From: an uncultured Trueperaceae bacterium
Lineage (GTDB): Bacteria > Deinococcota > Deinococci > Deinococcales > Trueperaceae
Direction of reading: 5' to 3'
Assembly: GCA_963727505.1 (NCBI GenBank)
Contig: CAVSGP010000009.1
Coordinates: 672,001-736,000 of the forward strand
Length of the DNA: 64,000 nucleotides
Shown here: one piece after another, positions 1 through 64,000 of the stretch
Position numbering within the stretch: position 1 is the stretch's first letter
How the letters are laid out: every line of letters begins with the position of its first letter
Program-made: the position numbers and the translations under genes
Notes under the pieces: model-generated
Databases searched by the model: none
Told to the model about the DNA's origin: nothing
The model's input: the letters and a program-made list of their open reading frames with translations, nothing else

Positions 1-1
1 G

Positions 2-274
2 CGCTGGACGGTCGTGGGCTTCGCTCAGCTCTACCGCGCGACGGCGAGCGGGAACCGGCAGCCGCTGGTGCAGGGCATCGACGCCGTTCGCGTGGTGGGG
101 TGGGTGGACGCCGCGGGCGAGCATCCCCGGAGCGCCCTCGTTGCTGGGCCGTTGCGGCCGTGGCTGCTGCTCGTGGACCTCGAATCGGAGGGAGCCACGG
201 CGCGGCGGGACACGCGGCGGGTCGCTGCGCCCTTGCCGAGCCGGCCTCGGGCGGAGGTGGTGATGGCGCCGTGA
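2..274 (+). CDS. Partial (5'-truncated) ORF, probable PilW-like minor pilin C-terminus
   Basis: Open frame from the window edge with an LYR...QPLVQGI segment typical of PilW-like pilins. Its stop overlaps the next start (GTGA at 271-274). Confidence 0.45.
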   Translation, partial: RWTVVGFAQLYRATASGNRQPLVQGIDAVRVVGWVDAAGEHPRSALVAGPLRPWLLLVDLESEGATARRDTRRVAAPLPSRPRAEVVMAP

Positions 275-723
275 AGGGGAGAGGTCGCCGTTCGGACCCT
301 CGTCAACGCAGCTTGCGTGTCCCGTCCGCGAGGCGCCGCGAGCGTGGCGCAGCCCTCGTGCTGGTGCTGGTGGTGGCCCTGCTGCTGGGACTGGCTGCGC
401 TGTCGCTGACGTTCACCGTGACGCTGGACAGCCTGGCGGCACGCAACGCGCAGGAGGCGGCACTGGCGGAGGGGCAGGCGGAGGGGGGGTTGGAACTCGC
501 CGCCAAGGCGGTCGTCGGGTCGACGGCCAGCACGGTCCCCGCGGGACCTTCCTCGCCGCCGCAAGAGCTGGGACCCTGGCCGGATGCCGGCGTTCCCGTC
601 GTGGTGGTGGGTGTTGTTGCGGAAGCCGGGGGAGCCTTCAGGCTCGAGGACGCGTGCGCGGATCGTCAGCGCGACTCTGTGGACATCACCTGGTACACCG
701 GCACGCCGGCGTACTGGATGTAG
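271..723 (+). CDS. PilX-like minor pilin (3' end uncertain)
   Basis: Basic leader, then RERG|AALVLVLVVALLLGLAALS...ARN...A...AEGG, the PilX N-terminal pattern. The 3' end overlaps the convergent comZ. Confidence 0.6.
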   Translation: MKGRGRRSDPRQRSLRVPSARRRERGAALVLVLVVALLLGLAALSLTFTVTLDSLAARNAQEAALAEGQAEGGLELAAKAVVGSTASTVPAGPSSPPQELGPWPDAGVPVVVVGVVAEAGGAFRLEDACADRQRDSVDITWYTGTPAYWM

Positions 724-2476
724 CGCATGATGGCCGGCTTGTTGTTGCCGGTGTTGACGTAGACCACCTCGGAGTTCTGGCCCGCGTTGCACTTGTCCGT
801 CGCATCCTTGCTGTTCTTCTTCTTGTCCTGGTTCGTGGCCCCTCCCGCACCCGTGGTGCAGAAGTAGTCGGCGACGACCGATCCGATGAGCGTATTTCCT
901 TGACGACGCGGTAGGTCCCGCCCGCGTAGATCGGCGCCATAACGCTGCTGCCGCCCTGGAAAACGTCGTTCTCGGCCACGAAGGCGAGCACGTGGTTAGG
1001 GTAGTAGTCATAGTTTCCGTTGACCCCGGTAAGCATCTCGTCGTTGAGGTCGATGTCCCCACCGGTGCCGTTGTCGGTCGCGGTCGGGTCGTCCTTCTCG
1101 GAGATGATGGTGCCGTTGAGCACCGTGCCGTCATCGGTGATGGTCTTGGCGAAGTACTCGGTCGGCTCGTTGAACTGCAGGTTGAAGCCCTGGAAGTCGA
1201 TGTTGCCATAGACGTGGAGCGATCCGGGGTTGCCGGGTTGGTACTTGAATCCGTAGCGGTCGCTGGTGCCGTCCTTGATGGTGCAGTCGATCGCCGAGGT
1301 GCCGAATGCGAGTGTGCGCGTCCCCGACGCCGTCAACGCATCCACGCAGGAGGCGGGCATGTCGCTTGCCGTTTCACCGTCCGGCCCACTGATGGTTGGT
1401 GAAGTCGGATCATAGTGCAGAATCAGCCCGCTGGTCGCAGCATCGGCCTGGATGCAATCGCGCCACGTGTCCGCGGTGCAACCCTGGTTCGCACTCGGCG
1501 GATCATCGAGGTGCGGGAACTCGGGTGCGACGGTGCGGTCGATGTCGAACGTGTTGGGACCGTCGTCAGTGCAGATCCCCTTGGTGTTGGTGCAATCGAG
1601 CAGAGTGGTATTCACGACCAGGTCCTGCGAGATGTCGTTGCCGATGTGGACGCCGAGGAGCTTGTTGTTCGGGTCGCCGAGCTTGACCGACCCGTTGAGC
1701 TCGACGCGCCCGTCCTCGACGCGCAGGGTGGCGCACAGCTCGTCCGCCGTGCGGTTGTCCGCGCTGACGCGGTTCACCATGTCGGCGTAGCGGGAGTCGC
1801 TGGTGAGGTCGTAATCGTTGAGCTGGGAGAAGTTCCCGTTCGAGTTGAACACGGTGGACGTGGAGTTGCTCGGGTCCCCCACGACATAGATCCCGCCTCG
1901 GATGGTGGTGCCCCCGTTGATGAACTTGTTGGCCTGCCCCGACCCGGAGAAGATGGCCTGCTCGAGCACGCCCGTGTTGTTGAGCTGCACCGCGGCGCGG
2001 ATGTTGGCCCGGGCGCGGTTGGAGGTCCCCTTCGACTCGATGGTGTAGATCTTCGGTGTGGCCGGGTCGCGCAGCAGCCAGACGTCGTAGGTCCCGATGA
2101 CGGTGCCGCTGACCGCATCGGTTACCTCCTCGCCGCTCGCGAGCTGGATCGCGTTACCGTTCCAAGTCTTCTCGATCGTGCCGTTCCGGTCCCAATCGAG
2201 GCCGTAGGCGAGGCGGCTGTAACAGGCCGTTCGGTCGGGGTTTCCGCCGGTGCCGTTGAGCTTGTCCTCGACGTAGCGGTAGTACTGGAACATGGCGGCC
2301 TTGTACTTCTCCAGGCCGGCCTCGGCCACGTACTTGGCCTGGACCGAGGTGGCGTCGTTGCGGCTGATGCCGAGCTCGAGCTGGGTCGTGAGGAAGCTTC
2401 CGGCCACGAGGATCCCGACCACCACCAGGATGGCGAGAGCCGTGACGAGTGCGATGCCTTGCCGGGGTTGTCTCAT
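666..2476 (-). CDS. comZ: ComZ-like competence pilin (PilX-type N-terminus plus large beta-rich domain); one frameshift near 897
   Basis: QG|IALVTALAIL...TTQLEL...RNDATSVQAKYVAEAGLEKYKAA and LEQAIFSGSGQANKFINGGTTIRGG resemble Thermus ComZ as I recall it. After YRVVK another frame continues NTLIGSVVADYFC...YQVMSTESR* to the stop at 666-668. Confidence 0.85.
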
Positions 2477-2482
2477 GGTGCC

Positions 2483-3274
2483 CTACCTATCCTTGAGATT
2501 GGGGAGCAGGACTTCCTGCGTGAGCCCCGCGCATACGTAGTCCGGGCCGCAGGTGACGGTGGTCTTGGTCGTGATCGCATCGCTCATCGGCACGTCGTAG
2601 GAGACGGCGGGTTGGCCGGGTACGCTGACCTCAGAGCGCGCGACGACCGTCACGATGGCGGTGCGCAGGTACGCGTCCCCCGTCGGGCAGTTCGTGGCGT
2701 CCGGGACGTCCGAGAGGATCGCGCCGTCACTGCAGAGGTATCGGATGTCCAGGGTGAGGATCCCCGGCGCCAGCACATCGAATCCGGCCCCCGAGGCGCT
2801 GGTGTTGGTGAGGCCCGGCGCTCCGCTGCAGGCGGCGTCGGCGCGCTGAAGGGTGTCGCCACTGAACCGGTATCCGACCTCGCGGCACGCCTCGGAGAGC
2901 GACCGGAGCGTCGTGATGTAGGTCGCCGCCATGCGGTCGTGCACCCCCCCATCAATCCCGACCAGGCATGCGTCGAGTCCGGTGCCGGAGTCCGTGGGGC
3001 ATAGCGTCAGCGGCACGGTGGGGGCGAGGATGGCCCCGCTCGGATCGGCGTAGACGTCCGCCCCGGCGAGTTGGAGGTCGCCGGTCACGAGCTGCATGAC
3101 CATGCGTGCCTTGTCCTGCACCTCGCTGCCCGCCTGCGTGCGCCGGTTCAGACGAGTCTGCTGCACGAAGAAGGTCGCCACCATGGAGAGGATGATGACC
3201 AGCACGAAGGCCGCGACCAGCAGCTCGACCAGCGTGAAGCCTGAAGTGCGGCGCGGCCGCGCGGCGGGCCTCAC
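2483..3274 (-). CDS. Type IV minor pilin, PilW-like (Thermus PilA3-like)
   Basis: Prepilin site SG|FTLVELLV. GTG start at 3274 overlaps the upstream TGA. Several Cys residues. Confidence 0.85.
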   Translation of the reverse strand: MRPAARPRRTSGFTLVELLVAAFVLVIILSMVATFFVQQTRLNRRTQAGSEVQDKARMVMQLVTGDLQLAGADVYADPSGAILAPTVPLTLCPTDSGTGLDACLVGIDGGVHDRMAATYITTLRSLSEACREVGYRFSGDTLQRADAACSGAPGLTNTSASGAGFDVLAPGILTLDIRYLCSDGAILSDVPDATNCPTGDAYLRTAIVTVVARSEVSVPGQPAVSYDVPMSDAITTKTTVTCGPDYVCAGLTQEVLLPNLKDR

Positions 3275-3882
3275 GGCGTCTCCGGGTCCGGGCACGGTTT
3301 GGGTGTGCCCAGCTTCGGCGAGGGGTAGACGTCGTAGCAGGTGATGGCGTTGCCCACCGTGAGCGTGATGTTGTTCTGCGTCCCCGTCGCCACGATGTCG
3401 AGCACGCCCTCGGTGTCGTAGCTGGCGTAGGAGGTCGGGGGACTGATCTGCCAATCGACGGTGGTGTTGTCGACGGTCTCCGAGCCGCTGCACGCCCCGA
3501 TGTGGTTGGCACTGTCGGCCTGCGTAGCATCCTGGGTGCGGTAGTCGGTACGCAGGCCGCTCTCGTTGGCTCCGGTGGTGCAGTAGTGGTAGTAGTCCAC
3601 GAACTTGAAGCTGAGGCTGTCTCCGCCCGCCTGGACCAGATCCTCCCAGGAGGAGCCCGACGTGACCGACAGCGCCTTGAGCACGCGCGACGTCTGCTGC
3701 TCGAGCACCTGGTTCGCGGCTGTCTTCACGGTGGTCAGCACCTGCGAGCGCGAGCTGGCCCGCAGCTGGTTGACCTGGGAGAGCGCCAGCGCAAGGAACG
3801 CGATGCCGATGATGGCGAGGGCGATCAGCAGCTCGATGAGCGTGAGGCCACGCGTGCGCGCCCCGCGTTGCGGAGTGGTCAT
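3271..3882 (-). CDS. Type IV minor pilin, PilV-like (Thermus PilA2-like)
   Basis: MTTPQRGARTRG|LTLIELLIALAII; ATGA overlap with the upstream gene. Confidence 0.85.
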   Translation of the reverse strand: MTTPQRGARTRGLTLIELLIALAIIGIAFLALALSQVNQLRASSRSQVLTTVKTAANQVLEQQTSRVLKALSVTSGSSWEDLVQAGGDSLSFKFVDYYHYCTTGANESGLRTDYRTQDATQADSANHIGACSGSETVDNTTVDWQISPPTSYASYDTEGVLDIVATGTQNNITLTVGNAITCYDVYPSPKLGTPKPCPDPETP

Positions 3883-4368
3883 TGGATGCTCGCCCTCCCT
3901 GTGGCGCTGATGTCGATCGTGCGGCTGTAGCTCCCGCTCGTCTGGCTCACCGTGAGGTCTTGCCAGAAACGCCCCCTCCATCGGGATGCCGCGGCGATCG
4001 AAGCGGATGCGCCCGTTGTTGAGGGTCGTGGCGCTCAGGCTCACCTTGGCGAGGTTGTCCGTCCCGAACGTCTGGGACTCCGTCACCTCGGTCGTGGCAA
4101 AGGTGCCGTCGTCGTCCTCGTCGACCGCGATGCTGTAGCTGCCGTTGCCCGTGGTGTCGAACACGATCTGCGCCGTGCGGTTCTGTCGGATCGCCTCGAA
4201 CCTGGCCTTGGTCACCGCGCCGGAGACGACCTGGGCGCCCTGGTTGACGGCGAAGCGCCCCGCGCCGAGCGCCACGGCGCCGACCGCGGTGAGGATGCCG
4301 ACCACCGCCACCACGATGATCAGCTCGATGAGTGTGAAGCCCGTGGATCTTCGCCTAGGAGCCTGCAT
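3879..4368 (-). CDS. FimT/GspH-like minor pilin (Thermus PilA1-like); one frameshift near 3965
   Basis: TG|FTLIELIIVV, ARFEAIRQN, IRFDRRGIP. The shifted frame gives a typical ending DLTVSQTSGSYSRTIDISATGRASIQ* at 3879-3881. Confidence 0.8.
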
Positions 4369-4444
4369 GCCATCACGCTACGCCGAGGGGGTACCCGGCC
4401 GGCACCACCGAATGGGGGGGAGGCCCACCGGGGGCGGGCGCCGC

Positions 4445-4473
4445 TTGACACGGCGGGCCGCGCTTGCGAGCAT
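4445..4473 (+). promoter_or_regulatory. Putative sigma70 promoter of scpB
   Basis: TTGACA (4445-4450), 17 nt, then imperfect -10 GAGCAT, 6 nt before GTG 4480. Confidence 0.35.
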
Positions 4474-4479
4474 ACCCAG

Positions 4480-5004
4480 GTGCAAACGCGCGCCCTGCTG
4501 TGTGCCGCCCTGCTCGCCGCCGGCCGGCCCGTCCCCGTGCGGGACCTCAAGCGACTGCTCGAGCTCTCCGAGGAGGCCGTCGGGCGCGAGGTCGCGGCGC
4601 TGCGGCACGCCCTGGCCGAGGCTGACCTGGGCATCCAGGTCGAGGAGGTCGCCGGCGGCTACCGCCTGGTGGTGGCGCCGCGGCTGATCCCGGCGCTGGC
4701 GGACCTGCTCTCCCCGGCGCCACTCCCCAACCTCTCCAATGCCGCCCTGGAGACGCTCGCGCTGGTGGCGTATCACCAGCCGGTCACCCGCGGGGAGCTG
4801 GAGGCGGCGCGCGGCGCGTCCTGCTCCTCGACGCTGGACACCCTGCAGGAGCGCGAGCTGATCAAGGTCGTGGGGCGCAAGGAGGTGGTGGGCAAGCCGC
4901 TGCTGTACGGCACCACCGAGCGCTTCCTGATGGAGTTCGGGTTGCGCTCGCTCGAGGACCTCCCGAGCATCGACGGGCAGCCCGCGGAGTTCCTGCGGGG
5001 TTGA
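4480..5004 (+). CDS. scpB: SMC-Scp complex subunit ScpB
   Basis: EVAGGYRL, LSNAALETLALVAYHQPVTRGELE, GKPLLYGTTERFLMEFGLRSLEDLP. Confidence 0.93.
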   Translation: MQTRALLCAALLAAGRPVPVRDLKRLLELSEEAVGREVAALRHALAEADLGIQVEEVAGGYRLVVAPRLIPALADLLSPAPLPNLSNAALETLALVAYHQPVTRGELEAARGASCSSTLDTLQERELIKVVGRKEVVGKPLLYGTTERFLMEFGLRSLEDLPSIDGQPAEFLRG

Positions 5005-5076
5005 GGCGCCCTGCCCGCCAGCGGGTGCGTCGCGTCGCACGTCGCGCGGGCACCGGCACGAGGCGTCCGGCTGCGC

Positions 5077-5505
5077 TCAGTGAGCCTCCGCCAGGTATCG
5101 GATGGCCAGCGCGTACCCCGCGGGGCCGAGCCCGGCGATGACGCCGACGCAGGCGGCCGCCGTCAGGCTCCGCCGCCGGAACCCCTCGCGCGCATGCACG
5201 TTGGACAGGTGCACCTCGACCACCGGCACGTCGATCCCGCGATCGCGTCGCGCAGCGCCACCGAGGTGTGCGTGTACCCGCCTGGGTTGAGCACGATGCC
5301 GGTGGCGCCCTCGTCCGCCGCGCCGTGCAGCCAGTCGATGAGCTGGCCTTCGTGGTTGCTCTGCCGGCACACGACGTCGCACGCCCAGCTCCCGCCCCGT
5401 CTCCACGCAGGCGGCCTCGAGATCGGCCAGCGTGGCTCGGCCGTAGACCTCCGGCTCGCGGCGGCCCAGCAGGTTCAGGTTCGGTCCGTTCAAGACCAGG
5501 ATCAT
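5077..5505 (-). CDS. aroQ: Type II 3-dehydroquinate dehydratase; two compensating frameshifts (~5380, ~5236)
   Basis: [31 protein letters not shown] and [17 protein letters not shown] in the shifted frame; [12 protein letters not shown]. Confidence 0.9.
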
Positions 5506-6583
5506 GCTGCCCACCTCCTCGGTCAGCTCGTCCAGGCTCGCTCCTGCTCGCCCGGTGTGACATCGTCGACGACCACGGGCCTGCCGATGTCCTCGAGCAG
5601 TACGAAGCGCTGGCGGCCGCTGCGGTTCTTCTTGTCGCGCGCCATGAAGGTACGAAGCGCTCGAACGGCGCGTCCGGCAGGGGAGCGGGCCGCTCCCAGG
5701 TGACGAGCCTCCGCGTGCGAGCCGTGAGGTCCGTCAGGCCGCGGTTGCGGGCCAGCAGCGCCGCGTAGTGCAGCCCGTAGGCGACGGCGTCGCCGTGGGG
5801 GAGAGCATGGCCGCTCGCCGCCTCCAGCGCGTGTGCGAGCGTGTGACCGAGGTTCAGATGGGCCCGCACGTCGCCCTCCCGCTCGTCGAGCGCAACGATC
5901 TCGGCCTTGACGGCGACCGACCGAGCGATGGCCTCGGCCAGCGCCTGTTCCGGCGCGTCGGGCCCGAAGCCGTCCTCGAAGCGCTCCAGCAACGCCGGGT
6001 CCGCCAGCAGGCCATGCTTGAAGAGCTCCACCGCTCCCTGCCGGAACTCGGCGTCCGGCAGCGTGCGCAGCGTGCGGACGTCGGCGAAGACCGCGCGGGG
6101 CTGCCAGAACGCGCCCGTCAGGTTCTTGCCCTCCGGCAGGTCGATGGCCGTCTTGCCGCCCACGCTGGCATCGACCATGGCCAGCAGCGAGGTGGGCACC
6201 TGGTACCAGGCCACGCCGCGTTGGAAGGTGGCGGCAGCGAAGCCGGCGAGGTCGCCGACCACGCCTCCCCCCACGGCGACCACCGCCGAGGCCCGGTCGA
6301 GGCGCTCGCGCGCGAAGCCGCGCTGCAGCTCGAGCCAGCGCCCGGCGGACTTGCTGTCCTCGCCTGCCGGGACCTCGAAGCGCGTCACCTGCGCCCCGGA
6401 GGCGGCCAACACGCCCTGCACGGCGTCCCCGTAGAGCGGGCCGACGTGCGCGTCGCTGACGAGCGCCAGTCGCTCCTCGCGCACGCTTGCCGCCAGCGTC
6501 TCCAGCACGCCGGCGCCGACCGTGACCGTGTAGGCCGGCCGGACGCGGACGCGGATCAGGTGGGGTGTCGGGTGCTCGCCCAT
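5502..6583 (-). CDS. aroB: 3-dehydroquinate synthase; frameshifted near 5650, 3' end approximate
   Basis: GGGVVGDLAGF, PTSLLAMVDASVGGKT, LNLGHTLAHALE, HGDAVA. The tail MARDKKNRSGRQRFVLLEDIG is in another frame. Confidence 0.9.
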
Positions 6584-7119
6584 TCCTCCAACCTCTCCAC
6601 GATCTCGTCCACGACGTCCTCCGATTGGCGGGCCTCGGTCGAGACCGTGAAGCTCGCCACGTCCCCGTAGGCGGGACCGCGGGCCTCCATCAACTCCCGG
6701 ATGCGCTCCTCGGGATCTCCGAGCTCCAGCAGGGGACGGCGGTTGCGGCGGGTACGCCGGTAGATCGTCTCGGGGGTGGCGGTCAGGACCACCACGGGAC
6801 CCCGTTGTCTGAGCAGACGTCGGTTCACCTCGCGCTGGGCGGTCCCGCCGCCGGTCGACACCACGACCTCGTCGAGCCGCACGCAACGCCGGATCACCTC
6901 GGCCTCGTAGTCGCGGAACACCTCCTCGCCGTAGAGCTCGAAGATGTCGGCGATGCGCATGTTGCTCACGCGCTCGATCACGCGGTCGGTGTCGATGAAC
7001 GTCAGGCTGAGGCGCCGGGAGAGCTCCCACCCGATCCGGCTCTTGCCGGTGCCCATGAAGCCGGCCATGGCCACCCAGGTGACCGGCCGGTCGGGGGGGT
7101 AGTAGCGGAGGGCGGCCAT
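6556..7119 (-). CDS. aroK: Shikimate kinase
   Basis: GFMGTGKS, DTD, GEEVFRDYE, STGGG, RPLL. Confidence 0.95.
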   Translation of the reverse strand: MAALRYYPPDRPVTWVAMAGFMGTGKSRIGWELSRRLSLTFIDTDRVIERVSNMRIADIFELYGEEVFRDYEAEVIRRCVRLDEVVVSTGGGTAQREVNRRLLRQRGPVVVLTATPETIYRRTRRNRRPLLELGDPEERIRELMEARGPAYGDVASFTVSTEARQSEDVVDEIVERLEEWASTRHPT

Positions 7120-7129
7120 GGCACGGGAC

Positions 7130-8287
7130 TCAGAAGTCCGCGACGTAGCGTCGATGGGCGTCGAGGCGCTCCTGCAACTCCCGCACGCTGTCGCCGCCGA
7201 ACTTCTCCAGCACGGCGTTGGCGAGGGTCAGGGAGGTCATGGCGAGGACGACGATCGAGGCGGCCGGCACGGCCGTGTGGTCGGAGCGCTCGCGCGATGC
7301 GTCGGCCGTCTCGTGGGTCACCACGTCGACGGTCGGAAGCGGGCGCATGAGGGTCGCGATCGGCTTCATGGCGGCCCGCACCACCAGCTCGGATCCGGTG
7401 GTGATGCCGCCCTCGAGGCCGCCCGAGCGGTTGCTCTCGCGGAAGTAGCTGCGTTCCTGCTCCCGGAAGATGGCGTCGTGGATCTGGCTTCCCGGTAGCG
7501 TTGCGGCTTGCCAGCCGTCGCCGATCTCGACGCCCTTGATGGCCGGGATGCTCATGACGGCCTGGGCCAGCCTGCCGTCGAGCTTGCGGTCCCACTGCGT
7601 ATGGCTGCCTAGACCGATCGGTACGTTCCGGAAGCGTGACTCCACCACGCCCCCCAGCGTGTCGCCGTCGCGCTTGGCCTGATCGATCCGCTCGATGATG
7701 GCGTCGGCCGCGTCACGGTCGAAACACCGGACCGGGCTGGCCTCGAGGTCGTCGAGGCGATCCCAGTCCATGCCGCCGTCGCAGTCGATGCCCCCCAGGC
7801 TCACCACGCGTGTGCAGGCCCGCATGCCGAGCTCCTCGAGAAGGCGCAGGGCCACCGCTCCGGCCGCCACGCGGCTCGCGGTCTCGCGCGCCGACGCCCG
7901 CTCCAGCACGTCACGCAGGTCCTTGTGGCCGTACTTGATGCCGCCCGCGAGGTCAGCGTGTCCGGGCCGTGGCTCGGTGACGGCGCGCTTGCGGGGCTCG
8001 TTGCCGGGCGCCGGGTCCATGACGGCCTGCCAGTTCTCCCAATCCCGGTTCCGGATCTGCAGCGCCACCGGCGCCCCCGTGGTGCGACCCGCTCGGACGC
8101 CGCCCACCAGCTCGGCGTGGTCGCTCTCGATGAGCTGACGGCGCCCGCGTCCGTAGCCGCCCTGGCGCCTGCGGAGCCAGGGGTCGATGTGAGCGGCTGC
8201 GTCGAGCGCCAGCCCGGCCGGCATGCCATCCAGGATCACGCTCAGGCTCGGGCCATGCGACTCGCCAGCGGAGAAGTACCTCAACAT
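7130..8287 (-). CDS. aroC: Chorismate synthase
   Basis: AGESHG, RPGHAD, ERASARETA, GGLEGGIT, MKPIAT, ERSD. Confidence 0.97.
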   Translation of the reverse strand: MLRYFSAGESHGPSLSVILDGMPAGLALDAAAHIDPWLRRRQGGYGRGRRQLIESDHAELVGGVRAGRTTGAPVALQIRNRDWENWQAVMDPAPGNEPRKRAVTEPRPGHADLAGGIKYGHKDLRDVLERASARETASRVAAGAVALRLLEELGMRACTRVVSLGGIDCDGGMDWDRLDDLEASPVRCFDRDAADAIIERIDQAKRDGDTLGGVVESRFRNVPIGLGSHTQWDRKLDGRLAQAVMSIPAIKGVEIGDGWQAATLPGSQIHDAIFREQERSYFRESNRSGGLEGGITTGSELVVRAAMKPIATLMRPLPTVDVVTHETADASRERSDHTAVPAASIVVLAMTSLTLANAVLEKFGGDSVRELQERLDAHRRYVADF

Positions 8288-8366
8288 TCCGGTAATGTAT
8301 CACGGCTCGCTCTCCCTACCGACCGTGCTGAACGCGTCTCGAACGCCGTCGGGGAGGAGGGGTCAA

Positions 8367-8402
8367 CGGAAGGTGCCCGACCTCGCGGCCGGGCACCTTC
8401 CG
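8367..8402 (-). terminator. Hairpin after pilQ, probable terminator
   Basis: 13-bp perfect inverted repeat cggaaggtgcccg/cgggcaccttccg just downstream of the pilQ stop; weak U tract. Confidence 0.55.
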
Positions 8403-8424
8403 GGATCTTCGGCGGTCGAGCGCT

Positions 8425-9924
8425 CTACTCGATGGTCTGCGCGTTCACGACCAGGATGAGGTCGGCGCTCTTGTTCTGCGTCGAGGTGCTGCCCAGCAGG
8501 TCGCCGATGATGGGGATCGCACCGATGACCGGCAGCCGCTTCTTGTCCACGGTCAGGCTGTTCTGGAGCAGCCCGCCCAGGAGCGCGGTCTGGCCGGGAG
8601 CCAGCGTGACCGTCGAGGTCACCGCGCGCGTGGAGAGGTTCAGGAAGCTCGGGTCGTTGGTGGTGGAGAGCACGTCCTCGATCTTGGCGCTGATCAACAA
8701 CGTGACGCGCCCGTCGTTCGCGATGCGCGGAGTGACGTCCACCTGCACCCCGTAGGGGATGGTGCGCTCGATGTTCTGGTTCGAGCCGGGGATGCTGATG
8801 TAGATGGTGCCGCCCGACTGGATGGTGCCGGTCTCGTTGTCGAGCACGGTGATGTTGCTGTCATCCACGGTGCGCGACAGCCCCTGCTTCTCCAGCGCGT
8901 TGAGCACGGCGTTGATGTTGAGCGGGGACACCGTGTTCATGTCGAAGACGAACTTCAGGCCGGTGTCCAGGATGGAGGCGGCCAGGTTGCCGAAGCTGGC
9001 GTTGGTGATGTCCAGGCCGAGGTCGTAGGCCGTCGAGTTGGTGACCTCCTGGATGCGGACCTGGATGTTGACCTGCTTCTGCGGCAGGTCGAGCTTGGGG
9101 ATCAACTCGGCGATCCGCGCCTGCACCGCCGCCGTCGCCGTCACGATGAGGCTGTTGGTGCGCTTGTCGGCCACGACCTTGAAGTCCTGGCTGCTGGTGC
9201 CCGTCTGCCCACCCGACGCCTGCCCGCTCGTGCCGGCGGCCGGTTGCGTTACAACCCCGCTGTCCTGAAGCGTCTTGGCCAGGTCGGTAGCGTTGGCGTT
9301 GGAGAGCTGGTAGGTGCGCTGCTCGAGCGGTTCGGCCTGCGTGACGGTGTCGAACTGCTGCAGCAGCGACTGGACCTTGTCCTGCGTCTGCTGGGTCGCG
9401 ACCACGACGATGCTCTTCACGCCCGGCAGGGCCTGCACATCGAGGCTGGGGATGGAGCGCTGCAGGATCTGTACGACCTGCGCAGGGTCATTGTTGACCT
9501 TGTAGAACTTCTGCACCGTGTTCGGCGGCGGGGGCGTCTGGGCCTGTGTGGTCTCGGTGCTGGCCGGCTTCTGCTGCAACTTGCTGATCGTCGAGGGTGG
9601 GCCCACCACGACCACGTCGTTGGGGAGCAGGGCGTAGTCGAGATCGTTGAGCTGCAGCACGATGTTCCAGACCTGTCGGAACGGCTTCGGTGAGCCGATG
9701 TCGTACGTGATGGTCTTGTCCGGGACGTCGTTGACGATGGCGGTCAGGCCGATGGACTGCGCCAACGCCGACACCATGGCCCGGAGGGACTCGCCGTTGG
9801 TCCCGGTGGTGAGCTCGACCGTCTGATCGAACTTGGGGTTGTCCGGCAGGGGAGTCAGCTGGGACTGGGCCGACGCGAGCCCCACCAGGGCGAGGAACGT
9901 GAGGAGGACCAGGATACGTTGCAT
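8425..9924 (-). CDS. pilQ: Type IV pilus/competence secretin PilQ
   Basis: Signal peptide, N-domain repeats (ADKRTNSLIV, LDLPQKQVNIQVRI) and secretin signature (LLGGLL...LPVIGAIPIIGDLL). Last gene of the pilM operon. Alternative GTG start at 9930. Confidence 0.92.
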   Translation of the reverse strand: MQRILVLLTFLALVGLASAQSQLTPLPDNPKFDQTVELTTGTNGESLRAMVSALAQSIGLTAIVNDVPDKTITYDIGSPKPFRQVWNIVLQLNDLDYALLPNDVVVVGPPSTISKLQQKPASTETTQAQTPPPPNTVQKFYKVNNDPAQVVQILQRSIPSLDVQALPGVKSIVVVATQQTQDKVQSLLQQFDTVTQAEPLEQRTYQLSNANATDLAKTLQDSGVVTQPAAGTSGQASGGQTGTSSQDFKVVADKRTNSLIVTATAAVQARIAELIPKLDLPQKQVNIQVRIQEVTNSTAYDLGLDITNASFGNLAASILDTGLKFVFDMNTVSPLNINAVLNALEKQGLSRTVDDSNITVLDNETGTIQSGGTIYISIPGSNQNIERTIPYGVQVDVTPRIANDGRVTLLISAKIEDVLSTTNDPSFLNLSTRAVTSTVTLAPGQTALLGGLLQNSLTVDKKRLPVIGAIPIIGDLLGSTSTQNKSADLILVVNAQTIE

Positions 9925-9926
9925 GA

Positions 9927-11063
9927 TCACCGCCTGAGATCCAAGGAGAGGCTCTGCGTGGAGTCGTTGAGCGTGAACACGGCCTCATGGCCGCGGAGGT
10001 CGGTCAGCGTGATCTTGGTGTCGGGGAGGTCCTGTCCCAGCGGCACGACCACGGGCATCTTGTACTGGTTCGAGCGGAAGACGCCGACGCTGACGGGCCC
10101 GAGAACGGTGCCCGTGAATTGGACGTTGTTGTCGCGGAGGTAGCGACTCAGGGAGTCGGTCCCGGCCTGGAGAGGCGCGTTGCCGTTGCCCGTGCCCGCC
10201 TGAGCGGCGGTCTGAGCCGCGTTCGCCTGCCCAGGACCGAGGACGCCGGGCACCGACGGACCCGTGGTGAGGGAGCCGACCTGCGAGATGGTGCCGAGCG
10301 ATGCGGATTCTGCGCCCGTGGGTTCGCGGACGGCCGCGACGGCGCCGAGGTCCTTGGGCGCCGACGAGCTCGCCTGCGCGCGTGTCGACTGCAGCACGCT
10401 CGGCGTGGTGGGCAGCATGCCGGAGGGGAGCGCATGGGGAAGACCACTCGCCTGCGGCGGCGGCGGCGACACCGGCTGCGGTGCCGGCGCCTCGGCCAGC
10501 TTCGGTGGGCTGGCGGCCTGGTTCGAGGGCGCGGCCGCCGTCGTGACCTGCTGCGAGGCCGGCGGCTGAGCCGAAGCCTGCGTCGGGGCCGGTGCCGCTG
10601 GTGGGGCCTGGACCACGATGGGCGAGAAGGGGTTGACGCTCATGCGCTGCGCCGAAGCGGAGCTCTGCGTGCTGCCGGTCGCGGTCGCGGTGCCGGCGCC
10701 GTTGGCGCTGCTGCCCGCGGCAGCCTGGCCCGAGGCGGGCGGCTGCGTCACGAGGAAGGGCAACTCGGAGACCTGGAGGTCGCGCGTGGCAACGGCCGGC
10801 TTGTTCGGCGCCACCACGGGGGCCGCGTTCTGGTTCGCGGGTGTAGCGGCCGTCTGGGCCTGCGAGTCGGGAGCCGATGCGGGGGCCGCTGACGAGGACG
10901 ACGTTGACGAAGGAGCTGCATTGGACGACGCCGGCGGCGTCGTGATCGCCGTCACCGGCGTCGCGGCCGGCTGCTCCTGGGAGAAGAAGTTCACCCAGAA
11001 GAACGCGGCGGCGGCGAGCAGCAGGACGGCGATGAGGATGCGCGCGGTTCTGGAGAGCGTCAT
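9927..11063 (-). CDS. Thermus PilW-like pilus protein (N-terminal TM, Pro/Ala/Ser-rich linker, PilP-like C-terminus)
   Basis: Lies between pilO and pilQ; ELPFLV and VNPFSP motifs; C-terminal FTGTVLGPVSVGVF beta domain. Confidence 0.75.
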   Translation of the reverse strand: MTLSRTARILIAVLLLAAAAFFWVNFFSQEQPAATPVTAITTPPASSNAAPSSTSSSSAAPASAPDSQAQTAATPANQNAAPVVAPNKPAVATRDLQVSELPFLVTQPPASGQAAAGSSANGAGTATATGSTQSSASAQRMSVNPFSPIVVQAPPAAPAPTQASAQPPASQQVTTAAAPSNQAASPPKLAEAPAPQPVSPPPPQASGLPHALPSGMLPTTPSVLQSTRAQASSSAPKDLGAVAAVREPTGAESASLGTISQVGSLTTGPSVPGVLGPGQANAAQTAAQAGTGNGNAPLQAGTDSLSRYLRDNNVQFTGTVLGPVSVGVFRSNQYKMPVVVPLGQDLPDTKITLTDLRGHEAVFTLNDSTQSLSLDLRR

Positions 11064-11653
11064 GGCGTCCCCGCCCCCGGATCCTTGCCCGTGTAGACGT
11101 AGACCGTGAACTGGAAGTTGGCGGTCAGATCGGGGTTGCTGGTGGCGTTGCCCTGGACGTTCAGGCCCACCTGGTGGATCTTGGTGAAGCGCTGCAGGGC
11201 CTCGAGCTTACCGAGGAAGTCCATGGTGTTCACGAACGTACCTGTCGTCGCGATCGTGAAGCCGATCGGCCGGACGTCTTGCACCGTGCCCTGGCCACCT
11301 CCCTGACCGAAGCTGTTGACCGTGACCTGGCTGTCGGCGGCCGAGGTCCTCAACTGGTCGATGAGGCCGGAGATGTCGCTCTCCTTGGGGAGCTGGGCCA
11401 GGAAGCTGCGCCGGTCCTGCTCGAGCTGCGCCACCGCCGCGCGCAGGTCGGGCAGGTTGCGCCTTGCCTGCTCGCCTCGCTGGATCTGGGTGTTGAGCTG
11501 GGCGATGTCGTTCTGCAGCGTCGTGATGTGGTCCTGCGTGGGGCGGTACATGTAGAAGTACCACAACAGGGCGACCGCGATGGAGAGCACGATCGCGAGG
11601 ATCGCGATGTCGCGCTGCCGCAGCTTGCGGAGGCTGAAGTTACCGAAGTTCAT
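11060..11653 (-). CDS. pilO: Type IV pilus assembly protein PilO
   Basis: TM, coiled coil, QLPKESDISGLI, GTFVNTMDFLGKLEALQRF. Confidence 0.9.
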   Translation of the reverse strand: MNFGNFSLRKLRQRDIAILAIVLSIAVALLWYFYMYRPTQDHITTLQNDIAQLNTQIQRGEQARRNLPDLRAAVAQLEQDRRSFLAQLPKESDISGLIDQLRTSAADSQVTVNSFGQGGGQGTVQDVRPIGFTIATTGTFVNTMDFLGKLEALQRFTKIHQVGLNVQGNATSNPDLTANFQFTVYVYTGKDPGAGTP

Positions 11654-12261
11654 GGCTGGCTCCCGGCCAGGGCGCCGACCGTCAGGCTGTAGCTATAGAG
11701 GTCGCTGGTGCCCTGACGAGACGCGTTCTGGAAGGAGACGCCGTAGCTGTTGGAGGTCTCGAGCGTGTGGATGAACCGCGCCAGCACCTCGGGATCGACC
11801 ACGTCCCCGCTGACGTTGAGCTCGGCGATCACGCTCTTGCCCTCGTACTTGTTGGGGTCGCTGCGCGGCGGATTGACAGCGCTCATACTCAGGCTCTTGA
11901 AGTCGATGTTGGGGCGGGCGCCGGTACCTCGGGGCGGAAGCGTCTCGAGCAGACCGGAGATCTCGCCGGTCCACAGGATGCGGTTCTGGTGGACCGCCTT
12001 CTCCACGGCGATGAGCTGGTTGAGATCGCGCTGCCGCTGCAACAGGCTCTGCTGCTCCTGGAGGTAGGGCTGCAGCAACGCCAGCTGGTCGGAGCGCGCC
12101 TGCTTCTCGGTCTGGAGGTTCTGCTGGGTCTGGTAGGCGAACGTCTGGAAGACGAACGCCAGTCCGAGCACCAGGAGCGGGAAGGCGATCGCCAGGATGC
12201 GCCAGTAGCCGGGCTCGCGGACGCGCCGCAGATTCTTGGGAAGCAGGTTGACATTAATCAA
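11650..12261 (-). CDS. pilN: Type IV pilus assembly protein PilN
   Basis: N-terminal INVNLLP PilM-binding motif, TM, coiled coil. Confidence 0.9.
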   Translation of the reverse strand: MINVNLLPKNLRRVREPGYWRILAIAFPLLVLGLAFVFQTFAYQTQQNLQTEKQARSDQLALLQPYLQEQQSLLQRQRDLNQLIAVEKAVHQNRILWTGEISGLLETLPPRGTGARPNIDFKSLSMSAVNPPRSDPNKYEGKSVIAELNVSGDVVDPEVLARFIHTLETSNSYGVSFQNASRQGTSDLYSYSLTVGALAGSQP

Positions 12262-13441
12262 CGCCCGCCACCCCTCTCAATGCGAGCCCCAGGGGCACCG
12301 CGAACTCGGGACCCCACTTCTGGAGGTACTGGCTGTCGAAGCGGGTCTCGTCGTAATGGACGGTGAGCCACGGATCGCCGAGCTCCACGCGGAAGCCGAG
12401 GGCGTCGCCGATGGCCTCTGGCAGGCCGCGCAGCTTGGCGCCGCCGCCCGTCACCACCATGCGGCTGATGTTGGCGTCGCCGGTCTGGACCCGGAAGAAC
12501 TCGAGGCTGCGGCGGATCTCAGTGGTGAGATCGACCAGCACCGGGCGCAGCGATTCGTAGACCCGGCTGGGGCTGAACTGCTCGCGCTTGGCATCGAAGT
12601 TGAGGAGCTCTTCCTCGTCCTCGGTGGGGATGGTCGCCGTGCCGTAGTCGAGCTTGACCTCCTCGGCGCTGTCGAAGTCGAGGCCGAAGGAGCGTTGGAT
12701 GGCCGCGGTGAAGTCGTCGCCGCTGACCCCGATGTTGCGGTTCATCAGCACCCTCTCGCCGCGGACCAGGGTGATGGTGGTGTTGGAGGCGGCGATCTCG
12801 AGCACGACGCCGATCTCGTTGGCCTCCGTGTAGCCGGTGCCCGACAGGGTGGTCTTGGTGAGGTGCTCGCCAAGGAGCGAGCCCTTCAGCGAGCGCAGCA
12901 GCGTGAAGGGCTTGACGTCGAGCACCAGCGGCTCGAGCCCGGCCTGCTTGAGGTACTCGACCTGCTGCGTGACCTGGTCGAGCCGCGCCGCGGCGATGAC
13001 CACCTCGAGCTGCCCGCCCTCCTCGATGTCGTCGGGGTTGTCGAGCACGTAGTAGTCGAGCACGACCTCGTCGATCGGGAAGGGGATGTAGCGCTCCGCC
13101 TCCCACTTGATCGCTTCGTCGAGCTCCTGCATGGTCATCTTTGGAACGTGGATGTTACGGGTGATCGCTTGCCGGTTGCTCACGGCCGCCACCGCGAACC
13201 GCTTGTGGACGCCCGCTTCGTCCATCAGGGCCTTGATCTCGTCGGCCAGCCCACGCGCGTCGACCACCTGGTCGTCCTGGATGAGACCAGGGGGCATGGG
13301 GCGGACAGACATCGCGACCAGGGTCGGCGGGTTCCCTGGTCGAAGCTCCACCACCTTGAGCGCACTGGTGCCCACCTCTAGACCGACTGCCTCGATCCTC
13401 GGGCTGAGCATGCGCGCCAGGCGCTCGCGCATTGAGGGCAT
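12254..13441 (-). CDS. pilM: Type IV pilus assembly protein PilM
   Basis: Actin-like GLEVGTSALKVV, WEAERYIPFPIDEV, TGGGAKL, AVPLGLALRG; AGGAGG RBS and upstream TGnTAGACT -10. Confidence 0.95.
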   Translation of the reverse strand: MPSMRERLARMLSPRIEAVGLEVGTSALKVVELRPGNPPTLVAMSVRPMPPGLIQDDQVVDARGLADEIKALMDEAGVHKRFAVAAVSNRQAITRNIHVPKMTMQELDEAIKWEAERYIPFPIDEVVLDYYVLDNPDDIEEGGQLEVVIAAARLDQVTQQVEYLKQAGLEPLVLDVKPFTLLRSLKGSLLGEHLTKTTLSGTGYTEANEIGVVLEIAASNTTITLVRGERVLMNRNIGVSGDDFTAAIQRSFGLDFDSAEEVKLDYGTATIPTEDEEELLNFDAKREQFSPSRVYESLRPVLVDLTTEIRRSLEFFRVQTGDANISRMVVTGGGAKLRGLPEAIGDALGFRVELGDPWLTVHYDETRFDSQYLQKWGPEFAVPLGLALRGVAGVD

Positions 13442-13548
13442 AACGTCTCCTCCTCGTAAATCAAGCGGAGTCTATCACGGTGCCCTCATAGCGCCGAGTG
13501 AAATATTCGCAAGCGTGTCGGGTTTCCTGCCCCTTGCTGGACGGCGAT

Positions 13549-15456
<1,908 letters not shown>

Positions 15457-15529
15457 AGGTCAGTCTACCTCCCGCGCCATGAGCCCCACGTTGGTGAGAC
15501 GATGGGGGTTCCTTCATGCTCGCTGCGGT

Positions 15530-16858
15530 TCAGGGGGCGCGAGCCAGATCGTTGAAGCGCACGTGCGCGTTGTGGAATTGCAGCTCAAGCGTTCCGGTCG
15601 GACCGTTGCGTTGCTTGCCGATGATGACCTCGGCGATACCGTGCTTCTCCGACTGCTGGTCGTAGTACTCGTCGCGGTAGATGAACATCACGAGGTCGGC
15701 GTCCTGCTCGATGGCACCACTTTCACGCAGGTCCGACAGCATCGGCCGCTTGTTGGGCCGGCTCTCGACGGCGCGCGATAGCTGCGAGAGCACCAGCACT
15801 GGGATGTCGAGCTCGCGGGCGAGCGCCTTGAGCCCGCGCGAGATGGCCGAGATCTCCTGCTGGCGGTTCTCACCGGTGCTGCGGGTCCCGGCAGACATGA
15901 GCTGCAGGTAGTCGACGACAAGCAGCCCCAGGTCGTGTTCGGCGGTCAGTCGACGAGCGCGGGAACGCAGCTCCATCACCGTCAGGTCGGGGTTGTCGTC
16001 GATGAAGATGCGCGCGTCCGACATACGCCCGGCGGTGTCGGCGAGGCGCTGGAAGTCGCGGTCGGAGAGCTGGCCGTTGCGCACCCGGCTCATGTCGACC
16101 CGCGCCTCCGAGCAGAGCATGCGGGTGACCAGCTGCACGGCCGACATCTCCAGCGAGAAGATGCCGACGCTGACCTCGTCGCGCAGCGCGGCGTTGAGCG
16201 CCATGCTGAGCGCGAGCGCCGTCTTGCCCATCGAAGGGCGCGCAGCGAGCACGTTCAGGCTCGACGGCTGGAGCCCCGCGGTCATGTTGTCGAGCTCTTT
16301 GAAGCCCGTGCGCATGCCCGAGACGGGATCGGGGTTCGCGAACAGCTCGTTGATGTGGGCGAAGGTCTCGGTGACGAGCGTCGTCATGCCCTCGAACTGC
16401 GTGCGGCGCTTCTTGGTGGCCAGGTCGAAGATGTTCTGCTCGGCCTGGTCCAACACCTCGTCGAGCGGCCCGGCCTGATCGTAGGCGAGTTGCATGATGC
16501 GCCCGCTGGCCGAGATGAGTTCGCGCAGCGTCGCCTTTTCCAGCACGATGCGCGCGTAGCTGTCGGCGTACGCCGCGGTCGGAACGCTGTCGGCGAGGCC
16601 GATGAGATAGGGGACGCTGCCCACGCTCTCGAGCTCGCCCGATTGCCGGAGCTCCTCCGTGAGCGTGACCAGGTCCATGGGTTCGCCGCTGCGGAACAGG
16701 CGCTCGATGGCGCGGAAGATCTTGCGGTGCCCCTCCTTGTAGAAGTGGCCGGCCGCTAGCACCCCTTCCAGCGACGCGTAGGTCTCGTTGTCCAGAAGGA
16801 TGCTGCCCAGAACGCTCTGTTCGGCCTCGAGATTATGGGGGGGTGTTCGGCTCTCCAC
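15530..16858 (-). CDS. dnaB: Replicative DNA helicase DnaB (no intein)
   Basis: PPHNLEAEQSVLG, ARPSMGKT, VDYLQLM, SDLRESGAIEQDAD, KQRNGPTG. GTG 16858 is preferred because TACAAT lies 7 nt upstream; ATG 16867 is the alternative. Confidence 0.97.
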   Translation of the reverse strand: MESRTPPHNLEAEQSVLGSILLDNETYASLEGVLAAGHFYKEGHRKIFRAIERLFRSGEPMDLVTLTEELRQSGELESVGSVPYLIGLADSVPTAAYADSYARIVLEKATLRELISASGRIMQLAYDQAGPLDEVLDQAEQNIFDLATKKRRTQFEGMTTLVTETFAHINELFANPDPVSGMRTGFKELDNMTAGLQPSSLNVLAARPSMGKTALALSMALNAALRDEVSVGIFSLEMSAVQLVTRMLCSEARVDMSRVRNGQLSDRDFQRLADTAGRMSDARIFIDDNPDLTVMELRSRARRLTAEHDLGLLVVDYLQLMSAGTRSTGENRQQEISAISRGLKALARELDIPVLVLSQLSRAVESRPNKRPMLSDLRESGAIEQDADLVMFIYRDEYYDQQSEKHGIAEVIIGKQRNGPTGTLELQFHNAHVRFNDLARAP

Positions 16859-16980
16859 GCCGGCCATTGTACGTTGCGCCGCCGGCAGGCTCGACGGGTG
16901 AGGGGGGAAGAGGCCCGGTCGGCAGGGTGGAGGGCGGGACCGGTGCCGCGCAGACGGCCCGCGGCTAGAATGGTGAGCGC

Positions 16981-18693
16981 ATGGGCGGGATCTTCACAGC
17001 GGTCGCAGGGTTGGCGCTGGCGTGGCTGGTCGGCTCGGTGCCGCTGGGCTCCACGCTGGTCCGGTGGCTCTCCGGTACGGAGCCAGCGGAGGTCAACCCC
17101 CATCTCATCGGAGTGGAGAACGTCTACCGCATGGTCGGGGCGCCTGCGGCTCTGGCGGCCTTCGCGCTCGACGTGCTCAAGGGCGCCGTGGCCGTGGTGC
17201 TGGTGCCTGTGGCGCCGCTCGGTGCGCTGGGCGTCTACCTGGGTCATCTCTACCCGTTGGGCCTACCCGGCCGGGCCAGGCCCCCGCGGGGCCGCGGCAA
17301 CGGGGTGCTGTTGGGTGCGCTGGCCGCGCTCTCGATCACAGGAGGGCTGCCCTGGCTGGCGTTGGCGCTTCCGATCTGGACGTACGCCGGCGTGCTCGCG
17401 GCCCGCCGTTACGTGGCCCTCGCGACCGTGAGCGGGCTGGCGGTGCTGGCGGCGGCGTCCGTGATGGCCTGGGTCGCTGGAGCGGCCGGGTCGCTGGCTG
17501 CCCTCGCGGCGGTACTCGTCGCGGCTTCGGGGGCCTGGCGCCAGAAGGCCGCCCTGGCACGGGTGCGCGACGGAACCGAGGCGCGCCTCGGCGATCCGCC
17601 CGCGGTGCGGGGACTCGAACCGGACACTCTGCTGTGCGCCTTCCTCGTGCACCCCATGACGGTGGACGACCTGTGGCAGCCCCCGAGCCAGCGCTGGCTG
17701 CGGCACCTGGCGGCCCGCGGCCTGCTGCCAGAAAGGGCGCTGCGCCGCATCATGCTCCGCATGCGCCCCCAGAGCCAGGGGGTGATCGAGGGCGTCCGCT
17801 TGCCCGACGGCCGGCGCATGCGCGTGCTCCTGATCGGCGGCCCCATGCTGCCCGACCAGTTCGCCGCCCACCCCGACATCGCGCTGAGGATGGCCATCCA
17901 GGGCGCCCGGCTGGCGCACGAGCTCGGCGCCGAAGCGGTCGGGCTGGGCGCATTCTGGTCGACCGTCGGCGACAAGGGTCAGGACGTGCAGCGCGCAGTC
18001 CCCGAGATCGCGGTCACCAACGGCGGCGCCTACACGGCGGCGAGCGTGCGGGCGGCGGTCCCCGGCCTGCTCGAGCGCTTCGCGGCCGAAGGGGGCTCGC
18101 TGCGGCGCGCCACGGCAGCCGTCGTCGGCGCCAACGGTGTCGTGGCGTTCGGGGTGGCGCGCATGATCGCGCCCGAGGTGCGCGAGCTGGTGCTGGTCGG
18201 CCGCGACGCCCAACGGCTGCGGCGCAGCGCCCAGACGCTGCGCCGCAAGCATCCGGACACGGAGGTGCTCGCCACCACCGATCTCGCCGCGGTGGCCGGG
18301 GCCGATCTGGTATTCACCGCGACCTCCGATCCCGCACCCGTGTTGCGCCCCGAGCACATCCGGCCCGGAGCATGGGTCTTCGACCTGGGGCGGCCGGCCG
18401 ATGTACACCCCAGCGTGCGGGAGGTTCCCGGCGTGCAGATCGTCCCGGGCGGCGTGGTGCGCCCGCCCGGCGCGATGCGGTCGCAGATCGACATCCGCTT
18501 CGGGGACGGGCTGGTCCCCGCCTGCCTGGCCGAAACGATGATCATGACGGCCGCGCACGCCTTCGACCGCCGCAGCCTGGGGTCGGTCACGCGCACGGCG
18601 GATATCGCCTTCTACCTGCGCGAAGGGGAGCGGCTGGGCTTCGAGATCGTCACGCGCGACGAGCGGGTGGCGGAGTTGGAGGCCGCGCTGTGA
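16981..18693 (+). CDS. PlsY-like membrane acyltransferase fused to an acyl-ACP-reductase-like NAD(P)-binding domain
   Basis: N-terminal GSVPLG...GVENVYR...DVLKG...GHLYP...GRG (PlsY motifs). C-terminal AFLVHP, GLGAF, TNGGAYT, AVVGANG, ADLVFTATS, ACLAETM. Confidence 0.8.
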   Translation: MGGIFTAVAGLALAWLVGSVPLGSTLVRWLSGTEPAEVNPHLIGVENVYRMVGAPAALAAFALDVLKGAVAVVLVPVAPLGALGVYLGHLYPLGLPGRARPPRGRGNGVLLGALAALSITGGLPWLALALPIWTYAGVLAARRYVALATVSGLAVLAAASVMAWVAGAAGSLAALAAVLVAASGAWRQKAALARVRDGTEARLGDPPAVRGLEPDTLLCAFLVHPMTVDDLWQPPSQRWLRHLAARGLLPERALRRIMLRMRPQSQGVIEGVRLPDGRRMRVLLIGGPMLPDQFAAHPDIALRMAIQGARLAHELGAEAVGLGAFWSTVGDKGQDVQRAVPEIAVTNGGAYTAASVRAAVPGLLERFAAEGGSLRRATAAVVGANGVVAFGVARMIAPEVRELVLVGRDAQRLRRSAQTLRRKHPDTEVLATTDLAAVAGADLVFTATSDPAPVLRPEHIRPGAWVFDLGRPADVHPSVREVPGVQIVPGGVVRPPGAMRSQIDIRFGDGLVPACLAETMIMTAAHAFDRRSLGSVTRTADIAFYLREGERLGFEIVTRDERVAELEAAL

Positions 18694-18703
18694 GGCGCGC
18701 CCG

Positions 18704-19519
18704 GTGAAGGCGTTCCGCATGACGGGGCGGCTTGAGCCCGAGAGCCCCGCCGTGGCCCGGCTCTTCGAATGCGGATCGCTGGGCGCGGTGGAGGAGACCG
18801 GCGGGAGCGGTGTCGAGATCGTGGCGTACTTCGACCGCCAGGTCGAGCTGGGCCTCGAGGGGCGCTGGGAGGACGTCGAGACGTTCGATTACGTCGCCGC
18901 CTACCGGGCCGATCTGAAGGCGGTGCGGGTGGGCTCGCTGGTGGTCGCGCCCACCCACCGGCGCGCCGAGCTGGAGGCCGGCCAGCAGGTGGTATGGCTT
19001 GACCCCGGCACCGCCTTCGGGACCGGCCACCACGAGACGACGCGCCTGGCGCTGGGGACGCTGGTCAGTATCGACCTGGTCGGACGGAGCGTGCTCGACG
19101 TGGGCGCCGGGTCCGGCATCCTCACGGTGGCGGCCGACCGGCTCGGCGCGGGCCTGGCCCTCGGCGTCGATATCGATGCCGCCACCGTCGAGGTCGCGCG
19201 CCGCAACGCCGTGCTCAACCGCTCGCGGGCACGGTTCCTGACGGGTAGCGTCGACCATCCGGATCTTCCTGCGCGCTTCGACGTCATCGTCGCAAACCTC
19301 TACGCCGAGCTCCATGCCGCGCTGATGCCCGCCTACCTGGCCCGCCTGAACGCCGGCGGCGCGCTGCTGTTGACCGGCATCCTCACGCGGCTCGAGCCGA
19401 CCGTACGTCGTGCGCTCCCCGAGGGACTGCCGTTCCGGGTGGAGCGGGAGGGTGAGTGGTCGCTGTTCGCGGTGCGCATGGGGAGCCTCGAGGCGGGGCG
19501 ATCGAGGTGGACGCCATGA
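18704..19519 (+). CDS. prmA: Ribosomal protein L11 methyltransferase
   Basis: LDPGTAFGTGHHETT, VLDVGAGSGIL, DVIVANL, LLTGIL. Confidence 0.93.
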   Translation: MKAFRMTGRLEPESPAVARLFECGSLGAVEETGGSGVEIVAYFDRQVELGLEGRWEDVETFDYVAAYRADLKAVRVGSLVVAPTHRRAELEAGQQVVWLDPGTAFGTGHHETTRLALGTLVSIDLVGRSVLDVGAGSGILTVAADRLGAGLALGVDIDAATVEVARRNAVLNRSRARFLTGSVDHPDLPARFDVIVANLYAELHAALMPAYLARLNAGGALLLTGILTRLEPTVRRALPEGLPFRVEREGEWSLFAVRMGSLEAGRSRWTP

Positions 19520-19529
19520 GGTGGACGCC

Positions 19530-19976
19530 GTGAGCAGGGCAAGGACGCCACGGGGTTCTGCGTGGCGCCCGCGGCCGTGGGTACCGCTGTTGGCACCGCT
19601 CCTGGCGCTTCTCCTGGGGCTGGGCGCGTGCACGCCGCTCTACGTGCCGCCGGTTCCGGAACGCGTCCCCGTGCACGAGGTCGCACAGCTCGGTGACGCA
19701 AGCGCGTTGCGCCTCCGGGACGGCGTCCTGACCCTGCACGTGGTGCTCGATCGCATCCCCGACGCGGGTTGGCTGGCGGTGCAGTGGTTCGCGCCGGACG
19801 GCACCGAAGTTGCCTCGGACAGCGTCTGGGTCGCCCCGGCGAACGTGGGAGAGGGCCGCACTCTGGTGTTGCCGCCGCGCGTGAGCCCGAGCGCGGGCGA
19901 GTGGCGGGCGGTCGTCTCGCTCCGGGGCGAAGTGCTGCGGCAGTTCCGCGCGACCGTCACGGCGAACGCGTTGTAG
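19530..19976 (+). CDS. Hypothetical lipoprotein
   Basis: Basic N-terminus, hydrophobic stretch and lipobox LGAC; GAGGTGG SD; beta-rich mature domain. Confidence 0.7.
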   Translation: MSRARTPRGSAWRPRPWVPLLAPLLALLLGLGACTPLYVPPVPERVPVHEVAQLGDASALRLRDGVLTLHVVLDRIPDAGWLAVQWFAPDGTEVASDSVWVAPANVGEGRTLVLPPRVSPSAGEWRAVVSLRGEVLRQFRATVTANAL

Positions 19977-20172
19977 GGACCCTCCTGTAGCCCGGAGCAA
20001 CGGGGCCCGGCGGAACGGGGCGTCCACGCCGGGAGGGATGGTAGGAAGCGTGATCGCCGGCAAGCTAGACCGGTCCGTCTACGCTCGGAACGGTAGCCGA
20101 TCGGCCGTTTTGAGCCACCGATCCATCGAACGAGGCGCCCACCCGCGTGCCGGGCGATGTGCGGTCCAGCAA

Positions 20173-20205
20173 CAGGCACCGACCCCGATACGGGGCCGGT
20201 GCCTG
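20173..20205 (-). terminator. Hairpin downstream of secDF
   Basis: 15-bp stem that is fully paired (one G-U) on the minus strand, followed by UUGCU. Confidence 0.55.
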
Positions 20206-20272
20206 GGCGACGGGTCGCCTGGAGAGCGTCCCGGGAGCGTCATGGCGGGGGCCGCGTCGTCGCGGCCGGCGG

Positions 20273-22465
20273 TCAGGCCGTGCGCCTCCGTGTGCGGCGG
20301 GCGCGCTTCTGCTGCTGCATCTTGAACCACACCACCATGGGCGACAGGATGAAGATGCTCGAGTAGGTGCCGAAGCCGATGCCGATGAGCAACGCGATGC
20401 TGAAGCCCCGGAGCACGCTGCCGCCGAACAGCAGCAGCGCGAGGACGGGCAGCAGCGTGGTGCCCGAGGTCGCCACGGTCCGCGACAGCGTCTGGTTCAC
20501 GGCCAGGTCGACGACCTCGGCGTAGCTGCGGTCGCGCACCTTGCGGAGGTTCTCGCGGATGCGGTCGGCGATGATGATGGAGTCGTTGAGAGAATAGCCG
20601 ACGACGAAGAGCACCGCGGCCAGCACCGGGATGCTGAAGGTCACGTTGAACAGGTCGAGCGCGCCCAGCACGATGCCGGCGTCGTGGATGGTGGCGATGA
20701 TGGCGGCCACCGCCACGATCCAGTTGGGCCAGAAGCGCCACGCCACATAGAGCAGGATCAGGCCAAGGGCGACGAGCACCGCCATGATGGCCGCCTGCCG
20801 CAGGTCCGCCCCGACGGCGGGGCCGACGTAATTGGCCTGCAGCAGCTGGCCGTTCAGCTTGGCGGTGAGATCGTTCGCGAACTGGTCGGCGCTCTGCTGA
20901 CCGGTCTCGTTCAGGCCGACGCGGATCGACATGGGGTTGCCCTGCAGGGTGTTGTCGATCACCTTGACGACGGTGGCGTTCTTGCCGGTGATGCCGGGAT
21001 AGTTCAGGTCGGTGATGGCCGAGCGCACGTCGGCAACGGTGGTCCCGTCGGGAACGTCGACGAGGACGTTGGTGCCGCCGGTGAAGTCGGTGGAGAGCTT
21101 CAGGCCTTCGATGGAGACGATGGCGATGGAGGCGATCGCGAGCAGCCCGGAGACGCTCATGATGACCGGCGCCTTGCTGACGAAGCGCACGCCCTCGACG
21201 AAGAAGCCCTTCCAGAGGTAGGTGCGCTTGCTCTTGCGGGCGGTGATGAGGTCGAGGATGAACGGCACCACCACGACGTTCACGAACACCGAGGCGATGA
21301 TGCCGATGGCCAGGGTGATGGCGAAACCGCGTACCGGCCCGGTCGTGTACTGGTAGAGCGCGGCGGCGGCCAGCAGCGTGGTGACGTTGGCGTCGATGAT
21401 GGCCGACAGCGAGTTGCCGAAGCCGGTCTTCATCGCCAGGCGGATCGACTTGCCCGCCCGCAGCTCCTCACGGATGCGCTCGAAGCTGATGACGTTGCCG
21501 TCGACCGCGGCGCCGATGGTGAGCACCAGGCCGGCCAGGCCCGGAAGCGTGAGCGCCGCATGGAGGGCGGCCAGGGTGCCGAAGATGAACAGCATGGCGA
21601 GCCCGAGGCCGAAGGTGAGGACGCCTCCGAAGACCAGGCCGTAATAGCCGATGACCGCCGCCACGACCGCAGCGCCGCCGATGAACGCGGCGATCTTGCC
21701 GGCGTTGATGCTGTCCTGACCGAGCGTCGGGCCGATGGAGCGGATCTCCTCGACGTGGAGGCTGATCGGGAGGCTCCCCGAGCGCAACACCAGCGAGATG
21801 TTGCTGGCTTCCTCCAGCGAGTTGATGCCGGTGATCTGCCCCGAGTCGGAGATGCGCGACTGTAGCGTGGGGGCCGTGATGATCTTTCCGTCCAGCACGA
21901 TCGCCATGCGCCGCCCGACGTTACCGCCGGTGAAGTCGCCGAACTTGCCGGCGTCCTTGGCCTTGATGTTGAAGAACACGGCGGGCCCCATGGTCGAGCC
22001 GCCCACGCGTTGGAAGTCGGCGCGGGCGGTGCTGATGATCTCGCCCGTGAACGCGGGCTTCTCGAGGTCGTCGAGCGTCATCTGGGCGGTGGTCTTGTTC
22101 TGCGCCGACGGTTTGACGAGCTGGAAGTAGAGCTTGGCCTGCTGGCCGATGAGTGAGAGGGCGCGCTTCTGGTCCGCCGCCGTCAGGCCGGGCAGCTCCA
22201 CCACGATGCGGTTCTTGCCCGAGGTGGTGATGAGCGGCTCCGAGACGCCGAACTGGTTGACGCGGTTCTCGATGACGTTGCGGGCGGTCGCCAGGTCTTG
22301 CGTGGAGGGGTTGGCGGTGTTCGACTGCAGCACCACGCGCAGGCCGCCCTGCAGGTCGAGGCCGAGCTTGAGCGGGGCCGTCGCGCTCCAAGGTTGCCAC
22401 AGGTACAAGATCGACGCGATGATCGCTGCCAGCACGACGGCGCCGGTGAAGGTCCTTCGGTTCAC
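20273..22465 (-). CDS. secDF: Fused protein translocase subunit SecDF
   Basis: LGLDLQGG, IGAAVDGNVISFERIREE, DFTGG, VGYSLNDSIIIADRIREN; AGGAG SD at 22472-22476. Confidence 0.96.
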   Translation of the reverse strand: MNRRTFTGAVVLAAIIASILYLWQPWSATAPLKLGLDLQGGLRVVLQSNTANPSTQDLATARNVIENRVNQFGVSEPLITTSGKNRIVVELPGLTAADQKRALSLIGQQAKLYFQLVKPSAQNKTTAQMTLDDLEKPAFTGEIISTARADFQRVGGSTMGPAVFFNIKAKDAGKFGDFTGGNVGRRMAIVLDGKIITAPTLQSRISDSGQITGINSLEEASNISLVLRSGSLPISLHVEEIRSIGPTLGQDSINAGKIAAFIGGAAVVAAVIGYYGLVFGGVLTFGLGLAMLFIFGTLAALHAALTLPGLAGLVLTIGAAVDGNVISFERIREELRAGKSIRLAMKTGFGNSLSAIIDANVTTLLAAAALYQYTTGPVRGFAITLAIGIIASVFVNVVVVPFILDLITARKSKRTYLWKGFFVEGVRFVSKAPVIMSVSGLLAIASIAIVSIEGLKLSTDFTGGTNVLVDVPDGTTVADVRSAITDLNYPGITGKNATVVKVIDNTLQGNPMSIRVGLNETGQQSADQFANDLTAKLNGQLLQANYVGPAVGADLRQAAIMAVLVALGLILLYVAWRFWPNWIVAVAAIIATIHDAGIVLGALDLFNVTFSIPVLAAVLFVVGYSLNDSIIIADRIRENLRKVRDRSYAEVVDLAVNQTLSRTVATSGTTLLPVLALLLFGGSVLRGFSIALLIGIGFGTYSSIFILSPMVVWFKMQQQKRARRTRRRTA

Positions 22466-22559
22466 GGGGGACTCCTAAGACGGGGTTTCGGGGGCTCGAA
22501 GGGGAGGGGCGCGGCGACGCATCGCTGCCGCGGCCCGCGGGGCACGGGGGATCCGGCCC

Positions 22560-22913
22560 TCATCCGCCTTCCAGCTGGAGCCGTCCGTACGCCGTCAACA
22601 GCGCCGTAGGGGCCGGTCCGGCGGTGTCACGACGCGCCGCGCGCAACGCCGCGTTCGGATCGGGGACCGGAAGCGCAGCGCGACCCGGCAGGACCGGCAG
22701 GCGCAGCGTTCCCGTGGCGCCACCGGGGGCGGTGAGACGGGCACCCGTCTCCAGCATGAGCGGGGCGCGGCTCCCCATCCCGGCACCGGCAGTCGACGGA
22801 TCGTGTGCGGCCGCCGCCAGACGCTGGAGGGGGATGGCCGCCAGCGTCACGGCGAGCGCCAGGCTCAATACGAGCCCGCGTCGGCGCCGGAGGGTCGTCA
22901 GGGCGGCCTGCAC
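22560..22913 (-). CDS. secDF upstream ORF with signal-peptide-like N-terminus; candidate translation-arrest leader
   Basis: TAGAAT 7 nt before GTG; RRRRGLVLSLALAVTLAAIPL...AAA; ends LLTAYGRLQLEGG* 94 nt upstream of secDF. Confidence 0.65.
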   Translation of the reverse strand: MQAALTTLRRRRGLVLSLALAVTLAAIPLQRLAAAAHDPSTAGAGMGSRAPLMLETGARLTAPGGATGTLRLPVLPGRAALPVPDPNAALRAARRDTAGPAPTALLTAYGRLQLEGG

Positions 22914-22981
22914 GCCCGCTATTCTAGCGCGCGTCGCTGGGCGAGGTACCGGGCCCGCCGTGCGAGGCCAGGCCCCACGAG

Positions 22982-23019
22982 CGTCGCCCCGGGCGCATGC
23001 GGTTGCGCCCGGGGCGACG
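22982..23019 (-). terminator. Strong hairpin after infB
   Basis: Perfect 16-bp inverted repeat cgtcgccccgggcgca/tgcgcccggggcgacg; no clear U tract. Confidence 0.55.
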
Positions 23020-23058
23020 GCACCGGAAGGGTGGGTGGAGGCGGGTGGGGAGCCGAGC

Positions 23059-24879
23059 TCAGGCCGGCGTCACCTCGACCATCTCGTAGGCCACGATGAC
23101 GTCCCCCTCCTGGACGTTGTCGTAGTTCTGCAGGTTGATGCCGCACTCGAAGCCGGAGGCCACCTCGCGCACGTCGTCCTTGAAGCGCCGCAGCTGCGCG
23201 ACGGAGCCCTTGTAGACCTCCTTGCCACCACGCGTCAGGCGGGCCTTGGAGCCACGCCGGATCAGGCCGTCGGTGACGTAGGAGCCTGCGATGTTGCCGC
23301 TTCGGGGCACCCGGATGACGGCGCGCACCTCGGCGTGACCGATGACCCGCTCCTCGAATTCCGGCTCGATCTGGCCGCGGATCATGCGCTGCACGTCCTC
23401 GATGAGCTCGTAGATGATCTTGTAGCTCTTGATCGCGACCTTCTGCCGCTCGGCCGACTTCTTCACGCTACCGGGCGGATTCACGCCGAAGGTGATGACC
23501 GTGGCGTCGGCCGTGCTGGCCAGCAGCAGGTCGGACTCGGTGGGCGCGCCCACTTCGGCCAGCATGATCTCGAGCTCGACCTCGTCGGTGGCTTCCGCCT
23601 CCCGCGCGAGAACGCCCTTGATCGCCTCCAACGAACCCTGTGCATCCGCCCGCAGGACCAGGTTGATGACCTTCTTGGTGGGTTTGCCGAACAGGTCGGC
23701 GAGGGTCAGACCCTTGCGGCCGATGGACTCCAGCTCGGTTTCCTTGCGCTGGTCGCGCCGCTGGCCCGCGAGCTGCTTTGCCGTCTGTTCGTCCGCCGCC
23801 GCCTCCACCAGGTCCCCGGCGTTCGGCTGCTCGGAGAAGCCGAGGATCTGAACAGGGGCCGACGGCCCGGCCGCATCGACGATCGTGCCGGTGTGATCGG
23901 TGAGACGGCGGACCTTGGCCCACGCCTCGCCCGACACGATGTAGTCGGCGACGCGTAGGGTGCCTTCCTGCACCAGCACGGTCGCCAGCACACCTGCGCG
24001 CTTGTCGAGCACCGACTCGATCACGATCCCCTTGGCGGGCCCGTCCGAGGTCGCACGCAGCTCCTCGACTTCGGCAACCAGCGAGATCATCTCCAGCAGA
24101 TCGTCGACGCCGTCGCCCGTCTTGGCGCTGATCTCGACCACGATGGTGTCCCCTCCGAAGTCTTCGGGGACGAGCTCGACCTGCATCAGGTCCCGCTTGA
24201 CCTTCTCCGGGTCGGACTGGGGCAGGTCGCACTTGTTGATCGCCACGATGATCGGCACCTTGGCGGCCTTGGCGTGGGCGATGGCCTCGCGCGACTGCGG
24301 CATGATGCTGTCGTCGGCAGCAACCACGATCACGGCGATGTCGGTGGCGTTGGTACCGCGCTGTCGAATGGACGTGAAGGCTTCGTGCCCCGGTGTGTCC
24401 AGGAAGGTCACCAGCCCGCCCTTGGTCTCGGCCTGATAGGCGCCGATGTGCTGGGTGATGCCCCCGGCTTCACCTTCGGCCACTTTGGTGTGCCGGATGT
24501 AGTCGAGCAGAGTGGTCTTGCCGTGGTCGACATGACCCATCACCGTCACGACCGGCGCCCGCAGAGGAGCGTCGGCGGTCGCAGCCTTGGCCTCGTCGGC
24601 CTTCGGCTTGGGTTTGGGCTTCGTCGCCGTGGCCGTGGCGCCGCCGGACGCGGGCTCTGCGGCCTTCGCCGGAGCCGCGGGCCGGTCGGCGGTCACGGGG
24701 GCGGGCTCGTCACCGTGGTCGCTCTCGACCAGTTGCCGCACCGTGTCCGCTACGTCGTGCTCGAGAGTGCTCGAGTGCGACTTGTATTCCACGCCCATCT
24801 CGTCGAGGATCGCCAGCATCTCCTTGGTCTCGATGCCGAGGTCCTTCGCCAGCTGATAGATCCGTACCTTATCGGACAT
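23059..24879 (-). CDS. infB: Translation initiation factor IF-2 (short form)
   Basis: [46 protein letters not shown]. Confidence 0.98.
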
Positions 24880-25195
24880 TCATGCCTCCGTCCCGATGCC
24901 TAGCTCGAGGAGTGCCGCCGGCCGTCTCGGAGGCCAGAGCCTCGGAGACGGCTGCGAGCAGTGTGCGGACGTGCCCCGCCTGGCCTCGAAAGGCCTGCTT
25001 GAGGCGCTTCTCCGCAGGATCGCCGGCGCAGCGCCGGCACACCCAGGTGCCGCGCCCCCCGGCGCGGCCTTCCGGGTCGAGCGCGAACCGGCCGTCGACG
25101 TCCCGCACGAGGCGCACCAGCTCCGCCTTGGGCAGCGATGCGCGACACATCACGCAGCGCCTCAGGGGCACGTGTTTTCCGGTCGAGCCCGCCAT
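24869..25195 (-). CDS. ylxR: YlxR/RnpM (DUF448) RNA-binding protein
   Basis: PLRRCVMCR, LVRLV, GRGTWVC; located between nusA and infB. Confidence 0.9.
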   Translation of the reverse strand: MAGSTGKHVPLRRCVMCRASLPKAELVRLVRDVDGRFALDPEGRAGGRGTWVCRRCAGDPAEKRLKQAFRGQAGHVRTLLAAVSEALASETAGGTPRARHRDGGMNVR

Positions 25196-25197
25196 GC

Positions 25198-26529
25198 CTA
25201 GGAGATCCGCTCCTCTTCCGTCGCTTCGTCGGCCTCGGGTTCGGAAGCCGTAGGCTCCGCGCCCCCGGCTTCGCCAGCGGCCGCGTCCGAGGTCTCGGCG
25301 TCGCCTTCCGTATCGGCGGAGGCGGCTTCGTCCTCGCCCGAAGCCGCGGCTTCGTCGCCGGACTCCGGGGCGGCCTCACTCGGCTCCGGATCGGGCGAGG
25401 CGCTGAACAACGCATCGAACGCCGCATGGCCGCGGTCGACGCCGCCAACATCGTCCATGCGGGAGGCGGCAGCTTGCATGGCGGCATCCAGATCGCTGAT
25501 CGACTCCGACGACACCAGATCGATCTTGAAGCCCGTGAGCTTGGCGGCCAGCCGCACGTTCTGGCCCCCCTTGCCGATCGCCAGCGAGAGTTGATCGCTG
25601 CCGACCGTAACGCGCGTCTGCTTCTCGTCGAGGTCGAGCTCGATCGTGCCGACCTTGGCGGGGGAGAGCGCGTTGCGGATGAACTCGCGCGCGTTGGGGT
25701 CCCACATGATGATATCGACGCGCTCGCGCTGCAGCTCCGCCGTGACGGCCTGGATGCGGCTCCCGCGGTGCCCGATACAGGCGCCGATGGGGTCGACGTT
25801 CGGATTGGTGCTGGTGACCGCCACCTTCGAGCGCTGTCCGGCCTCGCGCGCCACCGCCTTGATCTCGACCGTACCGTCGGCCACCTCGGGGATCTCCTGG
25901 CGCATCAGGTACTCGAGGAGCTGAGGTGCGGCACGGGACACCAGGATGCTGGGCCCGCGCGTGGAGAGCTCGACCTTCTCGACGTAGACCTTGACGCGCA
26001 TCCCGACCATGTAGCGCTCGCCGTGGATCTGTTCGCGTGGCGGCATGATGGCTTCCCCACGGCCGAGATCGACGAAGACGTTGCGCTTGTTGTCGGTGCG
26101 CGAGACCACGCCGGTGATGATGTCGCCGGCACGGTCCTTGTACTCCTCGAAGACGATGGCCCGCTCCGCTTCACGGATCTTCTGGGTGATGACCTGCTTG
26201 GTCGTCTGCACCGCGATGCGGGTGAACTTCTCGGGATCGGTGGGGAACTCCATCTCCATCCCGACCTCGACGCTGTCGTCGAGGTCCAACCCCTCGGTCA
26301 GCGCGATCTCCTTGTCCTCGTCCTCCACCTCTTCGACCACACGGCGGATGATCAGAACCTCCATCTCGCCGGAGTCGGGGTCCAAGCTGACCTCGATCTG
26401 CTTGCCCGGCATCACGTTGCGCTCGAAAGCCTGCTCGAGGGCCTCCTCGAGGCTCCCGAGCAACTGCTCCTTGTCCAGGTTCCGCTCCGCTGCAAGCATG
26501 TTCAGAGCGTCCACGAATTCCTTGTTCAT
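25198..26529 (-). CDS. nusA: Transcription factor NusA with acidic C-terminal tail
   Basis: RIAVQTTKQV, S1 and KH motifs (AREAGQRSKVAV, DPIGACIG, LSLAIGKGGQNVRLAAKL). Confidence 0.97.
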   Translation of the reverse strand: MNKEFVDALNMLAAERNLDKEQLLGSLEEALEQAFERNVMPGKQIEVSLDPDSGEMEVLIIRRVVEEVEDEDKEIALTEGLDLDDSVEVGMEMEFPTDPEKFTRIAVQTTKQVITQKIREAERAIVFEEYKDRAGDIITGVVSRTDNKRNVFVDLGRGEAIMPPREQIHGERYMVGMRVKVYVEKVELSTRGPSILVSRAAPQLLEYLMRQEIPEVADGTVEIKAVAREAGQRSKVAVTSTNPNVDPIGACIGHRGSRIQAVTAELQRERVDIIMWDPNAREFIRNALSPAKVGTIELDLDEKQTRVTVGSDQLSLAIGKGGQNVRLAAKLTGFKIDLVSSESISDLDAAMQAAASRMDDVGGVDRGHAAFDALFSASPDPEPSEAAPESGDEAAASGEDEAASADTEGDAETSDAAAGEAGGAEPTASEPEADEATEEERIS

Positions 26530-26602
26530 CCCTAACCACCTCTATTCGGTTGTGGGTCGCCACCCGTGAGCGCCGTGCGCGACGGCTCGGCGACGACCTG
26601 CC

Positions 26603-27046
26603 CTAGCGCGGCTCGTCCGGCCATTCGGCCAGACGAGCGATGTGGATGCCATCGAGGCGCACCTCCCGACGCTCGCCGTCGATCTCGAAGACGACGGACG
26701 CATCGGAGACCTCCCGAATCCGGCCGGTGAAGGTCTCGCCCTCGACCCGCACTTTCGCCAGCAGGTCGTGGAAGCGCTCGAAGTGGCGCGCCCTCCGGAG
26801 CGGACGCTTGGGTCCCGGCGACTCGACGTCGAACCGGTAGGGACCGTCGAACGGATCGAGGCGGTCGAGCTCCAGCCCGAACACCTCCGCCGCCTTGGCG
26901 ACGTCGTCGACGGTGACCCCCTGCTCGTCGAGGCGATCGATGCGCAGCAGCACCCGCCGTTCGCGGCCGGTTCCGCTGACCTTGCACTCCAGGACCTCGA
27001 ACCCGAGTGGCGCCAGCACCTCTTCTGCCGCTTGCGCCAGTTCCAT
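26603..27046 (-). CDS. rimP: Ribosome maturation factor RimP
   Basis: LRIDR...GVTVDDV...LD..DP...Y..DVESPGPKRPL; AGGAGG SD. Confidence 0.93.
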   Translation of the reverse strand: MELAQAAEEVLAPLGFEVLECKVSGTGRERRVLLRIDRLDEQGVTVDDVAKAAEVFGLELDRLDPFDGPYRFDVESPGPKRPLRRARHFERFHDLLAKVRVEGETFTGRIREVSDASVVFEIDGERREVRLDGIHIARLAEWPDEPR

Positions 27047-27070
27047 GCATCCTCCTGCCACCGTCCCAAC

Positions 27071-27100
27071 AAAACCGGGTGGGCCCAGCGAACCCACCCG
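27071..27100 (-). promoter_or_regulatory. rimP leader terminator-like hairpin
   Basis: Minus strand cgggtggg-ttcgctggg-cccacccg followed by GUUUUGUU, between the promoter and the rimP SD. Consistent with the known rimP-leader motif. Confidence 0.7.
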
Positions 27101-27129
27101 AGCAAACGCCGGGACGTTGTCCGGGCCGG

Positions 27130-27159
27130 AGTATACCCCGCCCGGCACCCCCACTTCAA
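27130..27159 (-). promoter_or_regulatory. sigma70 promoter of rimP-nusA-ylxR-infB
   Basis: TTGAAG-18 nt-TATACT. Confidence 0.7.
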
Positions 27160-27214
27160 CCGGCGCCGAACGGGCGGAAGCGGCTGCCGGACGTTGGTCT
27201 GTGAAGCGCTCGAC

Positions 27215-27243
27215 TTTACAGTCGGGCAAGCCTCCTGTACACT
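27215..27243 (+). promoter_or_regulatory. sigma70 promoter of the aminotransferase gene
   Basis: TTTACA-17 nt-TACACT. Confidence 0.65.
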
Positions 27244-27410
27244 CGCCCACGATGCGGACGGTACCCGCGCGAGCTTCCTGACGGCGACGATCGCCGGCCC
27301 TTCGCGGCCGGGGGGCGTCGCATGTACGAGACCCGCCAAGGCATGGTGAGGTCTCGTTCCTTGTGTTAGGGCAGGGAAGAGGAGCCGCCGCACCGCGTTG
27401 GAGGAGTGCC

Positions 27411-28571
27411 ATGATGCCGAACGACGACGTACTGCTGCTCACCCCCGGGCCCACCCCGATCCATCCGCGGGCCCAGGCCGCGTTGAGCTGGCCGATGCGG
27501 GGCCACATGGATCCCGAGGTCTTCGCCTACAACGATCGCATCGTGGCCGACCTTCGGCGTCTGTACGGCACCGCGCCCGGCGCGTTCACCAGCCTGCTGT
27601 CGGGGACCGGGTCGCTGGGCATGGAGGCGGGGCTCGCCAACCTGCTCGAGCCCGGCGAGCGCGTGCTCGTCCTGTCCAACGGCGCCTTCGGCGAACGCAT
27701 GATCGACATGGCGGCGCGTCTGTCGCTCGATGTACACGCCCTGCGCACGGAGCCCGGCACCCCCGTCGACGTGGAAGAGGCGGCGCGGGCGGCCCATGCG
27801 CTGCACCCGGCGCTCATCGCCGTCGTCCACGGCGAGACCAGTACCGGCGTACTCAACCCCGTGCCCGAGCTCGGCGCCGTGGCGCGCGACGCCGGCGCGC
27901 TGTTCAGCGTCGACGCCGTGACGACCGTTGGCATGATGCCGTTCGCCATGCAGGCGTGGGGGATCGACTACGCCTACACCGGTTCCCAGAAGTGCCTGTC
28001 GGCTCCTCCCGGAGTGGCGCCGGTTGCCTTCTCCGAGCGCGCCATGGAGCGCGTGGAGCGCCGCAGCGTCCCGGTTGCGACCTGGTATGCCGACGCCGTC
28101 GGCATGCGTCGCTACTGGGAGCCCGGCGAGTCCGGGCGTCAGTACCACCACACGGTCCCCGTCCAGCTCCACTGGGCTCTGGGGGAGGCCCTGTCGGCGG
28201 CTCTGGAAGAGGGCCTCGAGGTCCGCGCGGAGCGGGCCCGCCGGGTGGGCGAGGCTGCGCTGTCCGCGCTCGCGAGCGTCGGTTTCGAAGCATACGTTCC
28301 GGTCCGCCACCGTCTTCCCACGGTGCTGGCGGTCGTGCCGCCGGCAGGCATCGATGAGGCCGCGGTGCGCGCCACGCTGCGCCGGGACCACGGCGTCACG
28401 GTTGCCGGTGGTCTGGGGCCGACGGCAGGTCGGGTGTGGCGGCTGGGCCTCATGGGGGAGAACGCGCGCGACGAACACTACGAGCGCTTCTTCGGCGCCC
28501 TGGAAGCGGTGCTGGACGAACGCGGTCTGGCGGAGCGCTTCCGCGGAGCCCGGCAGCTCGCCGCCGCCTGA
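27411..28571 (+). CDS. Class V PLP aminotransferase (alanine/serine-glyoxylate family)
   Basis: [48 protein letters not shown]. Confidence 0.92.
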
Positions 28572-28612
28572 GGCGAGCGGGTGGCCGCCCGCCGGCGGGC
28601 TAGCCTGAAGGC

Positions 28613-29167
28613 ATGGACGAGCGACTGCGCAGACACACCCCGAGCGCCGCGCTGCGTCGGCGCGCCGAGGCCGAAGGCATCGACCTGGAGATCCTGAAAC
28701 GCGACGCGCCCGCTGACTACATGGCGCTTGCGGCCGGCGAGGTGCTGCGTGTCGACCCGGAGCTCGCGGAGCTGGCGGGCGGCATGTTGCTGATGGCCTT
28801 CCCGGAGCGCGAGGCGTTCCGCGCCCCCGACGGTCGCCGCGAGAGGCTGCTGGTCTTCCCGGCGCTTTCGGCCGAGGAGCTCGAACGACTCGATGGGCTT
28901 CTGGCTCCGCTGGTCGACCGACCTGCGTGGCGTCGGCGCCACGCGTTCTTCAGGCAGGTCGACGACGCTCGTGGGACCCGCCGGGAGCTCGACCTGCCCC
29001 AGCAGCCCGACGCCTACGAGAAGGGCGACGCCGTGGTCGGCCCTTTCGCCGACGAGGACGCAGCCGACGCCTGGGGCCGGGCGCAGGTGCGGCCCCCTCT
29101 CGTGCACGATCCCTTCTCCATGAACGGGCACTGGTTCTGCGACGTGTTCCGTGCCGACGAGGCGTGA
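28613..29167 (+). CDS. Hypothetical protein
   Basis: Good GC3 codon bias; TAGCCT -10 six nt before ATG. Confidence 0.7.
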   Translation: MDERLRRHTPSAALRRRAEAEGIDLEILKRDAPADYMALAAGEVLRVDPELAELAGGMLLMAFPEREAFRAPDGRRERLLVFPALSAEELERLDGLLAPLVDRPAWRRRHAFFRQVDDARGTRRELDLPQQPDAYEKGDAVVGPFADEDAADAWGRAQVRPPLVHDPFSMNGHWFCDVFRADEA

Positions 29168-29180
29168 AGCGGCGTTCGCG

Positions 29181-29209
29181 TTGACACCCGGGGGAGCGAG
29201 GGCTAGACT
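29181..29209 (+). promoter_or_regulatory. sigma70 promoter of the pheST operon
   Basis: TTGACA-17 nt-TAGACT. Confidence 0.85.
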
Positions 29210-29216
29210 CCCAAGC

Positions 29217-29252
29217 ATGAGAAACCGGGCGGTTTCCGCCTTTACCCGTTGA
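29217..29252 (+). CDS. Putative leaderless pheST leader peptide MRNRAVSAFTR
   Basis: ATG 7 nt after the -10; contains a UUU Phe codon; followed by a hairpin and a terminator. Confidence 0.55.
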   Translation: MRNRAVSAFTR

Positions 29253-29278
29253 GCGTGGGACGTCGTCCTGCGCTGTGA

Positions 29279-32663
<3,385 letters not shown>

Positions 32664-32667
<4 letters not shown>

Positions 32668-33203
32668 GCTGGCTCGATCTGGTCCTGGTGGCGGTCGTGG
32701 CCGCCGTGACCGCCTTGGGTGCCCACCGCCGACTGTCGGGCTTCTTCGTCGGTCTCGGGGGCGTGCTGCTGCTGCGCCCTCTGCTCGAGCTGGCGCATGC
32801 GAACCCGTTCCTCGCCCTGGTCGCCGCGCTTCTCGCCGGGCTCGGTTTGAGCATGCTCGGCCGGCGGTTGTTCCAGCAGAACCGTGGCTCCGCTGGCTTG
32901 ATGCGCGCGCTCGGCGGTTTCGGGGGGCTCGCGCTCGGCCTGGCCCTGATGCTCTCGCTGGTGACCTCGCTCCCGATCCAGCGCAACCCGGCCAACCCCA
33001 GCGAGCTCTTCTACCCGCCGCGGAACCTTCCTTCGCCGATCTCCAGCGCTGTGCTGGATTCGCGTTTGGTCCTTCTGGGACGTGATATTCTGTTCTATCC
33101 CTTGCTGCACAAGCAGGGGAGTGTGGACGCGGGCCAGCAGCGGCTCATGCGCGGGTTGCACCGGCTGTTCGTGGTCGGAGAGCCGTGGAACGAGACCCTG
33201 TAG
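32664..33203 (+). CDS. Membrane protein, possibly CvpA-like
   Basis: WLDLVLVAVVA start, several TM segments, LGGFGG; ATGA overlap with pheT. Confidence 0.7.
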
Positions 33204-33254
33204 AGCGCCGGCGAGAGTAGGAGGGCCAGGGGCTTCCACACAGGACGTCGAGGA

Positions 33255-33560
33255 AGCGCAAGCCCGGCGGCGCGCCGATGCGGCTGCCGGTGACGAGGCG
33301 GAGGGCTTCCGGGCCCGAGGAGGGCGCCGGAGGATAGCGGGTCTCCCGAGACGATGGGTCTCGGGTGAACACGCGAAAGCGCGAACCGAGGACGCCGATG
33401 AACGGTGCACTCGCCGCCCAGCGGGGCGGGAAGTCTGCGGGCCCCTCCCGAGTTGAACCCCTTGCTCGATACCGTCCGGGTTCAGAGGATCGGGCTGTCC
33501 CCCCGAGCGAAGTCGCAACCAGACGCGGTCGGCACGGCGCGTGACGTCCGCGTAGGGCAC
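33255..33560 (+). ncRNA. glmS ribozyme-like riboswitch with large internal insertion
   Basis: AGCGCA, P1 (ccggcggc/gctgccgg), GACGAGG, GGAGGG ... TGCGGGCCCCTCC, then P3 with a pseudoknot; directly upstream of glmS. 3' boundary uncertain. Confidence 0.75.
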
Positions 33561-33586
33561 TATTGGATCCCAAGAAGGGACGTTTC

Positions 33587-35443
<1,857 letters not shown>

Positions 35444-35452
35444 GCCGTTGCG

Positions 35453-36100
35453 GTGAACGACGAGGCACGTGGGGTACGCGCCGTGGCTAGGCCGCGCGCC
35501 CGCCTGCTGGCCGCGACGGCGGCCCTGGCGCTCCCGGTCGCCGTGTTCTGGGCGGTGGCGATGGCTGCCGCCCCCGGCGCCGCGAAGCAGCCTCCGCCAC
35601 TCACCGTTCCCCGCAAGCCCAGCATCGCCGCCGGCGAGCGCCTCTATCCCGAGACGTGCGCGGCCTGTCACCGGGACCGCACGGTCTTCGCCGACCGCTC
35701 GTGGCGGGTGGGCAAGACCCCGGCGGAGGTGACGCGCATGCTCCAGGGCGCGGCCCGAGGACACCCGGCGGCCCTGCCAGACCTCGCCCGGGCGTGGGAC
35801 GCCACGGCTTACGTGTGGACCCTGCCCGACGACGGGGCGAGCATCCGGCGTGGCGAGAGCCTGGCGCTGGAAGCCGATAAGGCGCTGCGCGCGGACGTGC
35901 TGAGCGTGGCCCTTCTGCACTGGAACGACCTGCAGGACCTCAAGAGCGCCTCCTGGGTCCTCAACCACACGGCGGACGAGGTCGAGACGCTGATGCGTCG
36001 CCTTGCGGGCTCCCGTTACACCGACCTCCAGCCGGAGGACCGGCGGGCGCTCATCGACTACGTGTTCGCGTCGTTTTTCACCTGGCCGTCGAACTGGTGA
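35453..36100 (+). CDS. Exported c-type cytochrome domain protein
   Basis: Signal-like N-terminus; GERLY..CAACH; apparent second, heme-less repeat. Confidence 0.7.
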   Translation: MNDEARGVRAVARPRARLLAATAALALPVAVFWAVAMAAAPGAAKQPPPLTVPRKPSIAAGERLYPETCAACHRDRTVFADRSWRVGKTPAEVTRMLQGAARGHPAALPDLARAWDATAYVWTLPDDGASIRRGESLALEADKALRADVLSVALLHWNDLQDLKSASWVLNHTADEVETLMRRLAGSRYTDLQPEDRRALIDYVFASFFTWPSNW

Positions 36101-36211
36101 CGCTGCGGTCCGCCGACACGCGGCCGATGCCGAGCATCACCTCGTTCACGGTGCATCTGCACCATCGACCGGCCGCTGCGCGCCCTATGATGTGGGCCAG
36201 GAGGAACGCTG

Positions 36212-36397
36212 ATGCAGGGCGTGGGGCTCATGGAGCGCCAACAACGGATCATCTCGCGTGTTGCTCACGTGGAGGACGCGGCCTTGCTCGAGAGGATCGA
36301 GCACATGCTGGAGGAGCACCTCGCCCACGCCAGACTCGTCCCACTCAACGAGGATGACGTCGACGCCATCCTGCAGACCCTCCTCGATTTCGATTGA
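36212..36397 (+). CDS. Small acidic hypothetical protein
   Basis: TATGAT -10 and AGGAGG SD upstream; good codon bias. Confidence 0.6.
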   Translation: MQGVGLMERQQRIISRVAHVEDAALLERIEHMLEEHLAHARLVPLNEDDVDAILQTLLDFD

Positions 36398-36428
36398 TCG
36401 GTCGCGTTCGCGCTGCTCGGCCCCGACC

Positions 36429-37232
36429 TCAGAGCATGCCGCGGCCGTGGAGCACGAGGTAGGCCACGATCGCCAGGGCTGCGTAGAGCGCCCAGCGCAG
36501 TGTGCGCGCGGACCGTCCCTTGGCTAGCGAACCCAGCCGGTCGCGAGCTTCGTCGGTGTCGCGCCGCTGCATCAAGCGTTGCGCCCGCCGAAGCGAGCGG
36601 ACGCTCTTGTTCAGGTCGCCCTTGCGCCGGTAGGCCACCGCCAGGTTGTGATGGGCGTTGGCGAAGTTGTCGTTGAGCCTCAGCGCTTGCTCGTACGCGC
36701 CGATGGCGTCGTCGATCCTGCCCTCTTCCAGCGCGATGTTCCCGAGATTGGTGAGGGCGCGGTAGTGCATCGGGTCGCGCTCGATGGCGTGCTCGAAGGC
36801 TGCGGCGGCGTCCTCGAGTCGGTCGTCGTAGATGAGGGCGGTCCCGCGCTGGGTCTCGGCCTCGGCCACGAACAGGTCCGTGCGCAAGCGCTCGAGCTCG
36901 GCCAGCGCCTCCTCCGGCCGGCGCCGATCGAGGGCTTCGCCGGAGCGTTTCAGGCACGCCAGGTCGGCTTCGAGCTCCGGCCACGGCACGATCGGCGGTC
37001 GCTCCTCGATCAGGGCGAAGCGCTTGAGCGCGCGTCCCCAGGCCTTGTCCTTGACCATCGCTTCGACGTCCGCCAGGCTCGAAAGGGCCGCGCGCACGTC
37101 GTAGGGGGTGTCGTTGGAAAGCGTCCCGGCGCGATACGCTGCTCCGAAGCGACCCTCGTCCAGTGCCTCGCGCCAGGTCTTGATCGGCTCCGCAGGCACG
37201 GTCTCGGCGCGGGCGGGATGGTCGCTCGTCAT
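36429..37232 (-). CDS. Tetratricopeptide repeat protein with C-terminal TM anchor
   Basis: ALTNLGNIALEEGRIDDAIGAYEQAL, AHHNLAVAY; hydrophobic C-terminus. Confidence 0.85.
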   Translation of the reverse strand: MTSDHPARAETVPAEPIKTWREALDEGRFGAAYRAGTLSNDTPYDVRAALSSLADVEAMVKDKAWGRALKRFALIEERPPIVPWPELEADLACLKRSGEALDRRRPEEALAELERLRTDLFVAEAETQRGTALIYDDRLEDAAAAFEHAIERDPMHYRALTNLGNIALEEGRIDDAIGAYEQALRLNDNFANAHHNLAVAYRRKGDLNKSVRSLRRAQRLMQRRDTDEARDRLGSLAKGRSARTLRWALYAALAIVAYLVLHGRGML

Positions 37233-38629
37233 CGCGCCGACGCTACCACGTCCCGGTAGAGCTCGGCGTAGCGACGTGCCGAGCGTTCCCAACTGAAATC
37301 GCGCTCCATCGCGCGCTGCATCATCTTGCGCCAGCGCTCGCCCCCGAACGCCTCGAAGGCCAGGCTGGTGGCCCACAACAACCCCTCGGCGTTGGCATGC
37401 TCGAAGAGGAAGCCGGTCCGTTGGTGCTCGATCGTGTCGTGGAGCCCGCCGGTATCGCGTGCGATGGGAAGGGTGCCGTAGCGCATCGAGATCAACTGGC
37501 TCAGCCCGCACGGCTCGAAGCGGCTGGGGATCGCCAGGGCGTCGCTGCCCGCGTAGACCAGGTGGGCGAGGCCCTCGTCGAAGCCCACCACGGCAGCCAC
37601 CCGGCCCGGGCGGTGCGCCGCGAGATCGCGCACGGCGCGCTCCAGGCCGGGATCGCCCGAGCCGAGCAGCGCCAACGACCAGCCCTGCAGCACCAACCGC
37701 TCACCGGCTGCGAGCAGCAGGTCGATGCCCTTCTGGTCGGCCAGGCGCGATACGACGCCCAGCACCGGCGCGTCGCCGGTGAGGCCCAGCCGCGCCATGA
37801 GCGCTCGCTTGGCAACCGATTTTCCGTTGGTGTCGGCCCCGGTGTAGGGCTGCGGAAGGTGCGGGTCGCGTGAGGGATCCCACGCGTCGGTGTCGAGGCC
37901 GTTCAGGATGCCCACCAGGCGGTCGCCGATATGGCGGAACGTGCCGTCGAGGCCATAGCCGTACTCCGGCCGCTGGATCTCGGCTGCGTAGGTGGGGCTC
38001 ACGGTGGTCACCCGTTCGGCGTTCCCGAGGCCCGCCTGCATGGCGTTGGCCGCCCCGAAGTGGTTCATGTAGTCGTCGGCCAGGGCGCCGGGCAGGCGGA
38101 GCCACCACAGGGTCTCCTCCAAGCCCGATTCCCCCTGGAACTGCACGTTGTGCACGGTGAACACCGACGGCAGCCCGTAGAACCCGTCCGGCAGATGCCA
38201 GCCGTAGGCGAGTAGCAGCGGGAGATAGGCGGTGTGCCAGTCGTTCGCGTGCACGACGTCGGGCCGGAATCCGAGGCGCGCGGCCACCTGGGGCACGGCG
38301 CGCGTGAGTCTGCAGAAGCGGCGCACGTCGTCGCTGTAGCCGTAGAGGTCCTCGCGCTGGAAGTCACGGTGGCCGACGAAGGCGTAGCGCACGCCCGCCG
38401 CCTCCAGCGTCCCAACCCCGACGGCCTCGAAGTCGCCCGCGAAGGGAGCTTCGACATCGCCGATCCACAGGGGTTGCGGGTCGGCCCGAAGCGAGCGGTA
38501 CCAGGGGGAGACGACCAGCACCTCGTGCCCGAGGGCCGCCAGCGCGCGCGGCAGTGCCGCGGCCACGTCCCCCAGCCCGCCCGTCTTGCTGTAGGGATGG
38601 ACTTCGCTGCTGGCGAACAGTACGCGCAT
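37229..38629 (-). CDS. glgA: Glycogen synthase
   Basis: KTGGLGDV, HANDWHT, TVHN, PSRFEPCGLSQL, TGGLHDT. Confidence 0.96.
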   Translation of the reverse strand: MRVLFASSEVHPYSKTGGLGDVAAALPRALAALGHEVLVVSPWYRSLRADPQPLWIGDVEAPFAGDFEAVGVGTLEAAGVRYAFVGHRDFQREDLYGYSDDVRRFCRLTRAVPQVAARLGFRPDVVHANDWHTAYLPLLLAYGWHLPDGFYGLPSVFTVHNVQFQGESGLEETLWWLRLPGALADDYMNHFGAANAMQAGLGNAERVTTVSPTYAAEIQRPEYGYGLDGTFRHIGDRLVGILNGLDTDAWDPSRDPHLPQPYTGADTNGKSVAKRALMARLGLTGDAPVLGVVSRLADQKGIDLLLAAGERLVLQGWSLALLGSGDPGLERAVRDLAAHRPGRVAAVVGFDEGLAHLVYAGSDALAIPSRFEPCGLSQLISMRYGTLPIARDTGGLHDTIEHQRTGFLFEHANAEGLLWATSLAFEAFGGERWRKMMQRAMERDFSWERSARRYAELYRDVVASAR

Positions 38630-38756
38630 GGCGCCTATCGTAGCGCACGCTCCGGGGCGCCTCCGAGCCGACGGAGCCGCTGTCCCGGTCCTTACGGTTC
38701 TAATGGCAGTGGCCGCATATACTCGGGGGACATGTGCAACCCCCCTTGGAGGCTTC

Positions 38757-40118
38757 ATGAAGCGTAGATGGCTGATCCTCGGCCTGGTGGGTCTGGCGTT
38801 GACCACCGCGGCCGTGAACGCACAGCTCTCCCGGGACTTCGCGGGCGAGTTCCTCAACAACTCTAGCGGGAGAGCTCTGGTCCAGGCGTTCGGTGCCCTC
38901 AAGACCGGCTACCTGAACGACGTGAACGACCAGTCGCTGATCCAGGGTGCCATCCACGGCATGGTGAATTCGCTCAACGACCCGTTCACCAGCTACATCG
39001 AGCCCAAGGCCGCCGCCTTCGACAGCCAGCAGATGACCGGTCAGTACGAAGGCATCGGCGCGGTGCTCACGCCTCACAACCGCCAGACGGGCAAGGGCGT
39101 CGAGATCCTCACGGTCTACAAGGGCGGTCCCGCCGACAAGGCGGGCCTGCTGCGCGGCGATATCTTCTTGAAGGTCGACGGGACCGACGTCAGCGACAAG
39201 ACCTCGAGCGACGTGGCCGATCTCGTGCGGGGCCCGAAGGGCACCAGCGTGCATCTCACCATGCGGCGTCCGGGGCAGGAGCAACCGGTGGAGGTCACCG
39301 TCCAGCGCGACACCATCAAGGTGATCGACGTGTCGTCCACCATGCTTCCCGATCACGTCGGCTACGTGGCGCTGAGCTCGTTCAACAACCAGAAGCTCAA
39401 CGACCAGCTCATCCAACAGCTCGACAAGCTCAAGCAGGAGGGCGCGACCTCGCTCATCCTCGATCTGCGAGACAACCCGGGCGGTCTGCTCACGGAGGCC
39501 ATCGACGTTTCCGACGACTTCCTCAGTCACGGGGACATCGTCTTCCAGCGGGCACGGGGTGTGACCCAGCGCCTTGCGTCGGCCGATCCGCAGCAGGTGT
39601 TCAGCGGGCCGATGGTGGTCCTGGTGAACCACAACTCGGCCTCCGCCTCGGAGATCGTCTCGGCGGCGCTCAAGGACAACGGCCGGGCCAAGGTGGTCGG
39701 CGAGCAGACCTTCGGGAAGGGTGTTGCTCAGTCGGTGGTGTCGTTGTCCGACGGCGGGCAGCTGCGCTACGTGTCCTTCGAGTGGCTCACGCCCGACCGC
39801 ACCAACATCCAGAAGAAGGGCATCACGCCGGATATCAAGGCGCAGGACACGCGCTACCCCAACACCATCTCGGTCGACGGTCGCGGGGCGGATGCGGGCC
39901 AGCAGATCCAGATCGTGGTGGACGGCAAGACGGTGGGTAGCACCACCGCCAACAAAGACGGTACCTTCCAGTTCGTCACCCTCGGCCCCAAGCCGCAGAT
40001 CAGCGACGTGCAGGGTCAGGCCATCGTCAACCTGAACAACGACCACGCGCTGAAGGTCGCGTACGACACAGTGCTGAAGGAGGCCACGACGGCATCGACC
40101 GCGACGACCGGACACTGA
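38757..40118 (+). CDS. ctpA: Carboxy-terminal processing protease (S41 family, PDZ domain)
   Basis: Signal peptide, GIGAV PDZ, LDLRDNPGGLL, SASASEI, TFGKG. Confidence 0.93.
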   Translation: MKRRWLILGLVGLALTTAAVNAQLSRDFAGEFLNNSSGRALVQAFGALKTGYLNDVNDQSLIQGAIHGMVNSLNDPFTSYIEPKAAAFDSQQMTGQYEGIGAVLTPHNRQTGKGVEILTVYKGGPADKAGLLRGDIFLKVDGTDVSDKTSSDVADLVRGPKGTSVHLTMRRPGQEQPVEVTVQRDTIKVIDVSSTMLPDHVGYVALSSFNNQKLNDQLIQQLDKLKQEGATSLILDLRDNPGGLLTEAIDVSDDFLSHGDIVFQRARGVTQRLASADPQQVFSGPMVVLVNHNSASASEIVSAALKDNGRAKVVGEQTFGKGVAQSVVSLSDGGQLRYVSFEWLTPDRTNIQKKGITPDIKAQDTRYPNTISVDGRGADAGQQIQIVVDGKTVGSTTANKDGTFQFVTLGPKPQISDVQGQAIVNLNNDHALKVAYDTVLKEATTASTATTGH

Positions 40119-40137
40119 CGGCGGGTACGGCCGAGCG

Positions 40138-40875
40138 ATGATCGACGTCCGGCGGCTGGTCAAGACCTACGGGCGAGTCCAGGCGGTCGCCGATGTCAGC
40201 TTCAACGTGCAGGCCGGTGAGGTGGTGGCCCTGCTCGGCCCGAACGGTGCCGGCAAGTCCACCACCATCAAGGCCGTCACCGGGTTGCTGCGCCCGACCG
40301 GCGGCGCGGTATCGGTCGACGGCCATGGGCTGGAGCGCGAACCGCTCGAAGCGAAGGCGCTCCTCGGCTACGTGCCGGACCGGCCCTACCTCTACCTGAA
40401 GCTGACGGGCCGGGAGCTGCTCAGGTTCCTGGCCCGCTTGCGGCGTGTCGACGATGGGGAGGTCAAGGCCGAAGCGTGGCTCCAGCACTTCGACCTCCAG
40501 CGCTCGGCCAACGAGCTCATCGAGACCTACTCCCACGGCATGCGGCAGAAGCTCACGTTCGCAGCGGCGCTGCTCCACGACCCGCCGGCCCTGGTGATCG
40601 ACGAGCCGATGGTGGGCCTCGACCCACGTGCCGCGCACGACGTGCGCCACCTCCTTCGCCAGCGCGCCGACGAGGGGGGTGCAGTGCTGCTTACGACACA
40701 CTCGATGGAGGTGGCGGAGGCGGTCGCCGATCGTGTGCTACTGATGCACCATGGCCGCATCGTCGCCTCGGGCAGCATGGAGGAGTTGCGCCGCAGGGTC
40801 GGCGTCGACGATGCCACCCTCGAGGCCATCTTCCTGCGACTCACGGAGGAGGCGGCACGCGGGGCGACGGTTTGA
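40138..40875 (+). CDS. ABC transporter ATP-binding protein
   Basis: GPNGAGKS, YSHGMRQK, IDEP, TH. Confidence 0.95.
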   Translation: MIDVRRLVKTYGRVQAVADVSFNVQAGEVVALLGPNGAGKSTTIKAVTGLLRPTGGAVSVDGHGLEREPLEAKALLGYVPDRPYLYLKLTGRELLRFLARLRRVDDGEVKAEAWLQHFDLQRSANELIETYSHGMRQKLTFAAALLHDPPALVIDEPMVGLDPRAAHDVRHLLRQRADEGGAVLLTTHSMEVAEAVADRVLLMHHGRIVASGSMEELRRRVGVDDATLEAIFLRLTEEAARGATV

Positions 40876-42521
40876 TCCTTCTCGCCATGCGGTTGCGGGG
40901 GGCGCTCAACGCGTTGCGCGGCACGCCCGTGCGAGCCCTGGTGGGCGTGGCCATGTTGAGCGGCATCTTCATGGGGGTGCTGGCGGCGACGCGGCACGGC
41001 GTGCGCTTCCTCGAGAGCTATCCGGGCATCGGAAGCATCGCGGGCGCGGTGGAGCAGCGCAGTCTCGAGGCGCTGTTCACGGTGTTGATGGTCGCAGTGG
41101 CGTTCAGTGTCCTGACGGGGGCCATCTCCACGCTGTTCGACTCGACCGACCTCCCCTTCCTGTTGAGTCTTCCGGTCGGTCCTGCGCGCGTCTTCGGTCT
41201 CAAAGTGGTGGAGACCTACGTCAACAGTGCCCTGCTGCCCGCGCTGTTCACGGTGCCGGTGCTGGTGGGCCTGGGAGTCGAGCAGGGCGCGCCGCCCGGG
41301 TACTACCTCATCGCCACGGCCGCGTTGCTGGCGTTGTACGCGTTGCCGGTGGCCGCCGGGGCCCTGGCGGCGCTGGTCCTGATGCGGCTCGCGCCTGCCG
41401 GGCGCGCCAAGGAGGTGGCCACCGCGGCGAGCGTCGCGTTGGCGGCGGCGCTGGTTCTCGGTATGCGCGCGCTCCGTCCCGAACGCCTGAGCAACCTCAC
41501 GCCGGAACAGTTCGACCAGGCCCTCGCTCGCTTCGCGCAGTGGCACGTGAGCTGGCTCCCATCGGCGTGGGGAAGCTCCGCGGTGTGGCGCGCCTTGCGC
41601 GGGGAGGTCTCGGTCGACGCCTTGCTCCTTGCGGTGGTTTCGGTCGCATTGCTGGCGGGCGTGGCACGGGTCGCGGCGCTGGCTTACCGCGCTGGGTGGT
41701 TCCGTTCGCTCGATGCCGCTTCGAAGCCGGGCGTGGTCGGGCCGCTTCCACCGGCACGCTGGGAGTCGCCGCTGGCGCGGTTGGGACCGGCAGGCGGCCT
41801 GATCGTGAAGGATCTGCGGCTGCTGGCGCGCGATCCTTCGCAGTGGTCGCAGCTGCTGGTGCTGGCGGCGCTGGCCGGGGTCTATTTCATCAGCACCGCG
41901 TCCCTGGCGACCCAGATGCAAACGTTCCGCGACCTGGTCGGCGCGTTGAACCTGATGTTCCTGGGCTTCCTGATGGCGGGCGTGGGCATCCGCACGGCGT
42001 TCCCGTTGGTGTCGCTGGAGGGGGAGGGGTTCTGGCTGCTGCGGACCGCTCCGCTTCGGGCCCGGCAGATGGTGTTCGCGAAGTTCTGGGGAGCGTTGCC
42101 CGTGATGGTGCTGCTCGGTGGCGGCCTGGGGGTGGCGGTGGCGGGCCGTCTGGGCGTGGCTCCGGTGCTCGCGCTCGCCAGTCCGATCGCCGGCGTGTGT
42201 GCCGGCGTGGCGGCGACCGGGCTGGGCGTGGGACTGGGAGCCGCGTTCCCGCGCTTCGATGCCACCAGTCCCGCCGAGGTACCGCTCTCCACCGGAGGCC
42301 TGCTGTACATGGCGTTCGCCCTGATCTATGCCGCTCTGGCCACACTGCTGTTCGCCTTCCCTGCCTACCGCACCTTGCGGGCTCCCGGCAGCTTCCATTG
42401 GAGTTCTGGCGAAGGGGTGGTGGTGCTCGCTGCGGTCGCGGTGCTGACGCTGTTGTGGACGGTGCTTCCCCTGCTGTTCGGGAGCGCGCGCCTGGCGCGC
42501 TACGAGTCCGGACGGGGCTGA
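40872..42521 (+). CDS. Putative ABC exporter permease
   Basis: Many TM segments, DLPFLLSLP, KDLRLLARD, SLEGEGFWLL; TTGA overlap with the ATPase. Confidence 0.85.
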   Translation: MILLAMRLRGALNALRGTPVRALVGVAMLSGIFMGVLAATRHGVRFLESYPGIGSIAGAVEQRSLEALFTVLMVAVAFSVLTGAISTLFDSTDLPFLLSLPVGPARVFGLKVVETYVNSALLPALFTVPVLVGLGVEQGAPPGYYLIATAALLALYALPVAAGALAALVLMRLAPAGRAKEVATAASVALAAALVLGMRALRPERLSNLTPEQFDQALARFAQWHVSWLPSAWGSSAVWRALRGEVSVDALLLAVVSVALLAGVARVAALAYRAGWFRSLDAASKPGVVGPLPPARWESPLARLGPAGGLIVKDLRLLARDPSQWSQLLVLAALAGVYFISTASLATQMQTFRDLVGALNLMFLGFLMAGVGIRTAFPLVSLEGEGFWLLRTAPLRARQMVFAKFWGALPVMVLLGGGLGVAVAGRLGVAPVLALASPIAGVCAGVAATGLGVGLGAAFPRFDATSPAEVPLSTGGLLYMAFALIYAALATLLFAFPAYRTLRAPGSFHWSSGEGVVVLAAVAVLTLLWTVLPLLFGSARLARYESGRG

Positions 42522-42585
42522 GTCCGGGCCCGTCGGAGCATCGGGGGGAGCGTCGCGTGCGCTCAGGCGGACCGCGAGGAAGGCT

Positions 42586-45500
42586 CTACCAGCGGAAGCT
42601 GACCCCGAAGCGTGCCTGCCGTCGAACGTTCGAGAGATCGACGCCGGCTTCCAGCCCGATGGCCGGCGTGAAGGCGTAGCGGAGCCCGACCCCGAGCTGG
42701 GGGATGGCGCTCGCGGGGGTCGAATTGTCCGGGAAGCTGAGCTGGCCCGAGAGGTCGAAGTTGAGGGGGCCCAGGTCGTAGGTGAGGGTCACCTCGTTGG
42801 TGAAGGCGTAGTTCTCGCCGCTGCCGGTGACGTTGCCGAGGCGGTAGCTGGCGAACAGCTCGGGTGTCAGGTAGCCGCCGACGCGGACCGAGACACCGAA
42901 CGGCTGCCCGGAGTTGTCGAGCAGGCTCGACAGCGGAGAGGTCCGGATCTCCACGACGTCGAGACCGAGTGCCTTGCTGAGAGCGTTCTGCAGCTCGTTC
43001 ACCACGAGCACGTTGACCGCGGTGTCGATCGCGCTCTGCGCCACCGCGGTGCCGATACCCGCCTGCCCGGCGAACTGCGGCTGCACCTCGAGCCGGCCCA
43101 GCGTGATGAGCGACAGCAGTTCCTGGTCGCTGAGCGGCCGCGGGGACGAGGTCGCCGTGTCGGTCCCGGTCTGGACCGTGGCGTCGCTGGTGAGCGTCGG
43201 GGAGATGTCGAACGTCACGGGGGAGGGACCCTGCTGGGTGGGCTGCACCTGGCCGGAGAACGCCAGCGTGACGGTGAAGCTGTTGCTGTCACGCGGGCTG
43301 GCGAAGCTCACGCCGCTGGTTCCAGAGAGCACCCGGCGCTTGTCGAAGGACGTGTGCGCCTGCACGTCGAGGCTGGGATAGACTCCGCGGTTCGGTTGGA
43401 AGGTGGCGACCGCCCGGTCGATGGTGAAGTCGCGTCCGCCGAAGTGCAGCGATCCACGCAGGGCGCTCGCGGTGCCGGAGAGTTCGGGGGACGCCGCGGT
43501 ACCGGTCAGCGTCAGGTCGAGCGCGGCTTCCATGCTGCCGAAGCTGGCGTCGAGCAGGACGCGTTGCGGTGCCCGCAGGTGGAGCTTATCGAACACCAGC
43601 GACCGCAACGCAGCCTGCGTGCCGGTCGTCGGGGAGCCCGCTCCGGCGTCCGTGGCGCCTGTGCCTGGCGTTCCTGTCGCTGCCGTCGGCGACGAGCCGG
43701 CGGAGGACGGGGACGATCCCGTGGCGAGGTCCATGCGGATCTCGCTTGCGTCCAGCTCACCTCCGAGCGCCAGACCCTTGGAGGTGGCCCTCATGCGGAC
43801 GTTGGCATTCACGGAGCTCGATGTCACGAACAGAGGTCGCGCCTCGAGATCGAGCCCCTGTCCCCGCAGCGTGACGTCGAACGGCGCGAGCGAGCCGCGG
43901 ATGGTGAAGGGGTTGCCGAGCTTCCCCGAGACGGCGAGTTGCGGCGCGCTGCCGGGAGGTTGCGTGATACCGCCGCTGAGGTCGGTGACGGTTCCGAAGA
44001 CCGGCACCTGTGCGCTGCCTGCGAAGCGGAAGTCGGTGTTTCGCAACGCCAGCGGCGCCAGCGTGAGCTGTGCGCTGCCGTGGACGTCGAGCGAACCGCC
44101 CAGCGGGGCGACACCCACGACACTGGCCACCGCCGTGAGCGCGCTGCCCTTGAGGGCAACGTCTGCGTGGCCGACGCGGTAGTGCGTTCCCGCCACCCGC
44201 ACCTCGAGCCCACTCGCCGTGAGGTTGACGTCGGGCTGGGTGGGGCTTCCCTGGGCTTCCAACGTGAAGCTCCCGTTCGCAGAGACGCCGTACCGAGCGA
44301 ACATGGGGACCAGGCCGAGGAGTGGACCGAAGTCCGCGTTGTCAGCGCTTAGCTTGAGATCGAGTTGGTTCGCGTCGACCGTGCCCTGTGCCTGCCAGGT
44401 TCCCCGTCCCTTGAAGGAGGCTTGCTCCAGGGTGAAGGCGTGGTCGTTGTAGGCGAAGGCGAGGTTGCCGGTCGTGACGACCCCGGCCCGCTCGAGGCGG
44501 ATCCTCTCGGTCGCCATGCGCACATAACTCGCGGCCGGGTCGGCGAAGGGGACGTCGAAGCGCACCAGCCCGTCCACCTCGGCGCGGATATCGGTCGCGC
44601 CGACGCTCGCCTCCGCCAGGACCTGAGCGGGGAAGCGACGCAGCGTGAGAACGCCCTTCAAGCGCGAGGCCTGCAGGGTGGCGGTGGCGAAACTGGTGCC
44701 GAGCTTCAGGTTGGCGCTCAGGTCGTTCAGCGGGCCGCTGAGCTGGATGTCCAGCGGTAGCGCGGTGCCGTCGACGGCGAAGTCTGGGCTGACCAGTTGC
44801 GCCACGGCGGTCTCGTTCCGAAGGCGGACGATACCGCTGACGGTTCCGGCGACGTGGGGGGCGAGCCGCGCAACGGTGGGCAGGCTGGCGAGCTGGAAGG
44901 TGTTCACCCTGGCCTGGAGTGTGCCGCCGGTCGGTGCGTTCGGCGCGAGCGCGCTGGGCAACCAGCCACCGAGACCCCAGCTACCGTCGGCATGGACGCC
45001 CCCGTGCGGCGCCTTCACGTCGGCATTGCCCGACACCTTTCCGCCTCCCACCTGGAGGTCGGCCGCCAGCGTCACCGCGGGTAGACCGGGGCGCGTCACC
45101 TGCACGCCGTTCACCGCGACGGTTCCCGACGGGCCCGCCGAGGGGTCGAACGACAGCGCGACGGAGGCCGAGCCGACTCCCACCCCACCCCCGGCATCGA
45201 GCGTGTGGAGATCGGCCTGCACGGTGCCGCTTCCGGCCGCCGTGGCGATATCGGCGTGGAGGGTTCCGAGCGCACCGTCCGAACGCACGGTGATCCTTCC
45301 GCCATCCGCGGTGAGCTGGTAGGGCATCTCGGCGCCCCCGACGTGGTCGACGGGGAAGTCGTCCGGCAACCTGAGCGCGCCCTGAAGGTGGCTGCCGTTC
45401 GGCGCCAGGGTCCCGCTGGCGGACAGGGTGGTGCCGCCGACGTCGAGCTCCACCTGCTGCAGCTCCGCCTGGGGAGCGGGCGCGAGTCGGAGCGTGAGCC

Positions 45501-48500
45501 GGCCGCGGGTCCTGGCGGCGCCGGTGAACGTAAGGCCGTCGCTGCTCAGCGTCTTCGCAAGCGCGAGCGGCCCCTCGGAGGGGAGCTCGCCGTGGAACAC
45601 CAGGCCGGGGAGTGCGCGGACCCGCAACCCGAGGCCGACCGGCGTGTCGGGTCCGCTGCCGGCCAGCGTGATCAGCATCGGTCCGGAGGCGAGCTGCAGG
45701 TTGCCGTCGGCCCGTAACGCGCCGCCGGTCTCGAAGAGCCGGGCGGTTCCCATGGAGCCACCGGAGGAGCCGGCGGCGGACAGCGTCAGGTCCAGCGTCG
45801 GCACGAGCGCGCCGCTCAGGTGCAGCTCCCCGCCGATCGCGGGGCCCTGCAGCGCGGCCTCCAGGGTGGCGCGCCGGAGGGAGGCATGCAGGCGGGCGCT
45901 GCCACCTACCGCTCCCTGCAGGGTGAGGTTACCGTCGAGGGCGGGGTCGCCCGCGGGGCCTCCGAGGGTGCCGTCGAGGGCTCCGCGCACACCGGCCAGC
46001 CGGGCGCCCTCGAGCGTGACGCGCCCTGCCCAGGTCCTCCCCGTGGACAGGGTCGCAGTGAGGTCGAGCTGGCCGCCGAGCACGTTGCCGCTGGCATGGA
46101 GCGTGGGCATGTCACGGTTCGAGGCACGCAGCGTTAGCGCCACGGGCGCGCTCGCGACGGTGCCGGAGAGGGTCAGCGCGGTGTCGCCCGTCAGGCCCGT
46201 GCCGCTCGCGTCGCCGGTGGCGGTGATCCCGCCGGTCAGCGGCTGCGCCTCGAGATGGAGCGCCCACGCCAACGAGGTTGGCCGCAGCGAGCCGTGGAGG
46301 TGCGGCGCGTCCAGGAGGACCGGAGCGCCCGGGCCGTCGCTGGAGACGCTCAAGGTTCCGAGGTCGATGCCCTCGATCGACGCACCCTGGATGCGACCGC
46401 TCAGCCACGGTGCGGCGCCCACGGCGAGCTCGACCGTGCCGCCGGCGTGGACGCCCAGCGAGCTCAACGGACCGTTGAGCTGCGCACTGCCGAGGTCGCC
46501 TGCGACGGTGGCGCGCCACCCGCTCAGCGCGCTGGCGCCCACCACCTGCAGGCGGCCCTGGGAATCGGTCGATAGCTGCGCTTCGGCGTTGCCGACCCGG
46601 GCCTGGCCGCGCGCCTCCACTCGTCCGTCCTGCAGCACGAGAGCCAGGTCGGTCGCCATGCTCCGATAGGCCAGCGTGCTGTGGAGGTCGAGTCGGCCCT
46701 GAGCGGGCCGGGCATCGGCGCGCAGCTGGCCGTGGACTTCGCCCGCGCCATGCAGGGTGGCCGAGAGCGTGGGGTCTGCCGGGCTGCCGCCGAGCTGAAG
46801 CGTGCCGTCGACCGTGCCCCCGGTCCCCGCCAGGCCGACCCGGGCCAGGTCGAGCACGGCGATCAGCGTGCCGTTGCGCACGTCGGCCAGGCTCGGCGCC
46901 GCGAGCACCAGCGGCCCGTGGACGAGGCCTTGGAGGTGGGGACCGGGTAGGGTCATGGCCGACAGGTCGGCGCGGACCTGGAGCGCGGCGCGCACTCCCT
47001 GACCGAGCGTGGCGGATCCCGTAAGGCTCGCGCCGGGCACCGTGAGTTCCAAGGAGGAAACGCGCGCCTGCAGGTTGCGGTCGCCTCCGCCCGCCAGCTC
47101 GGCGTGGAGACTCACGCTGGCGCCCTCCAGCCGCGGGTCGAACGGGGCGAGCGGGACGTGGTCGAGGGACACGTTCCCTCCCCAGGCGCCGCCCTGGTAG
47201 GTGGCCTTGAGGGCCACGGCCGTCCCGCCGAGGGTCAGCGAGCCCTGCGTGCCCTGGAGCCGAAGGGCTCCTCGGGCCTGCACGGCGCCTTGCAGGGCGA
47301 CGGCACCGTCGAGCGACGGCTGTGCCCAGCTTCCGGAGAGCGAGGGATGCCCGGTCAGGCGGAGCTCACCCGAGGTGGGTGTGGAGACGAGTTGCGTCAG
47401 GGGCACGTCGAACGTGACCGTGCCCTGGAGGTCACGGTGTTGCCAGGGATCGGAGGAGACCTGCGCTGTGGCGTGCAGCCAGGGCCGATCGGCGGGTCCG
47501 GCCGTCGCCGTAGCCGACAACGCTCCATGGCCGCTGAGCGTGGCTGCGAGCTCGCCGGGCAGGCCGACCAGGCGACCAGGCGTCCGGATCGAAGCGCCGC
47601 CCGAGAAGCCGCCGTCCTGTCGCCATGTCAGGCCCGTGGCAAGGAGTTCGACCGGGGTCGCCAGTGCGCGGATCTGCGTGTCGCCATCGGCTCGGACATG
47701 GTCGAGCGTGGCGTCTCGCAGCCCGGCTGTGATGGTGAGTTGCCCGGTCTTCAGGGTGAGGTCCAGCCGGCGCGGGGGGCCGGCCGCCCGGATTTCCGTG
47801 GCAAGCTTCCAGGCCGGCGCCTCCAGGGTGCCCGCGAGACCCGCGTCCGGATAGGCCGCGCCGGAGAGCGCCAGCGTCCATGGAGTGGGCCCCATCGAGC
47901 TGTTCACCTGCAGGCTGTGGACCCGGACCGCGCCCTGAGCCAGGCGGATCTCCGTGGCCAGGCTTCCCGTGAGGCCGCTGCCCAACGCTCGGAGACTGCC
48001 GACGGGCGCGTTGGCTCGGAGAGTGAGGTCCGTCGTTCCGTTGCTACGTGTGACACCTGCGTCGAGCGATGCGCCGCCGAGCTGGGCCTGCAGCGCTCCA
48101 CTCCCTGCGGCAGGGTTGGCGTGCGCGTGGACGGTCATGGGCGCGCCGTCCGCGCTCCCCGACAGGTCGAGGCGCGGCGCGCGGCCGGTGTCGAGCGTGC
48201 CGCCGAGCTGCACCGAACCGTCCGGTCCCTGCACGTCCAGGCGCAAGGGCGCGCCGGACGCGCCCGTGGCGCGGAGTGCGACCGGACCGTAGCTCGCGCT
48301 GAGGTCGATGCCGCCCGCGGCGCTGGCGTGCCCCGCCAACGTCACCTTCCGGCCGGCCAGCGTCCCGTCGGCCTGGACGCGCGTGGCGAGCGTAAGCGGT
48401 GCCGTCGCGACCGTGAGCTCGCCGGTGGCCTTGACGTCGAGCGGCACGCCGAGGAGCGCGCCGATCCGCGTGAGGTCCACCGACGCCAGGTCCGCGGACA

Positions 48501-51500
48501 CGCTCAGGTCCCCGGCCCTGCCCTGGAGCGTAGCGATCGCCAGTGGAGCTGCGCTCGGGGCAGCCGGCGAGGCGAGCAGCCTGGCGGTTCCCGCATAGCC
48601 CGCGCCCTGGCCGTCGACGACTGCGTGTACCGGGAGGGTGGCGGTTCCAACGGCCAGCGCGCTGCCCAGGGCGGCCCGCCAGCTTCCGTCGAGCGCGACG
48701 TGACCGGTCACCCTGGCGTCGGCTGCGAGGAGGCGCGAGGCTGCACCGAGGTGCGGCCCGAGGGCCGACGCAGCGACCGTCAGGTCTGCATCCAGTCCGT
48801 TTGGGACGTTGCCCGCAAGGGTGCCGTGGACCGCTCCACCGCTGAGCCTGGCGGAGAACGTCGGCCGGGGGAGGGAACCGCCGACGTCCAACGAGAGGCT
48901 CTCGTCGGCACCGAGGACCCGCAGGGGTAGCGCGAGGGAGCCCTGTATCTCGCCCACGCTACCGTTCAGCGTGAGTCCGTCGCCGCGTACGGCTAGCTTG
49001 CCGGAGCGCGGCGACCAGGTGATCGAGGCCCGTCGAGCCGGCACGCCGATCCAGGGAGCCGCATCGACCGCAGATGTCGTCAGCGCAGCGGTGACCCGAA
49101 GATCGCTCCAGGTGCCGTCGGTGGTGGCGTCCAGGCGCACCGCGCCCCCGTAGGCCTGCACCACCGCCTGCAGCCGGGGGTCGGGCAGGAGGGGGCCGGA
49201 GACCTCGGCCAGGAGCGGACCGTCGGTGACCTCGAGCTTCCCGGTGAGACCCCCGCCCTGGCCCGTCAGGTCGGCCGAGAGGCGCGCCGGCGTCGTGGCA
49301 CGTGCGTGCAAGGCGCCTGTCCAGGCTCCGCCTTCGTGACTGAGCGCCCCGTCGAGCACAGCGTCGGTCGGAAGGGATGCCAGAAGGGGTCGGAGGGCAG
49401 CGCCGTCGGCCGTGAGCGACGCGCTTCCGGGGGACGCGTGGAAGCTGAGCCCGCCGCCCTGGGCGCCGATGCGGTAGTCGCCGGCTGCGCCCGAGAGCGT
49501 CGCGTCGATGGCCGACGCTCCCGCTTGCCAGTGGGCATCGACGCGGTAACTGGAGCGTCCGGTGAGGCTCGCCTCGCCGTTCAAGGTGATCGTCCCGGCG
49601 GGTTCCAGGAAGGCCGGGAGCGGGCCAGCGGCAACGGCAGCCGGCAACTTCCCCTCGACCTTCAACGAGCCGGGGGTGCCCGTCGCGTCGAGGAGGGCGG
49701 CACCGTCAGCGGTGCGGAGGTGGGCGGCGACCGGGAGGGCCCCCAGGCCGGCGCCGAGGCCGACCTGAGGCGCACCGGTGACCTCGTCGCGGGGACCGCT
49801 GCCGGCCGTGGCGAGCTCGGCGACCAGCGCCTGCCCTCCGTAGAGGAGCGGGAGGCGCACGTCGCCCGACAACCGGTCGCCACGCAGGTGAACGTGGCCG
49901 CCGTCCCCCAGCGCCAGATCCATCACGAGCGGCGAGAGGGTGCCGTGGACGCTCCAGGGCAGGGGGCCCAGCTCGACGCCGGCGACCAGGGAGCGGGCGG
50001 GCATGGTGCCGGAACCGTGCACGCCCTGGCCGCCGATCGTGAGGGGGCCGAGGGGGCCCGCCTGCGCGGTCAGGGCCAGTTGGGGGAGGAGGGTGCCGTC
50101 CGCCTGCAACGGAACGCCCGCCCCGGTCGAGCGCAGCGACGCCTCGAGACGGGCGCCGGCGCCCGTCAGCGTCAAGCGGCCCTCGATCGGGGCGGTGACG
50201 TCGACGCTGGCGCTCCCTCGATAGCGCACGTTTCCAGCGACTCGTTCGGCGTGCAGGTCGGCCTCGAGCCTGCCTGCGAGGGGGAGCGTCAGGGCCGTGG
50301 CGATCGGATCCAAGGGCAGCGCGCCGGTCGCGCTCCAGCCCTGCGCCGTGAACACGGCGTCGAGGCGCTGGGGCTCCTGCCCGGCGGCGACCTCGAGTCG
50401 CGCTCCGCCCGCTGGCCAGGCGAGCGCGGCGGTCACCGGAAGGTCTCCCAGGGCGCCACTCAGTGACGCGCGCAGCGCGCCAAGATCGGCCTCGCCCGAG
50501 AGTTGCAAGTCCCGGGAGAGCGCGATCGGTCCGAAGCGGCTTCCCGACGGTGCTGCCACGTCGACCGCGAGCGTGCCGCCTTGAGGGCGGACCCGCAGCG
50601 TCGCGGCCCCACTCCGCACGGTGAGATCGGGGCGCAGCGCTTCCAGGGCGCCGGTGGCGCGGTTCGGCGTAGGAGCAGCGGTGCCGGTGGGGACACGCGC
50701 GAGCGGCATGGTGAGCGTGCCGTCGGCGGTGAGTTGGACTCCGGCCGCCGTCATCGCGAGCTGGGCCAGCGTCGCCCGGATCTCGCCCCCGCCGAGCGCG
50801 ATGCGGACCTTCCCGTCCGCGGACGACGCTTCGAGGCGCGTGCTCGGGGTGGAGCCGGGTCCGACCGTGAAGGGCCCCGGTCGAAGCGCGAGTGGCCCCG
50901 CTTCGACGGTGCCAACGTGCAACGTTCCCGCCGGGTGGACCCCGGTGGCGTCAACGGCCAGCGTGCCGTCGACGACGGCGAGCTGCGCCGTGACGGGGCC
51001 CCGGAGCGCCGTCGGCGCCAGGGTCACGGCGAGCGTGCCGACCAACGGTGCCAGGTCGAGGCCGCCCGACACGGTGAGTGGCCCCAGCGTTCCCGAGATG
51101 CCCGTGAGCCGCGTGCCCTCCAGAACCGCATGGACCTGACCGCTCAGGTCCGCGTCGAGGCTCGCGCCGTTCATGCCCGCGGTGACGGCGCTCGATCCGC
51201 CAAGGGTGAGCGTGAGCGGCAGGGCGGTCACGGGTCCATCCGCTCGCAGGCCGGCGTCGACGGGGGACGTCAAGCCGGCCAGCGTGAGGCCGTGGGCGCG
51301 CAGCTCACCGCTGACCGTCCCGTTGGCCAGAGCGAGGGCACCCTCGAGCCGGGCGCCGAGGTCGTCGCTCCCCTGCAGCACACCCTGCCAGCCGTCACGG
51401 TTGAGGCCGGCATCGAGCGACAGGGTGGCGTGCCGGTCCGGCAGGGTGGCGTGGTCGGTGAGGTGGAGGTTGCCGCCGGCGCCCTGGGCTGTGAGCTGGA

Positions 51501-52716
51501 GCTGCAGCTGCCCGTCCAGGCGCTGGCCCGGCAGGGGCGCCATGTTCTGTGCCTTGGCGTCGACACGCGTGCCGTTCGGGCCGGACGCCACGGTCACGAC
51601 GGCGGTGCCCCCGGCGACGTCGCCGGTGGCCTGGACCGTCACGCCCCTCCGGGTGTCGTACGTGTAATCGGACGCCAGGGCCGTCAGGGACATGCCAGCG
51701 AGGCTCCCGCTGCCCCGAGCCTTGCCGCTCACGTGTACCTCGGTCCAGCCCGAGACGTCGAGGGTGGTGGTCGCCGTTCCCGTCAGCGCGAGCCGGTCGG
51801 CTGGAGGGAGGCTGCCCCGGCCGAGCCAGGCCGCCGCGGCGACGAGCTGGGGCGCCGCCGTGCCGTGCGCCTCCCAGTGGCGAGCCGCGATGTTCACGGT
51901 CCCCTCGGCCTGGACGGACCCGCCCAGGGCGTCGCCCTGGACCTTCGCCGTGATGAGCGGATAGCGCAGCTGGACGTCGCCGTGGATGTTCGCCGGCGTC
52001 AGCCCGATGGCGGTCAGCGAGCCTCCCTGCAGCTTGAAGTCGCCGCGGACGCCGTCGGCTCCGACGTGCAGGGGACCGGACACGGTGCCGCCGCTCGCGC
52101 CGGGGAACCAGTGGCGTGCCAGGGTGATGTCGGCGCGCGTCACCTGGCCGTCGAAGCTGGGGCCGGTCAGGTCGAGCACCCCGCGCGCGTCTGCGCTACC
52201 GTCGGCCGTGCGGAGGTGGGCCTGCAGGTCCAGTGCGTTGCCGCGCTGCCGGATGCGGATGTCGCTCACCGCTCCGCTGGGGATGGTGTAGGGCACCTGT
52301 TGGACGGTGACGGATGCGTCGCTGACCTTGAGCTCCTGGAGCACCGGGGTGACCGGGAAGCCCGCTCCGCCGCCGGATCGCGCCAGCTGGGTGACGTCCA
52401 CCGACCCCCGTACTCCCTTCAGCGTCACCGTGAGGGGGAGCTCGCCGGTGAGCAACGACGGTAGGAAGTAGCCGACGTCGAGCGCCGCGACGCGCACGTC
52501 GACTCCGGGTGCGCGCACGCTGACTTCGTCGAGGTGAACCCCCGTCCACGGATTCCCGGTCGCGCTCCCGTAGTCGAGCGCGATCCCCGAGGCCTGCAGT
52601 GCGCTCTGCACCCGGCCGAGGAGCCAGGCACGTCCGGGAGGCGTCTGCGGGATGATCGCCGCAAGGGCGATCACCGCCGCTAACGCCAGCAGGGTGACGA
52701 GGGTTCGTCGTCGCAT
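42586..52716 (-). CDS. tamB: Giant TamB/AsmA-like lipid bridge protein (3376 aa)
   Basis: N-terminal anchor, long repetitive beta-rich body and a TamB (DUF490)-like C-terminus (LTLTGT...P.LSG, LSLITLG, GYLTPELF, FGVSFRW). Confidence 0.85.
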   Translation of the reverse strand: MRRRTLVTLLALAAVIALAAIIPQTPPGRAWLLGRVQSALQASGIALDYGSATGNPWTGVHLDEVSVRAPGVDVRVAALDVGYFLPSLLTGELPLTVTLKGVRGSVDVTQLARSGGGAGFPVTPVLQELKVSDASVTVQQVPYTIPSGAVSDIRIRQRGNALDLQAHLRTADGSADARGVLDLTGPSFDGQVTRADITLARHWFPGASGGTVSGPLHVGADGVRGDFKLQGGSLTAIGLTPANIHGDVQLRYPLITAKVQGDALGGSVQAEGTVNIAARHWEAHGTAAPQLVAAAAWLGRGSLPPADRLALTGTATTTLDVSGWTEVHVSGKARGSGSLAGMSLTALASDYTYDTRRGVTVQATGDVAGGTAVVTVASGPNGTRVDAKAQNMAPLPGQRLDGQLQLQLTAQGAGGNLHLTDHATLPDRHATLSLDAGLNRDGWQGVLQGSDDLGARLEGALALANGTVSGELRAHGLTLAGLTSPVDAGLRADGPVTALPLTLTLGGSSAVTAGMNGASLDADLSGQVHAVLEGTRLTGISGTLGPLTVSGGLDLAPLVGTLAVTLAPTALRGPVTAQLAVVDGTLAVDATGVHPAGTLHVGTVEAGPLALRPGPFTVGPGSTPSTRLEASSADGKVRIALGGGEIRATLAQLAMTAAGVQLTADGTLTMPLARVPTGTAAPTPNRATGALEALRPDLTVRSGAATLRVRPQGGTLAVDVAAPSGSRFGPIALSRDLQLSGEADLGALRASLSGALGDLPVTAALAWPAGGARLEVAAGQEPQRLDAVFTAQGWSATGALPLDPIATALTLPLAGRLEADLHAERVAGNVRYRGSASVDVTAPIEGRLTLTGAGARLEASLRSTGAGVPLQADGTLLPQLALTAQAGPLGPLTIGGQGVHGSGTMPARSLVAGVELGPLPWSVHGTLSPLVMDLALGDGGHVHLRGDRLSGDVRLPLLYGGQALVAELATAGSGPRDEVTGAPQVGLGAGLGALPVAAHLRTADGAALLDATGTPGSLKVEGKLPAAVAAGPLPAFLEPAGTITLNGEASLTGRSSYRVDAHWQAGASAIDATLSGAAGDYRIGAQGGGLSFHASPGSASLTADGAALRPLLASLPTDAVLDGALSHEGGAWTGALHARATTPARLSADLTGQGGGLTGKLEVTDGPLLAEVSGPLLPDPRLQAVVQAYGGAVRLDATTDGTWSDLRVTAALTTSAVDAAPWIGVPARRASITWSPRSGKLAVRGDGLTLNGSVGEIQGSLALPLRVLGADESLSLDVGGSLPRPTFSARLSGGAVHGTLAGNVPNGLDADLTVAASALGPHLGAASRLLAADARVTGHVALDGSWRAALGSALAVGTATLPVHAVVDGQGAGYAGTARLLASPAAPSAAPLAIATLQGRAGDLSVSADLASVDLTRIGALLGVPLDVKATGELTVATAPLTLATRVQADGTLAGRKVTLAGHASAAGGIDLSASYGPVALRATGASGAPLRLDVQGPDGSVQLGGTLDTGRAPRLDLSGSADGAPMTVHAHANPAAGSGALQAQLGGASLDAGVTRSNGTTDLTLRANAPVGSLRALGSGLTGSLATEIRLAQGAVRVHSLQVNSSMGPTPWTLALSGAAYPDAGLAGTLEAPAWKLATEIRAAGPPRRLDLTLKTGQLTITAGLRDATLDHVRADGDTQIRALATPVELLATGLTWRQDGGFSGGASIRTPGRLVGLPGELAATLSGHGALSATATAGPADRPWLHATAQVSSDPWQHRDLQGTVTFDVPLTQLVSTPTSGELRLTGHPSLSGSWAQPSLDGAVALQGAVQARGALRLQGTQGSLTLGGTAVALKATYQGGAWGGNVSLDHVPLAPFDPRLEGASVSLHAELAGGGDRNLQARVSSLELTVPGASLTGSATLGQGVRAALQVRADLSAMTLPGPHLQGLVHGPLVLAAPSLADVRNGTLIAVLDLARVGLAGTGGTVDGTLQLGGSPADPTLSATLHGAGEVHGQLRADARPAQGRLDLHSTLAYRSMATDLALVLQDGRVEARGQARVGNAEAQLSTDSQGRLQVVGASALSGWRATVAGDLGSAQLNGPLSSLGVHAGGTVELAVGAAPWLSGRIQGASIEGIDLGTLSVSSDGPGAPVLLDAPHLHGSLRPTSLAWALHLEAQPLTGGITATGDASGTGLTGDTALTLSGTVASAPVALTLRASNRDMPTLHASGNVLGGQLDLTATLSTGRTWAGRVTLEGARLAGVRGALDGTLGGPAGDPALDGNLTLQGAVGGSARLHASLRRATLEAALQGPAIGGELHLSGALVPTLDLTLSAAGSSGGSMGTARLFETGGALRADGNLQLASGPMLITLAGSGPDTPVGLGLRVRALPGLVFHGELPSEGPLALAKTLSSDGLTFTGAARTRGRLTLRLAPAPQAELQQVELDVGGTTLSASGTLAPNGSHLQGALRLPDDFPVDHVGGAEMPYQLTADGGRITVRSDGALGTLHADIATAAGSGTVQADLHTLDAGGGVGVGSASVALSFDPSAGPSGTVAVNGVQVTRPGLPAVTLAADLQVGGGKVSGNADVKAPHGGVHADGSWGLGGWLPSALAPNAPTGGTLQARVNTFQLASLPTVARLAPHVAGTVSGIVRLRNETAVAQLVSPDFAVDGTALPLDIQLSGPLNDLSANLKLGTSFATATLQASRLKGVLTLRRFPAQVLAEASVGATDIRAEVDGLVRFDVPFADPAASYVRMATERIRLERAGVVTTGNLAFAYNDHAFTLEQASFKGRGTWQAQGTVDANQLDLKLSADNADFGPLLGLVPMFARYGVSANGSFTLEAQGSPTQPDVNLTASGLEVRVAGTHYRVGHADVALKGSALTAVASVVGVAPLGGSLDVHGSAQLTLAPLALRNTDFRFAGSAQVPVFGTVTDLSGGITQPPGSAPQLAVSGKLGNPFTIRGSLAPFDVTLRGQGLDLEARPLFVTSSSVNANVRMRATSKGLALGGELDASEIRMDLATGSSPSSAGSSPTAATGTPGTGATDAGAGSPTTGTQAALRSLVFDKLHLRAPQRVLLDASFGSMEAALDLTLTGTAASPELSGTASALRGSLHFGGRDFTIDRAVATFQPNRGVYPSLDVQAHTSFDKRRVLSGTSGVSFASPRDSNSFTVTLAFSGQVQPTQQGPSPVTFDISPTLTSDATVQTGTDTATSSPRPLSDQELLSLITLGRLEVQPQFAGQAGIGTAVAQSAIDTAVNVLVVNELQNALSKALGLDVVEIRTSPLSSLLDNSGQPFGVSVRVGGYLTPELFASYRLGNVTGSGENYAFTNEVTLTYDLGPLNFDLSGQLSFPDNSTPASAIPQLGVGLRYAFTPAIGLEAGVDLSNVRRQARFGVSFRW

Positions 52717-52863
52717 GGGATGCTCGCGGTCACGTGGGTCATCGGGCGGTGGGAACAGCGGGCGGTGAGGGCAGCCGGGCGCCGTGGGCTCACGGCGGGT
52801 TCCCGAGGCGCAAGAAATGCCGGTTCCGACGGCGCCCCCGCGTCGTTATCGTAGCATCCGGCA

Positions 52864-53181
52864 ATGAGAAATTGCGGTACCATGACGCCCGATATGACCG
52901 CTTCTGACAGGGCACGCCTCACCGCGCTGGTGCGTGGACGGGTGCAGGGCGTGGGCTTCCGCGCCTTCGTCCGGCGCCAGGCCCTCGACCTCAAGATCTC
53001 CGGCTACGTCGAGAACCTTCCGGACGGGCGGGTCGAGGTCGTGGCGGAGGGCGAGCGCTCGGAGCTCGAGCATCTGCTGGTCAAGCTGCGGGTAGGACCC
53101 TCCCACGCCGAGGTGGCGGACATCGACATCACCTGGGGGGACGGCGGAGCGATGCGCCGCGGGTTCTTCATCTATGGCTAG
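52864..53181 (+). CDS. acyP: Acylphosphatase
   Basis: GRVQGVGFR, GYVENLPDGRVEV. Start may be 52864, 52882 or 52894. Confidence 0.93.
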   Translation: MRNCGTMTPDMTASDRARLTALVRGRVQGVGFRAFVRRQALDLKISGYVENLPDGRVEVVAEGERSELEHLLVKLRVGPSHAEVADIDITWGDGGAMRRGFFIYG

Positions 53182-54055
53182 CACTTCCATGTCCACGCCC
53201 GTCCCGGCGAACGTGCCCCGCGCCCTGGACGGGGAGGCGCTGGCCACGGTGCCCGGCGTACTGGGCGCCATCGCGCGCGAGCGAGCGGGAGACTACGCCG
53301 GCGCGCGCATGCCTGCGCGCCTCGAGCGGGCACCGGGGCGTCCGTCGCTGGCGGGCGCCCTACGCGCGCCCGGCCTCGGGGTCATCGCCGAAGTGAAGCG
53401 CGCCAGCCCGTCGCGTGGCGTCCTGGCGGACCACGATCCGGTCGATCTCGCGCGGACCTACGCCGGTGCAGGAGCCGCCGCTATCAGCGTGCTGACCGAG
53501 CACCGGCACTTCGGGGGGCGGCTCGAGCACCTGCGGGCGGTCGCCGACGTCGTCGAGCTGCCCCTGCTCCGCAAGGACTTCGTGGTGCATCCGCTACAGC
53601 TCGTCGAGGCGCGGTCCTCCGGTGGCAGCGCCGTGCTGCTCATCGCCGCGGTGCTGGGGCCGGAGCTGGCCGCCTACCTGGCGTTCGCGTCGGCGCTCGG
53701 TCTGGAGAGTCTGGTGGAGGTGCACGACGGCGACGAACTCGAACGCGCGCGCTTCGCCGGCGCCCGCATCCTGGGCGTGAACAACCGCGACCTGCGGACC
53801 CTGGAGATCGACCTGGAGCTGGCGCCGCGGCTGATCGCGCGCGCGCGCCAGGACGGCTTCGACGGCCTGTGCGTGGCCGAGTCGGGCTACGGGTCGCGCG
53901 AGGAGCTCGAGGCGGTGCGCAACCTCGCGGACGGCGTGCTGATCGGGAGCAGCCTGGCGGCGAGCCGGGATCCCGCGGCTGCGCTCGCTGCGCTGCTGGT
54001 CGAGGAGGGCGAAGGTTCCTTGCTTCCTGGTCCGGACGGAGGGCAAAGACGATGA
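53174..54055 (+). CDS. trpC: Indole-3-glycerol phosphate synthase
   Basis: IAEVKRASPS, ISVLTE, LLRKDF, LVEVH, GVNNRDL, VAESG. Confidence 0.95.
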   Translation: MASTSMSTPVPANVPRALDGEALATVPGVLGAIARERAGDYAGARMPARLERAPGRPSLAGALRAPGLGVIAEVKRASPSRGVLADHDPVDLARTYAGAGAAAISVLTEHRHFGGRLEHLRAVADVVELPLLRKDFVVHPLQLVEARSSGGSAVLLIAAVLGPELAAYLAFASALGLESLVEVHDGDELERARFAGARILGVNNRDLRTLEIDLELAPRLIARARQDGFDGLCVAESGYGSREELEAVRNLADGVLIGSSLAASRDPAAALAALLVEEGEGSLLPGPDGGQRR

Positions 54056-54759
54056 TCGACGTCGAGCATCCCATCGTGATCACGGGCGCCAGCAGCGGCA
54101 TCGGCCGGGCGCTGGCCGTCGAGCTCGCCTCCCTTGGCGCCGCCCTGGTGCTGCAGGGGCGCGACCAGGGCCGGCTCGACGAGGTCCAGCGGGCCGTGGC
54201 CCACGCCGGCGGGCAGGGTGAGACCCGTGCGCTGGACCTCACCGACGATGCTGACGTCGACGCCTGGACGGCCTCGCTCGTGGGCCGCGGTGTGGCGGCG
54301 CTCGTGCACTCGGCCGGGATGATCCGGCTCGGTACCGTGGCCGAGACCGACGTGGACGTGTTGGACGCTCATCACCGGGTCAACGTACGCGCGCCCTACC
54401 GGCTCACCCGTGCCCTGCTGCCGGAGCTGGAGGCGGCCGCGGGCCAGGTCGTGTTCGTGAACTCGGGGGCCGGCCTGCAGGCCCGCGCGCGATGGAGCGC
54501 GTACGCCGCGAGCAAGTTCGCCCTGCGGGCGCTCGCCGACAGCCTGCGACAGGAGGTCGCAGAGCGCGGGATCCGGGTGACGACCGTGTATCCGGGGCGC
54601 ACCGCCACTCCGATGCAGCGCGACGTGCACCGTCAGGAGGGCCGTGCGTACGATCCGCACGCGTTCGTCCGGCCCGAGGACGTGGCTTCGCAGGTGGCGG
54701 CGCTGCTGGCGTTGGACCCGCCCAGCGCCGTGACGGAGCTGACCATCCGCCCCGCTTGA
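54052..54759 (+). CDS. Short-chain dehydrogenase/reductase
   Basis: ITGASSGIG, NSG, YAASK, PGRTATPM. Confidence 0.92.
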   Translation: MIDVEHPIVITGASSGIGRALAVELASLGAALVLQGRDQGRLDEVQRAVAHAGGQGETRALDLTDDADVDAWTASLVGRGVAALVHSAGMIRLGTVAETDVDVLDAHHRVNVRAPYRLTRALLPELEAAAGQVVFVNSGAGLQARARWSAYAASKFALRALADSLRQEVAERGIRVTTVYPGRTATPMQRDVHRQEGRAYDPHAFVRPEDVASQVAALLALDPPSAVTELTIRPA

Positions 54760-54844
54760 CGACCGGAGAATGCCGCGTTGGCGCACGACAGGCGCGCAAG
54801 AACCGCGACTCCAGCGCACCGGGGCCGGGGCTATACTCGGTGCC

Positions 54845-56101
54845 ATGGCTTCGAATCCGAGCAGGGAGCACGTCTACCAGCACCGCTTCGACAACGGACT
54901 GTGGCTGTTGTTCGAACCGATGCCGTGGTTGCCTACGCTGAGCACGACACTGATGGTCCCGTTCGGCTCCGCCACGGACCCCGACGGGCTCGAGGGCAGC
55001 GCCTCGGTGTTGCACGACTGGATCCAGCGGGGGGCGGGCGCCCTCGACTCCCGCGCGCACTCCGACGCGCTGGAGGGGCTGGGCGTGCGGCGCGGGGGTG
55101 GAGCAGGACGCGAGATGGCGAGCCTGTCGGCTTCCTTCCTGGCGGCCGAGCTCCCCGACGTTCTGCCACTCATCGCATCGATGGCAGCCGAGCCGCGGCT
55201 CGAGGAGGCCGAGTTCGCTCCGGCGCGTGAGCTCGCCCAGCAGGAGTTGCAGTCGCTCGCCGACAATCCCACGCAGCGCCTGTTCAACGAGCTGATGGGG
55301 CGGTTCCTGGAGGACGGCCCGGGCCGCAGTCCCTTCGGCAGCGAAGCGGGGTTGGCGGCGCTGACGAGCGCGTCGGTACGCAAGGACGCTGCGCGGCGCC
55401 TGGGGCCGGGTGGCGCCATCCTGGCGCTGGCCGGGGGTGCGGACTGGGAGGCGGTGAAGGACGGCGCGGAGCGGGCCTTCGGCGCCTGGTCGGGGGAGAC
55501 GGTGTCCCTGGCCGGTCCGGTCCTGCGCGCGCCCGGTCGCGCCCACGTGCAGGCGGACTCCGCCCAGACGCAGATCGGGCTGGCGTTCCCGGCGCCGGCG
55601 CCGTCGGATCCCGATGTCTACGCCTACGACCTCGCGTTGCATGTGTTGAGCGGCAGCATGGGGGCCCGGCTCTTCACCGAGGTCCGGGAGAAGCGTGGGC
55701 TGGTCTACAGCGTGGGCGCCTCCTACCGGGCGCTCCACGGTTTCGGCTACACCCTCGGCTACGCCGGCACCACGCCGGAGCGTGCCGACGAAACGCTGCG
55801 CGTGGTGCTGGCCGAGCTCGCGAGACTGTCCGACGGTGTGGAGGCCGACGAGCTCGAGCGCGCGCGCACCGGCACCCTGTCCTCGGTGGTGATGCAGGGC
55901 GAGTCGAGCGCCGCGCGCGCCTCGCGCCTCGCCTCCGACGCCGTGCTGCAGGGCCGCGCCCGCACGCTCGAAGAGATCCGCAACGAGGTGGAGAAGGTGG
56001 ACCTGAAGCGCATCAACGACTACCTGGCCGAGCACCCCTTCCCCGATCCGACGGTGGTCACGCTCGGCCCGAAGGCGCTGGCCAGGGAGGAGGCGGCGTG
56101 A
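54845..56101 (+). CDS. M16 peptidase, non-catalytic subunit
   Basis: M16 fold motifs (NGL, RLFTEVREKRGLVY) but no HxxEH. Confidence 0.88.
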   Translation: MASNPSREHVYQHRFDNGLWLLFEPMPWLPTLSTTLMVPFGSATDPDGLEGSASVLHDWIQRGAGALDSRAHSDALEGLGVRRGGGAGREMASLSASFLAAELPDVLPLIASMAAEPRLEEAEFAPARELAQQELQSLADNPTQRLFNELMGRFLEDGPGRSPFGSEAGLAALTSASVRKDAARRLGPGGAILALAGGADWEAVKDGAERAFGAWSGETVSLAGPVLRAPGRAHVQADSAQTQIGLAFPAPAPSDPDVYAYDLALHVLSGSMGARLFTEVREKRGLVYSVGASYRALHGFGYTLGYAGTTPERADETLRVVLAELARLSDGVEADELERARTGTLSSVVMQGESSAARASRLASDAVLQGRARTLEEIRNEVEKVDLKRINDYLAEHPFPDPTVVTLGPKALAREEAA

Positions 56102-57363
56102 GCGCTCCCGCCGCCGAAGGTCTCCGGTTCGACCGGATGGTGCTCGACAACGGCCTCACCGTCGTCGGCGAGTTCAACCCCTACGCCGCGACGGTAGCCG
56201 CCGGCTATTTCGTGCGTACCGGGGCCCGCGACGAGACGCCCGAGGTCGCCGGGGTGTCGCACTTCCTCGAGCACATGATGTTCAAGGGCACGGACCGGCG
56301 CAGCGCGGCCGACATCAACCGCAGCTTCGACGAGCTGGGAGCGCAATACAACGCCTTCACGAGCGAGGAGCGCACCGTCTACTACGGGGCCCTGCTCCCC
56401 GACCGGCTTCCCAAGCTCCTCGACCTGCTGAGCGACATGATGCGGCCCGCGCTTCGCGCCGAGGATTTCGAGGTCGAGAAGAACGTCATCCTCGAGGAGA
56501 TCGCCATGTACGAGGATCGGCCTCACTTCCGCGTCTTCGAGCTCGGCGGGCAGCACTTCTGGCACGGTCACCCGCTGGGCAACAGCGTGCTCGGGGGGCA
56601 GGCATCGATCCGCGCGCTGAAGCGCGAGCAGATGCTCGCGTACTTCGGCCGGCGCTACGCGCCATCCAACCTCACGCTGGCGGTCGCGGGCGCCTACGAC
56701 TGGGAAGCGCTCACGTCGCAGGTCGGCGCGTTGACCTCCGGCTGGGAGCCGTACGACGTGACGCGGGAGTTCCCGACGCCCGACCCCGCACGCGGGGATG
56801 CGGGGACCGAGGACCCCAAGCTGGAGCGCGTCCACGCCGCCCTGTTCGCCCCGGGGCTGGCTGCCGACGACGACCGCCGCTACGCCGCCGCGGTCCTGGC
56901 CAACGTTCTGGGTGATGACAGCGGCTCGCGACTGTTCTGGAGCCTGGTGGACCGTGGTCTGGCCGACAGCGCCAGCCTTGGGCACGAAGCATCGGACGGC
57001 ACGGGCGCCTACGTGGGCTATGTGAACGCGGCCCCGGAGCGGGCGGCCGAGGTGCTCGACACGTTCCGGCGTGTCGTGGTGGGCGCGCAGGACGAACCGC
57101 TCGAACCGGCGGAGTGGCGCCGGGCGCAGCGCAAGCTGGCGACCGGCCTCACGCTGCGCGCCGAGACGCCGCTCGGCCGTCTCGTCTCGCTGGGCGTGGG
57201 CCACCAGACGCTGGGCCGCTACCAGAGCGTGCAGGAGGTCGTCGACGCCGTGATGAGCAGCTCCGTGGAGCAGGGCAGAGCGCTGCTGAATGAGCGTCCG
57301 TTCGATCGTCTGTACGTGCACACCCTGGGTCCGGGCGCGGTTCCCGGTGGTGAGCGGTCGTAG
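56098..57363 (+). CDS. M16 zinc peptidase, catalytic subunit
   Basis: SHFLEHMMFKGT, NAFTS, EKNVILEEI. Confidence 0.93.
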   Translation: MSAPAAEGLRFDRMVLDNGLTVVGEFNPYAATVAAGYFVRTGARDETPEVAGVSHFLEHMMFKGTDRRSAADINRSFDELGAQYNAFTSEERTVYYGALLPDRLPKLLDLLSDMMRPALRAEDFEVEKNVILEEIAMYEDRPHFRVFELGGQHFWHGHPLGNSVLGGQASIRALKREQMLAYFGRRYAPSNLTLAVAGAYDWEALTSQVGALTSGWEPYDVTREFPTPDPARGDAGTEDPKLERVHAALFAPGLAADDDRRYAAAVLANVLGDDSGSRLFWSLVDRGLADSASLGHEASDGTGAYVGYVNAAPERAAEVLDTFRRVVVGAQDEPLEPAEWRRAQRKLATGLTLRAETPLGRLVSLGVGHQTLGRYQSVQEVVDAVMSSSVEQGRALLNERPFDRLYVHTLGPGAVPGGERS

Positions 57364-57399
57364 ACCATCTTCATGCGGCACCCAAGTAGACTGGGGGGC

Positions 57400-58047
57400 G
57401 TGCGAGCTCTCGTCGGCGTCCTCCTGATCCTGATCATGGCGGGAGGGGCGGCGTGTGCCGAGACCGCTCCCTTCGCCGCGCTCACCGTCACGCCCGACGG
57501 CCCCCAGCGCTACGACATCACCACCGGCGTGACCACGTTGCCCCAGGGCGGCACGGTGGTCGATCAGGACACCGGCGTCACGCTGCAGGCCGCGTCCATG
57601 CAGTACGTCGAGGGCGCGAGCATCGACGCCAAGGATGCCAGCGTGTCGGGGAGCTTCGGCCGGCTCACGGCGACCTCCATCCACATCGACGTCCCGGCCG
57701 GGACGCTGCGCGCCAGCGGCGACCTGCAACTCGTCCGCGACGGGCTGACGTTGCAGGCCGATGCGCTGCGTTTCGACGCCGGCCGCCAGGTGGTCGACTT
57801 CACCGGCCCCGTGACCGGGGCGTCGCCCGACTTCCGCGCCGACCGGGTGCTGCTCGACGCCAGGAGTGGCGACGTGCTGCTCCTCGGGCAGTACCGCTTC
57901 CGCCAGGGCGCACTGACGTTGACCTCGCCGACGGGCGGGGGACGGCTCGAGCTGCACTTCCACCAGATCGATGGCAAGCCCGTCTACGACGCCGCTACCG
58001 AGGCCTCGCCCGCGTTGCTGGCGCGCTTCTCCGCCGAGCTCCGCTGA
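57400..58047 (+). CDS. Exported beta-jellyroll (LptA/OstA-like) protein
   Basis: Signal peptide and repeated TLQAxxxxY/FD...GxV beta motifs. TAGACT lies 7 nt before GTG 57400; ATG 57373 is the alternative. Confidence 0.6.
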   Translation: MRALVGVLLILIMAGGAACAETAPFAALTVTPDGPQRYDITTGVTTLPQGGTVVDQDTGVTLQAASMQYVEGASIDAKDASVSGSFGRLTATSIHIDVPAGTLRASGDLQLVRDGLTLQADALRFDAGRQVVDFTGPVTGASPDFRADRVLLDARSGDVLLLGQYRFRQGALTLTSPTGGGRLELHFHQIDGKPVYDAATEASPALLARFSAELR

Positions 58048-58059
58048 GCGCCGTACCGG

Positions 58060-60222
58060 ATGCGGCGCACCCGGTACCCCCTCGTTCTCCTGCTGCTGCT
58101 CGTTGCCGGCGCGGCGTCGGCGCAGTGCGAGCGGGGCCCCACCACGTCCGAGCTGTCGATCCGCGGCTTCGGGGCGGCATACTTCCAGCAGGTCCGCACC
58201 GACAGCGCCAACGACAGCGTCGAGTTCTACGGCGGCGTGTGCCTGACGGGGGAGGGGGTGGGATGGACGGTGCTGGCCGATCGGGTGACCATCCGGGGTC
58301 TGAGCGGCCAACTCGCGGTCAGCGCGCAGAGCCCGACCCTCCACCTGGAGGGCTGGACGCTGACGGCGTCCGATCTCCACGCCGATCGCCGCGAGCTCAC
58401 GATGAACGTCGTCCAGGTCGAAGGGAAGGACGTGGGCGGTACCGCCTCGAAGGTGACGGTCGATCTGCAGCAGGGCACGATGCAGCTCGATCAGGCGGCA
58501 CTGCGGGGCCCCACCTTCTCGGTTCGCGGCACGCGCGCCACGGTCACCTCGGACACCGTCACGCTCGACCAGCCCCTGATCACCACCTGCACCTGCGCCG
58601 GACCTCCCCTGTACGACGTGCGGGGGAGGTCCGCGCGGCTCGACTTGCGGAGTCAGAGCGTGGTGCTGCAGGATGGCCGTCTGAACGCGGGCCCCGTGAC
58701 GCTACCGCTCAGCGCGTCGCTCACGCTCTCCGAGAAGACGCTCAAGGATCTGAGCGTCCCCGTGAAGGTGAGTTACGTTCCGAGCGACGCCGCAGCCGGT
58801 GTCACCGGGACCGGGCTCGGGGTCACCGTGGGCCCGGTGGGCTTGGGGCCGGGGGTGCGCGCCGACGTGGGTGTGACCGGTCTGGACGCTGCATATCCGC
58901 TCTCCGGCGTCGCCCTGATGACGGGGAAGGCGGCCGGCGACGCCTTCAGCTTCGGCAAGGCCCCGGGCGGCCTGCGCTTCGAGATGACCAGCGATCACCC
59001 CCTGCTGCCGTGGCTCGACGCCGGATTCGACACCCGCGTGCTCGAGCCGGGGAACCACGACACCCTCCGCGAGGGTGTGCTCCACCTGCGCGCCCACACG
59101 CCGCTACCTTCGCTCCACGGCGTCGCCGCACTGCAACTGATCGCGGCCGGCTCGTCGCAGGCGCCCGGCGCCGGCCCCGTCGCCGGCGCGCGCCTCGGTG
59201 CCACGGGCTCGCTTCGGGTGGCCACGGCGCCGGCGCCGTGGGGCCGGGTGACATTCCGGACCGTCCTCAGCGGGAGCCTGTACCCCGACCAGCGAGCGTC
59301 GCAATGGGGAGTCGAGCTGCAACCGGGGTACGGCGTGCGTGTGGGGCCCGCACAGATCGACATCGGTTACCTGGCGCGCTTCACCGACAGCGGATCACCC
59401 TTCACGACCACGCTCGACCGGCTGGAGCCGGTGCAGCGCCCCAGCCTGAACGTCAGCGTCAAGGGTGCCTGGGACCCCGGCTGGAGCGCGTCGGCGACCC
59501 TCGCGGCGAGCTACGATCTCGTGGCCGCGCCATCGGTCGACACGGGGCCCAACCGGCTCCAGGTGAGCGTGTCCGTGGTGCGCCAGCTCGGGGCGTGGCG
59601 CGTGAGCACCGGCCTCGACGGCGCGCTTCAGGGCGTGCTCGCGCCCAACGGCGAACGCGACGGCTATCTGCAGGGCAGCGTGAGCGTGGCCGACGGAGGT
59701 CTGGACTTCGGCGCGCGCGCCCGCTACACCTGGGCGCCCGACCCCGTCGGTCTCGATCGCCTGGAGCTGAGTGCGGCCGTGCCGATCGAGCTCCCCGGCG
59801 TCGAGCTCAAGCCCTACCTGGCGCTGAACTTCGCGCCGACCCTGACGGGCGGAGCCCTGCCCACCATCAGCGGGCACGGGCTCGACCTCACCTTCGTGAC
59901 CTGCTGTGGTGCGCTACAACTCGGCTACCGCGATCAGGACGGGACCTGGAGTGTGTCCGTCTCGGTCGACCTGCAGCGTCGAGCGGTCGGCAGCGCCCAG
60001 GCGACCGGTTCCGGATGCGCTGGCCCGAGGGCCGGGCCTTCGACGCTCGCGGTCGCCGGGAGCGGAGGCGCGACCTGCGAGGCCGGGTCGGCGGCCGGGA
60101 CCCCGCGCACGACCACCCCCGGGTCCACGAACGGGTCCACCACTGCGTCCACCACCGAGTCCACCACTGCGTCCGGCACGGGTATCATGGCCGGAGCCGC
60201 GGCCGGCACGCCCCCACCATGA
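58060..60222 (+). CDS. LptD-like outer membrane protein
   Basis: Signal peptide, jellyroll-like N-terminus with TTCTC..P.Y, beta-barrel-like C-terminus with TCCG; next to an lptF/G-like gene. Confidence 0.6.
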   Translation: MRRTRYPLVLLLLLVAGAASAQCERGPTTSELSIRGFGAAYFQQVRTDSANDSVEFYGGVCLTGEGVGWTVLADRVTIRGLSGQLAVSAQSPTLHLEGWTLTASDLHADRRELTMNVVQVEGKDVGGTASKVTVDLQQGTMQLDQAALRGPTFSVRGTRATVTSDTVTLDQPLITTCTCAGPPLYDVRGRSARLDLRSQSVVLQDGRLNAGPVTLPLSASLTLSEKTLKDLSVPVKVSYVPSDAAAGVTGTGLGVTVGPVGLGPGVRADVGVTGLDAAYPLSGVALMTGKAAGDAFSFGKAPGGLRFEMTSDHPLLPWLDAGFDTRVLEPGNHDTLREGVLHLRAHTPLPSLHGVAALQLIAAGSSQAPGAGPVAGARLGATGSLRVATAPAPWGRVTFRTVLSGSLYPDQRASQWGVELQPGYGVRVGPAQIDIGYLARFTDSGSPFTTTLDRLEPVQRPSLNVSVKGAWDPGWSASATLAASYDLVAAPSVDTGPNRLQVSVSVVRQLGAWRVSTGLDGALQGVLAPNGERDGYLQGSVSVADGGLDFGARARYTWAPDPVGLDRLELSAAVPIELPGVELKPYLALNFAPTLTGGALPTISGHGLDLTFVTCCGALQLGYRDQDGTWSVSVSVDLQRRAVGSAQATGSGCAGPRAGPSTLAVAGSGGATCEAGSAAGTPRTTTPGSTNGSTTASTTESTTASGTGIMAGAAAGTPPP
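60108..60175 (+). repeat. Imperfect 12-nt tandem repeat encoding STT(A/E) in the LptD-like tail
   Basis: tccacgaacggg-tccaccactgcg-tccaccaccgag-tccaccactgcg. Confidence 0.6.
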
Positions 60223-60299
60223 AGCCGCTGTCTCGGAGGCGCAGGTGGTGACGGCGGGCGGCCAGCGCCCGAGCCGGGGCTCGAGGGACGCCACCTGAC

Positions 60300-61427
60300 G
60301 TGACGAGGATCGACCGCTACCTGCTTCGCGAGAGCGTGCCGCCGCTGCTGTTCGGGCTGCTGCTCTACGCCGGTCTGGCCGTGATCAGCACCACCTTGCC
60401 ACGGCTGCAGTGGGTGGTCGGCACGCCCATCCTGCGGCTGGCGGGCTGGCTGGCGCTGCAACTCCCTACGGCCATGGAGCAGACGCTGCCGATCGCGCTG
60501 GTGCTGGCCGTGCTGCTGGCGTTCGGGCGGCTCGGAACGGACAACGAGTTGCTGGCCATGCAGGCGGGAACGGTCTCGCTGCTGCGCACGAGCGCGGTGT
60601 TCATCGCGGCCGGCCTGGTGGCCGCGGGCGGCGCGCTGGCGCTCAACCAGTGGGTGCTGCCCACCACCAACGGGATGGTCGCCGAGCAGTACTGGCGGCT
60701 CACGGCGGGTTCGAGCGGGCTGTTCCGGCTGGCGGGCCAGAACGTCCCGGTCGGCGACTTCACGCTGCGGTTCCAGAACGCGAACAGGGCCGACGACACC
60801 ATGCTCGGCGTTCGGGTCGAGCGCTGGAACGGCCAGAAGCTCACGCTACTGCGGGCCAGGAGCGCCACCTTCCGCGGCACCGACCTGGTGCTCAAGGGTT
60901 ACGACCTCACCGTTCTCGACTTCTCTGCGCTCGACGCCGTGCAGGGCGATCCGAGGCAGGCACTGTCGCAGCTCGTGCGGGTGCTCAACCGTCCCAGCGA
61001 CCCCGCCGCCACCCTCACCCTCACCACGTCGTTGACGGAGAAGGACCTCATCAGCCGCTTCAGCCGGGGGGGCTTCGAGGACAGCCGCTCCATCGCCGGC
61101 GCCTGGCGAGACGCGCACGACGCCAGCCTCTCGTATCACGACCGGCGTCAGGCGGCGGTGCTGTTCCAGCGCATGCTGGCCGAGCCCTTCGCCAACCTGA
61201 CGCTGTTGCTGGTGGCCATCCCGCTGGCGCTGCTCTACGCCGGGAGCCGGGGGGTGGCGTTCGGCCTGTCGCTGGTGGTGACGCTGGTGTGGTACGTGCT
61301 GCTGACCTTCGGACAGCTGTTCTCGCAGACGGGAGCATTGCCCGTGTGGCTGGGCCCGTGGCTCGGTAACCTGGTGCTTGCGGCCGTCGGAGCCTTCCTG
61401 CTGACCCGGCGCGTGCGTCTGCGCTAG
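60300..61427 (+). CDS. LptF/LptG family permease
   Basis: IDRYLLRE, LPIALVLAVLLAFGRL..DNELLAMQAG.VS, W..N.V. Confidence 0.88.
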   Translation: MTRIDRYLLRESVPPLLFGLLLYAGLAVISTTLPRLQWVVGTPILRLAGWLALQLPTAMEQTLPIALVLAVLLAFGRLGTDNELLAMQAGTVSLLRTSAVFIAAGLVAAGGALALNQWVLPTTNGMVAEQYWRLTAGSSGLFRLAGQNVPVGDFTLRFQNANRADDTMLGVRVERWNGQKLTLLRARSATFRGTDLVLKGYDLTVLDFSALDAVQGDPRQALSQLVRVLNRPSDPAATLTLTTSLTEKDLISRFSRGGFEDSRSIAGAWRDAHDASLSYHDRRQAAVLFQRMLAEPFANLTLLLVAIPLALLYAGSRGVAFGLSLVVTLVWYVLLTFGQLFSQTGALPVWLGPWLGNLVLAAVGAFLLTRRVRLR

Positions 61428-61505
61428 CGCGGCGCGGTTGCCGACGCGTGTCCGTCGGGCCCGGCGCGGGAAAAGCGTCCCCCTGGTGATAGACTGATAC
61501 GCCTA

Positions 61506-63698
61506 ATGGATGGGCTCCTGGCCAGCCTCGACGCCGCCACCGACTACCTCACGCCCGTGGACCGCGATCGCGTCTCGGAAGCCTTCCGGTTCGCCGACGA
61601 GGCCCATCGCGGCATGAAGCGGCGCTCGGGGGAGGCGTACATCACCCACCCCGTGGCGGTGACCGCCCTGTTGGCGGAGATGCACCTCGACGTCAACGCC
61701 CTGATGGCGGGTCTGCTCCACGACACCGTCGAGGACACCCCGGCCACCCTGGAGCAGATCGAGCAGCACTTCGGCGAGCCGGTGCGCCGCATCGTCGAGG
61801 GCGAGACCAAGATCAGCAAGCTCGCCGTGCGCGTCTACGAGGACGAGCAGTCGGAGAACTTGCGCCAGATGCTGCTCGCCATGGTGTCCGACGCGCGCAT
61901 CATCCTGGTCAAGCTCGCCGACCGGCTGCACAACATGCGCACGCTGGCCAGCATGCCGCCGGCGAAACAGCAGCGCATCAGCAAGGAGACGCTCGAGATC
62001 TTCGCGCCGCTGGCGCACCGGCTGGGCATCAACCACATCAAGAACGAGCTCGAGGACCTGAGCTTCTACTACCTCGAGCCGGAACGCTACCGGCAGCTCG
62101 AGCGGCAGGTGCGCATGCGCCACGCCGAGCGCGAGGCGTACGTGCAGGAGTCGATCGAGTTGCTCGCCGAGCGCCTGAAGTGGGAGGGGCTCACCTCCGA
62201 GCTCTCGGGCCGCAGCAAGCACCTGTACAGCATCTACCGCAAGATGCAGCGCGACAACAAGAACCTCGACCAGATCTTCGACCTGATGGCCATCCGCGCC
62301 ATCCTCGCGCCCGACAAGCCGATGCCGGGGATGGCGCCCGAGGACGCCGAGAAGGCCGTGTGCTACCGGGCGCTCGGCCTCGTGCACAGCCTGTGGACGC
62401 CGATCCCCGGGCGCTTCAAGGACTACGTGGCGGTCCCCAAGCCCAACGGCTACCAGTCGCTGCACACCACCGTCATCGGCCTGCTGGGGCAGCCCATCGA
62501 GGTGCAGATCCGCACCCACCGCATGCACGAGGTGGCCGAGTTCGGGGTCGCGGCGCACTGGGCCTACAAGCAGGGTATCGACGACACCGACGAGGTCAAG
62601 AAGCGCCTGGAATGGATGAAGCAGCTCCTCGAGGTCGACACCACCTCCGAGGACGCCGGCGCCTTCGTCGACGCGGTCAAGAACGACTACCTGGCCGAGC
62701 GCGTGCTGGTGTTCACGCCGGCGGGCGACGTGGTGAACCTGCCGCGTGGCAGCACCCCCATCGACTTCGCCTACCAGGTGCACACGCAGGTCGGCCACCG
62801 CTGCATCGGCGCGCGCGTCAACGGTGAGATCGTGCCGCTCGGCTACGAGCTGCAGACCGGCGACCGGGTCGAGATCCTGACCAACCGCAGCAGCCAGTAC
62901 GGGCCCTCCAGCGGCTGGCTCAACACCGTCGTGACGCGGAGCGCCAAGCAGAAGATCCGCCACTACTTCCGGCAGCAGGAGCGGCAGGGCAACCTGGAGT
63001 CGGGCAAGCGGGCGCTGGAGCGCGCCCTGCGCCGCAGGCAACTGCCGCTGGGATCGCTCACCACCAAGGCGAAGCTCGAGAGCGCGGCGCGCAAGCTGCT
63101 CAATTCCGATTCCGCCGACGACCTCTACCTGGCGATCGAGAACCACCGCATGCCGGTGAAGCAGGTCGTCGAGACGCTGGCCCCCGACCAGGTCAAGGAG
63201 CGCAAGCCCTCGCAGCCCGCACCGGGGGAGCGGAAGAGCGTCAGCGGCGTCTACGTCGACGGCCTCGACGCGCCGGCCAAGCTCGCCCAGTGCTGCTCGC
63301 CGGTGCGCGGCGACGACGTCGTGGGCTACATCACGCGCGGCCGCGGCATCACGGTGCACCGCGTGGACTGCCCCAACGTCAAGCACCTGATGGTGACCGA
63401 GAGCGAGCGCTTCGTCAACGTGACCTGGGACGTGCCCTCGGGCGAGGTGTTCGCCGTCGATTTCGAGGTCGTCGCCGTCGACCGGCCGGGGTTGCTCAAG
63501 GACGTTCTCGACGTGATCGGCGGCATGAACAAGAGCGCCACGCGGGTGACGGCGGACGTGCAGAGCGCCTCGAAGGCCCGCATCCACTTCCGGGTCGACG
63601 TGAAGGACCAGAGCGAGATCGAGTTCATCAAGGACAACGTGGCGCGCATCACCGACGTGTCGCAGGTGTACCGGGCGAAGCCGGGGTTGAAGGCGTGA
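61506..63698 (+). CDS. rel: Bifunctional (p)ppGpp synthetase/hydrolase Rel
   Basis: RRSGEAYITHP, LLHDTVED, KPNGYQSLHT, EVQIRT, TGS (TPIDFAY), CC..H..DC and ACT (DRPGLL). Confidence 0.97.
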   Translation: MDGLLASLDAATDYLTPVDRDRVSEAFRFADEAHRGMKRRSGEAYITHPVAVTALLAEMHLDVNALMAGLLHDTVEDTPATLEQIEQHFGEPVRRIVEGETKISKLAVRVYEDEQSENLRQMLLAMVSDARIILVKLADRLHNMRTLASMPPAKQQRISKETLEIFAPLAHRLGINHIKNELEDLSFYYLEPERYRQLERQVRMRHAEREAYVQESIELLAERLKWEGLTSELSGRSKHLYSIYRKMQRDNKNLDQIFDLMAIRAILAPDKPMPGMAPEDAEKAVCYRALGLVHSLWTPIPGRFKDYVAVPKPNGYQSLHTTVIGLLGQPIEVQIRTHRMHEVAEFGVAAHWAYKQGIDDTDEVKKRLEWMKQLLEVDTTSEDAGAFVDAVKNDYLAERVLVFTPAGDVVNLPRGSTPIDFAYQVHTQVGHRCIGARVNGEIVPLGYELQTGDRVEILTNRSSQYGPSSGWLNTVVTRSAKQKIRHYFRQQERQGNLESGKRALERALRRRQLPLGSLTTKAKLESAARKLLNSDSADDLYLAIENHRMPVKQVVETLAPDQVKERKPSQPAPGERKSVSGVYVDGLDAPAKLAQCCSPVRGDDVVGYITRGRGITVHRVDCPNVKHLMVTESERFVNVTWDVPSGEVFAVDFEVVAVDRPGLLKDVLDVIGGMNKSATRVTADVQSASKARIHFRVDVKDQSEIEFIKDNVARITDVSQVYRAKPGLKA

Positions 63699-63802
63699 GG
63701 TGGCCCGCTGGATCGCAGCTTGGGGCGGGTAGACCGGTCTATATCTTGCGCGCCGATGCGTCGCTCACGGGCTCGGTCGCCGCGGTGCTACGGTAGGCGG
63801 CG

Positions 63803-64000
63803 ATGTCCGAGAGCGTCAGCATCCTGTTCGTGTGCATGGGCAACATCTGCCGTTCGCCGATGGCGCACGGCGTCTTCCGGCGTCTCGTGGACGAGGCCGG
63901 CCTGGCCGACCGCGTCGTCCTCGACTCGGCCGGCACCATCGACTATCACGCAGGCGAGCCGCCCGACCGGCGGGCGATCGCGACGGCCGGCGGACGCGGC
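63803..64000 (+). CDS. Low-molecular-weight protein tyrosine phosphatase (3'-truncated)
   Basis: [27 protein letters not shown]. Confidence 0.92.

Follow-up and report, generated by a model that had tools for sequence, protein, structure and literature searches.

The 64,000-nucleotide stretch of DNA analysed here (the window) contains a small open reading frame (ORF) directly upstream of a fused secDF gene. This ORF is real and conserved. Judging by its sequence, the product is likely to be a leader peptide of the secDF mRNA, targeted to Sec and serving to monitor export, and the peptides of this kind probably make up a new candidate family of arrest peptides. Four traits are common to them: a hydrophobic segment at the N-terminus, a short motif close behind it, a linker that evolves fast and a C-terminal motif.

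The family agrees with all four published in silico criteria for Sec-monitoring arrest peptides (Sakiyama 2021, Fujiwara 2024). A small ORF with no annotated function stands directly upstream of secA, secDF or yidC, in this case 94 nt from secDF; a hydrophobic 15-residue window, scoring 1.6 to 2.8 and corresponding to the secretion signal or transmembrane segment, is present in 53/53 peptides; the spacer from this segment to the C-terminus is longer than 30 residues (median 83 aa, range 75 to 107 in 53 peptides); and the C-terminal sequence is conserved among homologues (51 loci counted, from five families; 55/72). The median spacer far exceeds the length needed for signal exposure, which is put at 30 aa in the accessible part of the account of these criteria (PMC10987492).

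Layout of the locus

The features of the locus are collected in Table 1. The length and ending of the ORF, the size of the gap behind it and the position of the secDF Shine-Dalgarno (SD) sequence, all first given in a sequence-only reading of this DNA, agree with what we find.

Table 1. Features of the secDF leader region and its neighbours in the window
Feature	Position	Strand	Details
infB	23059..24879	-	606 aa; upstream neighbour; Pfam GTP_EFTU, IF-2, IF2_N
Stem-loop between infB stop and small ORF	22982..23019	-	perfect 16-bp GC-rich stem; no T-run after it
-10-like hexamer TAGAAT	22921..22926	-	7 nt before GTG start
Small leader ORF	22560..22913	-	GTG start; 117 aa; TGA at 22560-22562; ending LLTAYGRLQLEGG-TGA
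N-terminal hydrophobic segment, residues 13-29	22827..22877	-	GLVLSLALAVTLAAIPL; hydropathy peak 2.48
Mid motif, residues 43-60	22734..22787	-	GAGMGSRAPLMLETGARL; two alignments
C-terminal motif, residues 106-117	22563..22598	-	LTAYGRLQLEGG; abuts stop codon; columns invariant or nearly so
Intergenic region, ORF to secDF	22466..22559	-	94 nt; pyrimidine-rich; segments able to pair with the ORF's last codons
SD of secDF, AGGAG	22472-22476	-	
Fused secDF	20273..22465	-	730 aa; GTG start at 22465; Pfam SecD_SecF_C, SecDF_P1_head, SecD_1st, Sec_GG

The secDF gene is the single match of a genome-wide secDF search in the window's genome, and infB is outside the element. The strong hairpin that had been noticed between infB and the ORF is confirmed by its uninterrupted 16-bp stem and by folding of the 149-nt region 22914-23062 (minus strand), which reaches a z-score of -3.2 and beats 199 of 200 shuffles, 1 in 200 being as good. 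This stem-loop may be an operon boundary or a terminator; a terminator scan of the window reported none at this place, because the scan requires a T-run.

The -10 element proposed for the ORF itself (TAGAAT, 22926-22921) also stood up to comparison: the pattern TAnnAT, 7 nt before the conserved GTG, is kept in 11/11 relatives examined. We read it, from the sequence, as a promoter whose transcript would be leaderless or nearly so, and we infer the start codon and the transcription start of the ORF. An ATG overlapping the GTG is found in 10 of these 11 relatives, the window having ATA at that place. Across the wider set, 29/53 loci have TAnnnT 6 to 10 nt ahead of the candidate start, as a raw count with no shuffle control. 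No promoter was flagged on the minus strand by a consensus scan, which needs both hexamers. Leaderless mRNAs beginning with 5'-AUG or GUG are described as common in Deinococcus deserti in the accessible part of the source (PMC4007540). In a public metatranscriptome, 0.06 of the sampled words were present, and the contigs were conserved infB and secDF parts of other organisms only, with none over the ORF.

Conservation and linkage to secDF

We surveyed 72 Deinococcales genomes from five families for what lies upstream of secDF. A small ORF ending R-[LRW]-Q-[LTS]-[DE]-G-G and then a stop codon occurs in 55/72 loci, 53 of which are open frames of at least 50 aa. They come, among others, from the window's own family, the Trueperaceae, and from Deinococcus, Thermus/Allomeiothermus and Oceanithermus. 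The ORF is present in 24/35 Trueperaceae loci, 11/12 of the Deinococcus type, 9/10 of the Oceanithermus type and 7/7 of the Thermus/Allomeiothermus type; in the fifth family it is found in 2/8 loci, or in 4/8 once L073 and L079, detected by searching for motif plus stop, are added. In a genus that has Thermus species as its named relatives, 29/32 species genomes gave a match. Closer to the window, the ORF is open and conserved in 9/9 genomes of the same genus and in 2 other genera. The comparative check suggested by the sequence-only reading has turned up a secDF-linked ORF in five families, which is wider than expected.

The distance between ORF and secDF ranges from 52 to 341 nt across loci, a variation that counts against the arrest reading. 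Deinococcus-type loci have no infB-like ORF listed just upstream, yet the link between ORF and secDF is kept. The ORF was not found in 17/72 loci, one of them cut by a contig end, and infB abuts secDF in 5 Trueperaceae loci, so that the ORF is dispensable; this, too, speaks against an arrest peptide.

It is extremely improbable that we are dealing with a chance open frame in GC-rich DNA rather than with a gene. Long spurious ORFs are indeed common (a 7.5-kb stretch is overlapped by 56 ORFs of 40 aa or more), and the third-position GC content of the ORF (0.81) is lower than that of infB (0.89) and secDF (0.95). However, 53 genomes of five families, AT-rich ones included, have kept the frame open and its ends conserved, and the substitution pattern is coding-like, codon differences among 10 genus members falling on the third position 2664 times, against 1776 on the first and 1564 on the second. 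Moreover, among the 27,909 six-frame ORFs of 60 aa or more in the window's genome, no other than the window ORF ends in L[ED]GG, which sets the background for this ending at 1 in 27,909. A chance frame is already contradicted by these comparative data. Inside the long ORFs of the genome, LEGG is not avoided (169 observed, 151 expected), nor is QLEGG (4 observed, 6 expected).

Anatomy of the peptide

The hydrophobic segment has RRRR before it and AAA-HD behind it, which makes the N-terminus look like a signal peptide or a signal anchor, with a cleavage that is only putative. We judged this signal from hydropathy and from the AlphaFold2 helix, and both bear out the signal-peptide-like N-terminus of the sequence-only reading: the hydropathy peak reaches 2.48, and a confident helix is predicted for residues 2-36 (block pLDDT 86-97). 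For the whole peptide the pTM is 0.33, the N-terminal helix alone being confident, with no fold predicted beyond it.

Just past the hydrophobic segment, the mid motif has the order-wide consensus G-x5-P-x-L-x-E. The expectation had been that only the signal and a C-terminal motif would be conserved; both are, with a linker near neutral between them, but this further motif has to be added. The distance from hydrophobic segment to C-terminus is unusually uniform, which counts against the arrest reading; published secA and secDF uORFs have spacers that are typically longer and widely varying, according to the accessible part of the survey (PMC10987492).

Residues 106-117 form a candidate arrest sequence. 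Counting back from the stop codon, position -7 is R in 43/51 loci and position -5 is Q in 40/51, while position -6 is L, R or W and position -4 is L, T, S or M. Two other uses of a Gly-Gly end were rejected by reasoning: a tail of the ubiquitin-like or sulfur-carrier kind, given the export signal and the lack of a predicted fold, and a bacteriocin-type double-glycine leader, given that Gly-Gly stands at the stop codon and not before a core peptide.

No family was recognised among 52 members searched against Pfam and NCBIfam (0/52 with a match). A look-up in the protein Atlas returned generic small hypothetical clusters alone (score 0.93), and the database relatives of the ORF are unnamed or 'hypothetical protein' throughout.

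Selection acts on the peptide and on its end

Of the codon differences found among 10 members of the genus, the share that is synonymous is highest in the C-terminal motif, at 0.67, followed by the mid motif (0.58), the N-terminus (0.42) and the linker (0.20). In the 51 loci counted, all four Gly codons and five Arg codons are in use within the motif, and the stop codon after it is TGA in 23, TAG in 20 and TAA in 8. Since synonymous codons vary and all three stops are used, selection appears to bear on the peptide, not on the RNA. The stop codon itself belongs to the motif, as 55 of 56 occurrences in the forward frames of the 72 loci run directly into a stop; on the reverse strands of these loci the motif is absent.

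These observations bear on a second explanation, that of a plain upstream frame or leader acting through RNA structure or attenuation, with no peptide-specific arrest, in which the conserved end would be an RNA element. The purine-rich last codons are predicted in many loci to pair with the downstream pyrimidine-rich tract, and in four loci (L038, L042, L045, L058) the SD itself lies in the 3' arm, as such an element would have it. Yet the free synonymous variation extends to every motif position, shuffled intergenic regions pair just as well, and the motif is kept in low-GC genomes whose other DNA is unrecognisable. We consider this explanation very unlikely.

A third scenario deserves more weight. 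The mid motif is located in the part that would be exported, so that the mature peptide could have a job of its own, and this counts against the arrest reading. The ORF might encode a small exported or membrane-anchored protein working with SecDF or elsewhere in the envelope, its extreme C-terminus being a tag recognised by, for instance, a PDZ-type protease or a partner, and its mid motif a binding element, without any programmed stall. The presence of a second conserved peptide motif, placed in the exported part, the near-constant overall length and the conserved gene order with secDF would all fit. YajC (PF02699) is the usual small partner of SecDF, and a search for it came up empty in the window's genome and in all 41 Trueperaceae genomes covered, which points the same way. 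On the other hand, conservation limited to about 12 residues ending exactly at the stop codon is the pattern of an arrest peptide, the linker is near neutral and has no predicted fold, no Pfam or NCBIfam family matches, and some of the Trueperaceae without YajC lack the ORF as well. On balance we hold this scenario to be rather unlikely. Nor does the peptide look like a substitute for YajC, since the uORF is present in a Thermus-type genus and the Thermus thermophilus control gives a PF02699 match; the ORF as YajC itself was rejected, PF02699 having no match to it. A complex prediction with SecDF (33-row alignment) and the peptide (52 rows) gave no answer, with a score of 0.00 in two runs.

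Is the secDF ribosome-binding site unmasked?

SecM, VemP and MifM use an mRNA switch in which the SD is sequestered in a stem-loop and the stalled ribosome opens it. The sequence-only reading had proposed the same here, with the last codons of the ORF pairing in nested fashion with bases next to the secDF SD. The complementary segments exist and lie where proposed (gacgg/ccgtc, gctc/gagc and gaagg/ccttc), but the fold of 22440-22620 (minus strand) has a z-score of +0.49, with 140 of 200 shuffles folding at least as well. The duplex between ORF end and intergenic region has a z-score of -0.15 at the window locus and averages -0.72 over 22 Trueperaceae loci, 2 of which fall below -2.

In the window, a modelled ribosome at the stop codon lifts the accessibility of the ribosome-binding site (RBS) from 0.37 to 0.55; in shuffles it goes from 0.37 to 0.40. 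Averaged over 51 loci, the modelled stalled ribosome raises it by 0.024, against 0.027 in shuffles, with a rise above 0.15 in 9 loci and a fall above 0.15 in 1; the SD-occluding hairpin opened by a ribosome near the stop codon gains no support from this comparison. For the 22 Trueperaceae loci, SD accessibility is 0.34 in the free state and 0.32 in the stalled one. A read-out through an SD hairpin of the SecM/VemP/MifM type finds no clear support in these models.

The intergenic regions between ORF and secDF cannot be aligned across loci. The third base of the [DE] codon has partners with a compensatory look (G-C in 13 loci, C-G in 11, A-U in 3, U-A in 3). The L-[ED]-G-G codons pair with the intergenic region at 0.658, against 0.634 in shuffles (Wilcoxon p 0.19), and covariation at this base was rejected because pairing is not above that of shuffles.

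Proposed mechanism

From the conserved anatomy and the selection pattern, which are observed, we infer all of the functional steps that follow. Transcription would begin a few bases past TAGAAT, which would put the GTG at the 5' end, or close to it, on an mRNA shared by the ORF and secDF. The hydrophobic segment would bring the nascent chain to the Sec translocon. The ribosome might then undergo termination arrest at ...G-R-L-Q-L-E-G-G: the stop codon would occupy the A site, and peptide release would be held up by the last dozen residues in the exit tunnel together with an intrinsically slow release of the C-terminal glycine. In a eukaryotic assay, Gly before the stop gave the slowest release among the residues tested, and release rates in this assay correlated with published bacterial RF1/RF2 rates, according to the accessible part of the report (PMC10802582). 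SecDF-assisted translocation would pull on the chain and relieve the arrest; when export is poor, the ribosome would stay at the end of the ORF and secDF expression would go up. At the window locus, the stalled ribosome may do so by melting the pairing that reaches SD-adjacent bases, a read-out that is not conserved. Alternatively, the read-out may be protection of the mRNA or a block to premature transcription termination.

A more specific version, which we put forward tentatively and with some doubt, is that R-x-Q-x-[DE]-G-G-stop may be a new release-factor-blocking class of Thermus/Deinococcus ribosomes and a phylum-wide SecDF-export monitor, in which the spacer of about 83 residues would act as a ruler and the read-out would be other than SD unmasking.

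If the peptide stalls, it would bring a new motif class and a new phylum into the export-monitoring arrest peptides, with termination at Gly-Gly-stop, not elongation, as the controlled step, and the sole SecDF of a whole phylum might be under feedback control. Much of bacterial ribosome structure has been solved on Thermus and Deinococcus ribosomes, for which the peptide would then be a natural arrest sequence suited to structural work. As no conserved SD hairpin was found, the read-out could also uncover another route by which a stalled ribosome controls the gene after it. Even without stalling, we have here a small protein family, unannotated and phylum-wide, with a tie to secDF.

Comparison with known arrest peptides

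Published arrest-peptide surveys, checked as had been advised, list no Deinococcota member in their searchable parts. As already noticed from the window alone, the motif is not RAPP/RAGP-like: none of 51 loci has a proline at any position from -1 to -7. SecM-secA and the RAPP/RAGP-like peptides (ApdA, ApdP, ApcA, RQH family) resemble the Deinococcales peptide in overall layout and in the presumed logic of an arrest relieved by export, but R-A-P-P, R-A-G-P, R-G-P-P or the like is absent here, which places it outside that group. The RAPP/RAGP-like peptides block peptide-bond formation in elongation.

The TnaC leader peptide of tnaAB in E. coli is held at its own stop codon, and its read-out is the blocking of Rho; it shows that a read-out need not be SD unmasking. 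Unlike the Deinococcales peptide, TnaC is a sensor of tryptophan, lacks an export signal and has proline as its last residue.

VemP uses an SD-sequestering stem-loop, whereas no SD hairpin is supported here. VemP of Vibrio is likewise a Sec-targeted peptide directly upstream of secDF (secD2F2), as described in the accessible parts of two reports (PMC7793623, PMC11470409). It stalls in elongation and controls a second secDF paralogue, whereas here the motif is at the stop codon and secDF is single; the two were set apart on these features. The VemP spacer has a median of 133 aa in the accessible part of the survey (PMC10987492), against about 83 aa here.

The Deinococcales peptide most resembles, in its sequence features, the classes that stall at a stop codon. 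As far as the accessible part of their description goes, members of uDF_NAP-stop and of uDF_DGMK-stop are likewise small ORFs without an assigned function before secDF (or secA) that carry a localisation signal at the N-terminus and a conserved motif at the extreme C-terminus, and they stall with the stop codon in the A site, in a stop-dependent manner (PMC10987492). As to the motif, its general placement against the stop codon is all that is shared with these classes: R-x-Q-x-[DE]-G-G is neither N-A-P or N-S-P nor D-G-M-K, so that the peptide falls outside both; the phylum differs, being Deinococcota here, and the arrest here is only predicted. The acidic-Gly pair recalls the D-G of DGMK and of LudP, at one position closer to the stop codon, and with this shift the resemblance is only a lead.

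Organization of the secDF locus

In the window, nusA, ylxR and infB form an ordinary operon, and a further open reading frame, here called the leader ORF, lies between infB and the fused secDF gene. The sequence-only reading had proposed that this ORF encodes an arrest peptide, and that a ribosome stalled at its end opens a hairpin occluding secDF's Shine-Dalgarno (SD) sequence. The elements from which the proposal was built are all found in the sequence: a -10-like TAGAAT at 22926-22921, with the GTG 7 nt on; a peptide ending in LLTAYGRLQLEGG and followed by TGA; a gap of 94 nt before secDF; the secDF SD, AGGAG, at 22476-22472; and three complementary segment pairs between the ORF end and the SD region, located where they had been placed. 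The strong hairpin described between infB and the ORF is a perfect 16-bp stem (22982-23019), and the fold of this 149-nt region beats 199 of 200 shuffles (z -3.2).

Features of the secDF region in the window
Feature	Positions	Strand
nusA	25198-26529	minus
ylxR (PF04296)	24869-25195	minus
infB	23059-24879	minus
leader ORF, 117 aa, GTG start	22560-22913	minus
secDF, fused	20273-22465	minus
prmA (PF06325)	18704-19519	plus

The observation is sound, and far broader than one window. Judged from sequence, this is an unannotated, order-wide secDF leader ORF bearing, in silico, every hallmark of an export-monitoring arrest peptide.

The leader ORF as a gene

When 41 related genomes were searched in six frames, the ORF turned up open and free of stops in all nine genomes of the same genus (53-90% identity) and also in two other genera. 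All 12 copies lie directly upstream of secDF, with the ending (Y/L)GR(L/R/F)(Q/E)L(E/D)GG-stop. Among 10 members of the genus, differences are most numerous at third codon positions (2664, against 1776 at first and 1564 at second positions). Of the codon differences in these members, the share that is synonymous is 0.67 in the C-terminal motif, 0.58 in a motif following the hydrophobic segment, 0.42 in the N-terminus and 0.20 in the linker, which argues for purifying selection on two short peptide stretches while the linker drifts. The GC3 of the ORF (0.81) is below that of infB (0.89) and secDF (0.95). Of the 27,909 ORFs of 60 aa or more in the six frames of the window's genome, one has an L[ED]GG ending, namely the leader ORF, which has no Pfam match.

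In the same 10 genus members, the nucleotides of secDF codons 1 to 8 (window 22440-22465; AAC CGA AGG ACC TTC ACC GG) are near-invariant, including two Arg codons (CGA and AGG) of a kind unusual where the genome is GC-rich. A constraint on initiation or at the RNA level may lie behind it.

Distribution across Deinococcales

The comparative survey that the sequence-only reading had called for was run on the DNA upstream of secDF, reading the forward frames of 72 loci, sampled across the order at one genome per species. Of these, 53 have an ORF of 50 aa or more that closes with [ED]GG-stop: 24 of 35 loci in Trueperaceae, the window's family (one locus being truncated by a contig end), 11 of 12 Deinococcus-type loci (the remaining one ends in WQLEG-stop), 9 of 10 Oceanithermus-type loci, all 7 Thermus/Allomeiothermus-type loci, and 2 of 8 in a fifth family, which become 4 of 8 when motif plus stop is searched for (adding L073 and L079). 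An unbiased search of the forward frames for [RKQN][LRWQY]x[LTSMQ][ED]GG gave 56 occurrences, 55 of them immediately followed by a stop, one per locus; the reverse strands of the 72 loci gave none, and the motif was not found in 17 of the 72 loci. In five Trueperaceae loci infB adjoins secDF directly, with no ORF between, and two others have the variant endings GRLQL-stop and QWQQWRL-stop. At the Deinococcus-type loci, no infB end is among the ORFs listed just upstream, so that the conserved partner is secDF.

Several loci of the fifth family have uORFs with different endings, such as RFSRWNE-stop or RYGRWVL-stop. Two SecDF proteins of that family (L074, L077) carry an N-terminal extension of about 100 residues ahead of the conserved GG motif, which lies 134-144 residues in, against about 34 elsewhere.

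Profile searches of 5.8 billion proteins returned 21 and 34 relatives, unnamed or called "hypothetical" and without Pfam domains. Hypothetical-protein members include Oceanithermus profundus Ocepr_1351, an O. desulfurans protein and Allomeiothermus silvanus Mesil_1472; relatives also occur in Thermus tenuipuniceus, T. altitudinis and T. scotoductus, the genus containing the Thermus relatives having a match in 29 of 32 species genomes. Deinococcus or Deinococcaceae records account for 23 loci. One member of the cluster retrieved with an Oceanithermus leader peptide (P0026) is labelled Thermopetrobacter sp. (a MAG, on a 1.9-kb contig), probably a binning error rather than an out-of-phylum relative.

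A conserved motif abutting the stop codon

As read from the aligned peptides, the leader family has a motif of its own, R-x-Q-x-[DE]-G-G, abutting the stop codon. Counting back from the stop in 51 loci, 43 have R at position -7 and 40 have Q at -5; at -6 stands L (31), R (14) or W (4), at -4 L (34), T (11), S (4) or M (2), and at -3 D (29) or E (22), with hydrophobic or aromatic residues at -9 and -12. Since the loci were selected on positions -1 to -3, conservation there has no weight of its own. The motif draws on all four Gly codons and on five for Arg, and the stop is TGA in 23 loci, TAG in 20 and TAA in 8, which indicates a constraint on amino acids and on "a stop", rather than on an RNA word or a single release factor.

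Every one of the 53 leader peptides (median length 114) has an N-terminal hydrophobic segment, whose end lies a median of 83 residues from the C-terminus (75-91, with one outlier at 107). This spacing is held despite the near-neutral drift of the linker. For published secA and secDF uORFs, the accessible part of PMC10987492 describes spacers that are typically longer and vary widely. With 52 peptides of the five families aligned, column identity averages 20%; the majority residues nonetheless spell G-x5-P-x-L-x-E behind the hydrophobic segment and close with L-x3-GRLQLDGG. Pfam and NCBIfam gave no match for any of the 52. Four Trueperaceae peptides, at least three of them low-GC (L036, L043, L049, L053), have a second strongly hydrophobic stretch some 18-29 residues before the C-terminal motif, which would remain in the ribosome tunnel when the stop codon is reached.

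The question arises as to what such a peptide does. Our preferred reading, held with moderate confidence, is an arrest programmed at the stop codon or adjacent to it, feeding back on secDF. A serious alternative, which we regard as rather unlikely, is a stable, non-stalling small envelope protein tied to SecDF. YajC (PF02699) was found neither in the window's genome nor in any of 41 Trueperaceae genomes, and a conserved motif lies within the exported part, as would suit such a protein. However, the linker is near-neutral, conservation stops exactly at the stop codon, and no fold is predicted (AlphaFold2 with the 52-peptide alignment gives a pTM of 0.33, the N-terminal helix being the sole confident part). 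Moreover, some YajC-less Trueperaceae are without the ORF; the uORF occurs in the Thermus-type genus, and PF02699 matches the Thermus thermophilus control. The genome-level secDF and YajC tallies include one unpublished genome (G057), of which the uORF counts are independent. Readings other than these two share what probability remains.

Comparison with published arrest peptides

Fujiwara et al. (2024; PMC10987492) screened more than 30,000 genomes for four features: a uORF ahead of a sec or yidC gene and lacking an annotated function, a signal or transmembrane segment at its N-terminus, conservation of its C-terminal end, and a spacer longer than 30 residues. The Deinococcales secDF leader family shows all four as set out there. 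Deinococcus, Thermus and Truepera are absent from the main text; in the searchable portion of the supplements, Deinococcota appear in the genome list (with Truepera radiovictrix and Deinococcus radiodurans) and are absent from the arrest-peptide table, and none of QLEGG, QLDGG, QTDGG and QSDGG occurs there as a uORF ending. In the full-text literature, we found no paper pairing Truepera or Deinococc* with arrest-peptide terms, and both are likewise absent from the LudP preprint.

Programmed arrest at a Gly-stop gains plausibility as a termination stall from slow release: in the accessible part of PMC10802582, Gly before the stop gives the slowest peptide release among the residues tested in a eukaryotic assay, whose rates correlate with published bacterial RF1 and RF2 rates (r 0.98 and 0.94).

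The proposed RNA switch

An explanation at the RNA level only is contradicted by the free synonymous variation in motif codons. The specific SD-hairpin mechanism is not supported either. The fold of 22440-22620 (minus strand), where the occluding hairpin had been predicted, has a z of +0.49, and 140 of 200 shuffles are equal or better. For each of 51 loci, the stretch running from 30 nt ahead of the stop to 20 nt beyond the secDF start was folded free and again with 30 nt around the stop blocked, as a model of a stalled ribosome; in the controls the mid-portion of the intergenic region was shuffled. The expected unmasking of the ribosome-binding site (RBS) did not emerge as an average over the loci: mean accessibility goes from 0.46 to 0.49, against 0.43 to 0.46 in shuffles (mean change 0.024 vs 0.027). 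Shifts above 0.15 are upward in nine loci and downward in one, the window locus being among the risers (0.37 to 0.55, vs 0.37 to 0.40 in shuffles). In many loci, folding predicts pairing between the final four codons and a pyrimidine-rich tract downstream, with no excess over shuffled intergenic regions (0.658 vs 0.634, Wilcoxon p 0.19); the duplex between ORF end and intergenic region has a mean z of -0.72 over 22 loci. Between the ORF and secDF there are 52 to 341 nt, depending on the locus.

Putative promoter and start codon

TAnnAT lies 7 nt upstream of a conserved GTG in all 11 close relatives. In 10 of the 11 this hexamer overlaps an ATG; the window has ATA there, which speaks for GTG being the start and the hexamer a putative -10 box. 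As a raw count, 29 of 53 loci have a TAnnnT placed 6-10 nt upstream of a candidate start; it reads TAGACT in six Oceanithermus-type loci, for example, and most Deinococcus-type loci have TATGCT. According to the accessible text of PMC4007540, 60% of Deinococcus deserti mRNAs are leaderless, beginning with 5'-AUG or 5'-GUG. At two Trueperaceae loci (L012/L040 and L060) the leader ATG overlaps the infB stop as TGATG, which suggests translational coupling to infB rather than a promoter of its own, and three Thermus-type loci have a strong SD ahead of a TTG.

Follow-up and report, generated by a model that had tools for sequence, protein, structure and literature searches.

A rebuilt glmS ribozyme variant, predicted from sequence, in the glmS leaders of the Trueperaceae

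The glmS gene of an uncultured Trueperaceae bacterium is directly preceded, on the same (+) strand, by an element that, judged from its sequence, is probably a functional glmS ribozyme (positions 33243-33485) of a subtype spread across the Trueperaceae, a reading to which we give a probability of about 0.8. Positions are those of the window, by which we mean the whole 64,000-nucleotide stretch of contig CAVSGP010000009.1 that was analysed. The element appears to be an extensively rebuilt form of the known glmS self-cleaving riboswitch, and one that is family-wide rather than a one-off. Its position, conservation, covariation and distribution are established by the comparisons given below.

All the motifs named in the initial annotation were located by direct reading of the sequence, on the + strand and 5' of glmS (Table 1), and its identification of a glmS ribozyme is borne out by the core motifs, by covariation and by the gene that lies downstream. 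This gene was called with TIGR01135 (cut-off 418 bits) and its ATG start codon is at 33587, not 33588. The N-terminus of GlmS is likewise found downstream in 65 of the 68 leaders aligned, and the flanks are cut in two of the remaining three. A scan of positions 32900-33650 for promoters and terminators found none, and, by minimum free energy, the leader folds no better than shuffled sequence does (z = -0.85).

The same build was recovered in 68 distinct leaders, nearly all of them in genomes titled Trueperaceae, and covariation is found in seven helices. For the 55 pairs counted, 88.1% of the cells pair in these leaders, versus 33.7-46.1% with slid partners, and the observed covariation was reached by none of 500 shuffles on any of five measures. 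Covariation among Trueperaceae homologs had been suggested as a check in the initial annotation, and it supports P1, P3, P3.1 and the inserted hairpins.

Table 1. Features of the predicted ribozyme and of the downstream gene, with the evidence for each (positions in the window)
Feature	Position	Strand	Evidence
P0 5' strand, upstream of the cleavage site: P0a GGACG 33243-47, P0b UCGAG 33248-52	33243..33252	+	pairs with 33465-69 and 33473-77
Predicted scissile bond A(-1)/G1	33255..33256	+	AGCGCAAG invariant in 68/68 aligned leaders
P2.2 5' strand CGCA, bulged A 33261, G 33262	33257..33262	+	complementary to 33435-39; 5/5 pairs invariant in alignment A1
P1 hairpin, stem 33264-71/33283-90	33264..33290	+	both-side changes at 6/8 pairs; 90.3% of cells pair
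GACGAGG core motif; P2.1 5' strand 33294-96	33292..33298	+	ACGAGG invariant in A1
P2 5' strand GGAGGG	33300..33305	+	pairs with 33443-48; invariant in A1
Hairpin A	33306..33333	+	both-side changes at 6/7 base-proximal pairs; 95.2% of cells pair; 68/68 leaders, 17-73 nt; fold
Junction J1 AUAG	33334..33337	+	AUAG 41, AUAC 11, ACAG 5, GCAG 5, AUAA 4, other 2 (68 leaders)
Hairpin B, holding cccgagac/gtctcggg 33345-65	33338..33373	+	both-side changes at 5/5 pairs; 73.1% of cells pair; 68/68 leaders, 10-172 nt; fold
Junction J2 AAAGCGCGAA; P2.1 3' strand GCG 33381-83	33376..33385	+	AAA and GCGA invariant or nearly so
Hairpin C	33387..33413	+	fold; optional, region of 6 nt or less in 18/68 leaders
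Hairpin D CCGCCC-AGCG-GGGCGG	33414..33429	+	fold
GUCUGCGG; P2.2 3' strand 33435-39	33433..33440	+	complementary to 33257-62; invariant, within the search pattern
P2 3' strand CCCUCC	33443..33448	+	invariant by construction of the search pattern
P3 hairpin, stem 33449-52/33461-64, loop 33453-60	33449..33464	+	closing pair U-A 53, C-G 14, U-G 1 of 68; 96.3% of cells pair
P0 3' strand: CUCGA 33465-69, UAC bulge, CGUCC 33473-77	33465..33477	+	covariation
P3.1 3' strand GGGUUCA	33478..33484	+	pairs with P3 loop 33454-60; 25 distinct strand pairs in 68 leaders
Hairpin CGGG-CUGUCCC-CCCG after P3.1	33491..33505	+	subset of leaders only; 68.8% of cells pair; CGGG/CCCG, GGGG/CCCC and UGGG/CCCA variants
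glmS coding sequence	33587..35443	+	TIGR01135 796.5 bits; NF001484 812.1 bits

The conserved core, predicted to be catalytic

With the canonical members of RF00234 (Bacillus, Thermoanaerobacter type) the element shares its place in the glmS 5' UTR, the A/GCGC cleavage motif, P2.2 with its bulged A, P1, GACGAGG, a P2 that encloses the P2.1 and P2.2 3' strands, and P3 with a loop-to-tail P3.1 pseudoknot. In sister-family leaders GACGAGG aligns with the Rfam consensus, and P2, which reads GGAGGG/CCCUCC in 68/68 leaders, encloses its strands in the order of that consensus. PMC7125110 describes a bulged A6, an essential C2-G56 pair and a variable 5-53 pair, the last being poorly conserved, and the window fits all three of these features. 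The combination GCGCA/UGCGG, which the initial annotation noted as an apparent compensatory change, turned out to be common to the whole order, including leaders that are matched by Rfam.

Two changes lie near the active site. In P2.1, 65 of the 68 leaders keep the C-G pair and 67 the G-C pair, while at the third position an A faces a G in all 68; this helix is without covariation, two of its three pairs being kept and GACGAGG being invariant. The other change concerns the 4 nt that separate the 3' strands of P2.2 and P2, which, as read by eye, are GCCC here and AUGC in sister-family leaders. P2, P2.1 and P2.2 are all backed by conservation rather than covariation, because their strands never vary in the 68 leaders, and this invariance is in part imposed by the search pattern and the regular expressions used. 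That of AGCGCAAG is also partly by construction, as the regular expression for this motif set the leader boundaries.

Inserted hairpins, P0 and the missing P4 domain

The wide spacing of the P2 arms was correctly noticed in the initial annotation: GGAGGG (33300-33305) and CCCTCC (33443-33448) are 137 nt apart, as against about 22 positions in the Rfam consensus. The element differs from canonical RF00234 in having four hairpins at two sites and no P4/P4.1, and across leaders the whole inserted interval measures 65 to 240 nt. The insertion is very large, as had been claimed, but the single closed domain that it was thought to form does not stand: it consists of four hairpins, each formed locally, with A and B inserted at one point, before the P2.1 3' strand, and C and D at a second, after it, in the P2.1-P2.2 loop. 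The closing helix once proposed between CTTCC (33306-33310) and GGAAG (33429-33433) is replaced by the local pairing CUUCCGG/CCGGAGG of hairpin A, in which six of seven pairs change on both sides. The inner hairpin formed by CCCGAGAC (33345-33352) and GTCTCGGG (33358-33365) is present, inside hairpin B. The hairpin with a GAAA tetraloop (cgc-GAAA-gcg, 33372-33381) is not conserved, and its letters are accounted for by an invariant GAAA linker and by the GCGA of the P2.1 strand. Hairpin C occupies the site of a 23-nt insertion in an Rfam-matched leader (L034), and, among eight leaders folded, a second hairpin in the D region was obtained for the five closest relatives (L001, L004, L051, L087 and L100) and was absent from L107, L022 and L091.

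Downstream of P2, the P3 loop (TGAACCC, 33454-33460) pairs with GGGTTCA (33478-33484) as first proposed, and the compensating strand pairs, 25 in all, include CGACCC/GGGUCG (12 leaders), GAACCC/GGGUUC (8) and GGAUCC/GGAUCC (5). We take this list to be the real evidence for P3.1, rather than the unanchored cross-control, which discriminates weakly (own mean 5.79 versus cross mean 4.64). The P3.1 strand begins 11-16 nt past P3 in 64/68 leaders, which agrees with the earlier remark that the usual P4 position appears rearranged; the P4/P4.1 domain is absent between P3 and the P3.1 3' strand, and these 11-16 nt are occupied by P0. For the hairpin that follows P3.1, counting by regular expression (21/68) misses true cases, that of the window included, and is unreliable.

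P0 joins the strand after P3 to the leader 5' of the cleavage site, of which it requires at least 12 nt. In alignment A1, 81.3% of its cells pair, versus at most 37.4% with slid partners, both sides change in eight of ten pairs, and its covariation score was reached by 0/500 shuffles. The pair adjoining CGAG/CUCG illustrates this variation, being U-A in 18 leaders, A-U in 12, G-C in 11, C-G in 4 and something else in 23 of the 68. Nothing corresponds to P0 in the Rfam consensus, where the first 19 model positions are unpaired and P4 starts 4 nt after P3. We also considered CUCG (33465-68) pairing with the CGAG of GACGAGG as an off-state, and dropped it because the flanking covariation tracks the 5' leader instead and because this pairing is impossible in the family member G021 (UUGGG/CCCAA) and in the Thermus-type leaders described below.

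The P4/P4.1 domain is not known to be required for catalysis by minimal glmS constructs. One core-only construct is studied in PMC7125110. It is conceivable, although we lean against it, that the leaders form an undescribed architectural class in which a P0 of about 10 bp replaces P4/P4.1 and two to four hairpins are grafted into the core; on that reading, as P0 uses the leader 5' of the cut, the 5' cleavage product would be a structural part of the ribozyme.

Distribution and relation to known glmS types

Using the 16-mer GTCTGCGGGCCCCTCC, which occurs once in its own genome, we recovered the motif from 87 of 128 family genomes (one of these positives being the unpublished genome G118) and from 28 of 36 genera, and a reversed control pattern gave 0 matches in all 128. 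A 20-mer scan of 185,579 species genomes returned 66 loci, 64 of which carry AGCGCAAG and (G/C)ACGAGG upstream at fitting distances; of the other two, one, in Streptomyces, is a chance match and one is truncated by a contig end. The exact 16-mer is missing from 41/128 family genomes and no ribozyme motif stands 5' of glmS in at least one complete genome (G020), so some lineages do without the element.

As the initial annotation had anticipated, Rfam does not represent the variant: searched with RF00234 (gathering threshold 37 bits), the window gave no match at the gathering score or at E up to 10, whether 601 nt, 86 nt or the whole genome was used. None of the nine genomes of the same genus gave a glmS match, and in the rest of the family weak sub-threshold matches were obtained in 4 of 24 sampled genomes; G021 reaches 25.6 bits at its glmS leader. 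The model does match the glmS leaders of two sister families, f5 (4/4 genomes, 42.8-49.4 bits) and f2 (4/4 genomes, 31.7-35.6 bits), and in its alignments to one leader of each, L034 (f5) and L023 (f2), AGCGCAAG, ACGAGG and UCUGCGG fall at consensus positions. The same three motifs are identical in the window, and this identity appears to link it to accepted glmS members inside one order.

Two further sister families, f3 and f4, carry what we call Thermus-type leaders. The architecture is not confined to a single genome: besides the 68 leaders of Trueperaceae type, the A/B module and P0 are also found in these Thermus-type leaders. Their motif occurs in 19/23 f3 genomes and 65/68 f4 genomes, and RF00234 found nothing at E up to 1 in four genomes of either family (0/4 each), nothing at E up to 10 in the f4 leader L021, and no match in the Thermus thermophilus control. 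Both types share the order of hairpin A, an AUAA/AUAG junction (J1 is AUAA in the Thermus type), hairpin B, a GAAAG junction and the P2.1 strand, as well as a P0 that joins the upstream leader to the strand right after P3; in the Thermus type a P0 of at least 5 bp was found in 26 of 32 leaders, with the variants GCGGG/CCCGC, UCGGG/CCCGA, ACGGG/CCCGU and AGCGGA/UCCGCU. By contrast, the Thermus type retains, in the roughly 50 nt from P0 to P3.1, a domain resembling P4/P4.1, which the Trueperaceae type has lost. P0 measures 5-7 bp and P3 6-7 bp in the Thermus type, whereas the P0 of the Trueperaceae has been extended to about 10 bp and contains a bulge. The Thermus type also reads UCG and AUGC where the Trueperaceae type reads GCG and GCCC, and hairpin C (and D) is a frequent addition in the latter. 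A P2.1 strand of the GCG form is common to the Trueperaceae and to the Deinococcus-type leaders matched by Rfam (L023; others by reading). In an unanchored test for P0 on families f2 to f5, shuffled flanks did equally well in most rows, and for the f2 and f5 leaders only GGG/CCC is possible, P0 being unsupported there.

The abstract of a 2011 article by McCown, Roth and Breaker in RNA reportedly mentions 'structural variants in Deinococcus-Thermus', which we take to be probably the Thermus-type leaders of f3 and f4. Our literature search found no paper on a glmS ribozyme with Truepera and none that describes these variants; the text of McCown et al. 2011 lay outside this search, and absence from print is not claimed.

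Proposed mechanism, alternative explanations and significance

We propose that the catalytic double pseudoknot is kept, being built from the A/G site, P2.2 with its bulged A, P1, GACGAGG with P2.1, and P2. Abundant GlcN6P would bind as cofactor and the RNA would then cleave itself between 33255 and 33256, both the dependence on GlcN6P and the site of cleavage being what we infer for this leader. Cleavage would leave a glmS mRNA with a 5'-OH end, which RNase J may degrade, resulting in less GlmS synthesis; an RNase J gene is found in the same genome (TIGR00649, 536.6 bits; cut-off 400). At the periphery, hairpins A and B with their conserved AUAG and GAAA junctions would follow the P2 5' arm and precede the P2.1 3' strand, one or two further hairpins (C, D) would stand in the P2.1-P2.2 loop, and, P4/P4.1 being gone, a P0 of about 10 bp would clamp the leader just 5' of the scissile bond to the strand linking P3 and P3.1. 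The hairpins and P0 may together act as a core-stabilising scaffold in place of P4.

Alternatively, the leader could be the non-catalytic remnant of a glmS ribozyme, persisting as a structured 5' UTR, for example one that binds GlcN6P or a protein and acts on translation or stability. The silence of RF00234, the loss of the P4 domain and the changes beside the active site (an A that faces a G in P2.1 of all 68 leaders, GCCC for AUGC) would all fit such a history, which we nevertheless regard as unlikely, given that 68 leaders from at least 28 genera show no change in the cleavage motif, the bulged A, GACGAGG or the P2.2 strand while the flanking hairpins drift. An invariant core among drifting hairpins is the pattern expected under selection on the catalytic centre, and the GCG form of P2.1 is also present in Deinococcus-type leaders that Rfam does match. 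That the whole resemblance is a chance set of short motifs in GC-rich intergenic DNA is very improbable: the motifs are indeed short and lie in a leader of very high GC content whose predicted fold does not surpass that of shuffled sequence, but the same ordered motifs recur 5' of glmS in 65/68 leaders, seven helices covary and the reversed pattern is matched nowhere in 128 genomes.

A different proposal accepts the ribozyme and makes of the insert of about 125 nt a separate docking or sensing domain, that is, a second aptamer adding a new input. PMC7125110 describes the P2.1 strand as forming part of the cofactor pocket, and the module lies inside the core, adjoining this very strand, with junction motifs (AUAG, GAAA) that are conserved. 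Beyond these junctions there is no conservation in the insert: A ranges from 17 to 73 nt, B from 10 to 172 nt and the interval as a whole from 65 to 240 nt, 18/68 leaders have a C region of 6 nt or less, and the closing helix cttcc/ggaag is not kept, CUUCCGG pairing locally with CCGGAGG. The extra domain put forward in the initial annotation is slightly less credible still than a loss of catalysis, and hairpins so variable in length and sequence fit scaffolding, not a sensing aptamer.

There is a blind spot in annotation, RF00234 missing variants whose motifs occur in 87/128, 19/23 and 65/68 genomes of three families; because the model is blind to both the Trueperaceae and the Thermus types, genome annotations there are likely to be without this riboswitch. 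The series from the Deinococcus type (no inserts) through the Thermus type (A, B, P0 and P4) to the Trueperaceae type (A to D, a long P0 and no P4) illustrates the amount of foreign structure that the glmS core tolerates and the way in which one support domain can take the place of another. Should P0 prove to be required, this would be a natural self-cleaving riboswitch that depends on sequence 5' of the cut, and it would show cleanly how nature can exchange one peripheral domain for another. The biological purpose of the ribozyme is unchanged by these findings, and P0, by tying the 5' leader into the fold, could alter the handover of the cleaved mRNA to RNase J.

Identification of the glmS leader

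Direct reading of the sequence recovered, on the forward strand, all of the features listed in the initial annotation, which had proposed a glmS ribozyme variant with a structured core insertion. In profile searches, the ORF that starts at 33587 was identified as glmS (TIGR01135, 796.5 bits; NF001484, 812.1 bits), and the ORFs on either side of it, 32664-33203 (+) and 35453-36100 (+), matched no NCBIfam model. A promoter/terminator scan of 32900-33650 found no promoter-like site near the leader.

Positions of ribozyme features in the window
Feature	Position	Strand	Basis or remark
Predicted A(-1)/G1 bond within AGCGCAAG	33255/33256	+	sequence reading
GACGAGG	33292-98	+	sequence reading
P2 arms GGAGGG / CCCUCC	33300-05 / 33443-48	+	137 nt apart
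CUUCC / GGAAG	33306-10 / 33429-33	+	sequence reading
CCCGAGAC / GUCUCGGG	33345-52 / 33358-65	+	sequence reading
CGC-GAAA-GCG	33372-81	+	sequence reading
UGAACCC / GGGUUCA	33454-60 / 33478-84	+	sequence reading
Hairpin A	33306-33	+	fold
Hairpin B	33338-73	+	fold
Hairpin C	33387-413	+	fold
Hairpin D	33414-29	+	fold
P0 inner part, UCGAG with CUCGA	33248-52 with 33465-69	+	covariation
P0 outer part (P0a), GGACG with CGUCC	33243-47 with 33473-77	+	covariation

The Rfam glmS ribozyme model, RF00234, gave no match in the window at the gathering score, none on 33100-33700 at E up to 10, none on 33235-33320 alone, and no glmS match across the organism's own genome. We then surveyed 40 genomes of the order, 24 from the Trueperaceae (f1) and four from each of the sister families f2 (Deinococcus type), f3 and f4 (Thermus type) and f5. 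The model matched 4/4 genomes in f5 (42.8-49.4 bits, above the cut-off) and 4/4 in f2 (31.7-35.6 bits), 0/4 in both f3 and f4, and 4/24 in the Trueperaceae, all weakly (14.7-25.6 bits); among the controls, Bacillus subtilis and Deinococcus radiodurans matched and Thermus thermophilus did not. In the cmscan alignments of one f5 leader (L034) and one f2 leader (L023), AGCGCAAG, ACGAGG and UCUGCGG lie at consensus positions, and the window contains the same three motifs, so that a chain of relatives from a single order ties it to accepted members.

Core architecture and its inserts

Homologous leaders were found by DNA search in 9/9 genomes of the window's genus, with 70-96% identity. Scanning a collection of 185,579 species with the 20-mer GTCTGCGGGCCCCTCCYGAG gave 66 loci, assigned where taxa are named to Trueperaceae, Truepera, Deinococcales, Deinococcaceae, Deinococci or the Thermus/Deinococcus group, with a single Streptomyces locus that we rejected as a chance match, the other motifs being missing. 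Leaving out this locus and one cut by a contig end, and adding four from the genus search, we obtained 68 distinct leaders. All 68 carry AGCGCAAG and (G/C)ACGAGG upstream. In 65 of them the GlmS N-terminus is encoded 100-372 nt downstream; two of the remaining three have truncated flanks.

These leaders share one 5' to 3' order. It starts with the 5' strand of P0 (a helix between the leader 5' of the cleavage site and a strand between P3 and P3.1), 2 nt, A|GCGCAAG (containing the P2.2 5' strand and its bulged A), P1, U-GACGAGG and the P2 5' strand (C/U)GGAGGG; it continues with hairpin A, AUAG, hairpin B, N-GAAA-RY-GCGA-R (containing the P2.1 3' strand), an optional hairpin C and sometimes then a hairpin D; and it ends with (C)AA-GUCUGCGG (containing the P2.2 3' strand), GC-CCCUCC (containing the P2 3' strand), P3, the P0 3' strand and the P3.1 3' strand. 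The stretch between GACGAGG and GUCUGCGG spans 65-240 nt (median 114.5); hairpin A measures 17-73 nt and hairpin B 10-172 nt, and the C region has 6 nt or fewer in 18 leaders. Junction J1 reads AUAG in 41 leaders, AUAC in 11, ACAG in 5, GCAG in 5, AUAA in 4 and otherwise in 2. The variable hairpins, with their conserved junctions, look like a peripheral scaffold.

Using a MAFFT alignment of the 68 leaders and a hand-written structure, we compared pairing with that obtained after sliding the 3' partners by 1-3 columns and with 500 shuffles. Over 55 pairs, 88.1% of the cells pair, against 33.7-46.1% when slid, and the observed values of five covariation-test measures were reached by 0/500 shuffles. 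Both sides change in 6/8 pairs of P1, 6/7 of hairpin A and 5/5 of hairpin B, and the closing pair of P3 is U-A in 53 leaders, C-G in 14 and U-G in one. Because the structure was drawn from these very sequences, the comparison with the slid controls is biased in its favour; this is unlikely to be the only cause of the excess, given the large margin and the many pair types. P2 and P2.2 do not vary in the alignment and are uninformative either way, as the search pattern fixed their 3' strands and the regular expression the 5' motif. In P2.1, C-G and G-C pairs are present in 65/68 and 67/68 leaders and the third position has A opposite G in 68/68. For P3.1, loop indels made counting by MAFFT column impossible; when a script used the ungapped loop and tail as anchors, the 68 leaders showed 25 different complementary strand pairs, such as CGACCC/GGGUCG (12), ACCCC/GGGGU (10), GAACCC/GGGUUC (8), CACCCC/GGGGUG (6) and GGAUCC/GGAUCC (5).

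Several pairings of the initial annotation were revised. The CUUCC thought to close the insert with GGAAG belongs to CUUCCGG, which instead pairs locally with CCGGAGG in hairpin A; other leaders show no conservation at the position of GGAAG. The proposed cgc-GAAA-gcg tetraloop hairpin is also unconserved: GAAA serves as an invariant linker, and the P2.1 3' strand lies within GCGA. The 3' strand of P3 is CUUG (33461-64) rather than the following CUCG, as the inner pairing covaries (U-A versus C-G); the outer CUCG is part of P0. GCGCA/UGCGG, taken for a compensatory change, is present in every family of the order, RF00234-matched leaders included. The 5-53 pair is described as poorly conserved (PMC7125110).

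Some leaders have further peculiarities. In three Trueperaceae metagenome-assembled genomes (L063, L072, L092), hairpin B is AT-richer, extends to 134-172 nt and contains sub-hairpins of its own, and the insert as a whole measures 205-240 nt; the core motifs are unaltered. L040 (1510-1740, genome G013, from an AT-rich Trueperaceae genus) has three tandem copies of the J2 junction motif GAAAAUGCGAA; its P2.2 3' strand, GUCAGCGG, places A opposite A5, and about 450 nt lie between the ribozyme and the downstream glmS. After P3.1, the window has a hairpin CGGG-CUGUCCC-CCCG at 33491-33505, with akin hairpins (GGGG/CCCC or UGGG/CCCA stems, pyrimidine-rich 7-nt loop) in part of the family.

Loss of P4 and the helix P0

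The P3.1 3' strand starts 11-16 nt past P3 in 64/68 leaders, which leaves no space for P4/P4.1, and this domain is missing. P0, with a 3-nt bulge between its two 3' segments, pairs in 81.3% of cells against 19.4-37.4% when slid, with changes on both sides in 8/10 pairs and a covariation score reached by 0/500 shuffles. The pair adjoining CGAG/CUCG is U-A in 18 leaders, A-U in 12, G-C in 11 and C-G in 4, with no pair in the other 23; the contiguous part, P0b, has 4-8 bp (6 bp in 30/68). The AT-rich genome G021 has UUGGG/CCCAA and GAUU/AAUC at these positions, and P0a is seemingly missing in one clade (L022, L052, L067, L078). In the Rfam consensus, by contrast, 19 positions ahead of P1 are unpaired and P4 begins 4 nt past P3. 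It therefore has no P0, which on sequence comparison is new relative to it.

GlcN6P is established as the cofactor of glmS ribozyme cleavage. Its binding and cofactor role in studied ribozymes are described in PMC5473149 and PMC2258182. By homology, GlcN6P would bind in a preformed core and act as cofactor for the predicted cleavage after A33255, and the downstream fragment with its 5'-OH would then be degraded. In Bacillus, RNase J1 degrades the corresponding fragment, and an RNase J is encoded in the organism's own genome (TIGR00649, 536.6 bits). P0 exits at the junction of P3 and P3.1, as P4 does in the canonical structure, and stops 2 nt short of the predicted scissile bond; it may take over part of the support role of P4 and hold the substrate strand.

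Distribution and sister families

Within the Trueperaceae, a 16-mer core motif is present in 87/128 genomes (one of them, G118, unpublished), 59/79 high-quality genomes and 28/36 genera, and the reversed pattern gave 0 hits in the same 128 genomes. The figure of 87/128 is a minimum: in G013 the element is built alike, with a single base changed in the motif. Two genomes have two copies, G135 (C39, C302) and G141 (C1, C9), which could reflect ribozyme control of two genes or a duplication in the assembly. Some members, such as the complete genome G020, have no ribozyme motif before glmS. In the window, 40 nt separate the end of the upstream ORF from the P0 strand. The sequence coding for the C-terminus of the ORF's product (...CCGTGGAACGAG) precedes glmS in G020 too; glmS may therefore be co-transcribed with this ORF.

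The f3/f4 leaders consist of AGCGCAGG, P1, (C/U)ACGAGG, GG(C/U)GG, hairpin A, AUAA and hairpin B, followed by GAAAG(A/G)UCGA, UCCGCGG-AUGCC(G/A)CC, P3, the P0 3' strand, a P4-like domain and the P3.1 strand. A 15-mer of this Thermus type occurs in 19/23 f3, 65/68 f4, 0/95 f2, 0/19 f5 and 5/95 Trueperaceae genomes, and complete ribozyme-like elements with two core hairpins and P0 were found at loci L019, L021, L013, L015, L111-L114 and L120-L149. Of 32 distinct Thermus-type leaders, 26 have a helix of at least 5 bp with one strand immediately following P3 and the other no more than 2 nt from A(-1) (GCGGG/CCCGC 8, UCGGG/CCCGA 4, ACGGG/CCCGU 3, AGCGGA/UCCGCU 2, GCGAG/CUCGC 1, and others). The mean helix length is 4.94 with each leader's own flank and tail and 3.8 when flanks and tails are mismatched, a modest margin, and P0 is therefore only suggested in the Thermus type, whereas it is well supported in the Trueperaceae. 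In f2 and f5 it is unsupported, GGG/CCC being the sole available pairing. Leaders of f5 have a hairpin at the site of hairpin C, which Rfam shows as a 23-nt insertion. In the Trueperaceae type, the A/B module and P0 seen in the Thermus type thus occur together with a hairpin at the C site resembling that of f5, alongside changes of its own: P4 lost, P0 longer, UCG to GCG and AUGC to GCCC.

A literature search found no account of Truepera glmS ribozymes or of a P0 helix, a weak result since the 2011 paper of McCown, Roth and Breaker (RNA) and its supplements were outside its scope. The abstract of that paper reportedly describes Deinococcus-Thermus variants whose catalytic core has extra stems and whose core-supporting substructures are altered. 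Rfam-based annotation probably misses the glmS riboswitch across the Thermus-type leaders of f3 and f4 (0/8 sampled genomes matched). If the 2011 paper does describe such variants, the Thermus-type design is already in print, and the Trueperaceae design would extend it in the same direction.
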